DNA of 62,260 nucleotides. It comes from Candidatus Adlerbacteria bacterium (GTDB lineage: Bacteria > Patescibacteriota > Minisyncoccia > Phycocordibacterales > SBAW01). Location: contig CAIJFH010000035.1 of NCBI GenBank assembly GCA_903819895.1, positions 1 to 62,260 of the forward strand, written 5' to 3'. The position numbers were made by a program, and so were the translations under genes. This document shows positions 1 to 62,260 of this stretch, one piece after another (the first letter of the stretch is position 1; the number at the start of each line of letters is the position of its first letter). The notes under the pieces were generated by a model. That model was not told where the DNA came from and ran no database searches. It saw only the letters and a list, made by a program, of their open reading frames with translations.

Positions 1-100
1 GCCTTGGCTTGCGGTTCGGGACCATTGCCAAACTGGCAAAGATCCTAGACCCTCCAAGACCCCGCTACCCCTGGAGTCCCTAGCCAAGGGAACCCACACC

Positions 101-129
101 CACCCCGGCGCACAAGCTGCACCGGGGTG
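101..129 (-). terminator. Hairpin just 3' of rarA (no clear U-tract)
   Basis: Inverted repeat caccccgg (101-108) / ccggggtg (122-129) immediately downstream of the rarA stop at 133. Confidence 0.35.
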
Positions 130-132
130 GAA

Positions 133-1269
133 CTACTTTATATACTTCTTCCCTTTCAGTTTTTCAGGCAAATACGATTCGGTGTCGTACATCTCGTACG
201 ATTTGCCGTAGTTGAGATTTTTCATCAGCTTGGTGGGCGCATTGCGAATCTTAAGTGGCACGGGCAAGTTGCCGAACTGCTCTACATCGGCAAGCGCGGC
301 AAAGTATGCGTCGTAGGACTTGCGACTTTTTTTACATTCTGCCAAGTACGCGACACCATGCGCGAGGTTGATCTGCGCCTCGGGGTAGCCGACCGTCTCG
401 CAGGCGCGAAAGACCGCGTTAGCGACCACGAGCGCGGTCGGCACCGCCAAGCCAATATCCTCGCTGGCAAAAATCACCATACGTCGTGCGATAAACAGCG
501 GATCCTCGCCCGCAGCAACCATCCTTGCCAAGTAGTACAGCGCCGCGTCGGGCTGTGACGCGCGCATACTTTTGATAAACGCCGAGACGGTGTTGAAGTG
601 CTCCTCGCCTTTTTTGTCGTAGCGCAGGTGCGTCGACTGCACCGCCTCCTTGAGCGTCGCCAAGTCGACTTTGCCATATAACTTCTGCGCTGTCTCCATC
701 ACGGTGATCATCTGCCGCGCATCGCCTGCTGCCATCTCGATGAGCCACTGCCGCGCATCCTTTGGCACTTTCAGCTTGGTGCGTTTAATCACCTGCTCCA
801 TATCCTCCGGCGTCAGTTCATTCAACACAAACACGCGACAGCGCGATAAAAGTGCCGATATAACCTCAAACGACGGGTTTTCGGTCGTGGCGCCGATGAG
901 CGTCAGCTCGCCGCGCTCGACAAACGGCAGCAAAAAATCCTGCTGCGCTTTGGTAAAGCGGTGGATCTCGTCAATAAAAAGAATCTTCGGCTTGCCAGAG
1001 AAGTTGAGTTTACCGCTTTGCAATACTTTTTTGATATCCTCCTTGCCCGCCTCAACCGCCGACAGTTCATAAAAATCGGCCTCGAGCGCGTTGGCATAAA
1101 TCCGCGCGAGCGTCGTCTTGCCCGTCCCCGGCGGCCCCCACAGGATAAACGAAAAAAGGTGCTTATTTTCTATTGCCGTACGAAGTGGTTTCCCTTCCCC
1201 CACTAAGTGCCCCTGCCCGACAAACTCGTCGAGCGTCTTCGGCCGAATCTTGTTCGCCAGGGGTTCCAT
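133..1269 (-). CDS. rarA: Replication-associated recombination protein A (RarA/MgsA AAA+ ATPase)
   Basis: Track ORF 133..1392(-). Walker A GPPGTGKTT, Walker B FIDEIHRF, MgsA-type C-terminal half. Start trimmed to MEPLANKIRP (ATG at 1269). Confidence 0.93.
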   Translation of the reverse strand: MEPLANKIRPKTLDEFVGQGHLVGEGKPLRTAIENKHLFSFILWGPPGTGKTTLARIYANALEADFYELSAVEAGKEDIKKVLQSGKLNFSGKPKILFIDEIHRFTKAQQDFLLPFVERGELTLIGATTENPSFEVISALLSRCRVFVLNELTPEDMEQVIKRTKLKVPKDARQWLIEMAAGDARQMITVMETAQKLYGKVDLATLKEAVQSTHLRYDKKGEEHFNTVSAFIKSMRASQPDAALYYLARMVAAGEDPLFIARRMVIFASEDIGLAVPTALVVANAVFRACETVGYPEAQINLAHGVAYLAECKKSRKSYDAYFAALADVEQFGNLPVPLKIRNAPTKLMKNLNYGKSYEMYDTESYLPEKLKGKKYIK

Positions 1270-1294
1270 ATCCCCCAAGCGTACCAGCATGCGG

Positions 1295-1300
1295 TATACT
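1295..1300 (+). promoter_or_regulatory. -10 box TATACT, 6 nt upstream of the sigma-factor ATG (leaderless pattern)
   Basis: tatact 1295-1300, ggcaag, atg 1307. Confidence 0.55.
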
Positions 1301-1306
1301 GGCAAG

Positions 1307-1936
1307 ATGGAGGAAACGGATGAGGAGTTGGTCGCGCGGTATGTGCGCGGCGAGGAGAGCGCGTTTGAGGAATTGACGCAGCGGTATCTCAAAACCGTGT
1401 ACTCTTTTATCTACCGCTTTATCGGCTCGCCGCACGACGCCGAGGATGTCACGCAGGAAGCATTTTTTAAGATATGGAAAGGGTTGCGCAACTACAACGC
1501 AAAGACCAGCAAGTTTAAAACCTGGGCGCTCCACATTGCACGCAACAGCGCGATTGATTACTTGCGCAAGAAAAAACATATCCCCTTTTCTCGCTTGTCG
1601 CTTAGCAGCGATGATGGATCCGACGCGAGCACCGTCCTTGCCGAGACACTCCCCGACCAAGAGCCCTTGGCTGATGAGCTGTTCGCGACCGCCGAGCGCG
1701 CGCAAATGCTCTACCATGCACTGGAGCAACTCTCCCCCGCGCATCGCGAGGTGCTGTTGCTCCACTACACCAACCACCTCTCGTTTGAGGAGATCGGCGA
1801 GACATTGGGCGAGCCCGCCAACACGGTCAAGAGTCGGCATCATCGTGCACTACACGCACTACGCGACATAATGCACAAAGACACAGACGGCGACACACGC
1901 CCACAAAAAAATGAAACCTACCGGAATACCCAGTAG
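1307..1936 (+). CDS. ECF-type sigma-70 family RNA polymerase sigma factor
   Basis: Region 2 (DAEDVTQEAFFKIWKG) and region 4 HTH (REVLLLHYTNHLSFEEIGETLGEPANTVKSRHHRAL). Start chosen at MEETDEEL from the -10 spacing. Confidence 0.9.
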   Translation: MEETDEELVARYVRGEESAFEELTQRYLKTVYSFIYRFIGSPHDAEDVTQEAFFKIWKGLRNYNAKTSKFKTWALHIARNSAIDYLRKKKHIPFSRLSLSSDDGSDASTVLAETLPDQEPLADELFATAERAQMLYHALEQLSPAHREVLLLHYTNHLSFEEIGETLGEPANTVKSRHHRALHALRDIMHKDTDGDTRPQKNETYRNTQ

Positions 1937-1986
1937 CAAGACAGCAAGACGCACCAAAACACTATATGTCACCGTATACTAAGAAC

Positions 1987-2397
1987 ATGAACGACACCGA
2001 GCACCAGCTGCATCACGCGCTCTGCACAGTCGAGCCGCCAGAAGGGCTCTACAGCAAGGTTTTTTCGTACATCACCCTGCGCGAGCAGCGTGCTGCTCGG
2101 GTGCGAGCGTTCTTCCTTGGGATGCTCACCGTCTTCTCGGCGGTTGTCTTGGTGCCCGCTGTCCAGTATGTTGGCGCCGAGTTGTACGCCTCGGGCTTCT
2201 ACGAGTTTGTATCAATCGCGTTCTCGAGCCACACGGTCTTTCTCTCTGCATGGCGCGAGTTGACACTGTCGATGCTGGAGTCGCTGCCGTCGGTCGCACT
2301 ACTTGTCCTCGCCGCAGTTGGCGCGTCACTTGTCTGGTCGCTCACGCGCGCGGTGTCCAACGTGCGCGTCGGCTTCCTTGCAGTGCAGCGTTGGTAG
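1987..2397 (+). CDS. Putative anti-sigma factor / membrane protein downstream of the ECF sigma gene
   Basis: Position directly after the sigma gene. Short soluble N-terminus followed by hydrophobic helices. TATACT 1975-1980 + 6 nt + ATG 1987. Confidence 0.6.
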   Translation: MNDTEHQLHHALCTVEPPEGLYSKVFSYITLREQRAARVRAFFLGMLTVFSAVVLVPAVQYVGAELYASGFYEFVSIAFSSHTVFLSAWRELTLSMLESLPSVALLVLAAVGASLVWSLTRAVSNVRVGFLAVQRW

Positions 2398-2439
2398 TAG
2401 CGCACTCACCACAACACATTACTCATTTTTATTCTTACC

Positions 2440-2919
2440 ATGCACCTACCCACCAACATCCGCGAGTTTTGTGCACGCAAATCAATCCGCATCACCGGTG
2501 TCGTGATTATTGCACTTATGGTTGGCGCACTCATCTTCCACGCGGGTGTGGGCTTTGGCGAGCGTCGCGCCTTCGACCGCATGCGCACGCATGGCGGCCA
2601 CGGGATGCCGCCACCACCCATCGGGCTTTTTGGTATCCCACTGCCGCATGAGTTTATCCCCGACGGGCACGGCACCGTGGGGAAGATTACTGCCGTCGCA
2701 TCATCCACCTCGTTTACCCTACAAGCGCGCGATGGCTCAACTGTGACGATTGATTTGCTCCCCGACACCCAGATTATGGATGATGCACCCGCCTCAACAT
2801 CGAGTGCACTCGTTGTTGGAGCACTGGTTGTGGTTGTTGGGCAACCCGCACAAGACAGCGACGCCGGACAAGATATCGACGCACGCATTATCCACGTATT
2901 ACCACCAAACCAACCGTAG
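2440..2919 (+). CDS. Membrane-anchored protein with DUF5666-like beta domain (name recalled from memory)
   Basis: N-terminal TM (ITGVVIIALMVGALIF), then GKITAVASSTSFTLQARDGSTVTIDLLPDTQI...VVVVG pattern shared with the ORFs at 6754 and 54099. Confidence 0.65.
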   Translation: MHLPTNIREFCARKSIRITGVVIIALMVGALIFHAGVGFGERRAFDRMRTHGGHGMPPPPIGLFGIPLPHEFIPDGHGTVGKITAVASSTSFTLQARDGSTVTIDLLPDTQIMDDAPASTSSALVVGALVVVVGQPAQDSDAGQDIDARIIHVLPPNQP

Positions 2920-2969
2920 CTGAATTTGTAGTATTTATTACTTAGTCACGATATATCTCACCACACACC

Positions 2970-4766
2970 ATGATCCGCACACTTTCTACATACATCGCAT
3001 CGACGCAAGCGTTCCTGCTTCGCCATAAAATCTGGAGTACCGTTGGCGCTGTGGTGATTATCATCTGTGCATGGTGGCTGTATGGCTCGCTCACCTCGAC
3101 CACCGGACAGACGCGCTATGTGCTTGGGACTGTCTCGCAGAGCACCATCATCTCGACCGTCTCCGGCTCGGGGCAGATTGCCTCCAGCGATGAGCTCACC
3201 ATGACGCCACAGGTGTCGGGGCAAGTGATCTATGTTGGCGTGACGCCGGGCGAAAAGGTGTCTGCGGGCACGCTCATTGCCGAGATCGACCCAACCGAGG
3301 CAGAGAAAACGGTGCGCAACGCACAGGCGAGTGTCGCCAGTGCCAAACTCTCGCTCGCCAAGCTCCAAGAGCCCGCAACCGCGCTCACTCTCTCGCAGGC
3401 ACAAAACCAATTGACCCAGGCGCAGACCGCGCTCACGACCGATTACCAAACGAGCATGAACGATATCACCAACTCGTTTCTCGACCTGCCGTCGATTATG
3501 ACCGGGTTGCAAAATGTCGACTTTGGCACCGACGCGTCGGGCAGCAACAGCCAATGGAATATCGATTACTACGGCACCGCAGCATCTATCTACAACCCCA
3601 GTGGCAGCGATTATCGCGACGCAGCATACACCGCGTACGAGGCGGCGCGCACCTCCTACGACCAAACCTTCCTTGACTACAAGTCGCTCCCTGCCTCACC
3701 CGACGCAACTACAACCGAGAAGATGCTTACCGAGACCTACAAAACCGGCGTGCTAATCCAAAATGCGGTCAAAACCTCCTACGCACTCATCCAGTTTTAT
3801 AACGACCAACTCACCCAGGCCGGCAAAACCCCGCGCGCGGCAGCGACCACACACATCAGCAACCTCAACAGTTACACCGGCAAATTGAACCCGCATGTCT
3901 CGTCGATGCTTGCCGACACCAACGGGCTGGCGAGCGACAAGTCGAGTGTTGTCGAGAAGCAACAGTCGCTCACGCAGACACAGGCCGGCACCGACCCGCT
4001 CGATATCCAGTCGGCACAGCTGTCGCTCACGCAACAACAAAACGCGCTGCAGGATGCAAAAGATGCGCTCGCGAAATATTACGTCTACGCACCATTCGAC
4101 GGCACCATTGCCTCGGTGCCCGTAAGCAAATACGACCAAGCAAGCAGCGGCACCACGCTCGCCACACTCATCACCCAAAAGCAGATCGCCACACTATCGC
4201 TCAACGAGGTTGATGCAGCAAAGATACAGCTGGGCGACGACGCGACGCTCACCTTCGACGCAGTACCCGACCTCACACTCACCGGCAAAGTGGTCGAGCT
4301 CGACCCCGTTGGCACCGTGTCGCAAGGTGTGGTCACCTACGCGGCAAAAATTGGGTTCGATTCGCAGGACAGTCGCATCAAGCCGGGAATGACGGTCAAT
4401 GCCGACATCCAGACCGCGGTGCACCAAGACGCGCTGGTGGTGCCCTCGTCGGCAATCAAAACACAAAATGGCCAGACCTACCTACAGGTGTTTAGCCCCG
4501 CGCTCGCCACCAGCACCATGGCAACCAGCGGCACGAGCGCAGGAGTACTCTCGACCATCGCACCAAAACTCGTGCCCGTTACCGTCGGCATTGCTGACGA
4601 CACCAACACCGAGATTGTCTCTGGCGCCACACTGGGCGAGCAGATTGTCACCCGCACTATCACGGGCACCGCTGCAGCAAAAACAACAAGCACCGCGACC
4701 ACTGGCTCGGCACGCACCGGTGCTGCAGGTGGCGGCATTGGTGGTGCGGGCGGTATCCGACTCTAA
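2970..4766 (+). CDS. Efflux adaptor / membrane-fusion protein (HlyD/MacA family)
   Basis: N-terminal TM, lipoyl-like hairpin (VSGQVIYVGVTPGEKVSAGTLIAEID ... YVYAPFDGTIASV), long coiled coil. Sits immediately upstream of a MacB-type ABC pair. Confidence 0.85.
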   Translation: MIRTLSTYIASTQAFLLRHKIWSTVGAVVIIICAWWLYGSLTSTTGQTRYVLGTVSQSTIISTVSGSGQIASSDELTMTPQVSGQVIYVGVTPGEKVSAGTLIAEIDPTEAEKTVRNAQASVASAKLSLAKLQEPATALTLSQAQNQLTQAQTALTTDYQTSMNDITNSFLDLPSIMTGLQNVDFGTDASGSNSQWNIDYYGTAASIYNPSGSDYRDAAYTAYEAARTSYDQTFLDYKSLPASPDATTTEKMLTETYKTGVLIQNAVKTSYALIQFYNDQLTQAGKTPRAAATTHISNLNSYTGKLNPHVSSMLADTNGLASDKSSVVEKQQSLTQTQAGTDPLDIQSAQLSLTQQQNALQDAKDALAKYYVYAPFDGTIASVPVSKYDQASSGTTLATLITQKQIATLSLNEVDAAKIQLGDDATLTFDAVPDLTLTGKVVELDPVGTVSQGVVTYAAKIGFDSQDSRIKPGMTVNADIQTAVHQDALVVPSSAIKTQNGQTYLQVFSPALATSTMATSGTSAGVLSTIAPKLVPVTVGIADDTNTEIVSGATLGEQIVTRTITGTAAAKTTSTATTGSARTGAAGGGIGGAGGIRL

Positions 4767-4772
4767 CTACAT

Positions 4773-5489
4773 ATGATTGACGTACGCAATATTACCAAAA
4801 CATACGGGCATGGCGACACCGCCTTTCAAGCACTCAAAGGCGTGAGCTTTACGATTAACGATGGCGAGTTTGTCGCGATTATGGGGCCGTCAGGATCGGG
4901 CAAATCAACCTTGATGCATATTCTTGGCTGCCTCGACACGCCAACCTCGGGCACGTATCTCCTCGACAGCAAAGATGTCTCGACGATGAACGACGAGGAG
5001 CTGGCAGATATCCGCAAAGACAACATTGGCTTTGTGTTCCAATCCTTTAACCTCTTGCCCCGCACCACCGTGCTGCGCAATGTGCTGCTGCCACTGGTCT
5101 ACGCCGGCGTTGGCGAGGAAGAGCGCGAGAATCGTGCAAAAAAAGCACTGATCTCTGCCGGCATGGACGAGACGCACTTTCTCCACAAGAGCAACGAGCT
5201 GTCGGGCGGGCAGATCCAGCGTGTCGCGATTGCGCGTGCGCTGGTCAACGACCCAACACTCATCTTAGCCGACGAGCCGACGGGTAACCTCGATACTAAA
5301 ACGGGCGAGATTGTGCTCGGCACTTTCCAAAAACTCAACGAGGACCATGGCCGCACAATTGTCCTCATTACCCACGAGCCCGACGTGGCCGAGCATGCGC
5401 AGCGCATCATTATGGTGCGTGATGGGCAGATTATCTCGGACACAAAAGCGCACAAACAACGCTCGGCTCGCCACGCGTTCGGCAAATAA
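4773..5489 (+). CDS. ABC transporter ATP-binding protein (MacB/LolD type)
   Basis: Walker A GPSGSGKST, signature LSGGQIQR, Walker B LILADEPTGNLD. Confidence 0.95.
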   Translation: MIDVRNITKTYGHGDTAFQALKGVSFTINDGEFVAIMGPSGSGKSTLMHILGCLDTPTSGTYLLDSKDVSTMNDEELADIRKDNIGFVFQSFNLLPRTTVLRNVLLPLVYAGVGEEERENRAKKALISAGMDETHFLHKSNELSGGQIQRVAIARALVNDPTLILADEPTGNLDTKTGEIVLGTFQKLNEDHGRTIVLITHEPDVAEHAQRIIMVRDGQIISDTKAHKQRSARHAFGK

Positions 5490-5493
5490 TACT

Positions 5494-6717
5494 ATGACCA
5501 TCAAAGACACATTGGAGGAGACATACGCCGCACTGTCGGCAAACAAAGCACGCTCGGGGCTCACGATCCTTGGTATCGTGATCGGCATCTCGTCGGTGAT
5601 CGCACTGGTGTCGATTGGCCAAGGGACACAGACGTCGATCAACTCGAGCATCCAGTCGCTTGGGTCCAACTTGTTGGTGGTCACTCCCGGCGCACAACGC
5701 GGGCCCGGCTACCAAATAAGCGGCGGCCGTGGTGGCGCCAAGACACTCACGCAAGATGACGCAGCCGCAATCGCCTCGCAAGTGAGCAACATCGCCGCAG
5801 TTGCCGAGGAGATATCGAGCCGCTACCAAATCACCGCATCGGGCACCAACACCAACACCACGGTCGACGGCGTGAGCGCGTCATACCCCACGATCCGCAA
5901 TGTCGCAATCGACGAAGGCGCATTTTTTACCGACGAGCAAAGTGCGTCGCTTGCCAAAGTTGCCGTGCTTGGCCCCACCACGCGCGACGACCTCTTTGGC
6001 GCGGGCGCCGAGGCACTTGGACAAACCATCCGCATCAATGGTATTGAGTTTAAAATTATTGGTGTCACGACCGCCAAGGGTGGCAGCGGGTTTAACAACC
6101 CCGACGACATGGTGTACATCCCTCTTCTCACCGCGGCACGCTACCTCTCGGGCAACCAGTACCTCACCACCGCGGATGTGCAAGCAACTGACGCCACCTC
6201 GATGACTCAGGCCCAAGCCGACATCACCACACTCTTGCTGACGCGACACAAAATTAGCAGCGCCGCAGCGGCCGACTTTAGCGTGCTCAACCAAGCCGAC
6301 ATTTTGGCGAGCGCGTCGAGCATCACCAACACGCTCACCCTGCTCCTGGGCGCCATCGCGGGCATCTCGCTGTTGGTGGGCGGCATTGGGATTATGAACA
6401 TGATGCTTACCACGGTCACCGAGCGTACGCGGGAGATCGGCCTGCGCAAGGCGATCGGCGCGCGCAAACAAGATATCTCGCTCCAATTTCTATCCGAGGC
6501 GGTGGCGCTCACGGTCATTGGCGGCGTTATTGGCATCATCTTAGGGGTCGGGATATCACTTGGCGTGTCCTACTCGGGCATTATCACCACCAGCATCTCG
6601 TGGCAGTCGATTGTGTTGGCGTTTGGCGTCTCGGCCGCCATCGGCATCGCGTTTGGGTACTACCCGGCGCGCCGTGCCGCGTCGCTCAACCCCATCGACG
6701 CGTTGCGATATGAGTAA
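5494..6717 (+). CDS. ABC transporter permease (MacB-type periplasmic domain + FtsX domain)
   Basis: Track ORF 5311..6717 trimmed to MTIKDTLEE (ATG 5494, 4 nt after the ATPase stop). C-terminal FtsX-like TM bundle (ERTREIGLRKAIGA). Confidence 0.9.
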   Translation: MTIKDTLEETYAALSANKARSGLTILGIVIGISSVIALVSIGQGTQTSINSSIQSLGSNLLVVTPGAQRGPGYQISGGRGGAKTLTQDDAAAIASQVSNIAAVAEEISSRYQITASGTNTNTTVDGVSASYPTIRNVAIDEGAFFTDEQSASLAKVAVLGPTTRDDLFGAGAEALGQTIRINGIEFKIIGVTTAKGGSGFNNPDDMVYIPLLTAARYLSGNQYLTTADVQATDATSMTQAQADITTLLLTRHKISSAAAADFSVLNQADILASASSITNTLTLLLGAIAGISLLVGGIGIMNMMLTTVTERTREIGLRKAIGARKQDISLQFLSEAVALTVIGGVIGIILGVGISLGVSYSGIITTSISWQSIVLAFGVSAAIGIAFGYYPARRAASLNPIDALRYE

Positions 6718-6753
6718 TAGTGCGTTAGGTTAATTATATAATCACACTAGAAT

Positions 6754-7215
6754 ATGCAAACTAACAAAGGTATCGCAGCAATCATCGTGGTACTGCTCGT
6801 TGGCGGCGGGTCGTTCTACGCGGGCATGAGTTACGAGCAAGCGCAGCAACCCGCAGCAAACGCGGCGCGTGGGCAATTTAGCGGCGCAGGCGGGTTTGGT
6901 GGCGGCACCATGGGCACACGCGCTGGCCGCACTGGTGGTGGATTTGCCACGGGGCAAATTGTCGCGAGCGATGCCAGCAGCGTAACCATCAAACTTGCGA
7001 GCGGCTCGACACAGCTCGCGCTGGTTGGCAGCAGCACGCAAATCCTCAAGAGCACCAGCGGCAGCGCAAGCGACCTTGCAAACGGCGCAGAAGTCACCAT
7101 TGTTGGCTCGACCAATAGCGACGGTAGTTTGACCGCGCAATCTATCCAGATCCGCCCCGCGGGGATGCCTGGCGGGTTTAGTGGCCGCGCACCAGCAACA
7201 CCAACACAACAATAA
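6754..7215 (+). CDS. Gly-rich membrane-anchored/secreted protein with DUF5666-like domain
   Basis: N-terminal TM, Gly-rich linker, GQIVASDASSVTIKLASGSTQLALVGSSTQI...VTIVGSTNSDGSLTAQSIQI. Confidence 0.65.
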   Translation: MQTNKGIAAIIVVLLVGGGSFYAGMSYEQAQQPAANAARGQFSGAGGFGGGTMGTRAGRTGGGFATGQIVASDASSVTIKLASGSTQLALVGSSTQILKSTSGSASDLANGAEVTIVGSTNSDGSLTAQSIQIRPAGMPGGFSGRAPATPTQQ

Positions 7216-7237
7216 TTACTGTTAAAATACTACTCGT

Positions 7238-7657
7238 ATGAAACACATCAGCATTGGCATCATCGCAGCATTTTTGATTATCGGCGCAGGCGCGTTCCTG
7301 CTCTCGGGCTTTGGCGCAACCAACTCAAACGTCGCCACCAACACCACAACCGACCAGACCGCAGCAGTCGCTGCAAGTGGGACACCAGCCACCACCGGGT
7401 CGACTACACCAGCCGCGACGTCCTACACCTTGGTACAAGTAGCAACGCACAATAGCTCCACCAGTTGCTGGACAGCAATCAACGGCAATATCTATGACGT
7501 CACGGCGTGGATCAACCAGCACCCTGGCGGGCCGCAAGCGATCATTGCGCTGTGTGGCAAGGACGGCTCGGCAGCGTTTAACGGCAAGCACGGTGGCCAA
7601 GCGCGCCCCGCGTCCGAACTCGCCACCTTCCGCATCGGCGCGCTCGCAACCAACTAA
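7238..7657 (+). CDS. Membrane-anchored cytochrome b5-like heme-binding domain protein
   Basis: N-terminal TM, Thr-rich linker, b5 core (HNSSTSCWTAINGNIYDVTAWINQHPGGPQAI). Confidence 0.8.
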   Translation: MKHISIGIIAAFLIIGAGAFLLSGFGATNSNVATNTTTDQTAAVAASGTPATTGSTTPAATSYTLVQVATHNSSTSCWTAINGNIYDVTAWINQHPGGPQAIIALCGKDGSAAFNGKHGGQARPASELATFRIGALATN

Positions 7658-7682
7658 TCTCATCCGCACCACGAAACCTACT

Positions 7683-8111
7683 ATGGATATACACACCATC
7701 GCGCTTGGCGTTCACATCGTGTCGATCTTCCTCGCCATCGGCGGCATCCTCTGGGCCGACCACACCGCGTACCACTGGTTTACCAGCAAAAAAGAGGTGC
7801 TCGACCACCGCACGCTGCGCTGGCTGCATGGCATCGTTGGCACTGCGCTTGGACTCCTCATCGGCAGCGGCATCATCCTCTTTTGGCCCGCACACAACTA
7901 CCTGCTGTCGCAGCCACTCTTCCTGCTCAAGATGCTGTTTGTCGTGCTGTTGGTGATTAACTCAATTGCCATCGACCGTTTGATGCATCGCGCAGCCAAC
8001 TTCCCCTACCGATTGCTCCCACGCGCACAAAAAATCCCGCTGTTTATCAGCGGAGGTGTATCGGCTTTTTGCTGGGTAGCAACGATTGTGGTCGCGCTGA
8101 TTATGTTCTAG
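7683..8111 (+). CDS. Integral membrane protein, unknown function (about 4 TM, conserved His residues)
   Basis: Track ORF 7494..8111 trimmed to MDIHTIALGVHIV. Hydrophobic helices throughout. Confidence 0.65.
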   Translation: MDIHTIALGVHIVSIFLAIGGILWADHTAYHWFTSKKEVLDHRTLRWLHGIVGTALGLLIGSGIILFWPAHNYLLSQPLFLLKMLFVVLLVINSIAIDRLMHRAANFPYRLLPRAQKIPLFISGGVSAFCWVATIVVALIMF

Positions 8112-8208
8112 CCAGAATCACGAAACGTCCTGTTACTTTTCTTTTTTTGTCAGAGTTGTAATGAGCGAGAAGTAATCAATCATCACACCTATGACACATA
8201 GCGCTTGA

Positions 8209-8248
8209 GCCGAGGAGGTCTACCCTGCGGGGATACGGCCTCCTCGGC
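8209..8248 (+). terminator. Strong hairpin after the 1307-8111 gene string
   Basis: 10-bp stem gccgaggagg / cctcctcggc followed by gtttgtg. Confidence 0.45.
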
Positions 8249-8350
8249 GTTTGTGCTACATAGGAACTGCCCCAACCCCACTGCGCGGTGGCACTTCCAT
8301 CTTTTGCCGTTTTCTTGTACAGTACAGAGTGTTCGCAATAACCCATGTTC

Positions 8351-8425
8351 GGCCTCATCGTCTAACGGTTAGGACAGCGCCCTCTCACGGCGTAAATCGG
8401 GGTTCGATTCCCCGTGAGGTCACCA
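8351..8425 (+). tRNA. tRNA-Glu (anticodon CTC), CCA encoded
   Basis: Cloverleaf folded by hand. Acceptor GGCCTCA/TGAGGTC, anticodon loop CTCTCAC, T-arm GGGGTTCGATTCCCC. Confidence 0.9.
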
Positions 8426-8448
8426 ATCCACGCTCTATAAACAACGCG

Positions 8449-8485
8449 AGCCGCATCCTTCCCCGTTTTGGTTCTGGATGCGGCT
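8449..8485. terminator. 10-bp hairpin between tRNA-Glu and the convergent wHTH gene
   Basis: agccgcatcc (8449-8458) / ggatgcggct (8476-8485). Confidence 0.5.
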
Positions 8486-8494
8486 TAGAAAATA

Positions 8495-8971
8495 CTATTC
8501 TGGCACATTCATGCTTATAAACCCTCTTCGCCTAACATTAATGAGTCGCTGAAAAGATTCCTCTCCCAATACTTTTTTTATACGATACAGAGCACCACTC
8601 AGAGACACCCTCCCTTTCTCTGCGCTTGATACCTCGGGCCAGAGCACACCTATAAGAAGAGTACGCCTATAAGCAGCACCGGGAACCAAACCCAGCAAAT
8701 ACAAGACGCGTATTGCTTTGTTGTCTAGCGTAAACTCTTCTCCGGATACAATCAACTTGCACTGCTCCGTGTCAATAGTAACTGGTCCCCGGTTTATAAC
8801 GACAGGATATTCCTGTCCGATACACGTATTTATTTCTTCGATACTTTTTCCTATAGCAGCTGCCGTATCAGGATTAAGCCCCTCGACGGCTCGACTCAAA
8901 GCTAGTAGCGCATTTCTGATTCTTACCACATCTTTTCCATTCAACAGTACGAAATCGGACATAGAGCGCAC
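8495..8971 (-). CDS. Winged-helix (OmpR/SARP-type) DNA-binding protein, no receiver domain
   Basis: C-terminal LDNKAIRVLYLLGLVPGAAYRRTLLIGVLWPE...LYRIKKVLGEE...RRRGFISM matches the OmpR/PhoB-class wHTH pattern. Lies in an AT-richer region. Confidence 0.7.
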   Translation of the reverse strand: MRSMSDFVLLNGKDVVRIRNALLALSRAVEGLNPDTAAAIGKSIEEINTCIGQEYPVVINRGPVTIDTEQCKLIVSGEEFTLDNKAIRVLYLLGLVPGAAYRRTLLIGVLWPEVSSAEKGRVSLSGALYRIKKVLGEESFQRLINVRRRGFISMNVPE

Positions 8972-9046
8972 TCCTGTGTATTCCTGTGGTTAACTCACTC
9001 CATCAATTATACCATTGTGGGCCAAGTTGTAAAGCGGGTCTATTGC

Positions 9047-9080
9047 AAAAAGAGCTGCGCCATTTTTGGCGCAGCAAGCT
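9047..9080 (-). terminator. Intrinsic terminator of the 9104-10093 gene
   Basis: gctgcgcc attttt ggcgcagc. On the minus strand the stem is followed by ctcttttt. Confidence 0.7.
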
Positions 9081-9103
9081 AACAACGGATGTCATCATAG
9101 AGA

Positions 9104-10093
9104 TCAGTGTGAGATTTTAAGAAACACACTGACCACCTGATTTTTTTGAGTTACTACACCGAACATACGCCCCCATCGCGGAGAGTTGAACTTGCTTGAA
9201 AGAGAGTGTATACAATCCATAAAGCGTTTGGATTGCCCCCTCTCACTCAACTCTGACCAACAGGCGTCTATTATTGCTTGGCGAGTTGCCCAGCACCCAT
9301 CAGAGAGCAGTACCACGCAAAGAAACGCCGCATCGTCCAATCGCAACGCGACAGGACAAATCACACCAGGTGGGTCAGTGACAATCCTCGGCGGATGCAG
9401 ACATCCTCCCACAACTCCACTGGGCGATAGCGTATTTTTACCGCCATACAATTCAATCTCCCCCGCAGCACCGAACAAGAACGAGCGGAGTGATTTTTGT
9501 CTCGGAGCGACGGGCACTTTCTTTTTTGCTTTGTCGCTCTTGACACCTAGACCAAGCCACCTAATCTCGTTTCTAAAACGGATAATTTGAGGGGTAAATA
9601 TTTCGCCATCTTTAACGTAGATAGTGTACTCCCCCCGTACCTGCCTAGGATGTGGTCTCACTAGACCAAATTTCTTTTCTGAGCCACGGCCAGAACTATC
9701 AAGATAGAACAGCAGGTCATCATGACCAAGCGCTCTTAATTTATCCTTCAAAACTCTGAAGGTTCGATCGATTCTTGCGTGATACCTGAGATTATTTCTT
9801 TTGGCATCACCCCAGCACTGTCGTTCGATAAACAACGATGGTGCCAACAAACTTTTTTTGTACCGAGCAATGACAAACCAAAGGAAAGTCGCCTGCGCAC
9901 CAGAAACGGGGAGAAACGCTCGCCCTGTTATCTGGGCAGGATTTCTACGAATTCTTCCTTGAATTTTCCCACCATCGCAACGAGCGAGCTCTATAATAGG
10001 TTTTCTGGCTGTATTCTTTTTCTCTACCTCTATAATACGCCCCCATGTCAGGGACGTGTCGCTGTCCACATGGTTGTTCATCGCACCCCCCAT
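9104..10093 (-). CDS. Protein with two tandem OmpR/SARP-like winged-helix domains
   Basis: Two wHTH-like segments (ATFLWFVIARYKKSLL...CWGD...FRVLKDKLRAL and AAFLCVVLLSDGCWATRQAIIDACWSE...IHSLSSKF). Start uncertain (M at 10093 or 10081), because the longer ORF overlaps the VIT1 gene. Confidence 0.6.
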   Translation of the reverse strand: MGGAMNNHVDSDTSLTWGRIIEVEKKNTARKPIIELARCDGGKIQGRIRRNPAQITGRAFLPVSGAQATFLWFVIARYKKSLLAPSLFIERQCWGDAKRNNLRYHARIDRTFRVLKDKLRALGHDDLLFYLDSSGRGSEKKFGLVRPHPRQVRGEYTIYVKDGEIFTPQIIRFRNEIRWLGLGVKSDKAKKKVPVAPRQKSLRSFLFGAAGEIELYGGKNTLSPSGVVGGCLHPPRIVTDPPGVICPVALRLDDAAFLCVVLLSDGCWATRQAIIDACWSELSERGQSKRFMDCIHSLSSKFNSPRWGRMFGVVTQKNQVVSVFLKISH

Positions 10094-10179
10094 TGTTGTG
10101 CATCTGTTGCACCCGGTTTTGATTGAACACCACCTTAATAAAATAGTAAAGAGAGCGCTTCGTGTGATACAATTGCCCA

Positions 10180-10881
10180 ATGACACATCATGAACCGCAC
10201 GCGAGCGGGCCGGGGGTGCGGCTCAATTGGCTGCGCGCGGCGGTGTTGGGCGCCAACGACGGTGTCGTGTCGGTGGCGTCGATTGTTGTTGGGGTTGCGG
10301 GCGCGTCCAACACCACGGGGTTTATCTTGACCGCAGGCGTCGCGGGGCTGGTCGCCGGGGCGCTGTCGATGGCGGTTGGCGAATACGTCTCGGTAAGCAC
10401 CCAACGCGACACCGAACGCGCCTTGCTTGAGAAAGAGCGCGGCGAGCTGCGCGACGAGCCCGAAGCCGAGTTGGCAGAATTGACGGCAATCTATCGCGCA
10501 AAGGGCTTGACCGAGCAAACCGCGCACCAAGTTGCCGCCGAGTTGACCGCGCATGACGCCTTTGCCGCACATGTCGAGGCCGAGTTGCGTCTCGACCCCG
10601 ACGAGCTCACCAACCCATGGCATGCGGCGGTTGCATCTGCTGCGGCATTTCTCTCGGGCGCCATCATCCCACTTGTCGCGATTATGCTCCCACCTGCGGG
10701 CTGGCGTGTCCCCATCACCTTTGCAGCAGTGTTTGTCACTCTCATCATCACCGGCACCTTGAGTGCCCACGCGGGTGGCGCCAACAAGACACGAGCGACA
10801 CTGCGCGTGGTCCTCGGCGGTATCCTCGCGGTAGTAATCACCTTTGGCATCGGCAAGCTGTTTGGTGTTGCGGGTATATAA
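10180..10881 (+). CDS. VIT1/CCC1-family iron/manganese transporter
   Basis: LNWLRAAVLGANDGVVSVASIVVGVAGA, central acidic helix, C-terminal TM bundle. Confidence 0.9.
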   Translation: MTHHEPHASGPGVRLNWLRAAVLGANDGVVSVASIVVGVAGASNTTGFILTAGVAGLVAGALSMAVGEYVSVSTQRDTERALLEKERGELRDEPEAELAELTAIYRAKGLTEQTAHQVAAELTAHDAFAAHVEAELRLDPDELTNPWHAAVASAAAFLSGAIIPLVAIMLPPAGWRVPITFAAVFVTLIITGTLSAHAGGANKTRATLRVVLGGILAVVITFGIGKLFGVAGI

Positions 10882-10888
10882 TAGTGGT

Positions 10889-11296
10889 ATGACAAAAAAG
10901 AATGTGCAGCAATTGCAGTATAAAAAGTACATCAAGCCGTCGTGGGCGCCGCCGGATTGGGTCTTTGGCCCGGTATGGACAGTGCTCTACGCAATCATCG
11001 CCGTGTCGTTTGGCTGGGTCGGCTACGAGTACCTACAAAATGCGCTACCGCTACTCGTCCTGCTGCCGTTTGTGCTCAACCTCTTTTTTAATATCATTTT
11101 TACACCCATCCTCTTTGGGATGCGCAACTTTGTCCTCGCGAGCGTCGATGTCGTCCTTGTGTGGATCACGCTCGTCTGGGCGTTGTGGATTATTTACCCC
11201 ATCATCCCCTGGGTCGCCTACGCCAACCTCCCCTACCTCGCGTGGGTCTCGTTTGCCTCGGTCCTCCAACTCACGGTCGCGCGGCTCAATAAATAA
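10889..11296 (+). CDS. tspO: TspO/MBR family tryptophan-rich sensory protein
   Basis: KPSWAPPDWVFGPVWTVLY ... ANLPYLAWVSFASVL. TATAAT 10877-10882 + 6 nt + ATG 10889. Confidence 0.9.
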   Translation: MTKKNVQQLQYKKYIKPSWAPPDWVFGPVWTVLYAIIAVSFGWVGYEYLQNALPLLVLLPFVLNLFFNIIFTPILFGMRNFVLASVDVVLVWITLVWALWIIYPIIPWVAYANLPYLAWVSFASVLQLTVARLNK

Positions 11297-11324
11297 CCCT
11301 TGTGCGTAGCCATATCCTAGGGGC

Positions 11325-11353
11325 TTGACAAGAAAATGGTACTTTGCTAGTAT
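11325..11353 (+). promoter_or_regulatory. Near-consensus sigma-70 promoter (TTGACA-N17-TAGTAT with TGC extension)
   Basis: ttgaca 11325-11330, 17-nt spacer, tagtat 11348-11353. No CDS follows on this strand. Confidence 0.7.
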
Positions 11354-11359
11354 CTTTTT

Positions 11360-11653
11360 CAGTTCCGAACGTGGTTTTGTGCCCACGCGTTCGGAGTAGC
11401 TCTTCTTATTTCAACCATTGGGCACGTTAAAAGGAGAGCACGCGATGCGTAAGCATCCGCCGTGGGGTCGCAAGACCCTTTACAGAGAAAAAACAACCAG
11501 CGCCGGCCTCGGCGGTTAGCGACAAAGAGGGAGAACCGGGCAGGTTACTTCCCCCTTAGTGCCCGCTGACCGCAAAAGACCCCGAGTGTGTGATAGATAC
11601 AAGGAGCAGCAGTGCTCCCCAAATCTGTCACCGCTCGGGGCCTTCGACTTTTT
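11360..11653 (+). ncRNA. Candidate structured non-coding RNA of about 290 nt, class unknown
   Basis: Driven by the promoter above. Helices: 11364-71/11388-95 (8 bp), 11379-85/11419-25 (7 bp, alternative or pseudoknot), GTAA hairpin 11444-57, GCAA hairpin 11465-78, GGAGCA/TGCTCC 11603-18 nested in CCCCGAG/CTCGGGG 11580-86/11634-40. T5 run at 11649-53. No credible ORF. Confidence 0.5.
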
Positions 11654-11687
11654 ATGCTCAACCAAACGATACCGAAATGATGCTAGG

Positions 11688-12041
11688 CTAGCGGCGCGGA
11701 GTGGTGGAAGCAGCTGCCGGAGCTGTGTCGGGTACGGGGATGGTGCGGTATTGCACCACTGGCTGCACGGCTTGACCGTCGTTGTAGTAACCACCATAGT
11801 ACCCGCCGCGCATCATCTGGCTGTGGTAGCCGTAGCCGCCATCTACGTTACTTTCGACAAAGGCCTTGAGCTCGCCAAACTCGATACCTGCCCAAAAGAC
11901 AAAGAGGATGATTGCGAGCCGGAGCGCCCAGTGCATCCAATGCATATTGCAGCCAAGGCCAACACTTTTGCACATTGCACACGAGCACCCGTGCGAACCG
12001 CACTTCTCGCCATCGCTATTTTTATCTTTGTCGTTTGCCAT
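11688..12041 (-). CDS. Small membrane protein: Cys/His-rich N-terminus, one TM, Gly/Tyr-rich exterior tail
   Basis: Track ORF 11688..12095 trimmed to MANDKDKN. HGCSCAMC motif, TM LRLAIILFVFWAGI, then GGYGYHSQMMRGGYYGGYY. Confidence 0.6.
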   Translation of the reverse strand: MANDKDKNSDGEKCGSHGCSCAMCKSVGLGCNMHWMHWALRLAIILFVFWAGIEFGELKAFVESNVDGGYGYHSQMMRGGYYGGYYNDGQAVQPVVQYRTIPVPDTAPAAASTTPRR

Positions 12042-12096
12042 AGAGATAAACTTTTTTAGATTATGTGTATGCCTACAGTATAGCATCCTGCACACA

Positions 12097-13167
12097 TTAT
12101 TTTGTCACACTGTCCACACCAAACACGCGATACAGTGCCAACTCTAGCGGGACAATGGGTAGCGGCGCGCGAGTAATCTCCAAGAGTGCAGTAATCAACT
12201 CTGCCAATAAGCGCGAGTTGACTGCAGCGCCTTTGCTACCCGCCAAGTCGGCCAAGATAGCACTGTCGGCCGCATTGTACTGCGCGGCAATCTGATTTTT
12301 GAGCTGTGGTGAGAATCGCAACAAGAGTATCGTGCGCACTTTAGCAACCAACAGAAGCACAAACACTTTTGCCTCGACACCTTGTGCCACTGCACTGTTG
12401 AGTAGCGCCAGCGCATGCGCGAGATCTTTTGCTGCGAGCGCGAGCAGGAGCTCGTTGACCATACCACTGGTTGGCGCGCCGACCACGCGGGCGATCTCCT
12501 CCTCGGCAAGCGTATTGTCGGCCGAGAGGGTGAGCACTTTTTGCAAGATGCCAAGCGTATCGCGAAACGAGCCATCACCCATGAGCGCGATTATCTCGGC
12601 GCCCGGGCGCGAGATTGCAACCCCTTCTTTTTTTGCCACATCAAGCACCAGCTGCACCAACACCTCCTGCGCGGGCTTAGCAAAGCGGAAGGTCTGGCAG
12701 CGCGAAAGAATGGTGTCAGGAACCTTTTCGAGCTCGGTGGTCGCAAGCACAAACACAACATGCGATGGTGGCTCCTCCAGCGTCTTAAGCAGCGCCTGCC
12801 ACGCCTGCGGAGTGAGCGCATGTGCCTCGTCGATAATATAAAATTTGTAGGTCGACGCAAACGGGAGCGTGGCGACACTGTCGCGCAGCTCGCGTATCTC
12901 GTCGATACCACGATTGCTCGCCGCATCCATCTCGTAGATGTCGTTGTCCGAGGTGCCAACCGCATGCGCCAAAATGCGGGCCATCGAGGTCTTTCCTGTC
13001 CCTCGACCGCCCGCAAAAAGGTAGGCATGCGCAATCTTGCCCTGCTCGACCGCAGCACGCAACACCGACACGACCGGCTCCTGCCCGCGCACGTGGTCAA
13101 ACACGCTTGGGCGATATTTGCGATAGAGCGCCTGATGCGCACGCTGCTCGTTGGTGGCACTGTCCAT
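12097..13167 (-). CDS. dnaX: DNA polymerase III subunit gamma/tau (short form)
   Basis: YRPSVFDHVRGQE, Walker A GGRGTGKTS, FYIIDEAHALT, SRCQTF. TATACT + 6 nt upstream of the ATG. Confidence 0.93.
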   Translation of the reverse strand: MDSATNEQRAHQALYRKYRPSVFDHVRGQEPVVSVLRAAVEQGKIAHAYLFAGGRGTGKTSMARILAHAVGTSDNDIYEMDAASNRGIDEIRELRDSVATLPFASTYKFYIIDEAHALTPQAWQALLKTLEEPPSHVVFVLATTELEKVPDTILSRCQTFRFAKPAQEVLVQLVLDVAKKEGVAISRPGAEIIALMGDGSFRDTLGILQKVLTLSADNTLAEEEIARVVGAPTSGMVNELLLALAAKDLAHALALLNSAVAQGVEAKVFVLLLVAKVRTILLLRFSPQLKNQIAAQYNAADSAILADLAGSKGAAVNSRLLAELITALLEITRAPLPIVPLELALYRVFGVDSVTK

Positions 13168-13173
13168 GCCACC

Positions 13174-13179
13174 AGTATA
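13174..13179 (-). promoter_or_regulatory. -10 box TATACT 6 nt upstream of the dnaX ATG
   Basis: Plus-strand agtata 13174-13179, spacer gccacc, cat 13165-13167. Confidence 0.5.
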
Positions 13180-13184
13180 GTATG

Positions 13185-13601
13185 TTATCTGCTCTTGCGC
13201 GACACCTTCTTGGCGGGCTTCTTTGCTGATTTTTTAGCTGCCTTTGCCGCGAGTGCTGCCTTGGCCTCGGCACGCGCGTGCTGGACATGCTGCCACGCCG
13301 ACTTGAGGTCGCGCTGGATCTGCGCGATGTCAGCCGATGTTGCGCCATCTACCGCCGAGTAGCGGCTAGCAACCTCGTCGACCACCTGCGCGTAGACCTT
13401 TTTATCAACCTCGGCAATCTGCTCGAGACGCTCGAGCGCCTCGGCACGCGCCTTAAGCATCCAACTCTTGACCTGCTTGCGATTTTTTTGTGCATGCTCT
13501 GCACCATAAAACCAGTACGCACCCGCAACCGCCGCCGCGCTGATTGCTGCCGCGACCCCAACCTCAACCGCCGTACCGACTCCTGACTTTTTTGTCGCCA
13601 T
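13185..13601 (-). CDS. Hypothetical membrane-anchored helical protein with Lys/Ala-rich tail
   Basis: N-terminal hydrophobic helix, amphipathic helices, basic AKKSAKKPAKK tail. Confidence 0.6.
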   Translation of the reverse strand: MATKKSGVGTAVEVGVAAAISAAAVAGAYWFYGAEHAQKNRKQVKSWMLKARAEALERLEQIAEVDKKVYAQVVDEVASRYSAVDGATSADIAQIQRDLKSAWQHVQHARAEAKAALAAKAAKKSAKKPAKKVSRKSR

Positions 13602-13634
13602 ATCTTTCTTGCTGTTTAGTAAACGTATAAATAC

Positions 13635-13868
13635 TTATTCCTCATCCTGCTTTTTGGCTGCACGGCGTTTGCCGGAGACCTTACTCCACACGCGCTCCAC
13701 ACCGCTAGCGACCGTGTCGCTCGCGCTGCGCACCTCGGCCACGATGGCGCGGATGTCGCGCGCAATGCCGATCGCGTAATAGAGAAACACCGCCCAAAAA
13801 ACGGAAAGCACGATGACCGCAAGTGTCGTGATGAAAAAGAATACATCTGCGTGCACTAGCTCGGTCAT
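13635..13868 (-). CDS. Small membrane protein
   Basis: Track ORF 13635..13904 trimmed to MTELVHADVFFFITTLAVIVL, which avoids overlap with dus. Confidence 0.5.
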   Translation of the reverse strand: MTELVHADVFFFITTLAVIVLSVFWAVFLYYAIGIARDIRAIVAEVRSASDTVASGVERVWSKVSGKRRAAKKQDEE

Positions 13869-13872
13869 GCCA

Positions 13873-14901
13873 CTAGTATACCCCCTCCTGCAAAAATTGT
13901 TCAACGATATTCTCCACCTCGGCAGCGCACTCGGTCTCCATCAGACGTATGCGCAGCTCTTTGGCGCCGGGGAACCCCTCGACATATGCCTTAAAATGCT
14001 TTTTCATAATCGCAAAACTTTTTACATCGCCGAGCAGCTGCTCAAACAACTTGGCATGCTCGACTGCGATGCGCAGGCGCTCGGGAACCGGAGGAGGAAG
14101 ACGATTTGAAAACAACCACGGCGTGCCAAAGATCGCACGACCGATCATCACGCCGTCGGCATCAGACATATCCGCTTTTTGCCGCGCATCCTGCATATCC
14201 TGCACATCACCGTTGCCGATAATCAGTGTTTTACTGCTAGATGAGTTGCGAATCTCGACCGCGCGCGCGACCCGCTCCCAACGCGCGGGAACTTTAGACA
14301 TCTCCTTGCGCGTTCGTGCGTGGATGGTAATTGCCGCTGGCTCCTCTGCCAACAAAATCGGTAACCAACTATCTAACACATCTTTGTTGTATCCAAGCCG
14401 CGTCTTGACTGAAATAGGGATTGGTTGCTGCCCCGCAGCAGTGGCGCTTTGCAAGACGCCGCGCTTTGCTGCACGAATGAGTTCTACTGCGAGATCCGGC
14501 TTCAACATCAACTTAGCGCCCGCGCCTTGCTTCTCGATACTCTTGTCGGGGCAACCCATGTTGATGTCGATACCATCAAAGCCGAGGCCTGCGACAATCG
14601 CCGCTGCCTGCTCCATATGCTTGGGGTTGGCAGTAAACAGCTGAGCAACGATGGGTCGCTCCGTCTCGGTGTAGACCAAATCACGCAACAACTTTTGCTT
14701 GCCCTCCTCGGTTGCGAGCACCAAACCATCCGCCGAGACAAACTCGGTCCACGTCACATCTGGCCCGCCCCAATACTCTGGTCGGGTCGACTTGCCATAC
14801 TTCGCGATCATCTGCCGAAACGCAGCGTCGGTGACATTGGCCATCGGTGCCAGCACAAAAAACGGCTTTGGTAGTGTAGCCCAAAAGTTTTTCATGGTCA
14901 T
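13873..14901 (-). CDS. dus: tRNA-dihydrouridine synthase
   Basis: LAPMANVTDAAFR, GFDGIDINMGCP, TIHARTR, NGDV motifs. Confidence 0.92.
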   Translation of the reverse strand: MTMKNFWATLPKPFFVLAPMANVTDAAFRQMIAKYGKSTRPEYWGGPDVTWTEFVSADGLVLATEEGKQKLLRDLVYTETERPIVAQLFTANPKHMEQAAAIVAGLGFDGIDINMGCPDKSIEKQGAGAKLMLKPDLAVELIRAAKRGVLQSATAAGQQPIPISVKTRLGYNKDVLDSWLPILLAEEPAAITIHARTRKEMSKVPARWERVARAVEIRNSSSSKTLIIGNGDVQDMQDARQKADMSDADGVMIGRAIFGTPWLFSNRLPPPVPERLRIAVEHAKLFEQLLGDVKSFAIMKKHFKAYVEGFPGAKELRIRLMETECAAEVENIVEQFLQEGVY

Positions 14902-14904
14902 ACC

Positions 14905-15729
14905 TTACTTCCCTTTTTGCTTGTAGTACAGCCGATCGCCAAAGCGCAGGTCGAGGTAGGAAAAGGTGGCGAGTGGCTGCGCTGCAAACGGCCCCGAGGT
15001 GAGCGCGAGCGCGTATCGCCGCAGCACGTCACTGCCATCATCGCCACCAGCAAAGATGAGCGAGAACCCGTCGACATAGGTGAGCCGCACATCGTTGTTT
15101 GCGTCCACCGTGACACTGGCGACACCACTCGTATCACCCTGCTTACCCAGCGCCACCACGAGCGCGGTCAATGTTGCAAACTGATCGGGTGTTAGAAATT
15201 GATTGCTGCTCGTCGCGAGCGCGCCATAGTAGGTGACAAACGCACTCGGCGTCGACGTTGCTGCTGGCGCGTACGCTACGCCGTGCATATCCACAAAGCG
15301 ACACGACGCGGCAAAGATCGTGCTCGCGTCGCCACACCACAGCGCGACCGGCTGCTGCTCGACCGCAGTCACCGCGAGCGTATGCAAACCAGATGCGTGG
15401 ACATCAACACGAGAGAGTGTTGGGATCTGCACCAACAGCGCCGCAGTGATTGCTTGCTTGGGATACAGCAAAATATTTCGTTTGGAAAAAAGGTGCAGGT
15501 AGGGATGCGCGAGTTCGTCGGCGACCACCGTTTGTATCGTCGCTGCGTCCACATCGCTCGCACCAGCAACGCCGACCGACGTGATTTGCCAAAACGGCGC
15601 GTCAACCAACCATACGACTCCTCCAAACAACACGAGCACCGCTGTGACAATGAGCCCCAATGCAACTAAGCGGCGCTTTCTGCGTCGCGCACGTGCCCTC
15701 GACTCGCCCAATGCAATCCGCGCCACCAT
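14905..15729 (-). CDS. ftsQ: Cell-division protein FtsQ-like (TM + POTRA)
   Basis: Basic N-terminus, one TM, then a POTRA-like ITSVGVAGASDVDAATIQTVV segment. Confidence 0.7.
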   Translation of the reverse strand: MVARIALGESRARARRRKRRLVALGLIVTAVLVLFGGVVWLVDAPFWQITSVGVAGASDVDAATIQTVVADELAHPYLHLFSKRNILLYPKQAITAALLVQIPTLSRVDVHASGLHTLAVTAVEQQPVALWCGDASTIFAASCRFVDMHGVAYAPAATSTPSAFVTYYGALATSSNQFLTPDQFATLTALVVALGKQGDTSGVASVTVDANNDVRLTYVDGFSLIFAGGDDGSDVLRRYALALTSGPFAAQPLATFSYLDLRFGDRLYYKQKGK

Positions 15730-15743
15730 GTAGACATTCTACC

Positions 15744-16115
15744 CTATCTTTGGAGCACGCCGCGCTCCAGCTCCCGCAAGCGGCGGCGCACCACGAGGTG
15801 GTTTGGCACCACCTCGGCGACCAATGTCCAAAAGCGCGCCGAGTGATTGAACTCGCGCAGGTGGCACAGCTCGTGGACGATGATATAGTCGGCGACATCG
15901 GGCGGCAGCAGCACAATTTTGTAATTAAAATTCAAATTGCCTTTGGTCGAGCAACTGCCCCAGCGCGACTTGTGATTTTTAATAAACACTTTTCTCAACT
16001 CCACGCCATACATCGGCGCAAAGTGCGCCAGCCGCGCATGCACGAGCGCCCGCGCCTCCTCGCGCAACGCCACATACTGCCGCCGGTTTCGCCGCATGGA
16101 GAAAAATTTGAGCAT
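15744..16115 (-). CDS. YgjP-like (DUF45/SprT-like) metal-dependent hydrolase, short form
   Basis: WGSCSTKGNLNFNYKIVLLPPDVADYIIVHELCHLREFNHSARFW (HExxH). Confidence 0.8.
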   Translation of the reverse strand: MLKFFSMRRNRRQYVALREEARALVHARLAHFAPMYGVELRKVFIKNHKSRWGSCSTKGNLNFNYKIVLLPPDVADYIIVHELCHLREFNHSARFWTLVAEVVPNHLVVRRRLRELERGVLQR

Positions 16116-16158
16116 TCTCGCATTCTACAAGAAATATGCTGTATGCCGAACTATCGCT

Positions 16159-16461
16159 TCAGCTCCTGCCCGGTTTGGAATGCGTTGCGCACCCAGGCGC
16201 TTGGTTGCCCACAACAGGACCAAGCGTGCCGAGCAAAATGGTCGCCAAGATTGCTGAACCAACAACAAACCCGACGCCGTACACAATCCCCACCAAAAAC
16301 ACGCGCCCAAACGACCCCTGCCGCGCCATTTGCGCGTTCAACTTCTCCAACTCCTCGATAATCGTTTCCATTTTATCAGCTCCAACATCCTCTGCTCCTC
16401 CGTCCTCCTCATCTTCTTCTACCCCACCCACGGCTAGTATCTCAATATCTTGTTGCTGCAT
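16159..16461 (-). CDS. Small membrane protein with acidic N-terminus
   Basis: TATACT + 8 nt upstream of the ATG at 16461. C-terminal double TM FLVGIVYGVGFVVGSAILATILLG. Confidence 0.55.
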   Translation of the reverse strand: MQQQDIEILAVGGVEEDEEDGGAEDVGADKMETIIEELEKLNAQMARQGSFGRVFLVGIVYGVGFVVGSAILATILLGTLGPVVGNQAPGCATHSKPGRS

Positions 16462-16596
16462 ATGTGGCTAGTATACCAGCCCTTTTCTGTCTCGTCTCCG
16501 CGTCCTTTCTTTCTTAATACTTCTGTGGCATAGTGCTGATGGACTCTAGACCCTCTGGCTATCGCACCCATCGAGCCAACAACAGGGAGACAGCAC

Positions 16597-16896
16597 ATGC
16601 CGCGTATCACCATAAACGGAATCCACCCGTTCAGGTTCTCTAAACGTCGTCGCATCGAGCAGATGTTGCGAGAAGCGTTCGTTGGTGCCGTCTATGCGAA
16701 CGATATTGTTTTCGAATGTGTAAGCAGTCGAGTCTTCGACGTGTACGGTCGCTCGGCACCGTATCTTGGGGTGCACGACACGGAACCATCTCGGGCACAA
16801 GATGTCGCCAGACGATTGAGACCGTTCCAATGCAATCCTTGGAGATTTAGCATCGAGGTAGCCGCTCCGCTCTCAAGGTATCTTGAACCCCTATAA
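16597..16896 (+). CDS. Hypothetical protein
   Basis: GGGAG 8 nt upstream of the ATG. No recognisable domain. Confidence 0.45.
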   Translation: MPRITINGIHPFRFSKRRRIEQMLREAFVGAVYANDIVFECVSSRVFDVYGRSAPYLGVHDTEPSRAQDVARRLRPFQCNPWRFSIEVAAPLSRYLEPL

Positions 16897-16970
16897 CCCA
16901 CGGCTGTCTGGAAAATAGTCCTCGCTCGGCAAGTCACTCGACTCGTCGAGCGATTTGCTTTTTATACCAA

Positions 16971-17678
16971 TCATTTCTTCTCAACCTGCTTTCCTGTTGG
17001 ATTGAGAGATGCGTTTATAAACGCCACGGTATGCTCGATTACTTGCGCCTCGTGCGCTTTGTCGCGGTAGGAGTGGTCGGCACCGTCGATTGGCACCAAG
17101 ACAGAATCGAGAATAGTTGCCTGCAACTTCTGCGAGTTTGCAAACGGGATTGAGTTGTCGGCTGTACCGTGGATCAAACACACTGCGCCGTGACATGCCG
17201 CAAGGTACGCTCGGTCGAGCGTGATATCCAAAAGCGACCCGCGCAACTCTTGCAACTTCTGCGTGCGAAGCTCGCCGAGTGTCCCACCTGTGTCAACAAC
17301 GCCAATCGCTGGAGCCCACAACACCTTTGCAACAATAGCTGCTTTCGTATTCGCAAGCACCATGCCGCCACCAAAACTCTTCCCTACCGCGGCAATATGT
17401 GTGTATCCAAGTCCCTGCAAAAACGCGACTGCGCGGTCGATGTCCTGCTGTATCTGGTCGATAGTCATTCCGAGCACCTGCTCCTCGTTGTCCCAAATAT
17501 TCAGACGAGCAATCGCAAACCCGCTCGCCACCACCGCATCCACCAGCGGCTGATACCGATCCGAAAACACGCCACCGCTAATTCCTGGTAGTGCCAAAAC
17601 GACTGCCTTTGTCGCCTCCTTGGGCGCATCTATCAACACTTTTGCTGTACTTTGTGGGATTTCGTAGGTTTCTCTCAT
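16971..17678 (-). CDS. Alpha/beta hydrolase (dienelactone-hydrolase-like)
   Basis: Nucleophile elbow GKSFGGG, C-terminal DH pair (GADHSY). Confidence 0.8.
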   Translation of the reverse strand: MRETYEIPQSTAKVLIDAPKEATKAVVLALPGISGGVFSDRYQPLVDAVVASGFAIARLNIWDNEEQVLGMTIDQIQQDIDRAVAFLQGLGYTHIAAVGKSFGGGMVLANTKAAIVAKVLWAPAIGVVDTGGTLGELRTQKLQELRGSLLDITLDRAYLAACHGAVCLIHGTADNSIPFANSQKLQATILDSVLVPIDGADHSYRDKAHEAQVIEHTVAFINASLNPTGKQVEKK

Positions 17679-17923
17679 TTGATTCTTTTGCCAGCTTCTA
17701 ATTGTTGCGTAAGCAAATCAATCTTCGCATTTTGTGTAACAACTTGGTCTTTCAAGTCCTCAAATGTTGCCTGCGTTGCCGCAAAGTATTGCAATACCAA
17801 TGTTACTACTAAAATAGCAAGAACGACTAATATTCCTATCATCCAAGCTTTTAGGTCGTCGACTTGGTTCTTGAGTCCAGAACCTTCATTAAGATTTGAT
17901 TCTTTAATTTGAATATTGTCCAT
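17675..17923 (-). CDS. Small single-pass membrane / coiled-coil protein
   Basis: 4-nt overlap with the downstream hydrolase gene. TM MIGILVVLAILVVTLVL. AT-rich. Confidence 0.55.
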   Translation of the reverse strand: MDNIQIKESNLNEGSGLKNQVDDLKAWMIGILVVLAILVVTLVLQYFAATQATFEDLKDQVVTQNAKIDLLTQQLEAGKRIK

Positions 17924-17926
17924 GTG

Positions 17927-18166
17927 CTATTTCTGTTCTGGCAGCTCAAAGAGAACTAGAGGAAAGTTCTTTAACTCCCCTGTCTGACGATTCACGAACA
18001 CCTTAACAAGTATGCCGCTCGCAGGCAGAAAAGTTGGAGGCGAGGTATCAATATTTGCCTGAGTTATTGCATTATATCCATCCACAGCAATCCACGGTTT
18101 AACTGTTCCCGTTCCAGCATTTAACTCATCCAATTTCTTTTGAATCTTATCTGGGTCAATTTTCAT
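17927..18166 (-). CDS. Hypothetical small protein
   Basis: Tightly stacked upstream of 17675..17923. AT-rich. Confidence 0.5.
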   Translation of the reverse strand: MKIDPDKIQKKLDELNAGTGTVKPWIAVDGYNAITQANIDTSPPTFLPASGILVKVFVNRQTGELKNFPLVLFELPEQK

Positions 18167-18184
18167 AGATTAAATTCGGATATA

Positions 18185-19462
18185 CTACCCCCTCTTCTCA
18201 ATCCTCTCCCTCCCACCCATATACGGACGCAAAACTTCGGGGATGGTGATGGAGCCGTCTTCGTTTTGGTTGTTTTCGATGATTGAGATAAGGATGCGCG
18301 GGGTGGCGAGCGCAGTGTTGTTGAGCGAGTGGGCATACTGCATCGTGCCGTCTTGGTCGCGGTAGCGGATATTGAGCCGACGCGTCTGGAAGTCGTGGAA
18401 GTAGGACGACGAGTGCGTCTCGCGGTACTTACCCTCGGAGGGGACCCACGACTCAATGTCGTACTTCTTGACCTGCCCGAGCCCGAGGTCGCCGCCGCAG
18501 TTGACGACGACGTGGTACGGGATGTTGAGCCGCTGCAGCAGCCCCTCGGCATTCTGCGTCAGCTCCTCGTGGAGACGCACCGACTCCTCGTGGCTCGCCT
18601 CGCAGAGCACCACCTGCTCGAACTTAAAGAACTCGTGCACGCGCATCAAACCCTTGGTGTCCTTGCCGTGGCTGCCTGCTTCGCGGCGGAAGCACGGCGA
18701 GAACGAGATAAACTTGAGTGGCAGCTGCTCGCGCGGCAAGACCTCGCTCATGTAGTACGCCATCGTGCCGACCTCGGCGGTGCCTGCCAAAAAGTCGCCG
18801 TCTTGTGTCTTGTATAAATCCTCCTCACCCTGTGGGAGGTACCCCGTACCGAGAAACGCGACGCGCTTGACCAGCGACGGGACAAGAAGCGGCATAAACC
18901 CGCCCTTCTCGATAAAATGATTTTGCACAAACTGCCACACCGCCCAGTTGAGCAGCGCACCATCACTCTTCAGCATATAGCCGCGAAAGCCGGCGACCTT
19001 GGTGCCGCGCTCGAAGTCCGCCATGTCGAGGTTTTGCATCAGCTCGACGTGGCTCTTGGGGGTAAATGTAAAGTTCGGCTTAGTCCCCCATACTCGTGTC
19101 TCGACATTGTCGGCGTCGGAGTCGCCCTCGGGGACAGAGAGGTCGGGCACGTTGGGCACCTGCACCATCAAAAGCTGCCACTCGTGCTCGACTTCTTGCA
19201 GCTCTTTCTCTTTTGCTTGGAGCGTCTCCTTGAGCGTGCGCATCTCGGCGAGCAGCTGCTCTTTTGCTGCGGCGTCGGGTGCGGAGACAATCGCGTTTGA
19301 TGTCTCGTTTTGCTTGGCACGCATACCCTCGACCTCCTGCATCAGCGCGCGGCGCTTTTCGTCAGCAACAAGGAGCGCATCCAAATCGACGTCGATGTGC
19401 TTTTTCTTCGCACCGGCTTTAACGATATCCACATTTTCCCGGATGAATTTAATATCTAGCAT
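18185..19462 (-). CDS. serS: Serine--tRNA ligase
   Basis: Track ORF 18185..19693 trimmed to MLDIKFIRENVD. Coiled-coil arm plus class II core (FRREAGS, GLGQ). Confidence 0.95.
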   Translation of the reverse strand: MLDIKFIRENVDIVKAGAKKKHIDVDLDALLVADEKRRALMQEVEGMRAKQNETSNAIVSAPDAAAKEQLLAEMRTLKETLQAKEKELQEVEHEWQLLMVQVPNVPDLSVPEGDSDADNVETRVWGTKPNFTFTPKSHVELMQNLDMADFERGTKVAGFRGYMLKSDGALLNWAVWQFVQNHFIEKGGFMPLLVPSLVKRVAFLGTGYLPQGEEDLYKTQDGDFLAGTAEVGTMAYYMSEVLPREQLPLKFISFSPCFRREAGSHGKDTKGLMRVHEFFKFEQVVLCEASHEESVRLHEELTQNAEGLLQRLNIPYHVVVNCGGDLGLGQVKKYDIESWVPSEGKYRETHSSSYFHDFQTRRLNIRYRDQDGTMQYAHSLNNTALATPRILISIIENNQNEDGSITIPEVLRPYMGGRERIEKRG

Positions 19463-19497
19463 AGGGGCTGTATATAAGGAGTATACTGTATCGTACA

Positions 19498-20361
19498 ATG
19501 GCATACCCGATACGGCAACTGACCCCGCGCGACTTCCCAAAACTTTTGCAGGAGATCCCCGACTGCCCCAAAGCACTCTACCTGCGGGGCGAGATGCCGC
19601 CCGAGGAGTTGAAGTGGCTGTGCGTTGTCGGCTCGCGCGCATGCTCGCCCTATGGTCGGCGGCAGACGGCGAAGTTGATCGCGGGGTTGGCAAATTATCC
19701 CATCGCCATCATCTCGGGGCTTGCGCTCGGGCTCGACTCCGAGGCACACAAAGCGGCGCTTGATGTCGGGCTGCCCACGCTCGCCGTCTTACCCTCCTCT
19801 GTCGACGACGCGAGTATTTATCCATCGAGCAACCGCGCTCTCGCGCAGCGCATCTTGGCACGTGGTGGCGGGCTCGTGTCGGAGTACCCGGCACCAAACA
19901 AGGCGCAGCTGTACGGATTCCCCGCCCGCGACCGGCTGATGGCAGGGCTCTCGCACGCGACACTCATCACCGAGGCGGGAGAAAAATCGGGCACGCTCAT
20001 CACCGCTCGCCTCGCCTTGGACTACAACCGCGAGGTGATGGGCATCCCACACGAGCTCGACCGCGAGGGCGGGATGGGTGTCAATCGCCTCATCCGTGAA
20101 GGTGCGACACTCATCCGCGATAGCGACGACATTTTGCAGGTGCTTGGCATCAAGCCAAGCGACAAGCCGACGCAGCCAACGCTCCCGACCGACCTCACCC
20201 CCGCCGAGGCGGCGATCCTCACCGCACTTGTCGAGCCGATGTGCAAAGATGACCTCATCGACACTTCCCTCCTCTCTGCCCAAGATGCCAACATTGCGCT
20301 CTCCTCGCTCCAGATCCGCGGATTGCTTGTCGAGCGACTAGGAAAGGTCGAGCGCACGTAA
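19498..20361 (+). CDS. dprA: DNA-processing protein DprA (Smf)
   Basis: LCVVGSRACSPYG ... ISGLALGLDSEAHKAAL ... GTLITARLALDYNREV. Confidence 0.93.
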   Translation: MAYPIRQLTPRDFPKLLQEIPDCPKALYLRGEMPPEELKWLCVVGSRACSPYGRRQTAKLIAGLANYPIAIISGLALGLDSEAHKAALDVGLPTLAVLPSSVDDASIYPSSNRALAQRILARGGGLVSEYPAPNKAQLYGFPARDRLMAGLSHATLITEAGEKSGTLITARLALDYNREVMGIPHELDREGGMGVNRLIREGATLIRDSDDILQVLGIKPSDKPTQPTLPTDLTPAEAAILTALVEPMCKDDLIDTSLLSAQDANIALSSLQIRGLLVERLGKVERT

Positions 20362-20382
20362 ACCGCAGGTTTAACCTGCGGT
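20362..20382 (+). terminator. Hairpin after dprA
   Basis: accgcagg tttaa cctgcggt directly after the stop codon. Confidence 0.5.
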
Positions 20383-20386
20383 CGTG

Positions 20387-20414
20387 TTTGCTATATAAAT
20401 ATACTTGTGTTATT
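20387..20414 (+). repeat. Promoter/leader repeat, copy 1 (28 nt identical to 21159-21186)
   Basis: tttgctatataaatatacttgtgttatt. Downstream acatagctac (20429-38) also recurs at 21199-21208. Confidence 0.85.
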
Positions 20415-20454
20415 CTGAGACCTGCTGAACATAGCTACACCTCAAACATAAAGG

Positions 20455-20838
20455 ATGCATTTCGTGAAATATATTCTGAGTGTCGATGTGGAAGGACCAG
20501 TACCAGAAGGAGAAGGGTATTCACTCGGAGACAACTTCTCGGTAATCTTCGAGACAATGCTTCCCGAAGGGACCACCATAACCCTTCCAGACGGGAACGG
20601 ATCAGGGGCGTCAGTTGGTCGCGTCACCCCCGAAGGAAAACGCGAGTCACCATATCACGTATTTCTCTCTGCACAGGAACCAGCTGTCATGATCATCTAC
20701 TTACGGCTGGACACTGATGTTGCGAAGGGACACCTCGAAAACATCGAGGAGTACAATAGATTCTGTAACGCAATGCGCGCCGCCGGTTGGGATCACATCG
20801 ACAACGTACTGAACAGCGCATGTCAAGATGTGGTCTGA
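20455..20838 (+). CDS. Hypothetical protein (127 aa)
   Basis: Own promoter-like repeat and own terminator. No recognisable domain. Confidence 0.6.
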   Translation: MHFVKYILSVDVEGPVPEGEGYSLGDNFSVIFETMLPEGTTITLPDGNGSGASVGRVTPEGKRESPYHVFLSAQEPAVMIIYLRLDTDVAKGHLENIEEYNRFCNAMRAAGWDHIDNVLNSACQDVV

Positions 20839-20853
20839 TTACACCACGCAGAC

Positions 20854-20884
20854 AAAGGCCTCGCCCCGGCGGGGCCTTTTCGTT
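20854..20884 (+). terminator. Intrinsic terminator
   Basis: aaaggcc ... ggccttt stem followed by tcgttatt. Confidence 0.6.
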
Positions 20885-20976
20885 ATTAACGTTGACTGAG
20901 TATAAAACCTATTCGACCCAACCCATTTGCTGTCTGTTGCGATGTTTGCTATACAAAAATAGGAAGGAGAACAGCA

Positions 20977-21123
20977 ATGTCGGACATTCCTGAAGTTGAT
21001 ATCTGGACGAAGATAGAGCAAGGCAGAGACCCTCTGCCTCGTGACATACGGCTTGTCGCAAGGGCAGCAGGGGCGGTCGCCCTTCTGGCACTGCTCGTGC
21101 TCGGCTATCGCTCAATCTCTTGA
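20977..21123 (+). CDS. Small tail-anchored membrane peptide (48 aa, below the track cutoff)
   Basis: GGAAGGAG 7 nt upstream of the ATG. MSDIPEVDIWTKIEQGRDPLPRDIRLVARAAGAVALLALLVLGYRSIS. Preceded by tgtttgctata promoter-like box, followed by a terminator. Confidence 0.5.
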   Translation: MSDIPEVDIWTKIEQGRDPLPRDIRLVARAAGAVALLALLVLGYRSIS

Positions 21124-21130
21124 GACACAC

Positions 21131-21150
21131 CCCGTCGCGGCAGCGGCGGG
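21131..21150 (+). terminator. Intrinsic terminator hairpin
   Basis: cccgtcgc ggca gcggcggg, 8-bp stem. Confidence 0.55.
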
Positions 21151-21158
21151 GATTCGCA

Positions 21159-21186
21159 TTTGCTATATAAATATACTTGTGTTATT
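21159..21186 (+). repeat. Promoter/leader repeat, copy 2
   Basis: Identical 28-mer to 20387-20414. Confidence 0.85.
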
Positions 21187-21275
21187 TTGTAGTTCGGCAC
21201 ATAGCTACTGGGAGCACGCGACTGATATTTTGCTTGTTTGGAGCATACGAGAGCGAAGCAGTGAAAGAATGGCGA

Positions 21276-21407
21276 ATGAACACGTTAAGAGACGTTGAGG
21301 AAGCATTAGATGTCCGTCGAGACGCAGGATATTACCTGCGGATGGGCTTGGTGATTCTTTTTTTTCTTTCTCTCTTTCTCATCCCCCTCTACCACCTGCT
21401 CCACTAG
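21276..21407 (+). CDS. Small tail-anchored membrane peptide (43 aa)
   Basis: In-frame part of track ORF 21177..21407. MNTLRDVEEALDVRRDAGYYLRMGLVILFFLSLFLIPLYHLLH. Start uncertain. Confidence 0.4.
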   Translation: MNTLRDVEEALDVRRDAGYYLRMGLVILFFLSLFLIPLYHLLH

Positions 21408-21412
21408 AGCAA

Positions 21413-21448
21413 CCCCGCCCGGCAATGCCGCGGCGGGGACTATTTTTT
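21413..21448 (+). terminator. Intrinsic terminator
   Basis: ccccgcc ... ggcgggg extended stem followed by actatttttt. Confidence 0.75.
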
Positions 21449-21505
21449 GCTATCCTTTGCACCTTTTGAGTATCCGTTGTATTACTAGATACAACACTAC
21501 TATAT

Positions 21506-23818
21506 ATGAAACTGGTTATCGTTGAGTCGCCCGCCAAAGCGAAAACTATTGAGAAGTATCTTTCTGACATTGATGCGAAAGGTAATTTTACCGTGCGTGC
21601 GTCGGTGGGCCACGTGCGCGATTTGCCCAAGAGCAACAAGCAGGCGATCGACATCCCCGCGGGCTTTGTTCCCCACTACGAGGTTGTTGCCGGCAAGCAG
21701 CAAGTCATCGCGGATTTGAAAGCGCTCGCGAAGAAGGCGACCGAGGTGATCCTCGCGACAGACCCCGACCGCGAGGGCGAGGCGATTGCGTGGCACATAA
21801 AGGAGGAGTTGGGATTGAAAAAGCCCGCGCGCATCGTCTTCCACGAGATCACCAAAGAGGCGATTGCCGACGCGCTCGCCCACCCGCGGCTCATTGACGA
21901 AAACCTACGCTACGCACAGGAGGCGCGCCGCGTGCTCGACCGCTTGGTCGGCTACGATTTGTCGGGATTAATTTGGAAGAAGGTGCGCTATGGGTTGTCT
22001 GCCGGGCGCGTGCAGTCGCCGGCGCTGCGCATCATCATGGAGCGCGAGCGCGAGATCCGCGCGTTTATCCCCGAGACATTTTATGTGATCACGGCGCACA
22101 CCAAGACGCCGAAAAAGGAGGCATTGGTACTAACCTGTGTTGAAGAACCGAAGGATCTGTTGCCTGAAGCTGCAACTGCCGATAATAAAAATGGTGGAAA
22201 GAAGGTTGCGAAATCAGAACATACAGGACGCGAAGGTCGGATGAAAGCCGACGAGATTATCGCAGCAGTCAAAAAAGATGGGTTGGTTGTCGTGGACGTC
22301 AACGAAAGCGAGATGAAGCGCTCCCCGCGCGCGCCGTTTACGACCTCGACACTCCAGCAGGCGGCATCCTCGCGCCTTGGGTATTCACCTGCAAACACGA
22401 TGCGCATCGCGCAGAAGTTGTACGAAGCCGGACATATCACCTACATGCGCACCGACTCGACGAACCTCGGCAAACCGGCGCAGGCAGCAATCTTGGCGCA
22501 GGTGGAAAAAAAGTACGGCAAGCAGTACGCTGCAGCGCACACTTTTGCTACCAAGTCGAAGAACGCGCAGGAAGCGCACGAGGCAATACGCCCCACACAT
22601 GTCGAAAAAGAATCGCTCGGCGCGACACCCGACCAGAAAAAACTCTACGAGTTGATCTGGGAGCGCACGGTCGCCTCACAGATGGCAGACGCAAAATTGC
22701 TCAAGACGAAAGTGGTGGCAGAAGTTCCCAATCAGGAGGAACTACCCGAGGAAAAAAGAGCGCCACAATTTACGGCAAACGGCTCGCGCGTGGTGTTTGA
22801 TGGATGGCTCAAGGCCGACCCGCGTGCGCGTGGCGAGGATGTCGAGCTGCCCGAAGTCGCGGCGAAAGATCTGCTCAAGGTGGAGCAGGTTGACGCCGAG
22901 GAGAAACAGACAACGCCGCCCGCGCGATACAGCGAGGCCGGGCTCATCAAAGAGCTCGAGAAGCGTGGCATCGGCCGCCCATCAACCTATGCCTCCATCA
23001 TGAAGACGCTCGACGAGCGCGGCTATGTCGAGAAGGACGGCCGCTCGCTCAAACCCACCGACACCGGCGACGTGGTATCGACCTTCCTCGAAGACAACTT
23101 CCCCACCTACATTAGTGACACCTTTACCGCCGAGATGGAGGACGAACTGGACGATATCGCAAACGGCACGCGCGAGTATGCCAAGACCTTGAAAGATTTT
23201 TATACCCCCTTCCAGGCAGAAGTAAAAAAGAAGGACAAAGAGGCGGGCAAGATTACCGATTTGGGGCCTGCACCCGCGGAGTTTGTCTGCCCTATCTGCG
23301 AGAGCGCGATGGTCTACAAGCTGTCGCGCCAGGGCAAGTTTATGAGCTGCAGCCGCTTCCCCGACTGTACCGGCGCACGCACCGAGACCGGCGAAGTAAT
23401 CTCCAACGAGCCGTCCGCGCCGATTGGTACGCACCCCGACACAGGCGAAAACATCTACGTCCTGTCCGGCCGCTTTGGCCCGTATGTCCAGCTGGGCGAG
23501 ATGCCTGAAGGCAAGGGAAAGAGCAAAAAAGCGAAACCAAAGCGCGCGAGCATTCCTAAAGAAAAAGACCCGACGACGGTGACCATCGCCGACGCGGTGC
23601 ACTACCTGTCGCTGCCGCGCGTGCTGGGGCAGCACCCCGACACGGGCGAGCCAATCTCTGCTAACATCGGGCGCTTTGGGCCGTACATCGTGCATCAAAA
23701 GGACTTCCGCTCGCTCAAAACCGACGATGTCTACAAAATCACCCTCGCCCGCGCGCTCGAGATCCTCGCCGAGCCAAAAAAGAAAAGAGGTTTCGTGCCA
23801 CGAAAGAAAGCGGCATAG
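21506..23818 (+). CDS. topA: DNA topoisomerase I
   Basis: Toprim (LVIVESPAKAKTI, ATDPDREGE), active-site region (ITYMRTDS), C-terminal Zn ribbons. Confidence 0.97.
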   Translation: MKLVIVESPAKAKTIEKYLSDIDAKGNFTVRASVGHVRDLPKSNKQAIDIPAGFVPHYEVVAGKQQVIADLKALAKKATEVILATDPDREGEAIAWHIKEELGLKKPARIVFHEITKEAIADALAHPRLIDENLRYAQEARRVLDRLVGYDLSGLIWKKVRYGLSAGRVQSPALRIIMEREREIRAFIPETFYVITAHTKTPKKEALVLTCVEEPKDLLPEAATADNKNGGKKVAKSEHTGREGRMKADEIIAAVKKDGLVVVDVNESEMKRSPRAPFTTSTLQQAASSRLGYSPANTMRIAQKLYEAGHITYMRTDSTNLGKPAQAAILAQVEKKYGKQYAAAHTFATKSKNAQEAHEAIRPTHVEKESLGATPDQKKLYELIWERTVASQMADAKLLKTKVVAEVPNQEELPEEKRAPQFTANGSRVVFDGWLKADPRARGEDVELPEVAAKDLLKVEQVDAEEKQTTPPARYSEAGLIKELEKRGIGRPSTYASIMKTLDERGYVEKDGRSLKPTDTGDVVSTFLEDNFPTYISDTFTAEMEDELDDIANGTREYAKTLKDFYTPFQAEVKKKDKEAGKITDLGPAPAEFVCPICESAMVYKLSRQGKFMSCSRFPDCTGARTETGEVISNEPSAPIGTHPDTGENIYVLSGRFGPYVQLGEMPEGKGKSKKAKPKRASIPKEKDPTTVTIADAVHYLSLPRVLGQHPDTGEPISANIGRFGPYIVHQKDFRSLKTDDVYKITLARALEILAEPKKKRGFVPRKKAA

Positions 23819-23876
23819 TGTCTTGCTCCTCGACACTAATCCGTGCCGAAAAATCTGAGTGCGCTATACTGGGGGT

Positions 23877-25538
23877 ATGGAGCAGGGACTCAAGGAAATC
23901 TTGGACTTGATGAATGGCCCGACGGAGCGGGAGAAGGATTTTATCATGCGTGCGTACCACTTTGCCGCCGAGGCGCACAAAGATTTAAAACGCTTCTCGG
24001 GCGAGCCGTACCTCGTGCACCTGGTCGAGACAGCCAAGGGCTTGGCACAACTGGGCATGAGCCCAATCACCATCGCGGCAGGGCTCTTGCACGACTGCAT
24101 CGAGGACGCTGGCGTTAAACCCGAAGTGCTGGAAGAAAAATTTTGCAAAGAGCTCGTCTTTTTGGTCGAGGGCGTGACCAAGCTCGGGCATTTTAAATAT
24201 CGCGGCGCAGAGCGACATCGCGAAAGCTTGCGCAAGTTGCTCGTGGCGACCGGAAAGGACGCGCGGGTGCTCATCATCAAACTAATGGATCGGCTGCACA
24301 ATATCCGCACGCTCAAGTATGTCCCCGAGGAAAAGCGCCAGCGCATCGCCATTGAGACGCTCGAGATTTATGCCGCGATCGCGCACCGGCTGGGCATGGG
24401 GCTCGTGCGCCGCGAGTTGGAGGACGGCGCGTTTGAGTACGCCTATCCCGAGGAATTTCTGCAAGCAAAAAAGTTGTTGACCGAGCGCACGCGCGAGGCA
24501 GATGAGCGGCTCGAGAAGATGTCGCGCTCGCTCAAGACCGCACTTGTCGAGAATGGGATCACAAAGTTCCACATCGACTATCGCGTCAAAGGGCTGTGGA
24601 GCTTGTGGCAAAAACTCAAGCGCAAAGGCGGCGACATCGACAGCATCTACGACATATCCGCGCTGCGCGTGATTGTCCCCGATGTGGCCGACTGCTACCG
24701 CACGCTCGGCATCGCGCACGCGCTGTGGCAGCCGCTGCCCAATAAAATCAAAGATTATATCGCCTTCCCCAAGCCAAACGGCTACCAAGGGCTCCACACC
24801 ACCGTCTTTACCGGCGATGGCGGCGTGGTCGAGATCCAAATCCGCACCGAGGAGATGCACCAAGAGGCGCAGTATGGCATCGCCGCGCACGTGCTCTACA
24901 AAGAGGGCTCGGGCATTGGTGGCGACGACGACAGCACACAATTTAATCGCAAAGTTGCCCCGCCGCCGACAACACGCGGATCGTCGAGTTTTGAGTGGAT
25001 TCGCAGTTTGATCCCCTCCTTCCGCAGCGACGTGAGCGAGACAGCAGCAGCACCCAACACAGACGTGGCCCGGGTGGACGAGAAGGCAGCAACACCGGCA
25101 GCGGCAGCGGCAGAAAAAGATACGCCAAAGACCCGCCGCACACGCTACGCACCCGCCGAGACACCCGAGTGGCTCTCTGACCTCGAGAGCGAGACCAACA
25201 ACCCCGACTTCGAAACCACCATCAAGACGGACATCTTTACACATCGTATCTTTGTCTTTACGCCACGAGGCGACGCGGTCGACCTGCCGCTCAACTCAAG
25301 CCCGATCGACTTTGCCTATGCGATACACTCCGACATCGGCGAGCATGTTGCCGGTGCCAAGGTCAACGGCAAAATGGTATCGCTCGAGAGCACACTCAAA
25401 AATGGCGACATCGTCGAAATCCAAACAAAAAAGTCGGCATATCCAAAACAAAAGTGGCTCGGCTTTGCCAAGACCACGCTCGCGCGACGACATATCAGGA
25501 ACGCTCTCGAGCGCGAGAAAAAGAACAGCGTTCAGTAA
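23877..25538 (+). CDS. rel: Bifunctional (p)ppGpp synthetase/hydrolase (RelA/SpoT homologue), HD + synthetase + TGS, no ACT domain
   Basis: HD motif LLHDCIEDAG, synthetase YIAFPKPNGYQGLHTTV, TGS FVFTPRGDAVDLPLNSSPIDFAY. TATACT 23865-70 + 6 nt + ATG. Confidence 0.93.
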   Translation: MEQGLKEILDLMNGPTEREKDFIMRAYHFAAEAHKDLKRFSGEPYLVHLVETAKGLAQLGMSPITIAAGLLHDCIEDAGVKPEVLEEKFCKELVFLVEGVTKLGHFKYRGAERHRESLRKLLVATGKDARVLIIKLMDRLHNIRTLKYVPEEKRQRIAIETLEIYAAIAHRLGMGLVRRELEDGAFEYAYPEEFLQAKKLLTERTREADERLEKMSRSLKTALVENGITKFHIDYRVKGLWSLWQKLKRKGGDIDSIYDISALRVIVPDVADCYRTLGIAHALWQPLPNKIKDYIAFPKPNGYQGLHTTVFTGDGGVVEIQIRTEEMHQEAQYGIAAHVLYKEGSGIGGDDDSTQFNRKVAPPPTTRGSSSFEWIRSLIPSFRSDVSETAAAPNTDVARVDEKAATPAAAAAEKDTPKTRRTRYAPAETPEWLSDLESETNNPDFETTIKTDIFTHRIFVFTPRGDAVDLPLNSSPIDFAYAIHSDIGEHVAGAKVNGKMVSLESTLKNGDIVEIQTKKSAYPKQKWLGFAKTTLARRHIRNALEREKKNSVQ

Positions 25539-25561
25539 AATATAAAAAAACACAAACGACC

Positions 25562-26629
25562 CTAGAGCGAGAAGCTGCTTGGGTCGAATGCGTTTTCGTC
25601 GATCTCTTTTTCTTCTTGCGAGCGGTCGTCAAGATCAAGCGTAGACGAAACAACTAACGGAGGGAGTTGCGAGCCATCCGAAGCTGCAACCTGCAAAGCG
25701 AACGACTGGCCGCCCTGTTCGACAGGGCCCGAAGGAGTGAGCGGAGTAGGTTGCAGCGAAGATACTTCTGCGGATTTCATTGCAGCAGCACGGGTCGCGG
25801 CAATACGCGAGGCGAGCGCAGCAAAGAGCGTCTGGAGGTCATCCTCGGAAAAGAAGTCGATAGTGAGCTTGCCGCCGTGCTCCTTGGGCTCGATGGCGAC
25901 GCGCGTGCCGAGCGCCTCGGTCAGCTCGCGCTCCATCTCCAAAATCTCGGGCGCATAAATGTATTCTTTCTTGCGCACCTTGTCGAACGCGATGCGCCGC
26001 GCAATCGACTCTGCGTCGCGTACCGTGAGCCGCTTTTGCATAATCTCGCGAAAGAGCACGCGCTGCTCCTCGACGCGGTCGATGAGCATGAGCAAGGGTC
26101 GCGTGTGCCCTTCAGATATCTTCCCCTCCGACAGCGCCTGTTGCATCTCGGGGGTGAGCGTCAGGAGGCGGATCGTGTTCGACACATACTCGCGACTCTT
26201 GCCGACCTTCTCGGCCACCTGCGCATGTTTGAAATTAAATTCTGCAACGAGCCGCTGGAAGGCGTGTGCACGGTCAATCGGGTTGAGATCCTCGCGCTGC
26301 AAGTTCTCGATAATTGCTACCTCGAGCTTGGTCTTGTCGTCGTCGTAGTCGGCACGGATGATAACCGGCACTTGTGCCACACCGGCAATTTTTGACGCAC
26401 GCAAGCGGCGCTCGCCAGCGATGAGCTCGTACTCGGTGGCAATCCCGCCGTCGCCTTTTTCAAACTCGCGGCGCGTCACCGTGAGCGGCTGTATGACGCC
26501 ATACTGGCGGATCGACCGTGCGAGGTCATTGAGCTTTGCTTCGTCAAACTCGCGGCGCGGTTGGTAGGGGTTGGGCTTAATCTTCTCCACCTCGACCCAA
26601 AAAATCGCGTTGTTGTAAAACTCTGACAT
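25562..26629 (-). CDS. parB: Chromosome partitioning protein ParB/Spo0J
   Basis: IKPNPYQPRREF, GVIQPLTV, LIAGERRLRA, HTH region. No parA gene adjacent. Confidence 0.93.
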   Translation of the reverse strand: MSEFYNNAIFWVEVEKIKPNPYQPRREFDEAKLNDLARSIRQYGVIQPLTVTRREFEKGDGGIATEYELIAGERRLRASKIAGVAQVPVIIRADYDDDKTKLEVAIIENLQREDLNPIDRAHAFQRLVAEFNFKHAQVAEKVGKSREYVSNTIRLLTLTPEMQQALSEGKISEGHTRPLLMLIDRVEEQRVLFREIMQKRLTVRDAESIARRIAFDKVRKKEYIYAPEILEMERELTEALGTRVAIEPKEHGGKLTIDFFSEDDLQTLFAALASRIAATRAAAMKSAEVSSLQPTPLTPSGPVEQGGQSFALQVAASDGSQLPPLVVSSTLDLDDRSQEEKEIDENAFDPSSFSL

Positions 26630-26650
26630 ACGGATATACTAGCACAGTAC

Positions 26651-26735
26651 GCCGGAGTGGTGGAATGGTATACACGTGCGACTCAAAATCGCATGCCCAC
26701 GTGGCTTGAGGGTTCGAGTCCCTCCTCCGGCACCA
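26651..26735 (+). tRNA. tRNA-Leu (anticodon CAA), long variable arm, CCA encoded
   Basis: GCCGGAG acceptor, anticodon loop CTCAAAA, T-arm GGGTTCGAGTCCC. Confidence 0.9.
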
Positions 26736-26745
26736 AAACAGTTGA

Positions 26746-26779
26746 GCCAAGAGCATGCCTCTTGGCGATTACTGTTTTT
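26746..26779 (+). terminator. Terminator after tRNA-Leu
   Basis: gccaagag catgc ctcttggc followed by gattactgttttt. Confidence 0.75.
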
Positions 26780-26962
26780 GCCGAGGGAGGGACGAGAAGG
26801 CGAGCGCGGGGCACCCTGCCAGCAGGCAGGGTCGCGCGAGCAGGGTCGAGAAACTTTTTGGAGCGACGGCGACAAAAAATGTTCTTGACCGAGCATCCTC
26901 CGGCGCAGAAAATCATGCTATACTGATACTTTAGAGCGTACCCAAACTTGGAGTAAGAGTCC

Positions 26963-27202
26963 ATGATTCGCACTTGCTGCGTACCTGGCTGCAATAACAC
27001 CATCGTCGCATGCTTCGGAACAACTCTCGCCCGAGACGTGCGCGATGTCCTAGACGGAAAGCCGCTTATGCATGGCGTGCGGGAACTGTGCACACGGTGC
27101 GGGACAGAGGTCGTATTGTTTCCCGATTTCGGACACCTTCTTGCGCCAGAATACGCCGCACAGGCGCGAGAAAAGATTGCGTGGTGGTTGAGTGCCCAGT
27201 AA
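26963..27202 (+). CDS. Small Cys4 zinc-ribbon protein
   Basis: CVPGC ... CTRC pairs. GGAG 9 nt upstream. tgctatact box at 26914-26922. Confidence 0.55.
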   Translation: MIRTCCVPGCNNTIVACFGTTLARDVRDVLDGKPLMHGVRELCTRCGTEVVLFPDFGHLLAPEYAAQAREKIAWWLSAQ

Positions 27203-27309
27203 CGGGCACTTTTCTTTTGCCACTTCCCCTTTACTCGCCTATTTGATACGCTGCAACCAGACGCACTTGTGCGCATGCGTAGTTGAAATAACCACAGAGG
27301 AGCCAGATT

Positions 27310-28014
27310 GTGACACTCCAACCAGAACGTGCTCGTCTCTTGCGCAACATCGAGAATCTACTTGTACACCTCTTCACGTTGGGAGCCGTCGAGGTTGATA
27401 TCGAGAGGGGCTTCGAACTACAGGAACATCGTTGTGGTAGCGAACGCCCGCGCCCACCGATTTTCTTTAATCTGCGCAATGCAGACAACCCTCGCAAGCC
27501 AGGGAAGCTTACTGAACCGGACTTTGCCTTGATTGCAGGTGTTCTGTTGCAGCATCTTCGTCTCAACAATGTTCAATTTGACGCAATAGCAGCGATACCG
27601 AACGCAGGCGACCCAATCGGACGAGCGTTGCAGCAACTACTCATTCAGCAGGAGCGCAGCGCAACACCATTCATTCCGCTAAAGAAACACAATGGAGACA
27701 TTGTTATAGACGGAGACGTATCGAGGAAAATGCACAGTGGCGCAGAGGTGCTTCTACTCGACGATGTGGTAAGCGGCGCAGGAAGCAAGATAAAACCAGC
27801 CGCACTACTACGAGACGCGGGTTTCTCTGTCTCCCGCTGTTGTGTGCTTATCGACAACGAACAAGGTGGGAGCGAGATCTTGGCGCAGATGGGGATTGAA
27901 GTGCTGGCACCAATCACTCGCCGCATAGCCGCTCGGATTGGTTTTGAGCACAATTTTTTAGACATAGCTGTGCTTGAGGCAATAGATGCATTCTATGCAA
28001 ATATTGCAGCATAG
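27310..28014 (+). CDS. Type I phosphoribosyltransferase, orotate-PRTase-like
   Basis: PRPP loop VLLLDDVVSGAGS. Layout collinear with PyrE by eye (PPIFFNLR, FDAIAAIPNAGDPIG, VLIDNEQGG). GTG start. Confidence 0.75.
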   Translation: MTLQPERARLLRNIENLLVHLFTLGAVEVDIERGFELQEHRCGSERPRPPIFFNLRNADNPRKPGKLTEPDFALIAGVLLQHLRLNNVQFDAIAAIPNAGDPIGRALQQLLIQQERSATPFIPLKKHNGDIVIDGDVSRKMHSGAEVLLLDDVVSGAGSKIKPAALLRDAGFSVSRCCVLIDNEQGGSEILAQMGIEVLAPITRRIAARIGFEHNFLDIAVLEAIDAFYANIAA

Positions 28015-28022
28015 CTCGACTC

Positions 28023-28056
28023 GCGGCGACCCGGTGGGTCGCCGCATTCCCTTTTT
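28023..28056 (+). terminator. Intrinsic terminator
   Basis: gcggcgaccc ggt gggtcgccgc followed by attcccttttt. Confidence 0.8.
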
Positions 28057-28081
28057 ATACGAGACAGTGTAGGGTTTTTAT

Positions 28082-29065
28082 ATGACAGAGATTGGGGCAC
28101 AGAAAAAGCCAAAAATCATCGTGATTGCCGGGCCGACAGCGTCGGGCAAGACGGCGCTTGGGATATATGTGGCACAAAAAATAAAAGCAGAGATTATCTC
28201 GGCCGACTCACGGCAGGTCTACCGTGGACTCGACATTGGGACGGGCAAGGTGACAAAACAAGAAATGGTGGGTGTGCCGCATCACCTGCTCGACGTTTGC
28301 TCGCCCAAGCGGCAGTTTAGTGCGAGCGATTTTGTGCGGCTCGGGCGCGTGGCAATCGACGAAATCATCGCGCGTGGCAATGTGCCAGTTATCGTCGGCG
28401 GCACTGGGCTCTATGTCGACGCATTGCTTGGCCGCGTCGTGCTCCCCGACGTGCCACCAAACGAGGAGTTGCGTGCGAAGTTGGAGAAAAAAACGGCCGA
28501 GGAACTATTCGCGATGCTCGCACAGAAAGACCCCGAGCGCGCGGCGACTATCGAGCCGCAGCACCAACGCCGTCTTGTCCGCGCGTTGGAGATCGCCGAG
28601 GCGCTGGGCAAAAACCCGCCAAAACACGCAGACGAGCCCTATGACGTACTGTGGCTTGGCATCTCCCCCGTCGAGAAGACGCTCAAACAGCGCATCCACG
28701 ACCGCCTGCTGGCACGTGTGGGCGGCAACGCATCTGACAAAACAACAAGCGCTCGCAGTAATACGCAGAATATGATTACCGAGGCAAAGCGCCTACACTC
28801 CCCCTCGCCAAAAGGGATTGGGCTTTCCTACAAACGCATGCGCGAGTTGGGGCTCGAGTACCGCTTCCTTGCCGACTACCTGCAGGGCAAACTCTCGAAA
28901 GCAGAAATGATTGAGCAACTCGAGCGCGCGATCAACGAGTATGCCCGCCGCCAGCTGCGCTGGTTTCGCCGCAACCCGAGCATCCACTGGCTCACACACT
29001 CGCCACAAAGCGCCACCGGCCTCGCCGAGGCGACACGGCTGGCGAAACAATTTCTAAAAAACTAA
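28082..29065 (+). CDS. miaA: tRNA dimethylallyltransferase
   Basis: IAGPTASGKTALG, SADSRQVYRGLDIGTGK, HHLLDV. Confidence 0.95.
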   Translation: MTEIGAQKKPKIIVIAGPTASGKTALGIYVAQKIKAEIISADSRQVYRGLDIGTGKVTKQEMVGVPHHLLDVCSPKRQFSASDFVRLGRVAIDEIIARGNVPVIVGGTGLYVDALLGRVVLPDVPPNEELRAKLEKKTAEELFAMLAQKDPERAATIEPQHQRRLVRALEIAEALGKNPPKHADEPYDVLWLGISPVEKTLKQRIHDRLLARVGGNASDKTTSARSNTQNMITEAKRLHSPSPKGIGLSYKRMRELGLEYRFLADYLQGKLSKAEMIEQLERAINEYARRQLRWFRRNPSIHWLTHSPQSATGLAEATRLAKQFLKN

Positions 29066-29085
29066 TACTCCTGCTGAAAACGTTT

Positions 29086-29159
29086 TGGCGGGCCCACGAG
29101 GATTCGAACCTCGGTCAACGGTTTTGGAGACCGCTATTCTACCACTGAACTATAGGCCC
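29086..29159 (-). tRNA. tRNA-Trp (anticodon CCA), CCA encoded
   Basis: Reverse complement folds as GGGCCTA ... CTCCAAA ... GAGGTTCGAATCCTC ... TGGGCCCGCCA. Confidence 0.9.
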
Positions 29160-29270
29160 GAGCGAGGGAGAAACAAAAGCTCGATTTTGTTACGACCGAG
29201 CGAGGGCGTATATCGAGGCAACGCCGAAGATATAGGCCCGTGCTCGTTAGGATACCTTAAAAATAAGTAG

Positions 29271-29301
29271 AAGAAAAGCCGCTTTTGGCGGCTTGTCTTT
29301 T
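29271..29301 (-). terminator. Terminator of rpmG (bidirectional hairpin)
   Basis: agccgc ttttg gcggct flanked by A-run and T-run. Confidence 0.7.
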
Positions 29302-29460
29302 CTATTTCTTTGCCTCTTTGTGGACGGTGTTCTTCTTGCACCACTTACAATACTTTTTGAGCTCGATTTTGCGCTCAACCAGCTTCTTGTTCTTGGATGA
29401 CCAATAGTTGATACGCTTACACTTCGTGCAGGCAAGCTTGATTAGGCGGTCTTGTGACAT
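29302..29460 (-). CDS. rpmG: 50S ribosomal protein L33 (52 aa, below the track cutoff)
   Basis: Hand translation MSQDRLIKLACTKCKRINYWSSKNKKLVERKIELKKYCKWCKKNTVHKEAKK, with CxxC...CxxC typical of L33. Confidence 0.9.
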   Translation of the reverse strand: MSQDRLIKLACTKCKRINYWSSKNKKLVERKIELKKYCKWCKKNTVHKEAKK

Positions 29461-29504
29461 ACAGGCAGTATAGCAGATGTTGCGTTTTGGGTCAAAATCA
29501 GAGA

Positions 29505-30872
29505 TTACTGCGTCCGGACAGAAGTACCTGGGTCATAGGTGTTTACACAACCCATTGCTTTCGGATTCCACGCCACACCATTACTACTACCAGTCCATGG
29601 TTGATACCCATTGGTCTTGAACATACTCAGTGCAACACTGGTATTGCAAGCAGCATCAAGTTTTTGACTAAGTGGTTTACAATTGCCAGTTGCATTTTGA
29701 GTCCATTCATCATTCCCAATTTGGAACAATCCAGTATGTGTACTAGGGACACCCTTAATCATGTCCACCAAACTCGCATTACCGCTACTTTCTGTTTGCG
29801 CGATGCACGACATTGCGGCTGCTTGTGAGGCGACCGTAAAACCAGCCGCTTGAAGAGCTGCGGGGCTGCAGTAATTGTTTTGACATTGGGGACCACTTCC
29901 ACCAGACGAACCACCCCCTTGCGCCACTTGTATACCATTGCTGCCCGCGTTGTTGGTGGTGAGCGCGGAGAAAAGAGTCGAGATTTGATTGGTACGCGGG
30001 CGATCGGTCGAGCACTGGATGTTTGCCCAGTTGCCGCCGGAGTAGAAACTTTGCTTAACCAGCACGTTGAGCAGCGTCTGCACCACAAAGTACCCCGAAA
30101 GTGCGATGATAAACCCAATGAACACATCTTTGAAGATTGCTTTGGCTTTGCTGATATTCTCGGAGTTTGCCGTGTTGGTAAAAAAGAGGATACCCGCGTA
30201 GGCAAACAGCGCGACGCAGATTACCGTCGAGATGCCGAGCAAAAATTGGATGATATTTTGAAAGAGCCCAACAAAGTCGCACAAACTACAGTTGGTCGCA
30301 GCAAACCCGCTTGGATCCATGAGGAGCGTCGTGACACCACAGGGCACCAGCCCGCCGTTGGGCGACGAGAGCCCGCCAGAGCTGGCAGAACTCACGCTAC
30401 TGCTGTTGCCATTTGCGCCGTTACTATAGGTGCCACCAGCGCCCGAGGACGATCCGCTGTTGATGTCACTCGGGAGCGAGTTATCCACCGTCGTGGCGCC
30501 CGCCATCCCCGCAGGGGCGGATACACTGCAGGTGACCGTGCCGCCTGGGCCGACAAACGTGCCCACATAGGTGCTCGGCTGTGCCAGCGGCAGCAACAGG
30601 TTGACCGTGCCGGAGAGGCCCACCGGGCCCACACTAGTGATCGACACCTGCGCAGCGTTTTGGCTATCCCAATGGACGGTGATGCTACCGTTGTTGACAT
30701 TGCCCGACATGGTGCAGGTCGGCTTGGGCACGGTCGGGGTGGATGATGCGGCTGCCTGCGCATGTTGGGTGGCGGGGAGCACCAACAAACAAAACGCCAC
30801 GAGCGAGCACATGACCGCCGGCAGCACCGCCGCGCCAATTCCCCGTCGCTGTGTCGATTGCATACCCCTCAT
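29505..30872 (-). CDS. Secreted fusion protein: beta-rich N-domain + T4SS-pilin-like (TrbC/VirB2-like) double-TM module + C-terminal lysozyme-like/lytic transglycosylase domain
   Basis: Signal peptide. LVPCG...NCSLCDFVGLFQNIIQFLLG plus two hydrophobic helices. C-terminal CIAQTESSGN...THTGLFQIGNDEW. Alternative start at 30863 (TACAAT + 7 nt). Confidence 0.8.
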   Translation of the reverse strand: MRGMQSTQRRGIGAAVLPAVMCSLVAFCLLVLPATQHAQAAASSTPTVPKPTCTMSGNVNNGSITVHWDSQNAAQVSITSVGPVGLSGTVNLLLPLAQPSTYVGTFVGPGGTVTCSVSAPAGMAGATTVDNSLPSDINSGSSSGAGGTYSNGANGNSSSVSSASSGGLSSPNGGLVPCGVTTLLMDPSGFAATNCSLCDFVGLFQNIIQFLLGISTVICVALFAYAGILFFTNTANSENISKAKAIFKDVFIGFIIALSGYFVVQTLLNVLVKQSFYSGGNWANIQCSTDRPRTNQISTLFSALTTNNAGSNGIQVAQGGGSSGGSGPQCQNNYCSPAALQAAGFTVASQAAAMSCIAQTESSGNASLVDMIKGVPSTHTGLFQIGNDEWTQNATGNCKPLSQKLDAACNTSVALSMFKTNGYQPWTGSSNGVAWNPKAMGCVNTYDPGTSVRTQ

Positions 30873-30961
30873 TGTACCATCAGATATGTACGCACAATCA
30901 CCATCTTGTGAGTATCGTGTTTCTATAGTACTTTAGGTGTGTTCGTGTACGTACCACATAT

Positions 30962-31034
30962 CCGCCCATAGCTCAGTTGGTAGAGCAACTCCCTCTTAAG
31001 GAGATGGTCCCAGGTTCGAGCCCTGGTGGGCGGA
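30962..31034 (+). tRNA. tRNA-Lys (anticodon CTT), CCA not encoded
   Basis: CCGCCCA/TGGGCGG acceptor, anticodon loop CTCTTAA, T-arm CCAGGTTCGAGCCCTGG. Confidence 0.88.
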
Positions 31035-31043
31035 CAGAGACGC

Positions 31044-31076
31044 AAAAAATCGCTAGCGTGTTGCCAGCGATTTTTT
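31044..31076. terminator. Bidirectional terminator between convergent tRNA-Lys and tRNA-Tyr
   Basis: aaaaaatcgct ... agcgatttttt. Confidence 0.8.
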
Positions 31077-31082
31077 GCTGTA

Positions 31083-31168
31083 TGGTGCGCCGGGAGGGAT
31101 TCGAACCCCCGAAGGCCGAAGCCGCTTGGTTTACAGCCAAGTGTAATTGACCACTCTACCACCGACGC
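31083..31168 (-). tRNA. tRNA-Tyr (anticodon GTA), long variable arm, CCA encoded
   Basis: Reverse complement GCGTCGG ... CTGTAAA ... GGGGTTCGAATCCC ... CCGGCGCACCA. Confidence 0.88.
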
Positions 31169-31253
31169 ATTGTGTATCCCCCACAAGTAGGCAGGGCAGC
31201 TCCTACGGTACACTTTTTTTTGCCAATTGTCGATTACATTACATGTTTTGCAC

Positions 31254-31340
31254 TGGTGCCGGGGGTGGGACTTGAACCCACAAGAGCAAATGCTCACAAC
31301 ATTTTAAGTGTCGCGCGTTTACCGATTTCGCCACCTCGGC
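31254..31340 (-). tRNA. tRNA-Leu (anticodon TAA), long variable arm, CCA encoded, one A-C mismatch in the acceptor stem
   Basis: Reverse complement GCCGAGG ... CTTAAAA ... GTGGGTTCAAGTCCCAC ... CCCCGGCACCA. Confidence 0.8.
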
Positions 31341-31809
31341 GTTTAATGTTTCTGCCACGATGTGTCGGCTGCAAACTATGACAATTCGGGCAAAGAATCT
31401 GTAGATTCTCCAGACGATTATCATGTCGGTCACCATTGATATGGTCCAACTCCACTGGTACTCTACCGTCTTTTGACACTTCTGCCCAGCCGCAATATTC
31501 GCACCTTGGCTCTTTTACTCCAGTAGAAAAGAGTCGCAATTTAAGTTTGTAACTTTGAAAAGTACTATTACGCACAAGTATCCTTTCAATTGGTATAACA
31601 GGTTCTTTTGGGATAATTCTACCTTTGCGCCATCCCATTCCAGTAAAATGGGTTGTGTCGAGTTTCAAAGATGCAATTTGACGCTTGACATGTTCATAAT
31701 TACCACCCGCTTCGACTAATCCGAGCTTAGCTATAACTTGACGATAACTGTGTGAAATTTGCACAGCTTGCACAAGCATATCTTCATCCCACTTCTTTTT
31801 CTTCGCCAT
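31294..31809 (-). CDS. HNH endonuclease (homing-type); 3' end overlaps the first 47 nt of tRNA-Leu(TAA)
   Basis: CEYCGW ... ELDHINGDRHDNRLENLQILCPNCH. TAAAAT + 6 nt upstream of the ATG. Stop at 31294-96 lies inside the tRNA. Confidence 0.85.
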   Translation of the reverse strand: MAKKKKWDEDMLVQAVQISHSYRQVIAKLGLVEAGGNYEHVKRQIASLKLDTTHFTGMGWRKGRIIPKEPVIPIERILVRNSTFQSYKLKLRLFSTGVKEPRCEYCGWAEVSKDGRVPVELDHINGDRHDNRLENLQILCPNCHSLQPTHRGRNIKRRGGEIGKRATLKML

Positions 31810-32004
31810 ACCAATATTTTATCAATCGGTAGACGTCCTGTATGTACTTATCCACATGGCTACCATTACATCACCCCGGCGCATCATAGTTTTACCACGA
31901 GGCGACGATGGAGGGAATCGGTCACCGGTTCTGCCTCGGAAGGCAGCCCGTCGACCCCGCCTCGCTGTCGCCAAGGCGACATGCTCCGGCTTTCGCTTCC
32001 CGAC

Positions 32005-32026
32005 GCACAGCGCGCAGGCGCTGTGC
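32005..32026 (-). other. Perfect 9-bp hairpin 4 nt after the tRNA-Cys 3' end
   Basis: gcacagcgc gcag gcgctgtgc, with no U-tract. Confidence 0.4.
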
Positions 32027-32030
32027 TCCG

Positions 32031-32105
32031 TGGAGGCCACGGCGGGAATCGAACCCGCGTATAAAGGTTTTGCAGACCCACGCCTTACCACTTGGCTACG
32101 TGGCC
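32031..32105 (-). tRNA. tRNA-Cys (anticodon GCA), CCA encoded
   Basis: Reverse complement GGCCACG ... CTGCAAA ... GCGGGTTCGATTCCCGC ... CGTGGCCTCCA. Confidence 0.9.
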
Positions 32106-32146
32106 GATTGCTCGGCACCAGTACACTCTACCGCGAAACAGCGCGA

Positions 32147-32473
32147 TTAGGAATGGTCGCTTGATAATTCGTCCAAGCGTTGGCGGTTTTTCTCGCCACG
32201 GTCGATGACAAACTCGATGCGTGGAGGGAATGCCCCGCGCACCCGCTTGCGAAAGAAGTCGGCAAACTCGCCACGGTTGCGGTTGGCAAACGACAACGCG
32301 TTTTCTTCTGCAGCGTCGGGAAATACGGTGATGCAGATTGTGCCCTGCTTGGCATCGTCGGAGACAATCGCGTTGGTCACCGTGATGAGCGTTTGTCGCC
32401 CTGCCTCGCGTGCAAAAAACTCCCCTGCTACATCTTGGAGCGCCGCGCGTATTTTTTCGTTTCGGATTGACAT
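32147..32473 (-). CDS. rbfA: Ribosome-binding factor A
   Basis: RbfA-like KH fold sequence (ITVTNAIVSDDAKQGTICITVF). Located downstream of infB. Confidence 0.88.
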   Translation of the reverse strand: MSIRNEKIRAALQDVAGEFFAREAGRQTLITVTNAIVSDDAKQGTICITVFPDAAEENALSFANRNRGEFADFFRKRVRGAFPPRIEFVIDRGEKNRQRLDELSSDHS

Positions 32474-32505
32474 AGTGTGTATAAAAATATTCGCTCTTTG
32501 GTGGA

Positions 32506-34071
32506 CTACTTGAACACCACTTCAAACGCAACGAGGTAATCACCTGCGGCGGGCTCGACCTGCGTGCGCAGCATCGCGCCAAACTCGGCTCCCGCCTCCA
32601 CCTTTTTTGTCGCGGCTTTTTGACTCTGCAGAGAAAGGATCCCGCCACGACCAAGCTCGATGTCGCGTCGCATCAATTTGACTTCGGCGCCGTCGGCAAT
32701 GAGCCCTTCCTCGACCTTGCCGCCCACCACGACACGCCCCTTTGTCGCGCTAAAAATCTTGAGGATTTTTGCCGAGCCGGTTTGTTCCTCGCTATTCTCG
32801 CGCGGGCGACGTGCAACAACTTCGCTCGCGAGCCACTCGGTCAATTTGTAGATAATATCAAACACCATTACTGTGACACCCAAGCGCTCGGCCAGGTCGC
32901 GCGCCTCTTTCTCTACCTTTACATTAAAGCCAACCACGATGCCGCCCACGGCACCGCCGCCAACAAACTTCACATCATTTTCTGAAATCGTGCCGACACC
33001 ACGGCTCACCACGCGCACCTCGAGGCGATTGTCCTTGGGCATCGCGTCGATCTCGTGCACTACGGCGTCGCCCGTGCCGGCAAAGTCGGTTTTGATAACG
33101 AGCGGCAGCACCACGGGCTGCTTCTCCTCGCTCTCGGCCGCTGTCGCACCAGTTGCCTGCTTTTTTGATGCTGCGCCAAGTCGTGTCGCGCGCGCATCGG
33201 CGACATCCTCCTCGGCCTGCTTTTTTGCCTCGACCACACGCCACACGGCGCCAACCGGTGGCAGGGAGGAAAAACCAACGACGCGGATCGGGCTCCCCGG
33301 CAGCGCCTCTTTAATGTTCTTGCCCAAATAATTTTCCATGATGCGCACCGGTGCAAACGACTCGCCACAGACGACATACTCGCCGCTTTCGACACTGCCG
33401 TTTTGGACAATGAGCGTCGCCGTGTTGCCGCGCTTGGGGTCGACATGCGCCTCGATCACCAACCCCTCGCCAGGCGCGGAGTGGTCGGCCGAAAGACCTT
33501 CGAGCTCGGCGGCAAGCAAAATAAGGTCGAGCAACTCGGGGACGCCTTGGCCGGTTTTGCTGGAGATTGCCACAAACGGCACATCGCCGCCGAGGCCTTC
33601 GAGGTAGACACCGTGCTCGACCAGCGACATCTTGGCACGCTCAATGTTTGCCGTTGGCTTATCCACTTTGGTGAGCGCAACGATGTACGGCTTGGTATTT
33701 TCTTGAATCAATTTGAGCGCCTCGAGTGTTTGCGGCTTGACGCCATCCTCGGCCGAGACAACCAACACGGCAACATCGGCGACCTCGAGCCCGCGCGAGC
33801 GCATCGCGGCAAACGCTGCATGCCCCGGTGTATCCAAAAAGGTGATGCGGCTTGGCTGTTTGGTGTCGGTCGCTACATGCTCGACTTCATATGCCGAAAG
33901 GTGTTGTGTGATGCCACCCGCCTCGCCATCAACGATATTGCTCTTGCGGATGTAATCAAGCAGCGTCGACTTGCCGTGGTCGATATGCCCCACCACCGCA
34001 ACCACTGGTGGTCGCGTTTGACGGTCGATAGACGCAGGGCGTCCCTCGTGTGTAGGGTGTTTGGTCTTCAT
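32506..34071 (-). CDS. infB: Translation initiation factor IF-2 (short form lacking the N-terminal extension)
   Basis: [26 protein letters not shown]-domain, beta-barrel and C-terminal domains. Confidence 0.96.
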
Positions 34072-34089
34072 AGTGTGGGGTATGCTGCG

Positions 34090-34626
34090 TCATGCGGGCT
34101 TCCGCTTTTTATGCTCGGCGATAGCAACCTTTGCCTTTTCGATTGCCTCGCGCTCCTCTTTTGTGAGCTCGTAGGTGGAGACGCCGTTCTCGAGCGGTTT
34201 GGCATAGACGCCAACTCGATCGCGCGCGTACAGTGTCGACAATACCACGCCGCTGTGCCCCTCGTCAAGAAATGCGATCGCAAAACTTTGGTTGCCACTG
34301 CCGCCACTTTCGGCAAAGGGATTAAAGCGCACCATGCCATAGCCCTGCAAACTCCCCCGCAGGCGCAGCTCGGCAAATTTGAGATACTGCTCGAGCTCGA
34401 TGCGAAAGGTCTGCAACTCTTTCACATCACGCGTCAAAATAGTGACGCTCTCCTCGATCGAGCCCGTGCGCCCCAGCGCGAGCCGGATAAATCGTCGACG
34501 AATTGCCAGAAGGAGGAAGAGCGCACCAATCGCGAGCACCAACGCCGCGAGTGCCACATACGGCGCCGCAAGGACAACCCACAGGTGCAGCTCTGCCAAA
34601 AATGATTGCTGGGGTGCAAAATCCAT
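34090..34626 (-). CDS. DUF4446-family membrane protein (name recalled)
   Basis: Track ORF 34090..34836 trimmed to MDFAPQQ. TM, then YGMVRFNPFAESGGSGNQSFAIAFLD ... YAKPLENGVSTYELTKEE. Confidence 0.8.
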   Translation of the reverse strand: MDFAPQQSFLAELHLWVVLAAPYVALAALVLAIGALFLLLAIRRRFIRLALGRTGSIEESVTILTRDVKELQTFRIELEQYLKFAELRLRGSLQGYGMVRFNPFAESGGSGNQSFAIAFLDEGHSGVVLSTLYARDRVGVYAKPLENGVSTYELTKEEREAIEKAKVAIAEHKKRKPA

Positions 34627-34633
34627 GCTGCTC

Positions 34634-34643
34634 AGTATATACT
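34634..34643. promoter_or_regulatory. Palindromic AGTATATACT giving a TATACT -10 box on both strands for two divergent leaderless genes
   Basis: cat(34624-26) gctgctc AGTATATACT gaacac atg(34650-52). The whole intergenic gap is 23 nt. Confidence 0.6.
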
Positions 34644-34649
34644 GAACAC

Positions 34650-35846
34650 ATGATGAAAGCGAAACGGCTCTACCTCGACGCGGCGGCGGCAACGCCGCTC
34701 TCTGCCCGCGTGCGCAAAGAGCTTGTGCGGCTGTTGGATGTGTATGGCAACTCGGGCGCGCTCCACCAAGAGGCCGTGGCGGCAAAAAAGGAATTGGATG
34801 CTGCGCGCACAGGGGTGGCAACGGCAATCGGCGCACATTCTGATGAAATTATTTTCACCGCGAGCGGCACCGAGGGCAACAACTTGGCGATTGACGGCAC
34901 CCTGCGCCATCTACTCCACGAGCATGGCGAGCTGCACGCGGTCACCACGGCAATCGAGCATGCGTCGGTGCTCGAGCCCCTGCGCGCGCTCGAGAGCGAT
35001 GGGTTGTACCTAACCGAGCTGCCCGTCGACCACGAGGGATTGATTTCGACCACCGGACTTGCCGAGGCGATTAACGACGAGACGGTGTTTGTCTCGGTGC
35101 AGCTGGTCAACAGCGAGGTGGGCACGATCGAGCCCTTGCGCGAAGTGGCAAAAGTGATTCGCCATGCGCGAAAAGAACGACTGGCACAAAAAAATCCGCT
35201 GCCGCTGTACTTGCATTGCGACGCATCGCAGGCGCCGCTGTGGCTGCCCATCGCAGTCGACTCGCTTGGGGTCGACCTGCTCACGCTTGATGCGCAAAAA
35301 GTCCAAGGGCCAAAAGGTGTTGGCGCGCTGTATGTGCGGCGACACACGCAGATCGGCCCCGTGATCCGCGGTGGCGTGCAAGAGTTTGGCCTGCGCGGCG
35401 GCACACCCAACGTGCCACTGGCGGGCGCATTTGCCGTGGCACTTGCCGACGCCGCAGCAGGTGTCGAGGAGCGCGCCCGCAAGGTAGCAGCCGTGCGCGA
35501 CGCGCTGTGGAGCGATATACAAAAAGCAGTGCCGGATGCAGTGCTCAATGGGCCACACGTCGGGACAAATCGGGTTGCAAACAATCTCAATATTTCCATA
35601 CCAGGGCTGGACGCCGAGATGTGCGTGATCGCACTCGACGCCGAGGGCATCGCCGCCTCGACACGCTCGGCATGCAAGACCGACAACACCGAGCCATCAC
35701 ACGTCATCAACGCGCTCGGCACGCCGCGCGAGCTGGCACAGACCGCAGTCCGGCTCACGCTCTTGCCTACAACCACGCGCGCCGACACACGAGGCGTCGC
35801 CACGACGCTTGCCAACATTGCGAAACGATACCGAAACGTCGTATAA
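34650..35846 (+). CDS. Cysteine desulfurase (class V aminotransferase, NifS/IscS-like)
   Basis: YLDAAAATP, FTASGTEGNNLAI, LHCDASQA, DAQKVQGPKGVGALY (PLP lysine), SACKT active-site Cys. Confidence 0.9.
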   Translation: MMKAKRLYLDAAAATPLSARVRKELVRLLDVYGNSGALHQEAVAAKKELDAARTGVATAIGAHSDEIIFTASGTEGNNLAIDGTLRHLLHEHGELHAVTTAIEHASVLEPLRALESDGLYLTELPVDHEGLISTTGLAEAINDETVFVSVQLVNSEVGTIEPLREVAKVIRHARKERLAQKNPLPLYLHCDASQAPLWLPIAVDSLGVDLLTLDAQKVQGPKGVGALYVRRHTQIGPVIRGGVQEFGLRGGTPNVPLAGAFAVALADAAAGVEERARKVAAVRDALWSDIQKAVPDAVLNGPHVGTNRVANNLNISIPGLDAEMCVIALDAEGIAASTRSACKTDNTEPSHVINALGTPRELAQTAVRLTLLPTTTRADTRGVATTLANIAKRYRNVV

Positions 35847-35854
35847 TACGCTCA

Positions 35855-36661
35855 ATGGATCTTGAGCAAATGACACGACATCAAATCATTTTGCTCGCAC
35901 TGCTCGTGAGCTTTATGACCTCCATCGTGACCGGCATCGTCACGGTGTCTCTCATGGGCCAAGCACCCACGTCGGTGACGCGCACGATCAACCAAATTGT
36001 CGAGCGCACCGTGCAGACGGTCGTCCCCGCACAAAGCGCCGCGGTGGTCACCACCACCAAAAACGTCGTGGTCAACAACGACGACCTCGTTGCCAAATCG
36101 ATTGCGCAGGTTCAAAAAGGTATTATCCGCATCACCGCGCGCGGCGGCAAGGATTTGCTGGCACGCGGCATCATTGTTGATGCAAAAGGTACTGCATTGA
36201 CCGACGCTGTGGCACTTGCCTCCTCGGGCGCCGAGGCGTTTGACGCAATCCTCTCCGACGGGACACGCGTACCCTTGACTATCCGTCAAAACAGCGGTAC
36301 ATCTACTAGCATCGCGACCGTTGATGTCGCTGTCGGCACCTCGACCGGCTTTGCCCCGGTGGCGATCACCAACCCTGCCAAGCTGCAACTGGGCCAAAGC
36401 GTCATCCGTATCGGCGGCAGCGGTGTCGACTCGGTCGCCGAGGGCGTGGTTGCGACACTCCCCAACACCACCGACACTGCTGCCACTATCGAGACCAGTG
36501 TCTCGTCGGCAACCCCGGGCGCCGTGCTGTGCACCCTGTTTGGCGAGGTAATCGGCATCGCCACAGACGACTCGCTCTCGCAGGGCAGCGACTTCTACAC
36601 CATCGCGACGCCTCCCCCGCCTGCGGCACCAAAAGCACCGGCAACGACTCCAAAACCGTAA
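35855..36661 (+). CDS. Membrane-anchored trypsin/HtrA-like protein with apparently degenerate catalytic triad
   Basis: Track ORF 35507..36661 trimmed to MDLEQMTRH (TATAAT + 7 nt). S1C-like layout, but SATPGA sits where GNSGG is expected. Confidence 0.7.
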   Translation: MDLEQMTRHQIILLALLVSFMTSIVTGIVTVSLMGQAPTSVTRTINQIVERTVQTVVPAQSAAVVTTTKNVVVNNDDLVAKSIAQVQKGIIRITARGGKDLLARGIIVDAKGTALTDAVALASSGAEAFDAILSDGTRVPLTIRQNSGTSTSIATVDVAVGTSTGFAPVAITNPAKLQLGQSVIRIGGSGVDSVAEGVVATLPNTTDTAATIETSVSSATPGAVLCTLFGEVIGIATDDSLSQGSDFYTIATPPPPAAPKAPATTPKP

Positions 36662-36678
36662 TACTGTAGTATATACCT

Positions 36679-39390
<2,712 letters not shown>

Positions 39391-39422
39391 ATCTTGCCCA
39401 TATAAAATGCTATAGTGTTGTC

Positions 39423-39797
39423 ATGAGCAGAAGGTTGCTTCGCACACTACTCCCATCTCTATTGATTACTGCATTTTTGCTGTGCAGTGTTGGGCATGCG
39501 GTGATTTCTGGCATGTCTATGTCCGACATGCCGATGCATGAGCAGCAACACACCGGGCAGCGGGGCGAGATGACATATCAAGACCATTATGCGCAGATGA
39601 CCAGCGTGCCACGGTTGACGCTTGCGCTTTCGATACTCGCACTCGTGTGGCTTCTCGTGCTGCTCTTTTCAGTCACAGCGGCACTTCGTCTCCCTGTTTC
39701 GACAAGGTTTGTTTCATGGCTCTACACTCGCCCACCAGACCTTGTCCGTTGGTTAGCACGTAACGCCCTTAGTCCGCCTTGGCGAGTAGTCCTCTAG
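39423..39797 (+). CDS. Hypothetical membrane protein with Met/His-rich loop
   Basis: TATAGT + 6 nt upstream of the ATG. Signal/TM, MSMSDMPMHEQQH, second TM. Confidence 0.55.
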   Translation: MSRRLLRTLLPSLLITAFLLCSVGHAVISGMSMSDMPMHEQQHTGQRGEMTYQDHYAQMTSVPRLTLALSILALVWLLVLLFSVTAALRLPVSTRFVSWLYTRPPDLVRWLARNALSPPWRVVL

Positions 39798-39825
39798 ATT
39801 ACTCATCTATTCTTCGTATCATCTC

Positions 39826-40338
39826 ATGACAATGACTCACTATATGGAGCTGCTTGCCACCGTGCAGCCGTGGCATCTGCTCTTGTTTATGGCGGTTCCT
39901 GTTATCCTCGCAGAGACCATCGCAGTCAGCGAGCTCTACTTGCTGTTTACGCGGAATCTCTCTGGCGGGGTGGCGCGTCTGAGCCACTACTGCGGCATCA
40001 TGGCTGGCGCGTACTTCTTGGGCGTGTTTGTGTATCTCAGCACGAACGTTGTCGTACCGCTCACGACAGGTGGCGGATGGCGCGGTCCTGCAGACATAAT
40101 CGCGGTGCTCTTTTACCTTTTGGGTGTTGTGCCGCTTGGCGGCATTGCGCTCTTGGAGGTTGGCGTGTTGGGAAAAGGTACGGACACCGAGAGTCGCTTG
40201 AAGATGCACGCAGCGTTTGTCGCACTGTTTTTGGTGGTCGCGCATGTGGCAATGATCTTTGGCATGCTCAACCCCGAGGTGCTTGGGTGGACGCCACTCC
40301 CCACACCATCTGAGCAGGTAGCACCGATGCAGATGTAG
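39826..40338 (+). CDS. Integral membrane protein, unknown function
   Basis: Five hydrophobic helices. Confidence 0.6.
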   Translation: MTMTHYMELLATVQPWHLLLFMAVPVILAETIAVSELYLLFTRNLSGGVARLSHYCGIMAGAYFLGVFVYLSTNVVVPLTTGGGWRGPADIIAVLFYLLGVVPLGGIALLEVGVLGKGTDTESRLKMHAAFVALFLVVAHVAMIFGMLNPEVLGWTPLPTPSEQVAPMQM

Positions 40339-40365
40339 CGGCGCAGATTCAAAACCAAGTCGCAG

Positions 40366-40400
40366 AAAATCCCCAGCATGGTGCTGGGGATTTTCTTTTT
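40366..40400 (+). terminator. Strong intrinsic terminator
   Basis: aaaatccccagca tgg tgctggggatttt, 13-bp stem plus T-run. Confidence 0.9.
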
Positions 40401-40408
40401 CTCTATTC

Positions 40409-40516
40409 TTCTCTGTCGGGCCGCCGGGAGGGCTACCTGTGATAGACCTTGTTCTTTTTTGGTCACGCCGGGAGGACTACCTGTGATAGACCTCACTCTC
40501 TGTCGGGCCGCCGGGA
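40409..40516. repeat. att-like direct repeats: the 3' end of tRNA-Pro is duplicated 87 nt downstream, enclosing a degenerate tandem unit
   Basis: 21-mer tctctgtcgggccgccggga at 40409-29 and 40496-516. 27-mer gccgggag(g/a)(g/c)... ctacctgtgatagacct at 40423-49 and 40467-93 (1-2 mismatches). Confidence 0.8.
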
Positions 40517-40573
40517 ATCGAACCCGGTCTACATCCACCCCATGGACGCGTACTACCGGTATACTACGGCCCG
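40503..40573 (-). tRNA. tRNA-Pro (anticodon GGG), CCA not encoded
   Basis: Reverse complement CGGGCCG ... ATGGGGT ... CCGGGTTCGATTCCCGG ... CGGCCCGA. Confidence 0.85.
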
Positions 40574-40599
40574 TATAGCACAGCGATTGTACCGTGTTT

Positions 40600-41202
40600 C
40601 TAGGCAGAAATCCACGGGATCGGGAACTTCGCAAACTCGGGCAGAAGTTTTTTGTCATACAGGAGGCGCGAGATCACCTCGGCATGGCTTTTGGCACCGG
40701 TCAGCGCGTTGTGGGGTTTCGGCTCCTCGGGGATGCCGCAGTAGTTGAGCACTGCGTCGAGGTTGAGCGCGGAGTGTTTTTTGACAGGGTCAATGGGCGG
40801 AGTCAACCCGCGCTTGACCATGTGCATGTAGCACAGCGAGTGCGTGTCGATTGTGCGATGTGCAAACGGCCACGCAGTGTGCCCCGCGCGCGCCGCAGCT
40901 GCTTTGAGAAAGTCGCGATCAAACGAGACATTTTGCCCCGCGAGTGTGCGGTCGTCGAGTGTCTCAGCAAATGCGAGGAATTTGTGTGTCACATCCGCCT
41001 CGCTCTGTTTGCTGGGGTCAGTAATTGCCGCATCGCTTTGCCCATGCACCGCGGTGGCACCCGGCTCGATATGTGCGCCGTCCCAAATGCGACACTCTTT
41101 GTAGAACTGATGCTCGGGGCGCGACAGGTCGAGCGCACCCACACTAATGATGGAGCACGTTTGATAATCAACTCCGCTGGCTTCGACATCAACAACAAGC
41201 AT
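40600..41202 (-). CDS. DEDD-family 3'-5' exonuclease (DnaQ/RNase T-like)
   Basis: VVDVEASG (DxE), NVSFDRDFL, HNALTGAKSHAE. Confidence 0.8.
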   Translation of the reverse strand: MLVVDVEASGVDYQTCSIISVGALDLSRPEHQFYKECRIWDGAHIEPGATAVHGQSDAAITDPSKQSEADVTHKFLAFAETLDDRTLAGQNVSFDRDFLKAAAARAGHTAWPFAHRTIDTHSLCYMHMVKRGLTPPIDPVKKHSALNLDAVLNYCGIPEEPKPHNALTGAKSHAEVISRLLYDKKLLPEFAKFPIPWISA

Positions 41203-41262
41203 ACGTAATGGGTTTGTTAGTTACTAAAATAACATCTGTTGTACCAAGGACAGTCCTTTGTA

Positions 41263-41718
41263 TTACTTACAGCCGCTCGCGAGCGTGTATCCGGCCGCTT
41301 GCGCATCCACCGCAGATGCAAACCACACCCGGTTGGCAACCTTGATGCGCGACACACCCGAGCAGCCCGCCGGATAGTACTTGGTCCCGTTTTTGGATGC
41401 AACAAAGTTGTGTGCCACATCGGCAGTGGTGCTCGCAGCCGCCGACAGCTGCTCGGATGATGCAGGTGTTGGGGTCGCAAGCATCCTCGCTTGCTCATCT
41501 ACAGCAAGACCACCTACAGCACTTGCAGCAACTGTCGCCGATTGTCCACCCTCGAGTGCCGCTGGCGCGTATATTTTGAGCGCTCCTTTGGCTTCTTCGA
41601 TTGCCGACAGCCGCCCGAGGCCAAACGCCCCCACCCCGACCAAGACAACGACCACTGGGGTGGCACACTGCCGGGCCTTGTCTAATAGAACACTCTTTGG
41701 TATGCTAAACCGCGTCAC
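41263..41718 (-). CDS. Membrane-anchored protein with C-terminal Cys-containing small domain (Ada-like/sunset-type, recalled)
   Basis: TM, low-complexity linker, FVASKNGTKYYPAGCSGVSRIKVANRVWFASAVDAQAAGYTLASGC. Confidence 0.65.
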   Translation of the reverse strand: MTRFSIPKSVLLDKARQCATPVVVVLVGVGAFGLGRLSAIEEAKGALKIYAPAALEGGQSATVAASAVGGLAVDEQARMLATPTPASSEQLSAAASTTADVAHNFVASKNGTKYYPAGCSGVSRIKVANRVWFASAVDAQAAGYTLASGCK

Positions 41719-41733
41719 ATTAATTAGTATACT

Positions 41734-42015
41734 ATGGCATCCAAAAAAGCGGGCGGCACAGCGAAAAACCTAACTGACTCCAATCCGAAATACCTCGGCG
41801 TGAAGCTCTTTGCTGGTCAAAAGGCACAGCCGGGCGATATCATCGTCCGCCAGCGCGGCACCAAGATGCTCCCGGGCAAGAACGTCGGCCTTGGTAAAGA
41901 TCACACCATTTTTGCACTCCAAAACGGCGTGGTCGCCTTTCGCAATGTCCGCAAAGTCGGCTACGACGGCCACAAGACCACCCGCTCGGCAGTCGATGTC
42001 GTCGTCGCACAGTAA
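41734..42015 (+). CDS. rpmA: 50S ribosomal protein L27
   Basis: [26 protein letters not shown] ... IIVRQRGTK. Confidence 0.95.
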
Positions 42016-42043
42016 ACTATCTCCTTGCGCGTTTTAGATACTA

Positions 42044-42073
42044 CCCGCAGGCAAGCGGGTTTTATTTATTTTG
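42044..42073. terminator. Bidirectional terminator between rpmA and the FAD oxidase gene
   Basis: acccgc aggcaa gcgggt followed by tttatttatttt. Confidence 0.8.
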
Positions 42074-43781
42074 TACTTGACGTCGCCGGTGGCAGGTCGA
42101 GTTTGGCGAGCGCGTCGGTGTAGGTGAGGCCAACTTTTTTGCCAGGGTTAAAGATGTTGTGCGGGTCGAATATTTTTTTGATATCAAGGAAGAGCCCGTA
42201 CATATCGCGGCCAAACATCTTTTCGACATAGGGCGTGCGCACCAGGCCGTCGTTGTGCTCGCCCGTGATCGACCCACCATAGAGCAGCACGAGGTCGTAC
42301 ACTTTGTGCGACAACTCGTCGATGATGCCGCGCACGGTTTGGTCCTTTGGGTCGACCAACGGGATGATGTGGAAGTTGCCATCGCCTACATGCCCCGCGA
42401 TGGTGTGCGTCAACTGTGGATACTTGTCGAGTATTTTTTCTAGTTTTGGCAAAAACTCAGGCATCACCATCGGAGGCACCACAAAGTCGTCGATAAATGG
42501 TGCTGTGCGCATCCCGCGCACCTTTTGTCGCAAGAGATTAAAACTCTCGCGGCGGATGACCCAATACTTGCGTGCTTGGCGCTCATTTTTAGCAACACGC
42601 ACGCCAACGTGCGGCTGTGTTTCGCGGATTTCCTTTGCCAATTTTTTTGCTGCAACGAGCGCTTCCTTTTGCGTATCGGCGCGAAACTCGGCGAGCAGCA
42701 CCAGCTTGGGCACGCCACCGGTGAGCACCATCCACACCTCGGGCAAAAAGGAAAACCCGAGCGAGATGATCCCTGCCTTCATCTGCTTGGCAAACTCGGG
42801 GAAATATTTTGTCCCAAGTTTAAACGTGTTGTCATCGTACGACTCAAAGCTGTCTGGCTTGCTCATCAACACCTGCGGCACCAAGGCGCCGAGCTCGGAT
42901 AGGTTGTCGAGAAAGAGCACCGTCATCGCCGCGTAGGGCTTGGGGTGCACCAGCGAATATTTTATTTTAGTAATGATGCCAAGCGTCCCCTGCGCGCCCA
43001 CCTGGAGCCGCGCCAAGTTGAGCCACGGCTCGCCACCACCCGTGCCCTCTGGGTCGCCAATGTCCCACAGCGCATAGCCGGACGAATTCTTCTCCACCTT
43101 GGGTGTCGCGTTTTTGATGATGTCGCGATGTGTGGTGACGAGCGCTGCGACCTTACGATACACATCGCCCTCGTACCCCACCTCTGCCAACTTTTGTTTG
43201 AGTTCATCACCTGCAATTTTTTTGAGCGTGTGCACCTGGCCGTCGCCGAGCACCACGTCGAGCTCCTCGACATAGCGCGCGGTCTTGCCGTATTTGAGAT
43301 TTTTCTCGCCACCCGAGTTATTGGCCGCCATGCCGCCCACGGTGTTTAGCTCGCGGCTCGCGGTGTAGCTGGGCAGCTCAAAGTTTTGCTTTTTTGTCTC
43401 TTTGTCGAAGTCGCGAAAGTACATCCCTGGCTCGACAGTGGCGACGCCCGATTTCTCGCCCTCACCTTGTTGCTCTTTTACTTCAACCAGATGATTGAGA
43501 TGCGCGGTCATGTCGACCACAACCGAGTTGTTGAGCGGCCCGCCCGACATGTCGGTGCCCGCCGAGCGCGCGGTCAGCGACACATGCGAGTCGGGCTGCT
43601 GCTCTTTTTGCAGCAACGCCCACTGCACCAGCGAGCACACATCTTGTGCATCCTTAGGGCGTACCACCACCTCGGGCACGACGCGGAACAAACTTGCATC
43701 ACGCGAGAATTGCTCCAGCAGCTCTGCCCCGTCCTCGACCTCGCCATGAATAACTTTTTGCAGTGATTCTTTGAGTGTCAT
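42066..43781 (-). CDS. FAD-linked oxidase (GlcD / D-lactate dehydrogenase-like) with long C-terminal domain
   Basis: FAD_binding_4-type N-terminus (RSAGTDMSGGPL), C-terminal HVGDGNFH motif. Confidence 0.88.
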   Translation of the reverse strand: MTLKESLQKVIHGEVEDGAELLEQFSRDASLFRVVPEVVVRPKDAQDVCSLVQWALLQKEQQPDSHVSLTARSAGTDMSGGPLNNSVVVDMTAHLNHLVEVKEQQGEGEKSGVATVEPGMYFRDFDKETKKQNFELPSYTASRELNTVGGMAANNSGGEKNLKYGKTARYVEELDVVLGDGQVHTLKKIAGDELKQKLAEVGYEGDVYRKVAALVTTHRDIIKNATPKVEKNSSGYALWDIGDPEGTGGGEPWLNLARLQVGAQGTLGIITKIKYSLVHPKPYAAMTVLFLDNLSELGALVPQVLMSKPDSFESYDDNTFKLGTKYFPEFAKQMKAGIISLGFSFLPEVWMVLTGGVPKLVLLAEFRADTQKEALVAAKKLAKEIRETQPHVGVRVAKNERQARKYWVIRRESFNLLRQKVRGMRTAPFIDDFVVPPMVMPEFLPKLEKILDKYPQLTHTIAGHVGDGNFHIIPLVDPKDQTVRGIIDELSHKVYDLVLLYGGSITGEHNDGLVRTPYVEKMFGRDMYGLFLDIKKIFDPHNIFNPGKKVGLTYTDALAKLDLPPATSSTK

Positions 43782-43823
43782 ATGTTGCTAGTATACCGCA
43801 CCTCTGCGCCAATCTTTCAACAC

Positions 43824-46376
43824 CTAAGCATCGAGCCGGTTGAGAAAACGACTCTTCATCATCTCAACAAAGAATAGATACGTGGACACCAGCACAATCA
43901 AGACAGCAAAGTATATTGCTGGTGGCGCGACAAAGCCGATGCTCGCGCCAATTGAGGTAAACGGGAGCGCAACCGACAGCGCGACCACGCCGAGGCATGA
44001 CCAGAGGAGCCAGTTGCTGGGGCGGCTGGTAAAAAATGGACGGCGCGCGGTGCGGATCACAAACACGACCAAAATCTCGGTCATTACCGACTCGATAAAC
44101 CAGCCGGTTTGGAAGAGCGCGCTGTGTGCCGCAAAACTCCCCGCGCCGTAGTATATCTGGATGATGAGAAACATCGCGCCAAAGGTGAGAAAGTCGTAGA
44201 CCGAACTAATCGGCCCAAAAAAGATCATGTACTTTTTGATAAAATCGATATTCCAATGCCGTGGTTTGATGAGCGCTTCGCGGTCGACGTTGTCGGTGGG
44301 GATGCTGAGTTGAGAGATATCGTACACGCCGTTGGTGAGCAAAATCTGCACTGGCTGCATGGGCAAGAATGGAAGAAAGAATGATGCGCCCGCGGCAGAA
44401 AACATGTTGCCAAAGTTGGAGCTCGTGCCCATCAAAATATACTTGAGCGTGTTGCTAAACGTGCGCCGCCCCTCCATAATCCCCTCCACAATGACATGCA
44501 ATCCGCGGTCGAGGAGCACAATCGATGCGGCCTCTTTGGCCACATCGACCGCGATGTTGACCGAGATACCAACGTCGGCACCACGCAGCGCGGTGATGTC
44601 GTTGATGCCGTCGCCCATAAAGCCGACAACATGGCCCGCGCCACGCAGCGTTTTGATAATGCGGAGTTTGTTGTCGGGCGTGAGGCGAGCAAAGATGTTG
44701 TGCGAGACGGCAACCGCCGCAAGCTGCTCGTCGGAGAGCACGTCGATCTCGGGACCGGTGATGACACCCGCAACCTGCATACCCACCTCGGCGCAAATTT
44801 TCTTGGTGACCGCCTCGTTGTCGCCCGTGACAATTTTGATCGCCACCTGCATATCGCGTAGGTCGCGCAGTGCCTGCTCGACCCCTTTCTTTGGCACATC
44901 AAGAAACGTGGTGTAGCCAAGCACTGCAAACCCCGGCACATCATCCCACGTGTACGCATCTTTTTTCTCGACCACCTTTGACGCGACCACCGAGACACGC
45001 AGGCCGTCGGCGTTGCACGCAGCAACCGTCGCGGCGAGTGCTGATGTGTCGCCACCCGCGCTGTGCGCGAGCATAAAATCCGGCGCTCCTTTTATATACA
45101 TCGTGCGGACATCTGCATCCTCGACCACGGTAAACATCGCCTTGCGCGTAAAATCAAACGGCTCTTCGTCGACCTTGGTCGCAGAGGCGCTTGGGGCAAT
45201 TTTGTTTGCCACGGCATACTTCCACAGCGCAGCGTCGATACCGTTGCCGACAATGTGGCCGTGCACCATGGCCGCGTTTGCATAGAGTGCCGCCACGAGC
45301 ACGGTGGCGTCTTGGGCGCCCTGCACATTTTTGTAGTCGACCAAGGTGATATTGCCCTCGGTGAGCGTGCCCGTTTTGTCGGTGCAGAGCACATCCATGT
45401 TGCCAAGATTCTCGATCGCAATCAGCTGCTTGGCGATCACCTTTTTCTTTGCCAACTTGCCCGCGCCATGCGCCAAACTAATGGTGACAATGACCGGCAG
45501 CAGCTCGGGCGTGAGCCCAACGGCGATCGCAAGTGCAAACAAGAGCGACTCGAGCAGCGCGTGCCCGAGCGCGAAGTTGATAATGAAAATAAACAGACAC
45601 AGCAGCAAAATGGTTTTGACCAGCAAGTTGCCAAAACTCGTGAGCCCTTTCTCAAACTCGGTTTGTGGTTTGGTAAACGCGGCGCTCTTGGCGATTTTGC
45701 CAAACTCGGTGTCTTGGCCGATACCAACTACGACACCCTTGCCCATTCCTGCGTCGACCGAGGTGCCCATAAACACACGATTGGACATCTCGGACAACGC
45801 GCGCGGTGTTGTGCCTTGATTACTCTCAAGCACTGCCGCCGTTTTGTACGTTGTCTTGGACTCGCCCGTAAGGGTCGACTCGTTCATCTGCAAGTCGTTC
45901 ACCGATATGAGCCGCAAGTCGGCAGGCGCGATGTCACCCTGCGACAAGAGCACCACGTCGCCGATAGTCACCTGGGCGACCGGCACCTGCTCGCGCACCC
46001 CACCGCGCAGGACAAACGCGGTCGCCGAGATGCGCTTGAGCAGCGCCTCGACCGTGCGCTCGGCGCCATACTCGTTCCAAAACCCGAGCCCGACACTCAG
46101 GAGAATCATGGCAAAGATATAATAGGAGCTAACATGCTGCCCCAACGCGTAGGAGATCGTCGTCGCGCCCGCGAGAATTAAAATCAGTGGGTTGCCCGTG
46201 CACTGGCGCAATAAAATTCCAAAGACAGACGTTGTCCGACGATTGAGCACATTCAGCCCATACTGCGCGTGATGCGCCGCCACCTCGGCAGCCGTGAGCC
46301 CACCCGCGCGCGAGCCCGTGCGCACCAACACCTCGTCGGCCGACAGCCGCTCCACCCCCGCCTCCATCGTCGTCAT
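43824..46376 (-). CDS. mgtA: Magnesium-translocating P-type ATPase
   Basis: DKTGTLT, TGDN, GDGINDITALRGADVGISV. C-terminal region collinear with MgtA by eye. Start trimmed to MTTMEAG (TACAAT + 8 nt). Confidence 0.92.
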   Translation of the reverse strand: MTTMEAGVERLSADEVLVRTGSRAGGLTAAEVAAHHAQYGLNVLNRRTTSVFGILLRQCTGNPLILILAGATTISYALGQHVSSYYIFAMILLSVGLGFWNEYGAERTVEALLKRISATAFVLRGGVREQVPVAQVTIGDVVLLSQGDIAPADLRLISVNDLQMNESTLTGESKTTYKTAAVLESNQGTTPRALSEMSNRVFMGTSVDAGMGKGVVVGIGQDTEFGKIAKSAAFTKPQTEFEKGLTSFGNLLVKTILLLCLFIFIINFALGHALLESLLFALAIAVGLTPELLPVIVTISLAHGAGKLAKKKVIAKQLIAIENLGNMDVLCTDKTGTLTEGNITLVDYKNVQGAQDATVLVAALYANAAMVHGHIVGNGIDAALWKYAVANKIAPSASATKVDEEPFDFTRKAMFTVVEDADVRTMYIKGAPDFMLAHSAGGDTSALAATVAACNADGLRVSVVASKVVEKKDAYTWDDVPGFAVLGYTTFLDVPKKGVEQALRDLRDMQVAIKIVTGDNEAVTKKICAEVGMQVAGVITGPEIDVLSDEQLAAVAVSHNIFARLTPDNKLRIIKTLRGAGHVVGFMGDGINDITALRGADVGISVNIAVDVAKEAASIVLLDRGLHVIVEGIMEGRRTFSNTLKYILMGTSSNFGNMFSAAGASFFLPFLPMQPVQILLTNGVYDISQLSIPTDNVDREALIKPRHWNIDFIKKYMIFFGPISSVYDFLTFGAMFLIIQIYYGAGSFAAHSALFQTGWFIESVMTEILVVFVIRTARRPFFTSRPSNWLLWSCLGVVALSVALPFTSIGASIGFVAPPAIYFAVLIVLVSTYLFFVEMMKSRFLNRLDA

Positions 46377-46469
46377 TAGTTTGTATTGTACACCATCTCT
46401 CACCATAAATAGTCAGAGGCGGCTGCATTGCTGCAACCGCCCCGTTTCGCACATATCCGCCGACTCAGC

Positions 46470-47108
46470 TCAGCAGGAGCGGTCTTCCCATGCGCCGAGC
46501 AGTGCATCTGCGTCGATAGCGTTGTTTCTTCGCATATCCATCGCTCGGTCGACGAGTCCAACATCGGCAACCAAACGTATGGCGGCATCTTTCCATACTT
46601 TCACTTGGCTGATGACGCAAGCTTGAAAGAGCAAGTAGCTCGCAACCAGACCGAGAAGCCCTGGGATTATCCAATCGAATGGGCCAGGCATCCCCTCGAA
46701 ATGGAGCATCGCCCAGAGCACTCCGAACACAAAGAGCCCAAACGTGGGTGCAACAATCGCACCAAACCGGATAAGGCGCCGCGGGCTGGTTCGCAAATAA
46801 TAGTCGAGGTCGACCAATCCACCAGTAACGCGCTCCAATTCCACCAGTCGATCTTTGAAGTTGCGGAGCCACAGGCAGCGCCAGAAACTGCCAGTAAAGA
46901 TAATCCCGCCGAGCATCGTTCTCCGAACAATAGCTTCGCTTAAAGTTGCGTCGGTGTAACCCTCACGCGCAAACAGCGCATCAGTGTAGCGTTGATAACA
47001 GCCGTTACAATGACGAGTAACCATCCCATCACGAGTTATGCCACCAAACCAATCGGGGGTTACGGCAACATGCCGCAACGTCCGAGCCAATGACCACGGA
47101 TAGTCCAT
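46470..47108 (-). CDS. Hypothetical membrane protein (AT-richer, SD-led)
   Basis: AGGAG 8 nt upstream of the ATG. Several hydrophobic helices. No recognisable domain. Confidence 0.6.
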   Translation of the reverse strand: MDYPWSLARTLRHVAVTPDWFGGITRDGMVTRHCNGCYQRYTDALFAREGYTDATLSEAIVRRTMLGGIIFTGSFWRCLWLRNFKDRLVELERVTGGLVDLDYYLRTSPRRLIRFGAIVAPTFGLFVFGVLWAMLHFEGMPGPFDWIIPGLLGLVASYLLFQACVISQVKVWKDAAIRLVADVGLVDRAMDMRRNNAIDADALLGAWEDRSC

Positions 47109-47237
47109 CGGTGTTCTCCTGTTTGTACTAGTTATTACTTTTGAGAGGCCGAGAGGGAGTCCTTATATCCGGCACCAAGATACCACAAAGTGCTGAAAAA
47201 GCCATAGTCGAGCATCGCTGCGGTGTGTGGCGTATGC

Positions 47238-47243
47238 TATACT
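47238..47243 (+). promoter_or_regulatory. -10 box TATACT 6 nt upstream of the antitoxin ATG
   Basis: tgc tatact acacct atg(47250). Confidence 0.55.
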
Positions 47244-47249
47244 ACACCT

Positions 47250-47468
47250 ATGCAAAAGGTGGCGATTTCGAAGGCGAAGGTGGAGCGCACAGGCGGAATG
47301 GTGGTACTTCCAGTTAAGGAGTATGACCGGCTTGTCGCTGCTGCTGTGCCAACCTATTACCTTTCGGGCAAGGCAGCGACTGATCTCGACAAGCTTGTTG
47401 CCCAAGGACTACAAGCGCACCGCGAGGGCAAGACGCGAAAGCTTCGTTCGCTCGCTGATTTGGATTAG
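47250..47468 (+). CDS. Putative type II antitoxin
   Basis: 72 aa, 12 nt upstream of a RelE/ParE-type toxin gene. VVLPVKEYDRL-type N-terminus. Confidence 0.6.
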   Translation: MQKVAISKAKVERTGGMVVLPVKEYDRLVAAAVPTYYLSGKAATDLDKLVAQGLQAHREGKTRKLRSLADLD

Positions 47469-47480
47469 CAACACACGCGT

Positions 47481-47747
47481 ATGCCTATCGAGAGTATTCA
47501 CACCACTCCGCAATTCGATAAGCACTATCGCGCACTCGCGAAAGCCGTTAAGACAGCGGCAAAAGAAAAGGAGGCGCTGTTCCGTCTCAACCCATACAAC
47601 CTCCGTTTGCGCACGCACAAACTGCATGGCAAGGATGCTGGCGCGTGGGCGTTTTGGATAAATCAAAAATACCGCATCAAGTTTCTCTTTGTCACCGAGC
47701 GCAGCGTGCTCTTTCTCGACATCGGCACGCACGATATATACTCGTAG
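47481..47747 (+). CDS. RelE/ParE-superfamily toxin
   Basis: 88 aa. THKLHGKDAGAWAFWINQKYRIKFLF...VLFLDIGTHDIY pattern. Confidence 0.8.
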   Translation: MPIESIHTTPQFDKHYRALAKAVKTAAKEKEALFRLNPYNLRLRTHKLHGKDAGAWAFWINQKYRIKFLFVTERSVLFLDIGTHDIYS

Positions 47748-47845
47748 TTTGTCAAATACCGCGGTGGGTTTGCTTTATCGTGAGAGGTGGTATACTTTTG
47801 GCGCATAGCAGAAGTCCACACACTAACCACTTTACCCACATCCCT

Positions 47846-49096
<1,251 letters not shown>

Positions 49097-49112
49097 TTAG
49101 AACTATTCTCGC

Positions 49113-49167
49113 AAAAAACCCTTAGCTACGGAGAGATAAACAAGAAACTCCTGCGCTAAGGGTTTTT
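49113..49167 (+). terminator. Terminator-like hairpin with conserved inner motif, copy 1
   Basis: A-run, stem acccttagc/gctaagggt, loop taCGGAGAGATAAACaagaaACTCCTGc, T-run. Confidence 0.7.
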
Positions 49168-49194
49168 GCTCAAATAATGCGGTATACTCTTGAT

Positions 49195-50175
49195 ATGTAT
49201 GATTTAGCAATTTTGGGAGGTGGCCCTGCGGGGGTGGCGGCGGGGGTGTATGCGGCGCGCAAGCGGTTGAAGACGATTTTTATTGCAGAGACGGTTGGCG
49301 GGCAGAGCACCGACTCGCTCGAGATCCAAAACTGGATTGGCACCGAGAAAATATCTGGCGTCGACTTGGGCAAATCGCTCGAGCGACACCTGCGCGCCTA
49401 CGCGGGCGACATGGTTGACATCGCGCTCGGCAAACGTGTTGAAAAACTTTCTGCAACAGAGAACGGAGGCACAACACCTGCTACTATAGAAAAAATCCCT
49501 GGCGGGTTTGCACTGCACTCGCCTGCCGAGTACCAGGCGCGGACTATCTTGATCGCCACCGGCGGATCACGTCGCAAGCTCGCTGTCCCGGGCGCGAAAG
49601 AGTTTGAACATAAAGGCCTCACCTACTGCGCCTCATGCGACGGACCACTCTTTGCTGGGCAGGATGTTGTCGTTGTGGGCGGCGGCAATGCAGGGTTTGA
49701 GAGCGCGGCGCAGCTCTTGGCCTACTGCAAGTCGGTCGCGCTGGTGCATCGCGGCAGCGACTTTAGCAAAGCGGATGCGACCACTGTGGCAAGTGTCATG
49801 GCGCACCCCAACATGCGCGTCTACACCAACAGCGAGCCGGTCGAGGTCCGAGGCAACACGTTTGTCAGCGGCTTGGTGATCAAAAATAATCAGACGAACG
49901 AAACAACCGAACTCCCCGTCGCGGGCATCTTTGTCGAGATCGGCGCGGTGCCCAACACCACCTTTCTCCCACCGCTCATCGAGCTCGATGCGTTGGGTCG
50001 AGTACCGGTTGACCCAGCGACCCAGCGCGTGCGCTCCGCGGGTGTCGAGGTGCCGGGGCTATGGGCCGCGGGCGACGTCACCAACGGGCGCTTTCATCAA
50101 AACAACATCGCCGCCGGCGACGCCGTCAAAGCGCTCGAGGACATCTACCTCTACATCAAATCGACGCAGCACTAG
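49195..50175 (+). CDS. Thioredoxin-disulfide reductase family FAD/NAD(P) oxidoreductase
   Basis: GGGPAGVAAGVYAAR, redox CASC, second GGGNAGFE dinucleotide fold. TATACT 49183-88 + 6 nt. Confidence 0.85.
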   Translation: MYDLAILGGGPAGVAAGVYAARKRLKTIFIAETVGGQSTDSLEIQNWIGTEKISGVDLGKSLERHLRAYAGDMVDIALGKRVEKLSATENGGTTPATIEKIPGGFALHSPAEYQARTILIATGGSRRKLAVPGAKEFEHKGLTYCASCDGPLFAGQDVVVVGGGNAGFESAAQLLAYCKSVALVHRGSDFSKADATTVASVMAHPNMRVYTNSEPVEVRGNTFVSGLVIKNNQTNETTELPVAGIFVEIGAVPNTTFLPPLIELDALGRVPVDPATQRVRSAGVEVPGLWAAGDVTNGRFHQNNIAAGDAVKALEDIYLYIKSTQH

Positions 50176-50276
50176 CCACCGCCACAACTCCACCCGCCGC
50201 TGGACTTTCCACCCGCTTTGTGCCATAGTGTGACTTGGCACATGAGCGGAAACGCTCAACACAGGAGGATCGTCCA

Positions 50277-50777
50277 GTGACGAAAGAAAAAATCTACGAA
50301 CACGCACACGCTGTTCAATTGATGTTTCGGCTTATGTTCGCTCCGGCGAATATGAGCCACACGCAGATGGACGTCGCGTTGGGGCGGTGGCTTCGCGTCC
50401 CCGTTGTGCGGTGTTTGTGGGCATACGGATTGTCCCGCCATGCCCATGCCGCGCTCAAAAAAGCGGAAAATGCGGAGCCGCGAAAACCACACCAAATGGC
50501 TCTCGCGCACGTTCGTGCAGCGATGGCGGAGATACTTCGAGTTCGAGACAGAGACGACTTAGCAACAAAAAATCGGGCCCTAAGACATATCCACCTCGCC
50601 ATCTCTGGAGAAACGCTCCGCGCAATAAGAGGAGAGGGTGTGTATGGAGTACAGCAAGGCGTGTCTGTGCTCCAGCATGCTGTGAGATTTTTTAAAAGTC
50701 TCGGCATGACGAACGATGCTGAAAGAGCTGGAGCAATATTAAGAACATGGATTGAACTGTCCGAACAAACGTGGTAA
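50277..50777 (+). CDS. Hypothetical all-helical protein (SD-led, GTG start)
   Basis: AGGAGG 50263-68, 8 nt before GTG 50277. Own terminator. Confidence 0.55.
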   Translation: MTKEKIYEHAHAVQLMFRLMFAPANMSHTQMDVALGRWLRVPVVRCLWAYGLSRHAHAALKKAENAEPRKPHQMALAHVRAAMAEILRVRDRDDLATKNRALRHIHLAISGETLRAIRGEGVYGVQQGVSVLQHAVRFFKSLGMTNDAERAGAILRTWIELSEQTW

Positions 50778-50788
50778 ACCACACCAAC

Positions 50789-50826
50789 CAGCGGCGGCCC
50801 ACCTCGGGCTGCCGCTGAATCTTTTT
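50789..50826 (+). terminator. Intrinsic terminator
   Basis: cagcggc ... gccgctg extended stem followed by aatcttttt. Confidence 0.8.
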
Positions 50827-50833
50827 ATACTTG

Positions 50834-50852
50834 GTGCGCGGTGAGGGACTTG
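50834..50852 (-). repeat. Displaced copy of the tRNA-Val 3' end (T-loop to acceptor, followed by CCA)
   Basis: 19-mer gtgcgcggtgagggacttg is identical to 50970-50988 inside/next to tRNA-Val. This copy is followed by CCA, the tRNA copy by CTC. Confidence 0.8.
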
Positions 50853-50970
50853 GTCACAACTCTCGGATGCGCCGTCGCGCATCCTCGGTCGCGACCCCGG
50901 CTCGCGGTCTCGCCTGCTGGCTCGACATCGCTCCGCCTTTCTCGTCCCTCGAATTTGCTTCGCAAATGAG

Positions 50971-51043
50971 TGCGCGGTGAGGGACTTGAACCCCCGACCC
51001 TCCCCACGTCAAGGGGATGCTCTACCAACTGAGCTAACCGCGC
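50971..51043 (-). tRNA. tRNA-Val (anticodon GAC), CCA not encoded
   Basis: Reverse complement GCGCGGT ... TTGACGT ... GGGGGTTCAAGTCCCTC ... ACCGCGCA. Confidence 0.88.
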
Positions 51044-51112
51044 ATTTTTTCTTCTACCAAACTCTAACAAACAAGCGGGTATTTGTCAGCAAGTTGCTGC
51101 AAATGCCCCGTG

Positions 51113-51199
51113 CGGAGAGGGAGAGATTCGAACTCTCGATAAGGTTACCCCTATGCCGGTTTTCGAAACCGGTGCCTTCGACCACTCAGCCACCTCTCC
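51113..51199 (-). tRNA. tRNA-Ser (anticodon CGA), long variable arm
   Basis: Reverse complement GGAGAGG ... TTCGAAA ... GAGAGTTCGAATCTCTC ... CCTCTCCG. Confidence 0.88.
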
Positions 51200-51263
51200 A
51201 GATGTCGGGTCGGACAACACACACCATAGCACTTTTTCTCGATTCGAGCTATATTCTCCCTAC

Positions 51264-51335
51264 GGCCTCATCGTCTAACGGTTAGGACAGCGCCCTTTCA
51301 CGGCGTAAATCGGGGTTCGATTCCCCGTGAGGTCA
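51264..51335 (+). tRNA. tRNA-Glu (anticodon TTC), followed by CTA instead of CCA
   Basis: Identical to the tRNA at 8351 except for the wobble base (T vs C). Confidence 0.88.
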
Positions 51336-52999
51336 CTAGAAGCATCAAAACGGCTCTGAAGAGCGACGAATCCTTTTTTGCACTTATACTGCAACGTATT
51401 CTGCGTGAGGGTGAGTTCGGAAAATATAACGCGGATGATCTGCTCTTTTTCATGCGGTTTTGCCGCATCGTAAATAATAGCAGCGTCTTCTAGGAGTTCG
51501 GAAAGTTTTACAATATCTTTGATGGTCTCTGCCATTGAAATGTCCGATACTATTTCTGCCTCGCCGATTGTCACAAGTTCAGTGTTTAGTTGCGCCTCTT
51601 CGGCGACCAGTGACTCTGGAGTATACGCACCGCTGCGCAAGAGCGGCAAACGGTTGGCGTGCAAGTATGCAAGATCCTCGCGAATCTTTTTCTTGCGGCG
51701 CTCGCCCTCTTCGAGTTTGTTGCAACGCTTTGTCTCTAAAATGGCAACGTCGGTATTCGCCCGAGCGTCGATCTCTGCTTTTTCATCTTCGGTAAACACG
51801 AGTTTTTGTATCAACCCGCCCACCTTGTCGGCTATATAGTCAAAGTTGATGCTCTTGAGCGTATTAGTACAGTGCTCGCTACAGCGTGCGCCATAGTACA
51901 TGATGCCTTTCTTTGGGTATGGAGTGTATACGCGCCCACAGTCGCCACAGCGCACCAAACCGCGCAGTGGGTGGGTGAGCACTTGAGCATAATGCACGGA
52001 CTTATTTTTCTTTTGTAGCTGCTTTTGGACCGCCTCAAAAAGAGTATCCGACACAATAGCCGTATGGCTCGTGCTTAGTATCCAGTCGTTGTCATTACCC
52101 GGGACTCTGCCAGTATAAAAATGGTTGGTCAGAATCTTGTGTATCGAGTTGGCGGTCGGTATGCGAGACACAGCGGCAATCTCAAGTCGCATATCGTCCT
52201 CTTCTTCGGCTAGTATCTCCTCGTTGGTTCTGCGGCGGCGCACTGGTGGCATAGTAAAGCCCTGCTCGACTGCGTAGCGTGCAAGGTCTGCCAGACTCCA
52301 CTCGCCAGTCGCCGCTTTCTCAAACAATGTGGCAATAATCGGCGCACGGACCGGATCAAGCGGCTTTTTGTCCATGTTGCCAAGATTGAGATACCCCACA
52401 GGGGCTTTATTCGTACACAGCCCGCGGGTGCGAGCGTTGCGGATAGTGATGCTCACTTTCTCACGAGTCACACGCGAGTGGTGCTCGGCAAACATGCCGT
52501 CAATATCCATATGCAACTCTCCAGCACTGGTCTTATCGTATTGTGCGAGCGTAAAGCGAATATCGACACCCGCTTTCATCAGCTTGCGCAGTATGGTGTT
52601 GTCGCCCTTGTTGCGGCTTGCACGGTCCCAGCACAGAAATACCACACCCTTGAAATAGCCCTTATTGAGCAGCTGCACGAGTTGGTAAAACTTCGGGCGG
52701 TCGACTCGATACTGCACCGCGTTACCGTCGCCAAACGCGAGTTCGACATTTTCTTTAAATCCCGAGTGTCGCTCCGAAATAACCCCGTCGGCACAAAAAC
52801 CATCGAGCGTCAGCGCCGCAAGGTTGAGATTTTCACGAAATGCAAAACGGACATTCTCGGACTTTTGGTACTTGATGGAGTTCTTTTGATTCTCGGTGTC
52901 GTCGGTGCTCTTGCGGTTGTACACCAAATAGCAATCACGGTACGCACCGCTCGCTATATCCTTGAGTATCGCTTCTGCTGTTTTTTCTTTGGTCGTCAT
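51275..52999 (-). CDS. Large serine recombinase
   Basis: Resolvase-type N-terminus (YLVYNRKSTDD), recombinase domain, Zn ribbon CGDCGR...CSEHC, C-terminal coiled coil. Last 20 codons lie antisense inside tRNA-Glu. Confidence 0.9.
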   Translation of the reverse strand: MTTKEKTAEAILKDIASGAYRDCYLVYNRKSTDDTENQKNSIKYQKSENVRFAFRENLNLAALTLDGFCADGVISERHSGFKENVELAFGDGNAVQYRVDRPKFYQLVQLLNKGYFKGVVFLCWDRASRNKGDNTILRKLMKAGVDIRFTLAQYDKTSAGELHMDIDGMFAEHHSRVTREKVSITIRNARTRGLCTNKAPVGYLNLGNMDKKPLDPVRAPIIATLFEKAATGEWSLADLARYAVEQGFTMPPVRRRRTNEEILAEEEDDMRLEIAAVSRIPTANSIHKILTNHFYTGRVPGNDNDWILSTSHTAIVSDTLFEAVQKQLQKKNKSVHYAQVLTHPLRGLVRCGDCGRVYTPYPKKGIMYYGARCSEHCTNTLKSINFDYIADKVGGLIQKLVFTEDEKAEIDARANTDVAILETKRCNKLEEGERRKKKIREDLAYLHANRLPLLRSGAYTPESLVAEEAQLNTELVTIGEAEIVSDISMAETIKDIVKLSELLEDAAIIYDAAKPHEKEQIIRVIFSELTLTQNTLQYKCKKGFVALQSRFDASSDLTGNRTPIYAVKGRCPNR

Positions 53000-53190
53000 A
53001 GCTGTATGATGTCCTCTTTGATCATTTTACCATCCTTTTTTACATACCCCTCGCTCTTGAGACGTGTTCGGATACCAGCAAGTACGGCACCAAGCTCGCG
53101 CAATCCTTGGATTGTTTCGTCAGTAAAATACGTCTGCGCGTCTGGTAGATATACCACCTCCGAGAGTTGTTCTTTGCGGTTCTTGTTCAT
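52996..53190 (-). CDS. Small protein (64 aa) coupled to the recombinase gene; directionality-factor or regulator candidate
   Basis: ATGA overlaps at both ends (52996-99, 53187-90). Confidence 0.55.
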   Translation of the reverse strand: MNKNRKEQLSEVVYLPDAQTYFTDETIQGLRELGAVLAGIRTRLKSEGYVKKDGKMIKEDIIQL

Positions 53191-53774
53191 GTTGGTAGTT
53201 CGACCCCAAGCGCCCGCGCTAGGGCTTGCATACCCTTTGCAAAGCGTTCTTCCATCAGCAACAGTCTTACATATTGCTTGGTCAACCTGCCAGCATAGTG
53301 GGTTCGTTTTACGCGGTCCTTCTGGCGCTCAATATCGGGGATACTCACAAACCCTTTGTCATACGGTGGCGCGTTGCGGCTGGCATAGGTGAGCTTGTTG
53401 CAGTGTCGGCACGCAAAGCGATTGCCAAGCAGATACAGCGTCCCAACTCTCCGGCCGCAGTGTTGTCCGTCTGTATCCCACGGGCATATAAACCAGTAGC
53501 GCCTCCCGCCGTATGCGCATGGTGTCGACGTGAGCGGTATTTGATAATCCAGATACTGCTTTTCGCCAGTAACCCTGTCTGTGACGTTGTATACAAGCCG
53601 TACAGCCGATGAGATGCCCGAACTGGGTGCCTGGTTCGTGCATAAGAGCGGCAATATGGTGGGTTGCGGGACGGGCACTGCCCCGATCGTCGATTCGACC
53701 CAGTTCCCGACGCTTTCGACTGAAGAAATCTGGGACATCCTCGTCGCCGAGTTGGCGAAGTTGAAACTGCCCAA
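53187..53774 (-). CDS. Zinc-ribbon protein of unknown function (YGGRRYWFICP...CGRRV...CRHC)
   Basis: Cys4 ribbon with a conserved-looking GGRRYWFxCP motif. Start uncertain (TTG 53774 or ATG 53738). Confidence 0.6.
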   Translation of the reverse strand: MGSFNFANSATRMSQISSVESVGNWVESTIGAVPVPQPTILPLLCTNQAPSSGISSAVRLVYNVTDRVTGEKQYLDYQIPLTSTPCAYGGRRYWFICPWDTDGQHCGRRVGTLYLLGNRFACRHCNKLTYASRNAPPYDKGFVSIPDIERQKDRVKRTHYAGRLTKQYVRLLLMEERFAKGMQALARALGVELPT

Positions 53775-53795
53775 AGCCTAAGTGCTGATTACCTT

Positions 53796-53836
53796 GAGAC
53801 CTCAAACCCATACCAGGGAATGAGGTCTCTTTTTTT
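53796..53836 (+). terminator. Hairpin + T7 at the right edge of the element (candidate original tRNA-Glu terminator / att arm)
   Basis: gagacctca (53796-804) / tgaggtctc (53821-29), then ttttttt. Confidence 0.55.
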
Positions 53837-54098
53837 ATGCGATACTGCTGGCAATCGGTGTGACGTATGTCCTCGCCGTGTCGGGGTTTGGCTGGGAGTA
53901 TTTTGAGGCGACGCGCTCGAGTGCACGGGTTAGCTGTGGGGCAATAGTCGTGATTTTCAGTTTGGCTTTATGCGGCAGGGGGTATTTTGGGCTGCGATGC
54001 GCGACGTGCACCCTGCCTGACGCCCGATTCGTATACATGTATGCACAGGACGAGTGTCACATTAACTCTTCATATAACAACGTAACGCAAGTCGCACT

Positions 54099-54554
54099 AT
54101 GAAAAACAAACTCATTTATATCGTCGGTTCGACCATGGTCGTGGGATCGCTCGTGCTGAGCGGGTCTGCGTTCGCCGCAACGAGGCAGACGGTGGGCGCA
54201 GCCACGCACCAAAGCGCATCCGCACGCGTGGTCGGGACGCCGCCGTTGGTCTTTGGGACGATCGCCGCAGTCAACGGGACGAGTGTCACCGTGACGGGCA
54301 AGGCAGGCAAGCATGCGACGACGACGGCCTACACGATCGACGCGTCGGCCGCCAAAATTACAAAGGGGTATGGTCAGGGCGCGCAATCAATCGGCGTAGC
54401 AAACCTCGCGGTTGGTGATATGGTCGCGGTCGTCGGTGCGGTCACGGGCAATACCGTCTCGGCGACGTCGATTCGTGACACGGGCTCGGCAACCAAACAG
54501 GTAAAGACGCACAACGGCAAAAATACGTCAGCACACCCAAAGAAGACGAAGTAG
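54099..54554 (+). CDS. Secreted DUF5666-like protein
   Basis: Signal peptide, GTIAAVNGTSVTVTGKAGK ... VGDMVAVVGAVTGNTVSATSI. Confidence 0.65.
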   Translation: MKNKLIYIVGSTMVVGSLVLSGSAFAATRQTVGAATHQSASARVVGTPPLVFGTIAAVNGTSVTVTGKAGKHATTTAYTIDASAAKITKGYGQGAQSIGVANLAVGDMVAVVGAVTGNTVSATSIRDTGSATKQVKTHNGKNTSAHPKKTK

Positions 54555-54572
54555 CAGTACGTGGATATAAAT

Positions 54573-54602
54573 AAAAGCGGGGGACGAGCCCCCGCTTTTT
54601 TT
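54573..54602. terminator. Bidirectional terminator
   Basis: aaaagcggggg acgag cccccgctttt. Confidence 0.9.
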
Positions 54603-54625
54603 GTAGTCGTGCGTGGTCGACGTTT

Positions 54626-55010
54626 TTACCATCCGCCGCAATTGGGGTAATACGGCGCTATCGGGACCGAGAATCCCCAACTCGTGCCGCCATTGTTTTG
54701 GCCGTAGTAGAAGCCACCACCACCTCCGCCATAGTAGCCTCCGCCGTTGTTCCAACCGCCGCCTCCGCCCCAGCCGCTTTGGTTACCGCCCCAATTACTG
54801 CCGCCGTAGTACCCTCCGCCGCCATTCCAGCCGCCTTGGCCGCCGTGCCAGTGATTGTTGCCGCCCCCAGCCGCCGTTGCCATTCCAGCCACTTTGGCCG
54901 CCACGCCAACCGCCGCCCCAGCCGCCACGTTGCGCCTGCGCATCACTCATACCCACAAGGAGCATGAGTACGCACAGGCTGGCGACTCGTTTAGTACCCG
55001 TAGTACCCAT
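54626..55010 (-). pseudogene. Gly/Trp/Asn/Tyr-rich secreted protein gene interrupted by a +1 G in a G5 run (frameshift, assembly error or phase variation)
   Basis: Frame of ORF 54795..55178 gives the signal peptide KRVASLCVLMLLVGMSDAQA plus GGWGGGW. Frame of ORF 54626..54946 continues GGNNHWHGGQGGWNGGGGYYGG. The two frames join if one C of 54864-54868 is removed. Confidence 0.65.
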
Positions 55011-55194
55011 AGCCGCCTCCACAAGATGAGTAGTAGCCACAAGTCGGTCCTTGGTAGGTATAGCCATAGCCGCCGCATCCGCTGCCGCAGCCTCCATAGT
55101 AACCGCCGTAGTACCCCGGATAGGGTGCCACGTAACATCCGCACAGCGACACGCACAAGAGCATGCACCGTGCGGCACGAAACATCCCTTTCAT
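54991..55194 (-). CDS. Gly/Tyr/Cys-rich small secreted or lipid-anchored peptide (67 aa)
   Basis: Signal/lipobox-like MLLCVSLCGC, then YPGYYGGYYGGCGSGCGGYGYTYQGPTCGYYSSCGGGYGYYGY. GAAGAGG 8 nt upstream. Confidence 0.65.
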   Translation of the reverse strand: MKGMFRAARCMLLCVSLCGCYVAPYPGYYGGYYGGCGSGCGGYGYTYQGPTCGYYSSCGGGYGYYGY

Positions 55195-55263
55195 GACAAA
55201 GGCCTCTTCACTGTCCGCATATAAGCGTACCGAGTCGAAGCTGTGATTTGCTGAAAGCGCGAG

Positions 55264-55716
55264 TTACGCCAACAACGAATCGATCACTTCCTTTACGATT
55301 GTACCATCGGCTTTGCCCTTTAAATCTTTCATGAGGGCGCCCATGAGTTGATTGGCTTTCGATGTGTCGGTGATGCCAAGTTCTGCCGCTTTGGCGCGAG
55401 CAACCTCAAGAACCGCCTCGGCGGTCATTTGGGCGGGGAGCATGGTGTCGAGGATGGCGAGCTCGGCTTTTTCTTTGTCGGCCAAATCCGCACGACCACC
55501 TTTTTCAAATTGCTCGATCGAGTCCTTGCGCTGCTTGGCGGCACGGCGGATGAGCATGGTGACGTCGTCTTCGGCGAGTTCTTCGTTGGGCTTTTTGCCC
55601 TTGGCGACGAGTTCGTTCGTAATCGACGAGAGGAGTCCGCGCAGGACGAGGAGTTTGAGCTCTTCGTGCGCACGCATCGCCGCCTTGACGGCCTCTTTTA
55701 GTTCGTTGTGTGTCAT
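55264..55716 (-). CDS. GatB/YqeY domain protein
   Basis: Track ORF trimmed to MTHNELKEAVKAAMRA. LLVLRGLLSSI...RRAAKQRKDSIEQF pattern. Confidence 0.85.
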   Translation of the reverse strand: MTHNELKEAVKAAMRAHEELKLLVLRGLLSSITNELVAKGKKPNEELAEDDVTMLIRRAAKQRKDSIEQFEKGGRADLADKEKAELAILDTMLPAQMTAEAVLEVARAKAAELGITDTSKANQLMGALMKDLKGKADGTIVKEVIDSLLA

Positions 55717-55762
55717 ATCCCCATCATACCAAACAATGCTTTCGTGATAAACTGAGCTCATT

Positions 55763-56848
55763 ATGGAATGGCTTATCATCGTGCTTCTTATCGGCAATCT
55801 TGGTGCGATTTTCTTCCTGTGGTACAGCCGCAAAGAGGTGGTGGTCCCGCCGCCCGACATGCAGGGGCTCGTGCTGCTGCAGGGTCAGATGCAAGAGTTG
55901 ACGCGTGCCATGGACGCCAAGCTCGACCAGGGCACGGCGCGCATGTTCGACTCGATGAAAACCCAGTTTAGCCAGTCGCAGCAATTGATGAGCGACATCA
56001 CCAAGCGCGTCTCCGACCAACTCATTGAGGTGACCAAAGGCGTGACCGAGACGAAGGAATCGACCAAGCAGGTCTTCACCATCGCCGAGCAGCTCTCTAA
56101 CCTCGAGAAAGTTTTGAAAAATCAAAAACAGCGCGGCAACCTCGGCGAGGCGTCGCTTGAATTGGTCATGGGCAACATTCTGCCGCCGACCGCGTTTAAG
56201 ATGCAGTACGAGTTCCCGGGCGGCGAGACCGTCGACGCGGCTATCTTTACCAAAGAGGGTGTCATCCCGGTTGATGCGAAGTTCCCGCTTGAAAACTATA
56301 CGCGCCTGCACGACGAGAAGGACGATCTGCGACGCGCGCAGTACGAAGAGGATTTCAAAAAGGATCTGAAGAAGCGCATCGACGAGACGAGCAAGTACGT
56401 GCGCCCCAAAGATGGCACGCTGCCGTTTGCCTTCATGTACATCCCTGCCGAGGGTATCTACTACGACCTCCTCAACGACGGCATCGGCGCGGTCAACACG
56501 CGTAACCTCATCGACTACGCGCAAAACGATCGCCACGTCATCATCGTCTCGCCGACCACCTTTGCCGCATACTTGCAGTCGGTCCTCTACGGATTCAAAG
56601 CATTTAAAATCGAGGAGCAGGCCAAAGACATCGCTAAAAACGTCGAGGCCTTGGGCCGCCACATCAACGCCTACCAAGACTTCTACAAGAAGCTTGGCAA
56701 CTCGCTCGCGACCACGGTCAATCACTACAACGCCGGCACCAAAGAGTTGGGCAAGATCGAGAAGGACGTCCTGCGCATCGACGCCTCGACCGACATCAAC
56801 ATCGACCTCGCCGTCCTCGACAAGCCGCTTTTGGAAGGGAAGGATTAG
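55763..56848 (+). CDS. rmuC: DNA recombination protein RmuC
   Basis: N-terminal TM, coiled coil, RGNLGEASLE ... VDAKFPLENY ... FMYIPAEGIYY. Confidence 0.92.
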   Translation: MEWLIIVLLIGNLGAIFFLWYSRKEVVVPPPDMQGLVLLQGQMQELTRAMDAKLDQGTARMFDSMKTQFSQSQQLMSDITKRVSDQLIEVTKGVTETKESTKQVFTIAEQLSNLEKVLKNQKQRGNLGEASLELVMGNILPPTAFKMQYEFPGGETVDAAIFTKEGVIPVDAKFPLENYTRLHDEKDDLRRAQYEEDFKKDLKKRIDETSKYVRPKDGTLPFAFMYIPAEGIYYDLLNDGIGAVNTRNLIDYAQNDRHVIIVSPTTFAAYLQSVLYGFKAFKIEEQAKDIAKNVEALGRHINAYQDFYKKLGNSLATTVNHYNAGTKELGKIEKDVLRIDASTDINIDLAVLDKPLLEGKD

Positions 56849-56891
56849 CCCGCAGAACTGGGGTCCTTGTCCGCAAATAAAAAGCCCGCCC

Positions 56892-57233
56892 TCATTTTGA
56901 GTGGCGGAGCTTGATGGTCTTCACGAGCCGTGCGCGGAATGCTTCCAGCGCTGCGGTCGCGAGGCTCTCACGAATGAGTGCGCCTTTTTGAAATGACATG
57001 GCGAACCAATCTCGTCGGTCGCACCATATCCTTGCAGGCATTCCGTCGATGAGGACAATCTCGTCACCGGGGCATTTGAACTCCAGCGCGAACATCCCCG
57101 CGATCTCGGCCAGTGTCCGAGCGACGCCTGCCAGCATTAAGAAATGCTGCAGCTGCGCGACTAGCTCGACTGCGTCGACCCACCGACCGGCCTGCTCGAG
57201 CCGGGTGCTGCGTACTTCCGTTATCTGTAACAC
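56892..57233 (-). CDS. Hypothetical protein
   Basis: The ATG at 57266 lies inside a TTGACT-N17-TATGAT promoter, so the start is moved to GTG 57233 with GGGAGG 5 nt upstream. Confidence 0.5.
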   Translation of the reverse strand: MLQITEVRSTRLEQAGRWVDAVELVAQLQHFLMLAGVARTLAEIAGMFALEFKCPGDEIVLIDGMPARIWCDRRDWFAMSFQKGALIRESLATAALEAFRARLVKTIKLRHSK

Positions 57234-57261
57234 GGTCGCCTCCCAAGGGTCTACTGTTTGT

Positions 57262-57290
57262 ATCATACCATATATGAGTTCCTAAGTCAA
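57262..57290 (-). promoter_or_regulatory. Sigma-70-type promoter TTGACT-N17-TATGAT
   Basis: Reverse complement of 57262-57290. Confidence 0.6.
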
Positions 57291-57341
57291 GCGCCCAAAA
57301 TGGCCCAAAAAAGGGCCAAAACGGGGCGCTATTGCTTTTTT
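57290..57341 (+). terminator. Two-tier hairpin + T-run immediately upstream of the rplU promoter
   Basis: agcgccc/ggggcgct outer stem, tggccc/gggcca inner stem, then attgctttttt. Confidence 0.5.
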
Positions 57342-57367
57342 AGGGCTTTTTATATATAGTGTCACGT

Positions 57368-57706
57368 ATGGCAACCAAGGAAGCAACCAAAGAATTTGCA
57401 GTTATCAAGACGGGCGGGAAGCAGTACCTCGTTTCGGAGGGCGACACGCTCAAGATCGAGAAGCTTGCAGGTGAACACAAAATCGGCGACTCTGTCGTTT
57501 TTGATGAGGTGCTCCTTGTCGACGATGGCTCGGACACGACCATCGGCACTCCGTTTATCAAAGGCGCCAAGGTGACTGCCGAGATCAGCAAGATCAGCCG
57601 CGCCAAGAAGGTTGTGGTCATCAAGTACAAGGCGAAGTCCAACTACTTCAAGAAGCGCGGCCATCGCCAGCCTTTCTTCGAGGTCAAAATCACGAAGCTC
57701 GCATAG
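57368..57706 (+). CDS. rplU: 50S ribosomal protein L21
   Basis: FAVIKTGGKQYLVSEGDTLKIEKL ... KKRGHRQPFFEVKI. TATAGT + 7 nt. Confidence 0.95.
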   Translation: MATKEATKEFAVIKTGGKQYLVSEGDTLKIEKLAGEHKIGDSVVFDEVLLVDDGSDTTIGTPFIKGAKVTAEISKISRAKKVVVIKYKAKSNYFKKRGHRQPFFEVKITKLA

Positions 57707-57718
57707 GTGTAGCTCCAC

Positions 57719-57772
57719 AAAAAATCCCTTGTTCCGGAGAGATAAACCTCACTCCTGTACAAGGGATTTTTT
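57719..57772 (+). terminator. Terminator-like hairpin with conserved inner motif, copy 2
   Basis: A-run, stem aatcccttgt/acaagggatt, loop tcCGGAGAGATAAACctcACTCCTGt, T-run. Confidence 0.7.
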
Positions 57773-57812
57773 GTTGCGCATTCGGTGTTGTGTATGAAAA
57801 TTTTTGGCGCAC

Positions 57813-57995
57813 CTAGTTGGCGTCGTTGATCGAGTTCTCGACCCACTCGGGGATGTCCTCTTTGTCGCCGTCGTTGTGCTGCGCGCGATCGAACAGCTTC
57901 GTGACGTGGCGCCCGACGAGGGCAAAGAGCGTGATAATCACCACAAACCCGCCGAAGAAGGCGAGGAATAGCTCGGCCATTTGTAAAGAGTTCAT
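57813..57995 (-). CDS. Small membrane protein
   Basis: One TM (AELFLAFFGGFVVIITLFALV) plus an acidic tail. Confidence 0.5.
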   Translation of the reverse strand: MNSLQMAELFLAFFGGFVVIITLFALVGRHVTKLFDRAQHNDGDKEDIPEWVENSINDAN

Positions 57996-58061
57996 AGTGC
58001 TATGATGTCGCGCTTTTGTCGATACGTCACTGTGGCTTATGCACAGTACGCCGTGTATGTG

Positions 58062-58709
58062 TTACTGGCGCGAACTAAGAGCGCTCGCGATGGTGTCGGG
58101 GTCGGCGTACTCGAGCTCGGAGCCGGTCGAGAGGCCGCGACCGAGCGAGGTGATTTTAAAATTCAGCAACGCCGCCAGCGGCAGTATTTTTTCTTGGAGC
58201 AGCAGTCGCGTGTGGTCGCCTTCGGTGGTGGCCGAGAGACCGAGGATCACTTCTTTGAGCGCGACCGATACGGAGGACGGACCTCCGTTGCCGGTGCCGG
58301 CCGCATCTGCCTCGATGCGCGACAGGAGCTCGCGCAGGCGGATGTATTTCTCGGGCTCCTCTGAGGCCAGCGGGATGGTGCCGCCCAAGACGAAGTAGAG
58401 GCCTTTGAAGCCGCTGCGCTCGACGTTGTCGATGTCGGCATCCTTCTCGACCACAAAGAGGACCGAGCGGTCACGCGGGCGAGCGGCGCAGATGGTGCAC
58501 AGGCCGGCGACGTCGGCGCCTTTGACGAACCAGCGGTAGCACTTGACGCACTGCGCAGTGTGCGCACCCAAGGTGCGGATAGCGTCGGCCAACTCCGCGC
58601 GTAGTGCCGGCCGCTCCGATAGCAAATAGTGCACGAACCGTCGCGCCTGGCGAGGCCCGATGCCGGGAAATCGTTCGAACAATTCGGTGAGTCGATCGAT
58701 GGGGTTCAT
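58062..58709 (-). CDS. recR: Recombination protein RecR
   Basis: FPGIGPRQARR HhH, Cys4 finger CVKC...CTIC, Toprim domain. Confidence 0.95.
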   Translation of the reverse strand: MNPIDRLTELFERFPGIGPRQARRFVHYLLSERPALRAELADAIRTLGAHTAQCVKCYRWFVKGADVAGLCTICAARPRDRSVLFVVEKDADIDNVERSGFKGLYFVLGGTIPLASEEPEKYIRLRELLSRIEADAAGTGNGGPSSVSVALKEVILGLSATTEGDHTRLLLQEKILPLAALLNFKITSLGRGLSTGSELEYADPDTIASALSSRQ

Positions 58710-58724
58710 AGGTGCGGTGCCGTA

Positions 58725-60131
58725 TTAAAAGTCCGCCGCGCCGCCGAAGTCTTGTTTGTCGAGGGTGACGAACGAGGTGCGCTTTTCGTCGTAGAAGAGG
58801 TCGACCTTGCCGACGGGGCCGTTGCGGTGCTTCTCGACCAAGATTTCGGCGAGGTTGTTTTTCTCGGACGCGTCTTTATTTTTATCTTCGCGGTGGATGA
58901 ACATCACGACGTCGGCGTCCTGCTCGATCGAGCCGGAGTCGCGCAGGTCCGAGAGGCGCGGTTTGCCGCCGCGCTGTTCGACGGCACGCGAGAGCTGTGA
59001 GAGGGCGAGGACTGGCACATCGAGTTCGCGGGCCAAAATCTTGAGCGAGCGGGATATCTCGGTGACTTGCTGCACCATCGAGTCGGAGGCGCGCGTCGTG
59101 GTCGGCACCATCAGCTGGAGGTAGTCGATGACGATGAGGCCGAGGCCGTTCTCACGCTTGAGGCGGCGGCAGACGGCGCGCATCTTGAGGATGTTGTTGC
59201 CCGGCTGGTCGTCGATGAAGATGGGCGCCTGCGAGAGGCGATCGTATGCGTCGCGGATGCGGTCGTAGTCTTCGCTGTTCTCTTTGATGCGGCCGGTGCG
59301 CCAATCCCAGGCGCTCACTTTTGCCTCGGCCGAGATCATACGGTCGACCAGCTGCTGTGCGGCCATCTCGAGCGAAAAGATGCCGACGACCGTGTTGTGC
59401 TGCACGGCAGCTTGGCGCGCGATGTCGAGTGCGAACGCGGTCTTACCGACCGAGGGGCGTGCGGCCAAGATGATGAGGTCGGATTTTTGCAGGCCCGCGA
59501 GAAGATTGTCGAGATCGCGAAAGCCGGTTTTGACGCCGCGCGATTCGCCTTGGTGCTCCTGCAAATGGACGTAGTGCTCCCACGCCTTGCCGAGCGTCTC
59601 GCGTAGTGAGACGAACTTGGTCAAAGTCGGGGTCGAGGTGACCTCGTAGACGCGCTTCTCGGCCTTGTCGAGCGTCTCCTCGAGTTCCTCGGCCTCGTCG
59701 AAGCCGAGCTCCGAGATGAACTCACCCGCATCGATGAGCGAGCGCAGCATGTATTTCTTCTGCACCTGGTTGGCGTAATGTTTGGCGCTGGTTGCCGCCG
59801 GCACGTCGCTGGCCAAATCGGCGAGGTAGGAGACGCCGCCTACACCCTCGAGTGACTCGGTGTCGGCCAGGCGTGCGCGGAGACTCTCGATGTCGATCGG
59901 TTCGTTCTTGCCGTAGAGCGCCAGCATCGCGCGGTAGATGATGCGATGCTTCTCGGCGTAAAAAGCGTCGGGCGAGAGGACGTCGACCGTGTCGACCATG
60001 CCCTCGGGTCGGATCATGAGCGCGCCGAGGAGCGCCTTCTCGGACTCGACGGTCTGCGGCGGCAGGCGCAAGTGTCGGTCTTTGCGCGGAGGTCGTGCCT
60101 CTTTGTCCTTATCAAATTTAGTGAAAGCCAT
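58725..60131 (-). CDS. dnaB: Replicative DNA helicase DnaB
   Basis: PPQTVESEKALLGALM N-domain, Walker A ARPSVGKTAF, LIVIDYLQLM. Confidence 0.96.
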   Translation of the reverse strand: MAFTKFDKDKEARPPRKDRHLRLPPQTVESEKALLGALMIRPEGMVDTVDVLSPDAFYAEKHRIIYRAMLALYGKNEPIDIESLRARLADTESLEGVGGVSYLADLASDVPAATSAKHYANQVQKKYMLRSLIDAGEFISELGFDEAEELEETLDKAEKRVYEVTSTPTLTKFVSLRETLGKAWEHYVHLQEHQGESRGVKTGFRDLDNLLAGLQKSDLIILAARPSVGKTAFALDIARQAAVQHNTVVGIFSLEMAAQQLVDRMISAEAKVSAWDWRTGRIKENSEDYDRIRDAYDRLSQAPIFIDDQPGNNILKMRAVCRRLKRENGLGLIVIDYLQLMVPTTTRASDSMVQQVTEISRSLKILARELDVPVLALSQLSRAVEQRGGKPRLSDLRDSGSIEQDADVVMFIHREDKNKDASEKNNLAEILVEKHRNGPVGKVDLFYDEKRTSFVTLDKQDFGGAADF

Positions 60132-60217
60132 GCCTCAAGAGTACCCCTTTTAGGGCCCGGGGGAAAGCAGACAATAGCCCCTAAATATCGTCGATTGTGG
60201 GGACAAAACGGGGATAA

Positions 60218-61684
60218 TTAGCTGTTTTTCTGGGTGACGCGGGGTCCGTCCGGCGAATCTTTTATGTCGTAGCCTGCAGCGTCGATGTGGGCGCGCAGTT
60301 CGTCTGCCTTCCCGAAATCTTTTGCGGCGCGGGCGCTCTGGCGGTCGGCGACAAGTTTTTGCACGTTTTCGGGAAGTTCGTCGACGGCGATAGTTTTTTC
60401 TACGGTCAGCTGGCGTGCTGCTTGTTGGTCGCCAAGGCCCAGTCCCAAAAATTGGTCGGCCACGAGGAGCGACGCGCGTTTTTCGGCGGGGGAGAGCGAC
60501 GAGTCTTTAACCATGTCCCAGGTGCGGGCAATCGCTTTGGCAGTGTTGAGATCGTCGGCCATGGCGGCGAGGAAGTCGGCGACGAACGTAGCGTTTGGTT
60601 CGGCCTCGCCCTCGGTCTCGAGGCAGTGACGCGAGAGGTTGCGCAGCGCGGTGTTGGCGCCCTCGAGTGCGTCCCAGGTAAAGTTAATCGGCGAGCGGTA
60701 GTGGCCCGTCAAAAACCAGTAGCGCAGTGCGCGTGCCGAGAATCCGCGGTCGACGATGCCAGAGAGATAGACGGTGTTGCCGAGCGACTTGGAAATCTTT
60801 TTATTCTCGATTGTGATGAACGCGCCGTGCATCCAGTAGCGCACGTACTGCCGGGCCGTAGCAGCCTCAGCCTGCGCGATTTCGTTGTTGTGGTGGACGG
60901 GGATGTGGTCGATGCCGCCGGTGTGGATGTCGATTTGTTTGCCGAGGAGTTTGAAGATCATTGCCGTGCACTCGATGTGCCAGCCCGGGAATCCGGTGCC
61001 CCAAGGCGACGGCCACTCTTGCTGGCGCTTCTCGCCCTTCATCGAAAATTTCCATAGCGCGAAGTCGGAGGGATTTTTCTTTTCGGGATTTTCCTCGACG
61101 CGCGCACCTTCCTTCTGCTCGGCGAGCTGGATGTTGCCGAGTTTGCCGTAGGCGGGGAACTTTGCCGTGTCAAAATAGATACCGTCTGAAATCTGGTAGG
61201 CGTAGCCCTTCTCCTCGAGAGTCTGCACGAGTGCTATTTGCTCGCTGATGAACTCGGTCGCCTTGGGGAAGGTGATCTTCGAGCGGTCGATGCCGAGTGA
61301 GTCGAGGTCGGCGAAGTAGAGGTCGGTGATTTCTTGTGCGATGTCTTGCGCCGAGACGCCGCGCTTCTTGGCACTCTTCTCCATCTTGTCCTCGCCGTCA
61401 TCGCCGTCGCTTACCAGGTGACCGACGTCGGTGATGTTGATGACTTGGTTGACCGCGTAGCCCCACTGGTCGAGCGTGCGGCGGATGGTGTCGGCAAAGA
61501 CGTAGGCGCGCAGGTTCCCTATGTGGACGCGGTCATAGACGGTGGGCCCGCAGTTGTACATCTTTACCTCACGGTCGGAGAGCGGCGCGAAGGTCTCGAC
61601 CTCGCCTGACATGGTGTTGAAGAAACGCAGCGCAGGCCGGGCGTCTGGCTGATCCCCGGTGAGGTATTTGATGAAAGAAAGCAT
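60218..61684 (-). CDS. cysS: Cysteine--tRNA ligase
   Basis: CGPTVYDRVHIGN (HIGH), KISKSLGN (KMSKS). Confidence 0.96.
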   Translation of the reverse strand: MLSFIKYLTGDQPDARPALRFFNTMSGEVETFAPLSDREVKMYNCGPTVYDRVHIGNLRAYVFADTIRRTLDQWGYAVNQVINITDVGHLVSDGDDGEDKMEKSAKKRGVSAQDIAQEITDLYFADLDSLGIDRSKITFPKATEFISEQIALVQTLEEKGYAYQISDGIYFDTAKFPAYGKLGNIQLAEQKEGARVEENPEKKNPSDFALWKFSMKGEKRQQEWPSPWGTGFPGWHIECTAMIFKLLGKQIDIHTGGIDHIPVHHNNEIAQAEAATARQYVRYWMHGAFITIENKKISKSLGNTVYLSGIVDRGFSARALRYWFLTGHYRSPINFTWDALEGANTALRNLSRHCLETEGEAEPNATFVADFLAAMADDLNTAKAIARTWDMVKDSSLSPAEKRASLLVADQFLGLGLGDQQAARQLTVEKTIAVDELPENVQKLVADRQSARAAKDFGKADELRAHIDAAGYDIKDSPDGPRVTQKNS

Positions 61685-61687
61685 AGT

Positions 61688-62260
61688 TTAAAGCCAGTCT
61701 TTATGTTTAAAATACGCGAAGAATCCCAGCGCGATTGTGGCCATTATACCAACGATGATCCAAAAATCGTAGGGTTGCCCGATGATCGGCATGTACTTGG
61801 TGTCCATGCCAAAGAGACTCGAGATGAGCGACAGTGGGAAGCAGAAAAAGGCGAGCGCGGTGAAGGTTTTAAGGATGTCGTTTTGTTTGGTCGACAGGAG
61901 CGAGTTGTTGGTCTCGCGCAGCTCGGTCAGCGAGTCGTGCAGGTTGCGTAGGGTGCGCTCGATGCGGTCATACGAGCCGATGAGGTGGCGGATGTAGTAG
62001 GTAAACTCCGGGCCGAATTGGCGCGCGGTCACAGGTTCAAGCTGTGCCAGCATCTCCTCTTGAGGCAAGAGCGATTGGCGAAAGTCGTGAATGATGCGGC
62101 CTGCCTGCGAGAGCTCGGCCACCATGCGGCGCTCGTCGCCGTTGAAGACGTGCTCCTCGATGTCGCGCAGACGGCGGCGGATGGCGTCGCACTCGCCGGT
62201 CAGTGCCCGATAGAGCCCGTGCATGATGAGGACGAAGATGTGCCCGCCGTGGGTCGCGAC
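61688..62260 (-). CDS. corA: CorA-family magnesium/cobalt transporter (partial, N-terminus beyond the window)
   Basis: C-terminal double TM with FGMDTKYMP (GMN-type motif). The reading frame stays open to the window edge. Confidence 0.85.
   Translation of the reverse strand, partial: VATHGGHIFVLIMHGLYRALTGECDAIRRRLRDIEEHVFNGDERRMVAELSQAGRIIHDFRQSLLPQEEMLAQLEPVTARQFGPEFTYYIRHLIGSYDRIERTLRNLHDSLTELRETNNSLLSTKQNDILKTFTALAFFCFPLSLISSLFGMDTKYMPIIGQPYDFWIIVGIMATIALGFFAYFKHKDWL

Follow-up and report, generated by a model that had tools for sequence, protein, structure and literature searches.

The region that follows the tRNA-Glu(UUC) gene in the 62,260-bp stretch of DNA analysed here (the window) is very probably the attL end of a truncated element. 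It would belong to a family of small integrative prim-pol elements of Patescibacteria that appear to be moved by a large serine recombinase (LSR) and to have their attP within the LSR gene itself. The window copy is a truncated, immobile relic of such an LSR element that lacks attR, and it is not a minimal element.

The tRNA-Glu(UUC) gene (51264-51336, + strand; called by ARAGORN and aligned with its twin) was found to be intact through C74, followed by CTA where CCA is expected. The alignment reproduced the match described in the earlier note: the body of the gene is identical to that of the twin tRNA-Glu(ctc) gene at 8351-8425 until GAGGTCAC, after which the twin reads CCA and this copy CTA. 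An LSR element at the 3′ end of this tRNA with a left junction near 51337, as had been claimed, agrees with our placement of the junction at about 51336/51337, and the 3′ acceptor/T-arm of the tRNA provides the B arm of the att site. The lower GC content that had been described for the adjoining block was computed and is genuine but modest, at 0.509 for positions 51337-53607 compared to 0.561 for the contig (SD 0.025 for segments of equal size, 2.8% of which were equally low).

The comparison with relatives proposed in that note was also run, and unoccupied tRNA-Glu(ttc) sites were found at three loci (L090, L111, and L112), in the same ftsZ-trxB-tRNA-Ser-tRNA-Glu(ttc) synteny as in the window. 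The TrxB proteins of these relatives are about 55-60% identical to that of the window host, and a search for an empty site at exactly the window locus in a near-identical strain did not find one. None of 27 metagenomic tRNA-Glu genes bearing the same 3′ 36-mer carried a member of the LSR family, and three of the 27 had the same synteny and were empty. The tRNA site is conserved and sporadically occupied. The nucleotide identity of the element was 97% between two hosts, the trxB genes of which are only 87% identical.

The LSR gene (51275-52999, - strand; 574 aa in its integrated form) ends inside the convergent tRNA-Glu(UUC) gene, with its stop codon at 51275-77. The protein is element-encoded up to the residues ...SRFDASSDL, and the last ~20 codons (51278-51336) are antisense tRNA, an arrangement that had been pointed out before and that the sequence bears out. 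The assignment as an LSR was supported by the Pfam families PF00239 (Resolvase, 46.5 bits, cut-off 23.3) and PF07508 (Recombinase, 44.6 bits, cut-off 21.1), by a PHROG assignment as integrase, and by the fold of a homologue; PF13408 (Zn_ribbon_recom) scored 23.6 bits, slightly below its cut-off of 25.3. Residues Y27, R29, S31, and Q38 were invariant across 50 LSR homologues, and the cysteines C351, C354, C373, and C377 were likewise invariant across LSR homologues. A phmmer search of PDB chains gave no match for the LSR, and a profile reached A118 alone (E = 5e-5), aligning the recombinase-domain region to the A118 integrase structures 4kis/6dnw. The AF2 model of a homologue with a native tail (defined below) contains a beta ribbon, long helices at 404-482, a low-confidence linker at 553-557, and then a helix at 560-583. 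In Foldseek, the homologue fold matched the full-length PhiC31, Bxb1, and A118 integrase complexes with a probability of 1.0. The catalytic, recombinase, zinc-ribbon, and coiled-coil features of an LSR are all present.

Three minus-strand ORFs of 574, 64, and 195 aa are joined by 4-nt ATGA overlaps, as described previously. The 64-aa gene (52996-53190, - strand) is translationally coupled to the recombinase gene and is a conserved neighbor, with a homologue immediately upstream of the LSR gene in 81 of 84 related loci, regardless of the class of LSR C-terminus. Pfam and PHROG searches gave no match for the 64-aa protein, which is a candidate directionality or accessory factor. The 195-aa ORF (53187-53774, - strand, TTG start, from the ORF list) had been described as a Cys4 Zn-ribbon protein; the ORF exists, but it is a chimera, in which homology to the family starts only at about residue 57. 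Positions 53187-53607 (- strand) are the 3′ two-thirds of a Cys4 Zn-ribbon gene, as judged from homology to full-length relatives of ~200 aa, and the conserved N-terminal ~60 residues of this family are absent from the window ORF. The Zn-ribbon protein had no match in Pfam or PHROGs, and its AF2 model (pLDDT 84) had no Foldseek match in the PDB at E <= 0.001.

The homology to full elements, with their prim-pol replicase and 201-aa Zn-ribbon protein, ends at 53607 within the Zn-ribbon gene, and homology to another gene starts directly at this deletion junction (53607-53608). Positions 53608-53781 (+ strand) encode the C-terminal ~58-67 codons of a ~318-aa protein family (P0230-like). This fragment was identified solely through an exhaustive protein search: phmmer aligned its residues 12-65 to residues 262-315 of the 318 of P0230, and tblastn gave 37% identity (E = 1e-10), whereas blastn and tblastx of window positions 53608-54100 against the 84 related loci found no homologue. 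An intrinsic terminator of the fragment (53796-53836, + strand; a 9-bp outer stem, an inner stem, and T7) begins 15 nt past its stop codon, and the hairpin at 53796-53829 has a fold energy of -20.8 kcal/mol (z = -4.5) and is followed by U7.

The earlier note had interpreted this region differently, as the right end of a complete, compact element of ~2.5 kb. The second TGAGGTC that it reported, followed by T7, is indeed present at 53821-27, but the role in attachment ascribed to it is not supported: this sequence is the descending arm of the terminator hairpin, and the 7-mer occurs at chance level in the window (six times on the + strand and seven on the - strand). Similarly, the T7 is not a displaced terminator of the tRNA but belongs to the hairpin terminator of a truncated, unrelated gene. 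The proposed size was also contradicted, because copies with an LSR more than 90% identical to that of the window are 5-8 kb long and carry the prim-pol replicase, DUF5659, and the full 201-aa Zn-ribbon gene, whereas the window copy ends at 53607. One such complete element sits in window-like synteny. There is no attR or native tail within the window: a 55-sequence tail HMM run on six-frame translations returned nothing relevant, and a DNA scan for the P-arm motif TGGCTTTCnGAAC, allowing up to two mismatches, found no match. The chimeric product, in which MSQISSVESVGNW...SSA is joined to VRLVYNV..., was called on four contigs of 62,260, 4393, 4079, and 1545 bp, and the sole other sequence of it that was read (P0122) differs from the window copy at several residues.

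To place the window copy in its family, 794 LSR homologues were found, the best 120 of the 794 being 59-75% identical. The LSR ORF terminates within a convergent tRNA gene in 43 of 84 related loci, mostly from Patescibacteria (36 tRNA-Glu, 3 tRNA-Ala, 2 tRNA-Leu, 1 tRNA-Val, and 1 tRNA-Ser). The LSR C-termini fall mainly into two classes that split directly after CDPTG. One is the antisense-tRNA tail (NRTPI...PNR), the length of which varies from 5 to 20 aa, with several loci stopping after five codons; the other is a conserved native tail (WLSEL..R..I..SI.EL), with the consensus ...CDPTG-WLSEL...I..SI.EL. The split point follows residue ~555 of ~585, past every known domain. In at least 13 tRNA-integrated loci, the tail HMM detected an orphan native tail on the LSR strand, at the opposite element end and 4.7-9.5 kb upstream of attL (L005, L008, L010, L017, L023, L025, L026, L027, L037, L045, L052, L054, and L083). 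Each orphan tail follows (T)GTGAC in frame, and a host terminator adjoins some of them. The proposal that the recombinase tail depends on the integration state is supported by these data. Because the native tail is orphaned at the far end, in frame after GTGACC, we place attP inside the LSR gene in this element family. In the DNA of the tail, TGG CTT TCn GAA shows no variation, not even in the wobble bases, pointing to a DNA site; farther downstream, conservation is limited to codon positions 1-2 and follows an i, i+4, i+7 spacing that points to a protein helix.

The crossover core, as defined by attL/attR sharing and by dyad symmetry, is CAC at 51334-51336 (C72-A73-C74; GTG in the recombinase sense). 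It was found that GTG and the next base are identical between the attL and attR of the same locus in 13 of 13 loci with both junctions, and that the attL and attR flanks share only 4-14 nt, around GTG. In the comparative data, the dyad signal (10.3 of 24, compared to 6.2 ± 1.2) adjoins GTG, and the dyad center of 22 intact attP sequences lies 1 nt from the shared core. The core co-varies with the target, being GTGACC for tRNA-Glu, GTGGGC for tRNA-Val and tRNA-Leu(cag), and GTGC for tRNA-Leu(taa). A 2-nt exchange at A73-C74 is most likely, and AC, CA, or TC are candidate crossover dinucleotides. The earlier placement of the crossover inside TGAGGTC was not upheld, as it maps at or just past the last base of that motif. 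The putative P′ arm of attL (51337-51361), recognized from the dyad and from conservation, lies inside the recombinase coding sequence and consists of a 14-nt spacer followed by CGGCTCTGAAG (codons ALQSR), a probable inverted, imperfect counterpart to the P-arm motif TGGCTTTCnGAAC.

An attP-type junction reading DLLGWLSELSKQREWIALSVRELGAIVTP* has been kept at L005, the LSR of which is 98% identical to that of the window. This junction is the only one of its type for the window lineage; it lies beside an LSR remnant of 92 bp and can be explained only through a tandem or secondary event. It shows a native tail of the type DL(L/T)G-WLSELSKQREWIALSVRELGAIVTP, and not the tail DLIPWYGFEVSR that had been predicted for the excised state. 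A native-tail LSR reconstructed from L005 is predicted to end in LGWLSELSKQREWIALSVRELGAIVTP, the reconstructed attP is predicted to contain ...GATGCTTCTAGTGACCTGTTAGGGTGGCTTTCCGAAC..., and the circular attP join would read ...GATGCTTCTAGTGAC followed directly by CTGTTAGGGTGGCTTTCC. For every family member, excision and the circular junctions are predictions from comparative sequence. Large chromosomal contigs from Bacteroidota and Proteobacteria were also found to contain native-tail LSRs that lack an adjoining tRNA; there, the in-gene site is evidently not used or the elements arrived by other means. No circular contig with an intact attP was found; three contigs with native-tail LSRs (L085-L087) had no terminal overlap, and one of these resembles a conjugative plasmid; these contigs are uninformative about an episomal stage. 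A scan of IMG/VR with the attP/attR pattern gave one match only.

A model that would account for these observations places attP at the 3′ end of the recombinase gene, at codons C-D-P-T-G, with the coding sequence of ...KGF.AL.SRF... serving as the P′ arm and the C-terminal tail codons W-L-S-E-L... as the P arm. The LSR, which we infer to catalyze the integration reaction, would join attP to a tRNA 3′ end, mostly that of tRNA-Glu, by a crossover at positions 72-74 (discriminator/C74). The tRNA would stay whole through C74 after insertion, and the recombinase gene would be severed at a flexible linker, leaving its terminal helix of ~25-35 residues at attR, at the far element end. The severed ORF would then continue through the antisense tRNA until the first stop codon, and excision would restore the native gene. 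The elements of this family, 4.7-9.5 kb in length, would be integrative and self-replicating via the prim-pol. The window copy has since lost about two-thirds of the element, including attR with the native tail, the prim-pol, DUF5659, cargo, and the P arm, through a deletion that begins on the left at 53607; it also took away the 5′ part of a neighboring gene and left the Zn-ribbon gene fused to what remained of that gene, its 3′ fragment. With attR and the native tail deleted, this copy can no longer be excised by attL x attR recombination.

Two other explanations of the right boundary were considered. That the window holds a complete 2.5-kb element, excisable between the TGAGGTC copies at 51328-34 and 53821-27, with the tail DLIPWYGFEVSR and with T7 as the tRNA terminator, is barely credible. 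It would account for the presence of TGAGGTC at both places, the T7 after the second, and a TGG at the same distance from GACCT as the native-tail W codon. However, TGAGGTC occurs 13 times in the window and its second copy is a terminator arm of the + strand gene fragment; the core CAC is unmatched by the TC that follows GGTC at 53821-29; the P-arm motif is missing; the Zn-ribbon gene is without its conserved N-terminus; and close relatives carry 5-8 kb. Alternatively, the break at 53607 could be an assembly chimera in an organism that carries a complete element, as this is a metagenome contig and related populations have complete elements. We consider this very unlikely, given that the chimeric product is present on four contigs with several residue differences in P0122 and that homology switches at a single point on both strands.

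The meaning of a truncated relic and of its tail is a separate matter. The host might have kept the relic because it now employs the LSR together with the 64-aa protein, which could, for instance, act in trans on related elements as they arrive or keep them out. The three intact ORFs, an LSR dN/dS of 0.10 between the window and L005 copies, and the occurrence of the deletion variant in several samples would fit this idea, but the measured divergence may wholly date from before the deletion, the Zn-ribbon gene has lost its 5′ end, and there is no independent sign of a host function; we regard it as unlikely. It has a likelihood just short of even that the tRNA overlap is functionally meaningless, with attP merely overlapping a dispensable gene end and both enzyme forms acting alike. 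This would agree with an antisense-tRNA tail that varies from 5 to 20 aa and so is constrained by the tRNA rather than the protein, and with the location of all catalytic and DNA-binding domains upstream of the cut. It fits less well with a native tail that is conserved as protein across phyla, far past the ~25 bp required for an att arm, and that is predicted as a confident helix. A more tentative idea is that the exchange of tails acts as an intrinsic sensor of state, in which the free form with the helix would be suited to attP x attB recombination and the integrated, tRNA-tailed form would differ in directionality, stability, or dependence on the 64-aa protein, while the family retargets tRNAs (Glu, Val, Leu, Ala, Ser) via a few core bases and reads the shared T-arm. 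Such a recombinase would "know" its integration state and, among serine recombinases, would correspond to the archaeal suicidal integrases and to phage switches that depend on integration.

The LSR described here has the same domain order (resolvase catalytic domain, recombinase domain, Cys4 zinc ribbon, and coiled coil) as the integrases of PhiC31, Bxb1, A118/LI, and TP901-1 and SprA of SPbeta, and as in those systems the predicted att sites would be short, with little identity between attP and attB and what may be imperfect dyad arms. Serine integrases can have small recombination directionality factors, such as Orf7 of TP901-1 and SprB, and the small adjacent gene found here could encode one. 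The family differs from these known integrases in its remote sequence, its targeting of tRNA 3′ ends, its Patescibacteria hosts, and an attP inside the integrase ORF, which gives the free and the integrated form different C-termini. In mycobacteriophages BPs and Brujita, attP reportedly lies inside the repressor gene, and integration is said (Broussard et al., 2013) to alter the C-terminus and behavior of the repressor, with a tyrosine recombinase as the integrase and a degradation tag as the piece removed. The likeness lies in an in-gene attP that alters a C-terminus; here, the split gene is that of the integrase itself.

In-gene attP and gene partition, seen here in at least 13 loci, are shared with the archaeal "suicidal" SSV-type tyrosine integrases (SSV1, pTN3, pT26-2), in which a site inside the integrase gene and a tRNA target lead to partition of the gene (PMC8371274). 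According to this 2021 review, gene-splitting tyrosine integrases are exclusive to Archaea. Those enzymes are tyrosine recombinases (Phage_integr_3), whereas the enzyme here is a serine recombinase of Patescibacteria and other bacteria. Moreover, the SSV-type split leaves Int(N) and the catalytic Int(C) apart and inactivates the enzyme, whereas here the predicted cut lies beyond all known domains and only the terminal helix is replaced. Tycheposons (Hackl et al.) and tRNA genomic islands are likewise small elements at tRNA 3′ ends, with primase/polymerase genes and serial relics by the tRNA, and an LSR is present in 27 of 937 tycheposon-like elements. Nearly all tycheposons, however, have a tyrosine recombinase and long partial-tRNA repeats; the elements described here have a ~7-nt tRNA-end-like core (GTGACC) and no partial-tRNA copy, and the tRNA is retained from the host side through C74.

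In the literature searched, there was no account of attP inside an LSR gene or of LSR-tRNA elements in Patescibacteria, and publication elsewhere is possible; this LSR element variant is apparently undescribed. The statement in the earlier note that no element family could be named was fair, in that our literature search likewise gave no description. The reports that we found of in-gene insertion with a tail swap appear to concern archaeal tyrosine integrases only, and the present family would extend self-splitting integrases beyond these. It also documents a common self-replicating integrative element in Patescibacteria, the mobile elements of which are poorly known. LSRs that use the tRNA discriminator/CCA end, with simple core changes between tRNA species, may help in the choice or design of integrase targets. 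An integration event that swaps the last helix of the enzyme would provide paired before and after proteins that could be compared with each other in attP x attB and attL x attR recombination. Serine integrases are leading tools for the insertion of large DNA, and their directionality control is under active structural study, with several complexes of PhiC31 and Bxb1 released in 2026.

The 574-aa large serine recombinase (LSR) ORF (51275-52999, minus strand), a 64-aa ORF (52996-53190, minus strand) and a 195-aa ORF with a TTG start (53187-53774, minus strand) are linked by ATGA overlaps and adjoin a plus-strand tRNA-Glu(ttc) gene identified by ARAGORN at 51264-51336, which neighbours tRNA-Ser and tRNA-Val genes. 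The Resolvase and Recombinase domains of the 574-aa protein exceeded the Pfam cut-offs, the recombinase zinc ribbon was slightly under, and the protein falls in the PHROG integrase family. The LSR stop codon (51275-77) is within the tRNA D-arm, and so about 20 LSR codons are antisense tRNA. The GC content of the block was 0.509 compared to 0.561 for the contig, a deficit of about 2 sd that 2.8% of windows of equal size also reached. The arrangement described in the earlier note, of a tRNA-Glu(UUC) followed by an AT-richer block of three ATGA-joined minus-strand genes, with the recombinase tail running antisense through the tRNA, was borne out.

The twin tRNA-Glu(ctc) gene (8351-8425, ARAGORN) has no LSR beside it. 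The two tRNA-Glu genes have the same sequence through GAGGTCAC, the wobble base excepted, after which CCA follows in the twin and CTA in tRNA-Glu(ttc). GC content reaches its contig minimum (0.48-0.49) at 7650-10400, next to the twin, in a stretch that contains minus-strand ORFs at 8495-8971 (weak Trans_reg_C match) and 9104-10186 (no match). This stretch may be a further tRNA-Glu-associated island, one that lacks an LSR.

Homologues of the window LSR were detectable in large number (n = 794), the best 120 of which were 59-75% identical and came from very different phyla. The closest relative is a 98% identical copy in Candidatus Adlerbacteria bin-425 (locus L005). In 43 of the 84 loci retrieved around LSR homologues, the LSR ORF terminates within a convergent tRNA gene (24 Glu(ttc), 12 Glu(ctc), 3 Ala, 2 Leu, 1 Val and 1 Ser), and these loci are from Patescibacteria almost throughout (Paceibacteria, Adlerbacteria, Nomurabacteria and Saccharibacteria-labelled MAGs). 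The overlap of LSR and tRNA is thus a family trait. An LSR on the metagenome contig L114, 24% identical to that of the window, ends within the 3′ part of a tRNA-Glu(ttc) (L114:7465-9038), and the architecture may therefore predate, or extend beyond, the family studied here.

The homologues share sequence as far as ...KGF.AL.SRF....CDPTG, and thereafter mostly have one of two C-termini. The first, NRTPI...K.R.PNR, is the antisense translation of tRNA-Glu, and the second, WLSEL..R..I..SI.EL..., which adds 25-40 residues, is found where no tRNA adjoins (the native tail). A tail HMM built from 55 native tails and run on six-frame translations of all loci revealed orphan tail-coding pieces, limited to the part beyond the split point, on the LSR strand and 4.7-9.5 kb upstream of the tRNA junction, in L005, L008, L010, L017, L023, L025, L026, L027, L037, L045, L052, L054 and L083, as well as L006, L058 and L060. 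Every orphan tail begins (T)GT GAC CC., its codon phase matching that of the truncated LSR gene, so that the complete ORF is recovered when the two ends are joined. In several loci (e.g., L010, L023, L025 and L026), directly outside the orphan tail there is a hairpin and T-run, which is the original terminator of the tRNA. This pattern is the signature of an attP within the LSR gene.

Bacteroidota and Proteobacteria likewise have native-tail LSR genes, embedded in long chromosomal contigs and in some cases beside conjugation genes. In the Bacteroidota loci L024 (10157-12102), L035 (7982-9697) and L062 (4280-6880), the native-tail LSR is intact, with additional copies of the small partner gene convergent just downstream and orphan tails farther along. 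A third recurrent C-terminus past the split point, EPI.PR.EH(L)GKYG... (L058 and L060; proteins P0018 and P0047), suggests that some family members use another conserved target, neither tRNA-Glu nor native tail.

In this arrangement, attL consists of tRNA-core-P′, where P′ is the LSR 3′ coding region, and attR of P (tail coding)-core-host flank. Alignment of attL with attR at 13 loci showed that the two sites have GTG and the following base in common (LSR sense) in 13 of 13, corresponding to tRNA T71-C72-A73-C74; position 75 was excluded from the core because of an attL/attR mismatch there in six loci. The core tracks the target, with GTGACC for tRNA-Glu, GTGGGC for tRNA-Val and tRNA-Leu(cag), and GTGC for tRNA-Leu(taa). 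A dyad scan of 22 intact attP sites gave a peak of 10.3 of 24 complementary positions against a background of 6.2 +/- 1.2, centred one base off the GTGN core, and the attP arms, 14 nt each from GTG, are CTTCAGAGCCG (or variants) and TGGCTTTCnGAAC. The exchanged dinucleotide is most likely A73-C74, which in the window is 51335-51336 and places the element start at about 51337, in agreement with the left junction previously proposed near that position. The window tRNA is retained through C74. A second dyad peak (10.6 of 24) was seen in the same 22 attP sites 26 nt upstream of the crossover (window about 51362-51390), centred on the codons for KGF.AL.SRF (GGATTTGAAGC/GCTTCAAAGCC type). It is only faintly present in the window copy, and may reflect an RNA hairpin or an additional site for protein binding.

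Codon conservation was evaluated across native and orphan tails (n = 40, no two identical). TGG CTT TCn GAA was unvarying, including the Leu and Glu wobble positions, which argues for a constraint on the DNA, and such a constraint is consistent with an outer motif of the P arm. Farther downstream, information is in codon positions 1 and 2 only, at residues +11, +15 and +18, the pattern of an amphipathic helix on which selection acts at the protein level. An AF2 model of the native-tail homologue P0014, from a 50-sequence alignment, contained a beta-hairpin (526-540), a low-confidence linker (553-557) coincident with the crossover codons, and a helix (560-583), and so integration severs the LSR at the linker and takes away its last helix. 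The model as a whole matched, at a probability of 1.0, complexes of full-length serine integrases with att sites (PhiC31, Bxb1, A118 and others), and at the sequence level A118 was reached by profile only (E = 5e-5). By domains and fold, the window enzyme is a large serine integrase.

The window copy itself is a truncated relic. Its nucleotide sequence is homologous to L005 from the tRNA as far as 53607, where the similarity ends abruptly. The 195-aa ORF has unrelated sequence in place of the conserved N-terminus of about 60 residues (MRGG.NS.GK.EAD.LKKIS..FLKK.GYF.G..SGTITWT) of its Zn-ribbon family, and from 53608 the plus strand encodes the last approximately 60 residues of an unrelated family of about 318 aa (P0230: ...GQWFLHGSTHFIGCGTRSHPLVEAGEYTQLTPDEIYNIVCDELEKV...). 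A strong hairpin followed by U7 starts 15 bases past the stop of this fragment (-20.8 kcal/mol, z = -4.5), and the second TGAGGTC, previously taken as the right boundary, is the descending arm of that hairpin and one of 13 occurrences of the 7-mer in the window. Neither the tail HMM nor a DNA motif search found a P arm or native tail anywhere in the window. The excised-state tail proposed in the earlier note was wrong. The reading as a compact element also fails, since LSRs more than 90% identical to that of the window occupy larger, complete elements, one with the window synteny (element, tRNAs, trxB and ftsZ). The abrupt junction at 53607 could be attributed to misassembly; however, the chimeric Zn-ribbon product is called on four separate contigs, and P0122, the one other member read, has several residues that are different in the window. 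The junction is therefore very probably biological and not an assembly artefact. A deletion has thus taken the replication module, attR and part of a neighbouring gene, leaving a remainder unable to excise by attL x attR.

The L005 element encodes DUF5659 (127 aa), a 775-aa Prim-Pol/PriCT protein, a 201-aa Zn-ribbon protein, the 64-aa protein and the LSR, plus two Cys-rich ORFs. Locus L001, where the LSR is 75% identical to the window's and the target is tRNA-Glu(ctc), instead encodes a 458-aa protein along with a zinc-finger protein of the DnaG type. Of the 84 loci, 81 have the 64-aa gene immediately upstream of the LSR gene, irrespective of tail class, and hence it is an obligate partner, for which a directionality factor is the obvious guess. 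The Zn-ribbon family (about 200 aa) has 103 homologues, each annotated "hypothetical", and its confident structural model had no match in the PDB. Nucleotide identity between the window and L005 was 97% for the element, compared to 87% for trxB and 88% for the tRNA-Ser/Val region, which fits recent horizontal spread; dN/dS between the two LSRs was 0.10.

Directly behind trxB in L005 (1386-1570), 92 bp duplicating the 3′ end of the LSR gene are followed by GTGACCT and an intact native tail (DLLGWLSELSKQREWIALSVRELGAIVTP*). The far end of this integrated element is an attP-type junction, which points to a tandem or secondary integration event, through attP x attL or homologous recombination, and then decay. 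L025:1280-4213 contains four orphan native tails serially on the LSR strand (1349, 1954, 2930 and 4124). The outermost adjoins a terminator, and the sequences upstream of two of them resemble each other; the series looks like a stack of relics left as elements integrated one after another at a single tRNA-Glu.

Archaeal SSV-type "suicidal" tyrosine integrases have attP in the integrase gene and a tRNA target, and the gene is partitioned at integration; they are stated to occur in Archaea exclusively (PMC8371274). The LSR family has these features in common with them but uses serine chemistry in another domain of life, and the exchange is confined to the terminal helix, with catalysis and DNA binding left on one protein. 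Tycheposons are tRNA-targeting elements with replication genes, and 27 of 937 carry an LSR, although the attP-in-LSR-gene architecture is not described in the tycheposon source. Mycobacteriophages have integration-dependent immunity, to which the tail swap may be a functional analogy. No description of the arrangement was found in the literature searched, the coverage of which was incomplete; the finding is real, and this variant of serine-integrase element is apparently undescribed so far.

The 3′ 36-mer of the window tRNA-Glu(ttc), when used to scan metagenomes, yielded 27 tRNA-Glu genes, 0 of 27 followed by an LSR of this family. Three (L090, L111 and L112) keep the ftsZ/trxB-tRNA-Ser-tRNA-Glu(ttc) neighbourhood with the site empty. 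Empty sites in relatives read GGTCAC and then A-rich sequence, and thus those genes, too, lack an encoded CCA. Intact tRNA-Glu genes in L092, L094, L095, L103 and L115 have downstream of them units of about 190 nt that open with the tRNA 3′ end in inverted orientation (GACCTCAC..GGGGAATCGAA) and close with a direct copy (TTCCCCGTGAGGTCAC). Their interior is conserved (GGCGGAGC...CAGCAG...CGCGAGGCGG), they are tandem in L094, and they matched no Rfam family; they may be miniature elements for which this tRNA end is likewise the target. In the close relatives, a LAGLIDADG homing-endonuclease ORF lies between tRNA-Glu and tRNA-Ser (L005:9796-10614, and L116-L118); the window is without it, with a gap of 64 bp. 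The tRNA-Glu/Ser/Val cluster occurs in both orientations relative to ftsZ-trxB among relatives (L001-L084 compared to window 47645-51336), and because trxB is at the far side of the element in L005, L023 and L037, the cluster is inverted in some lineages.
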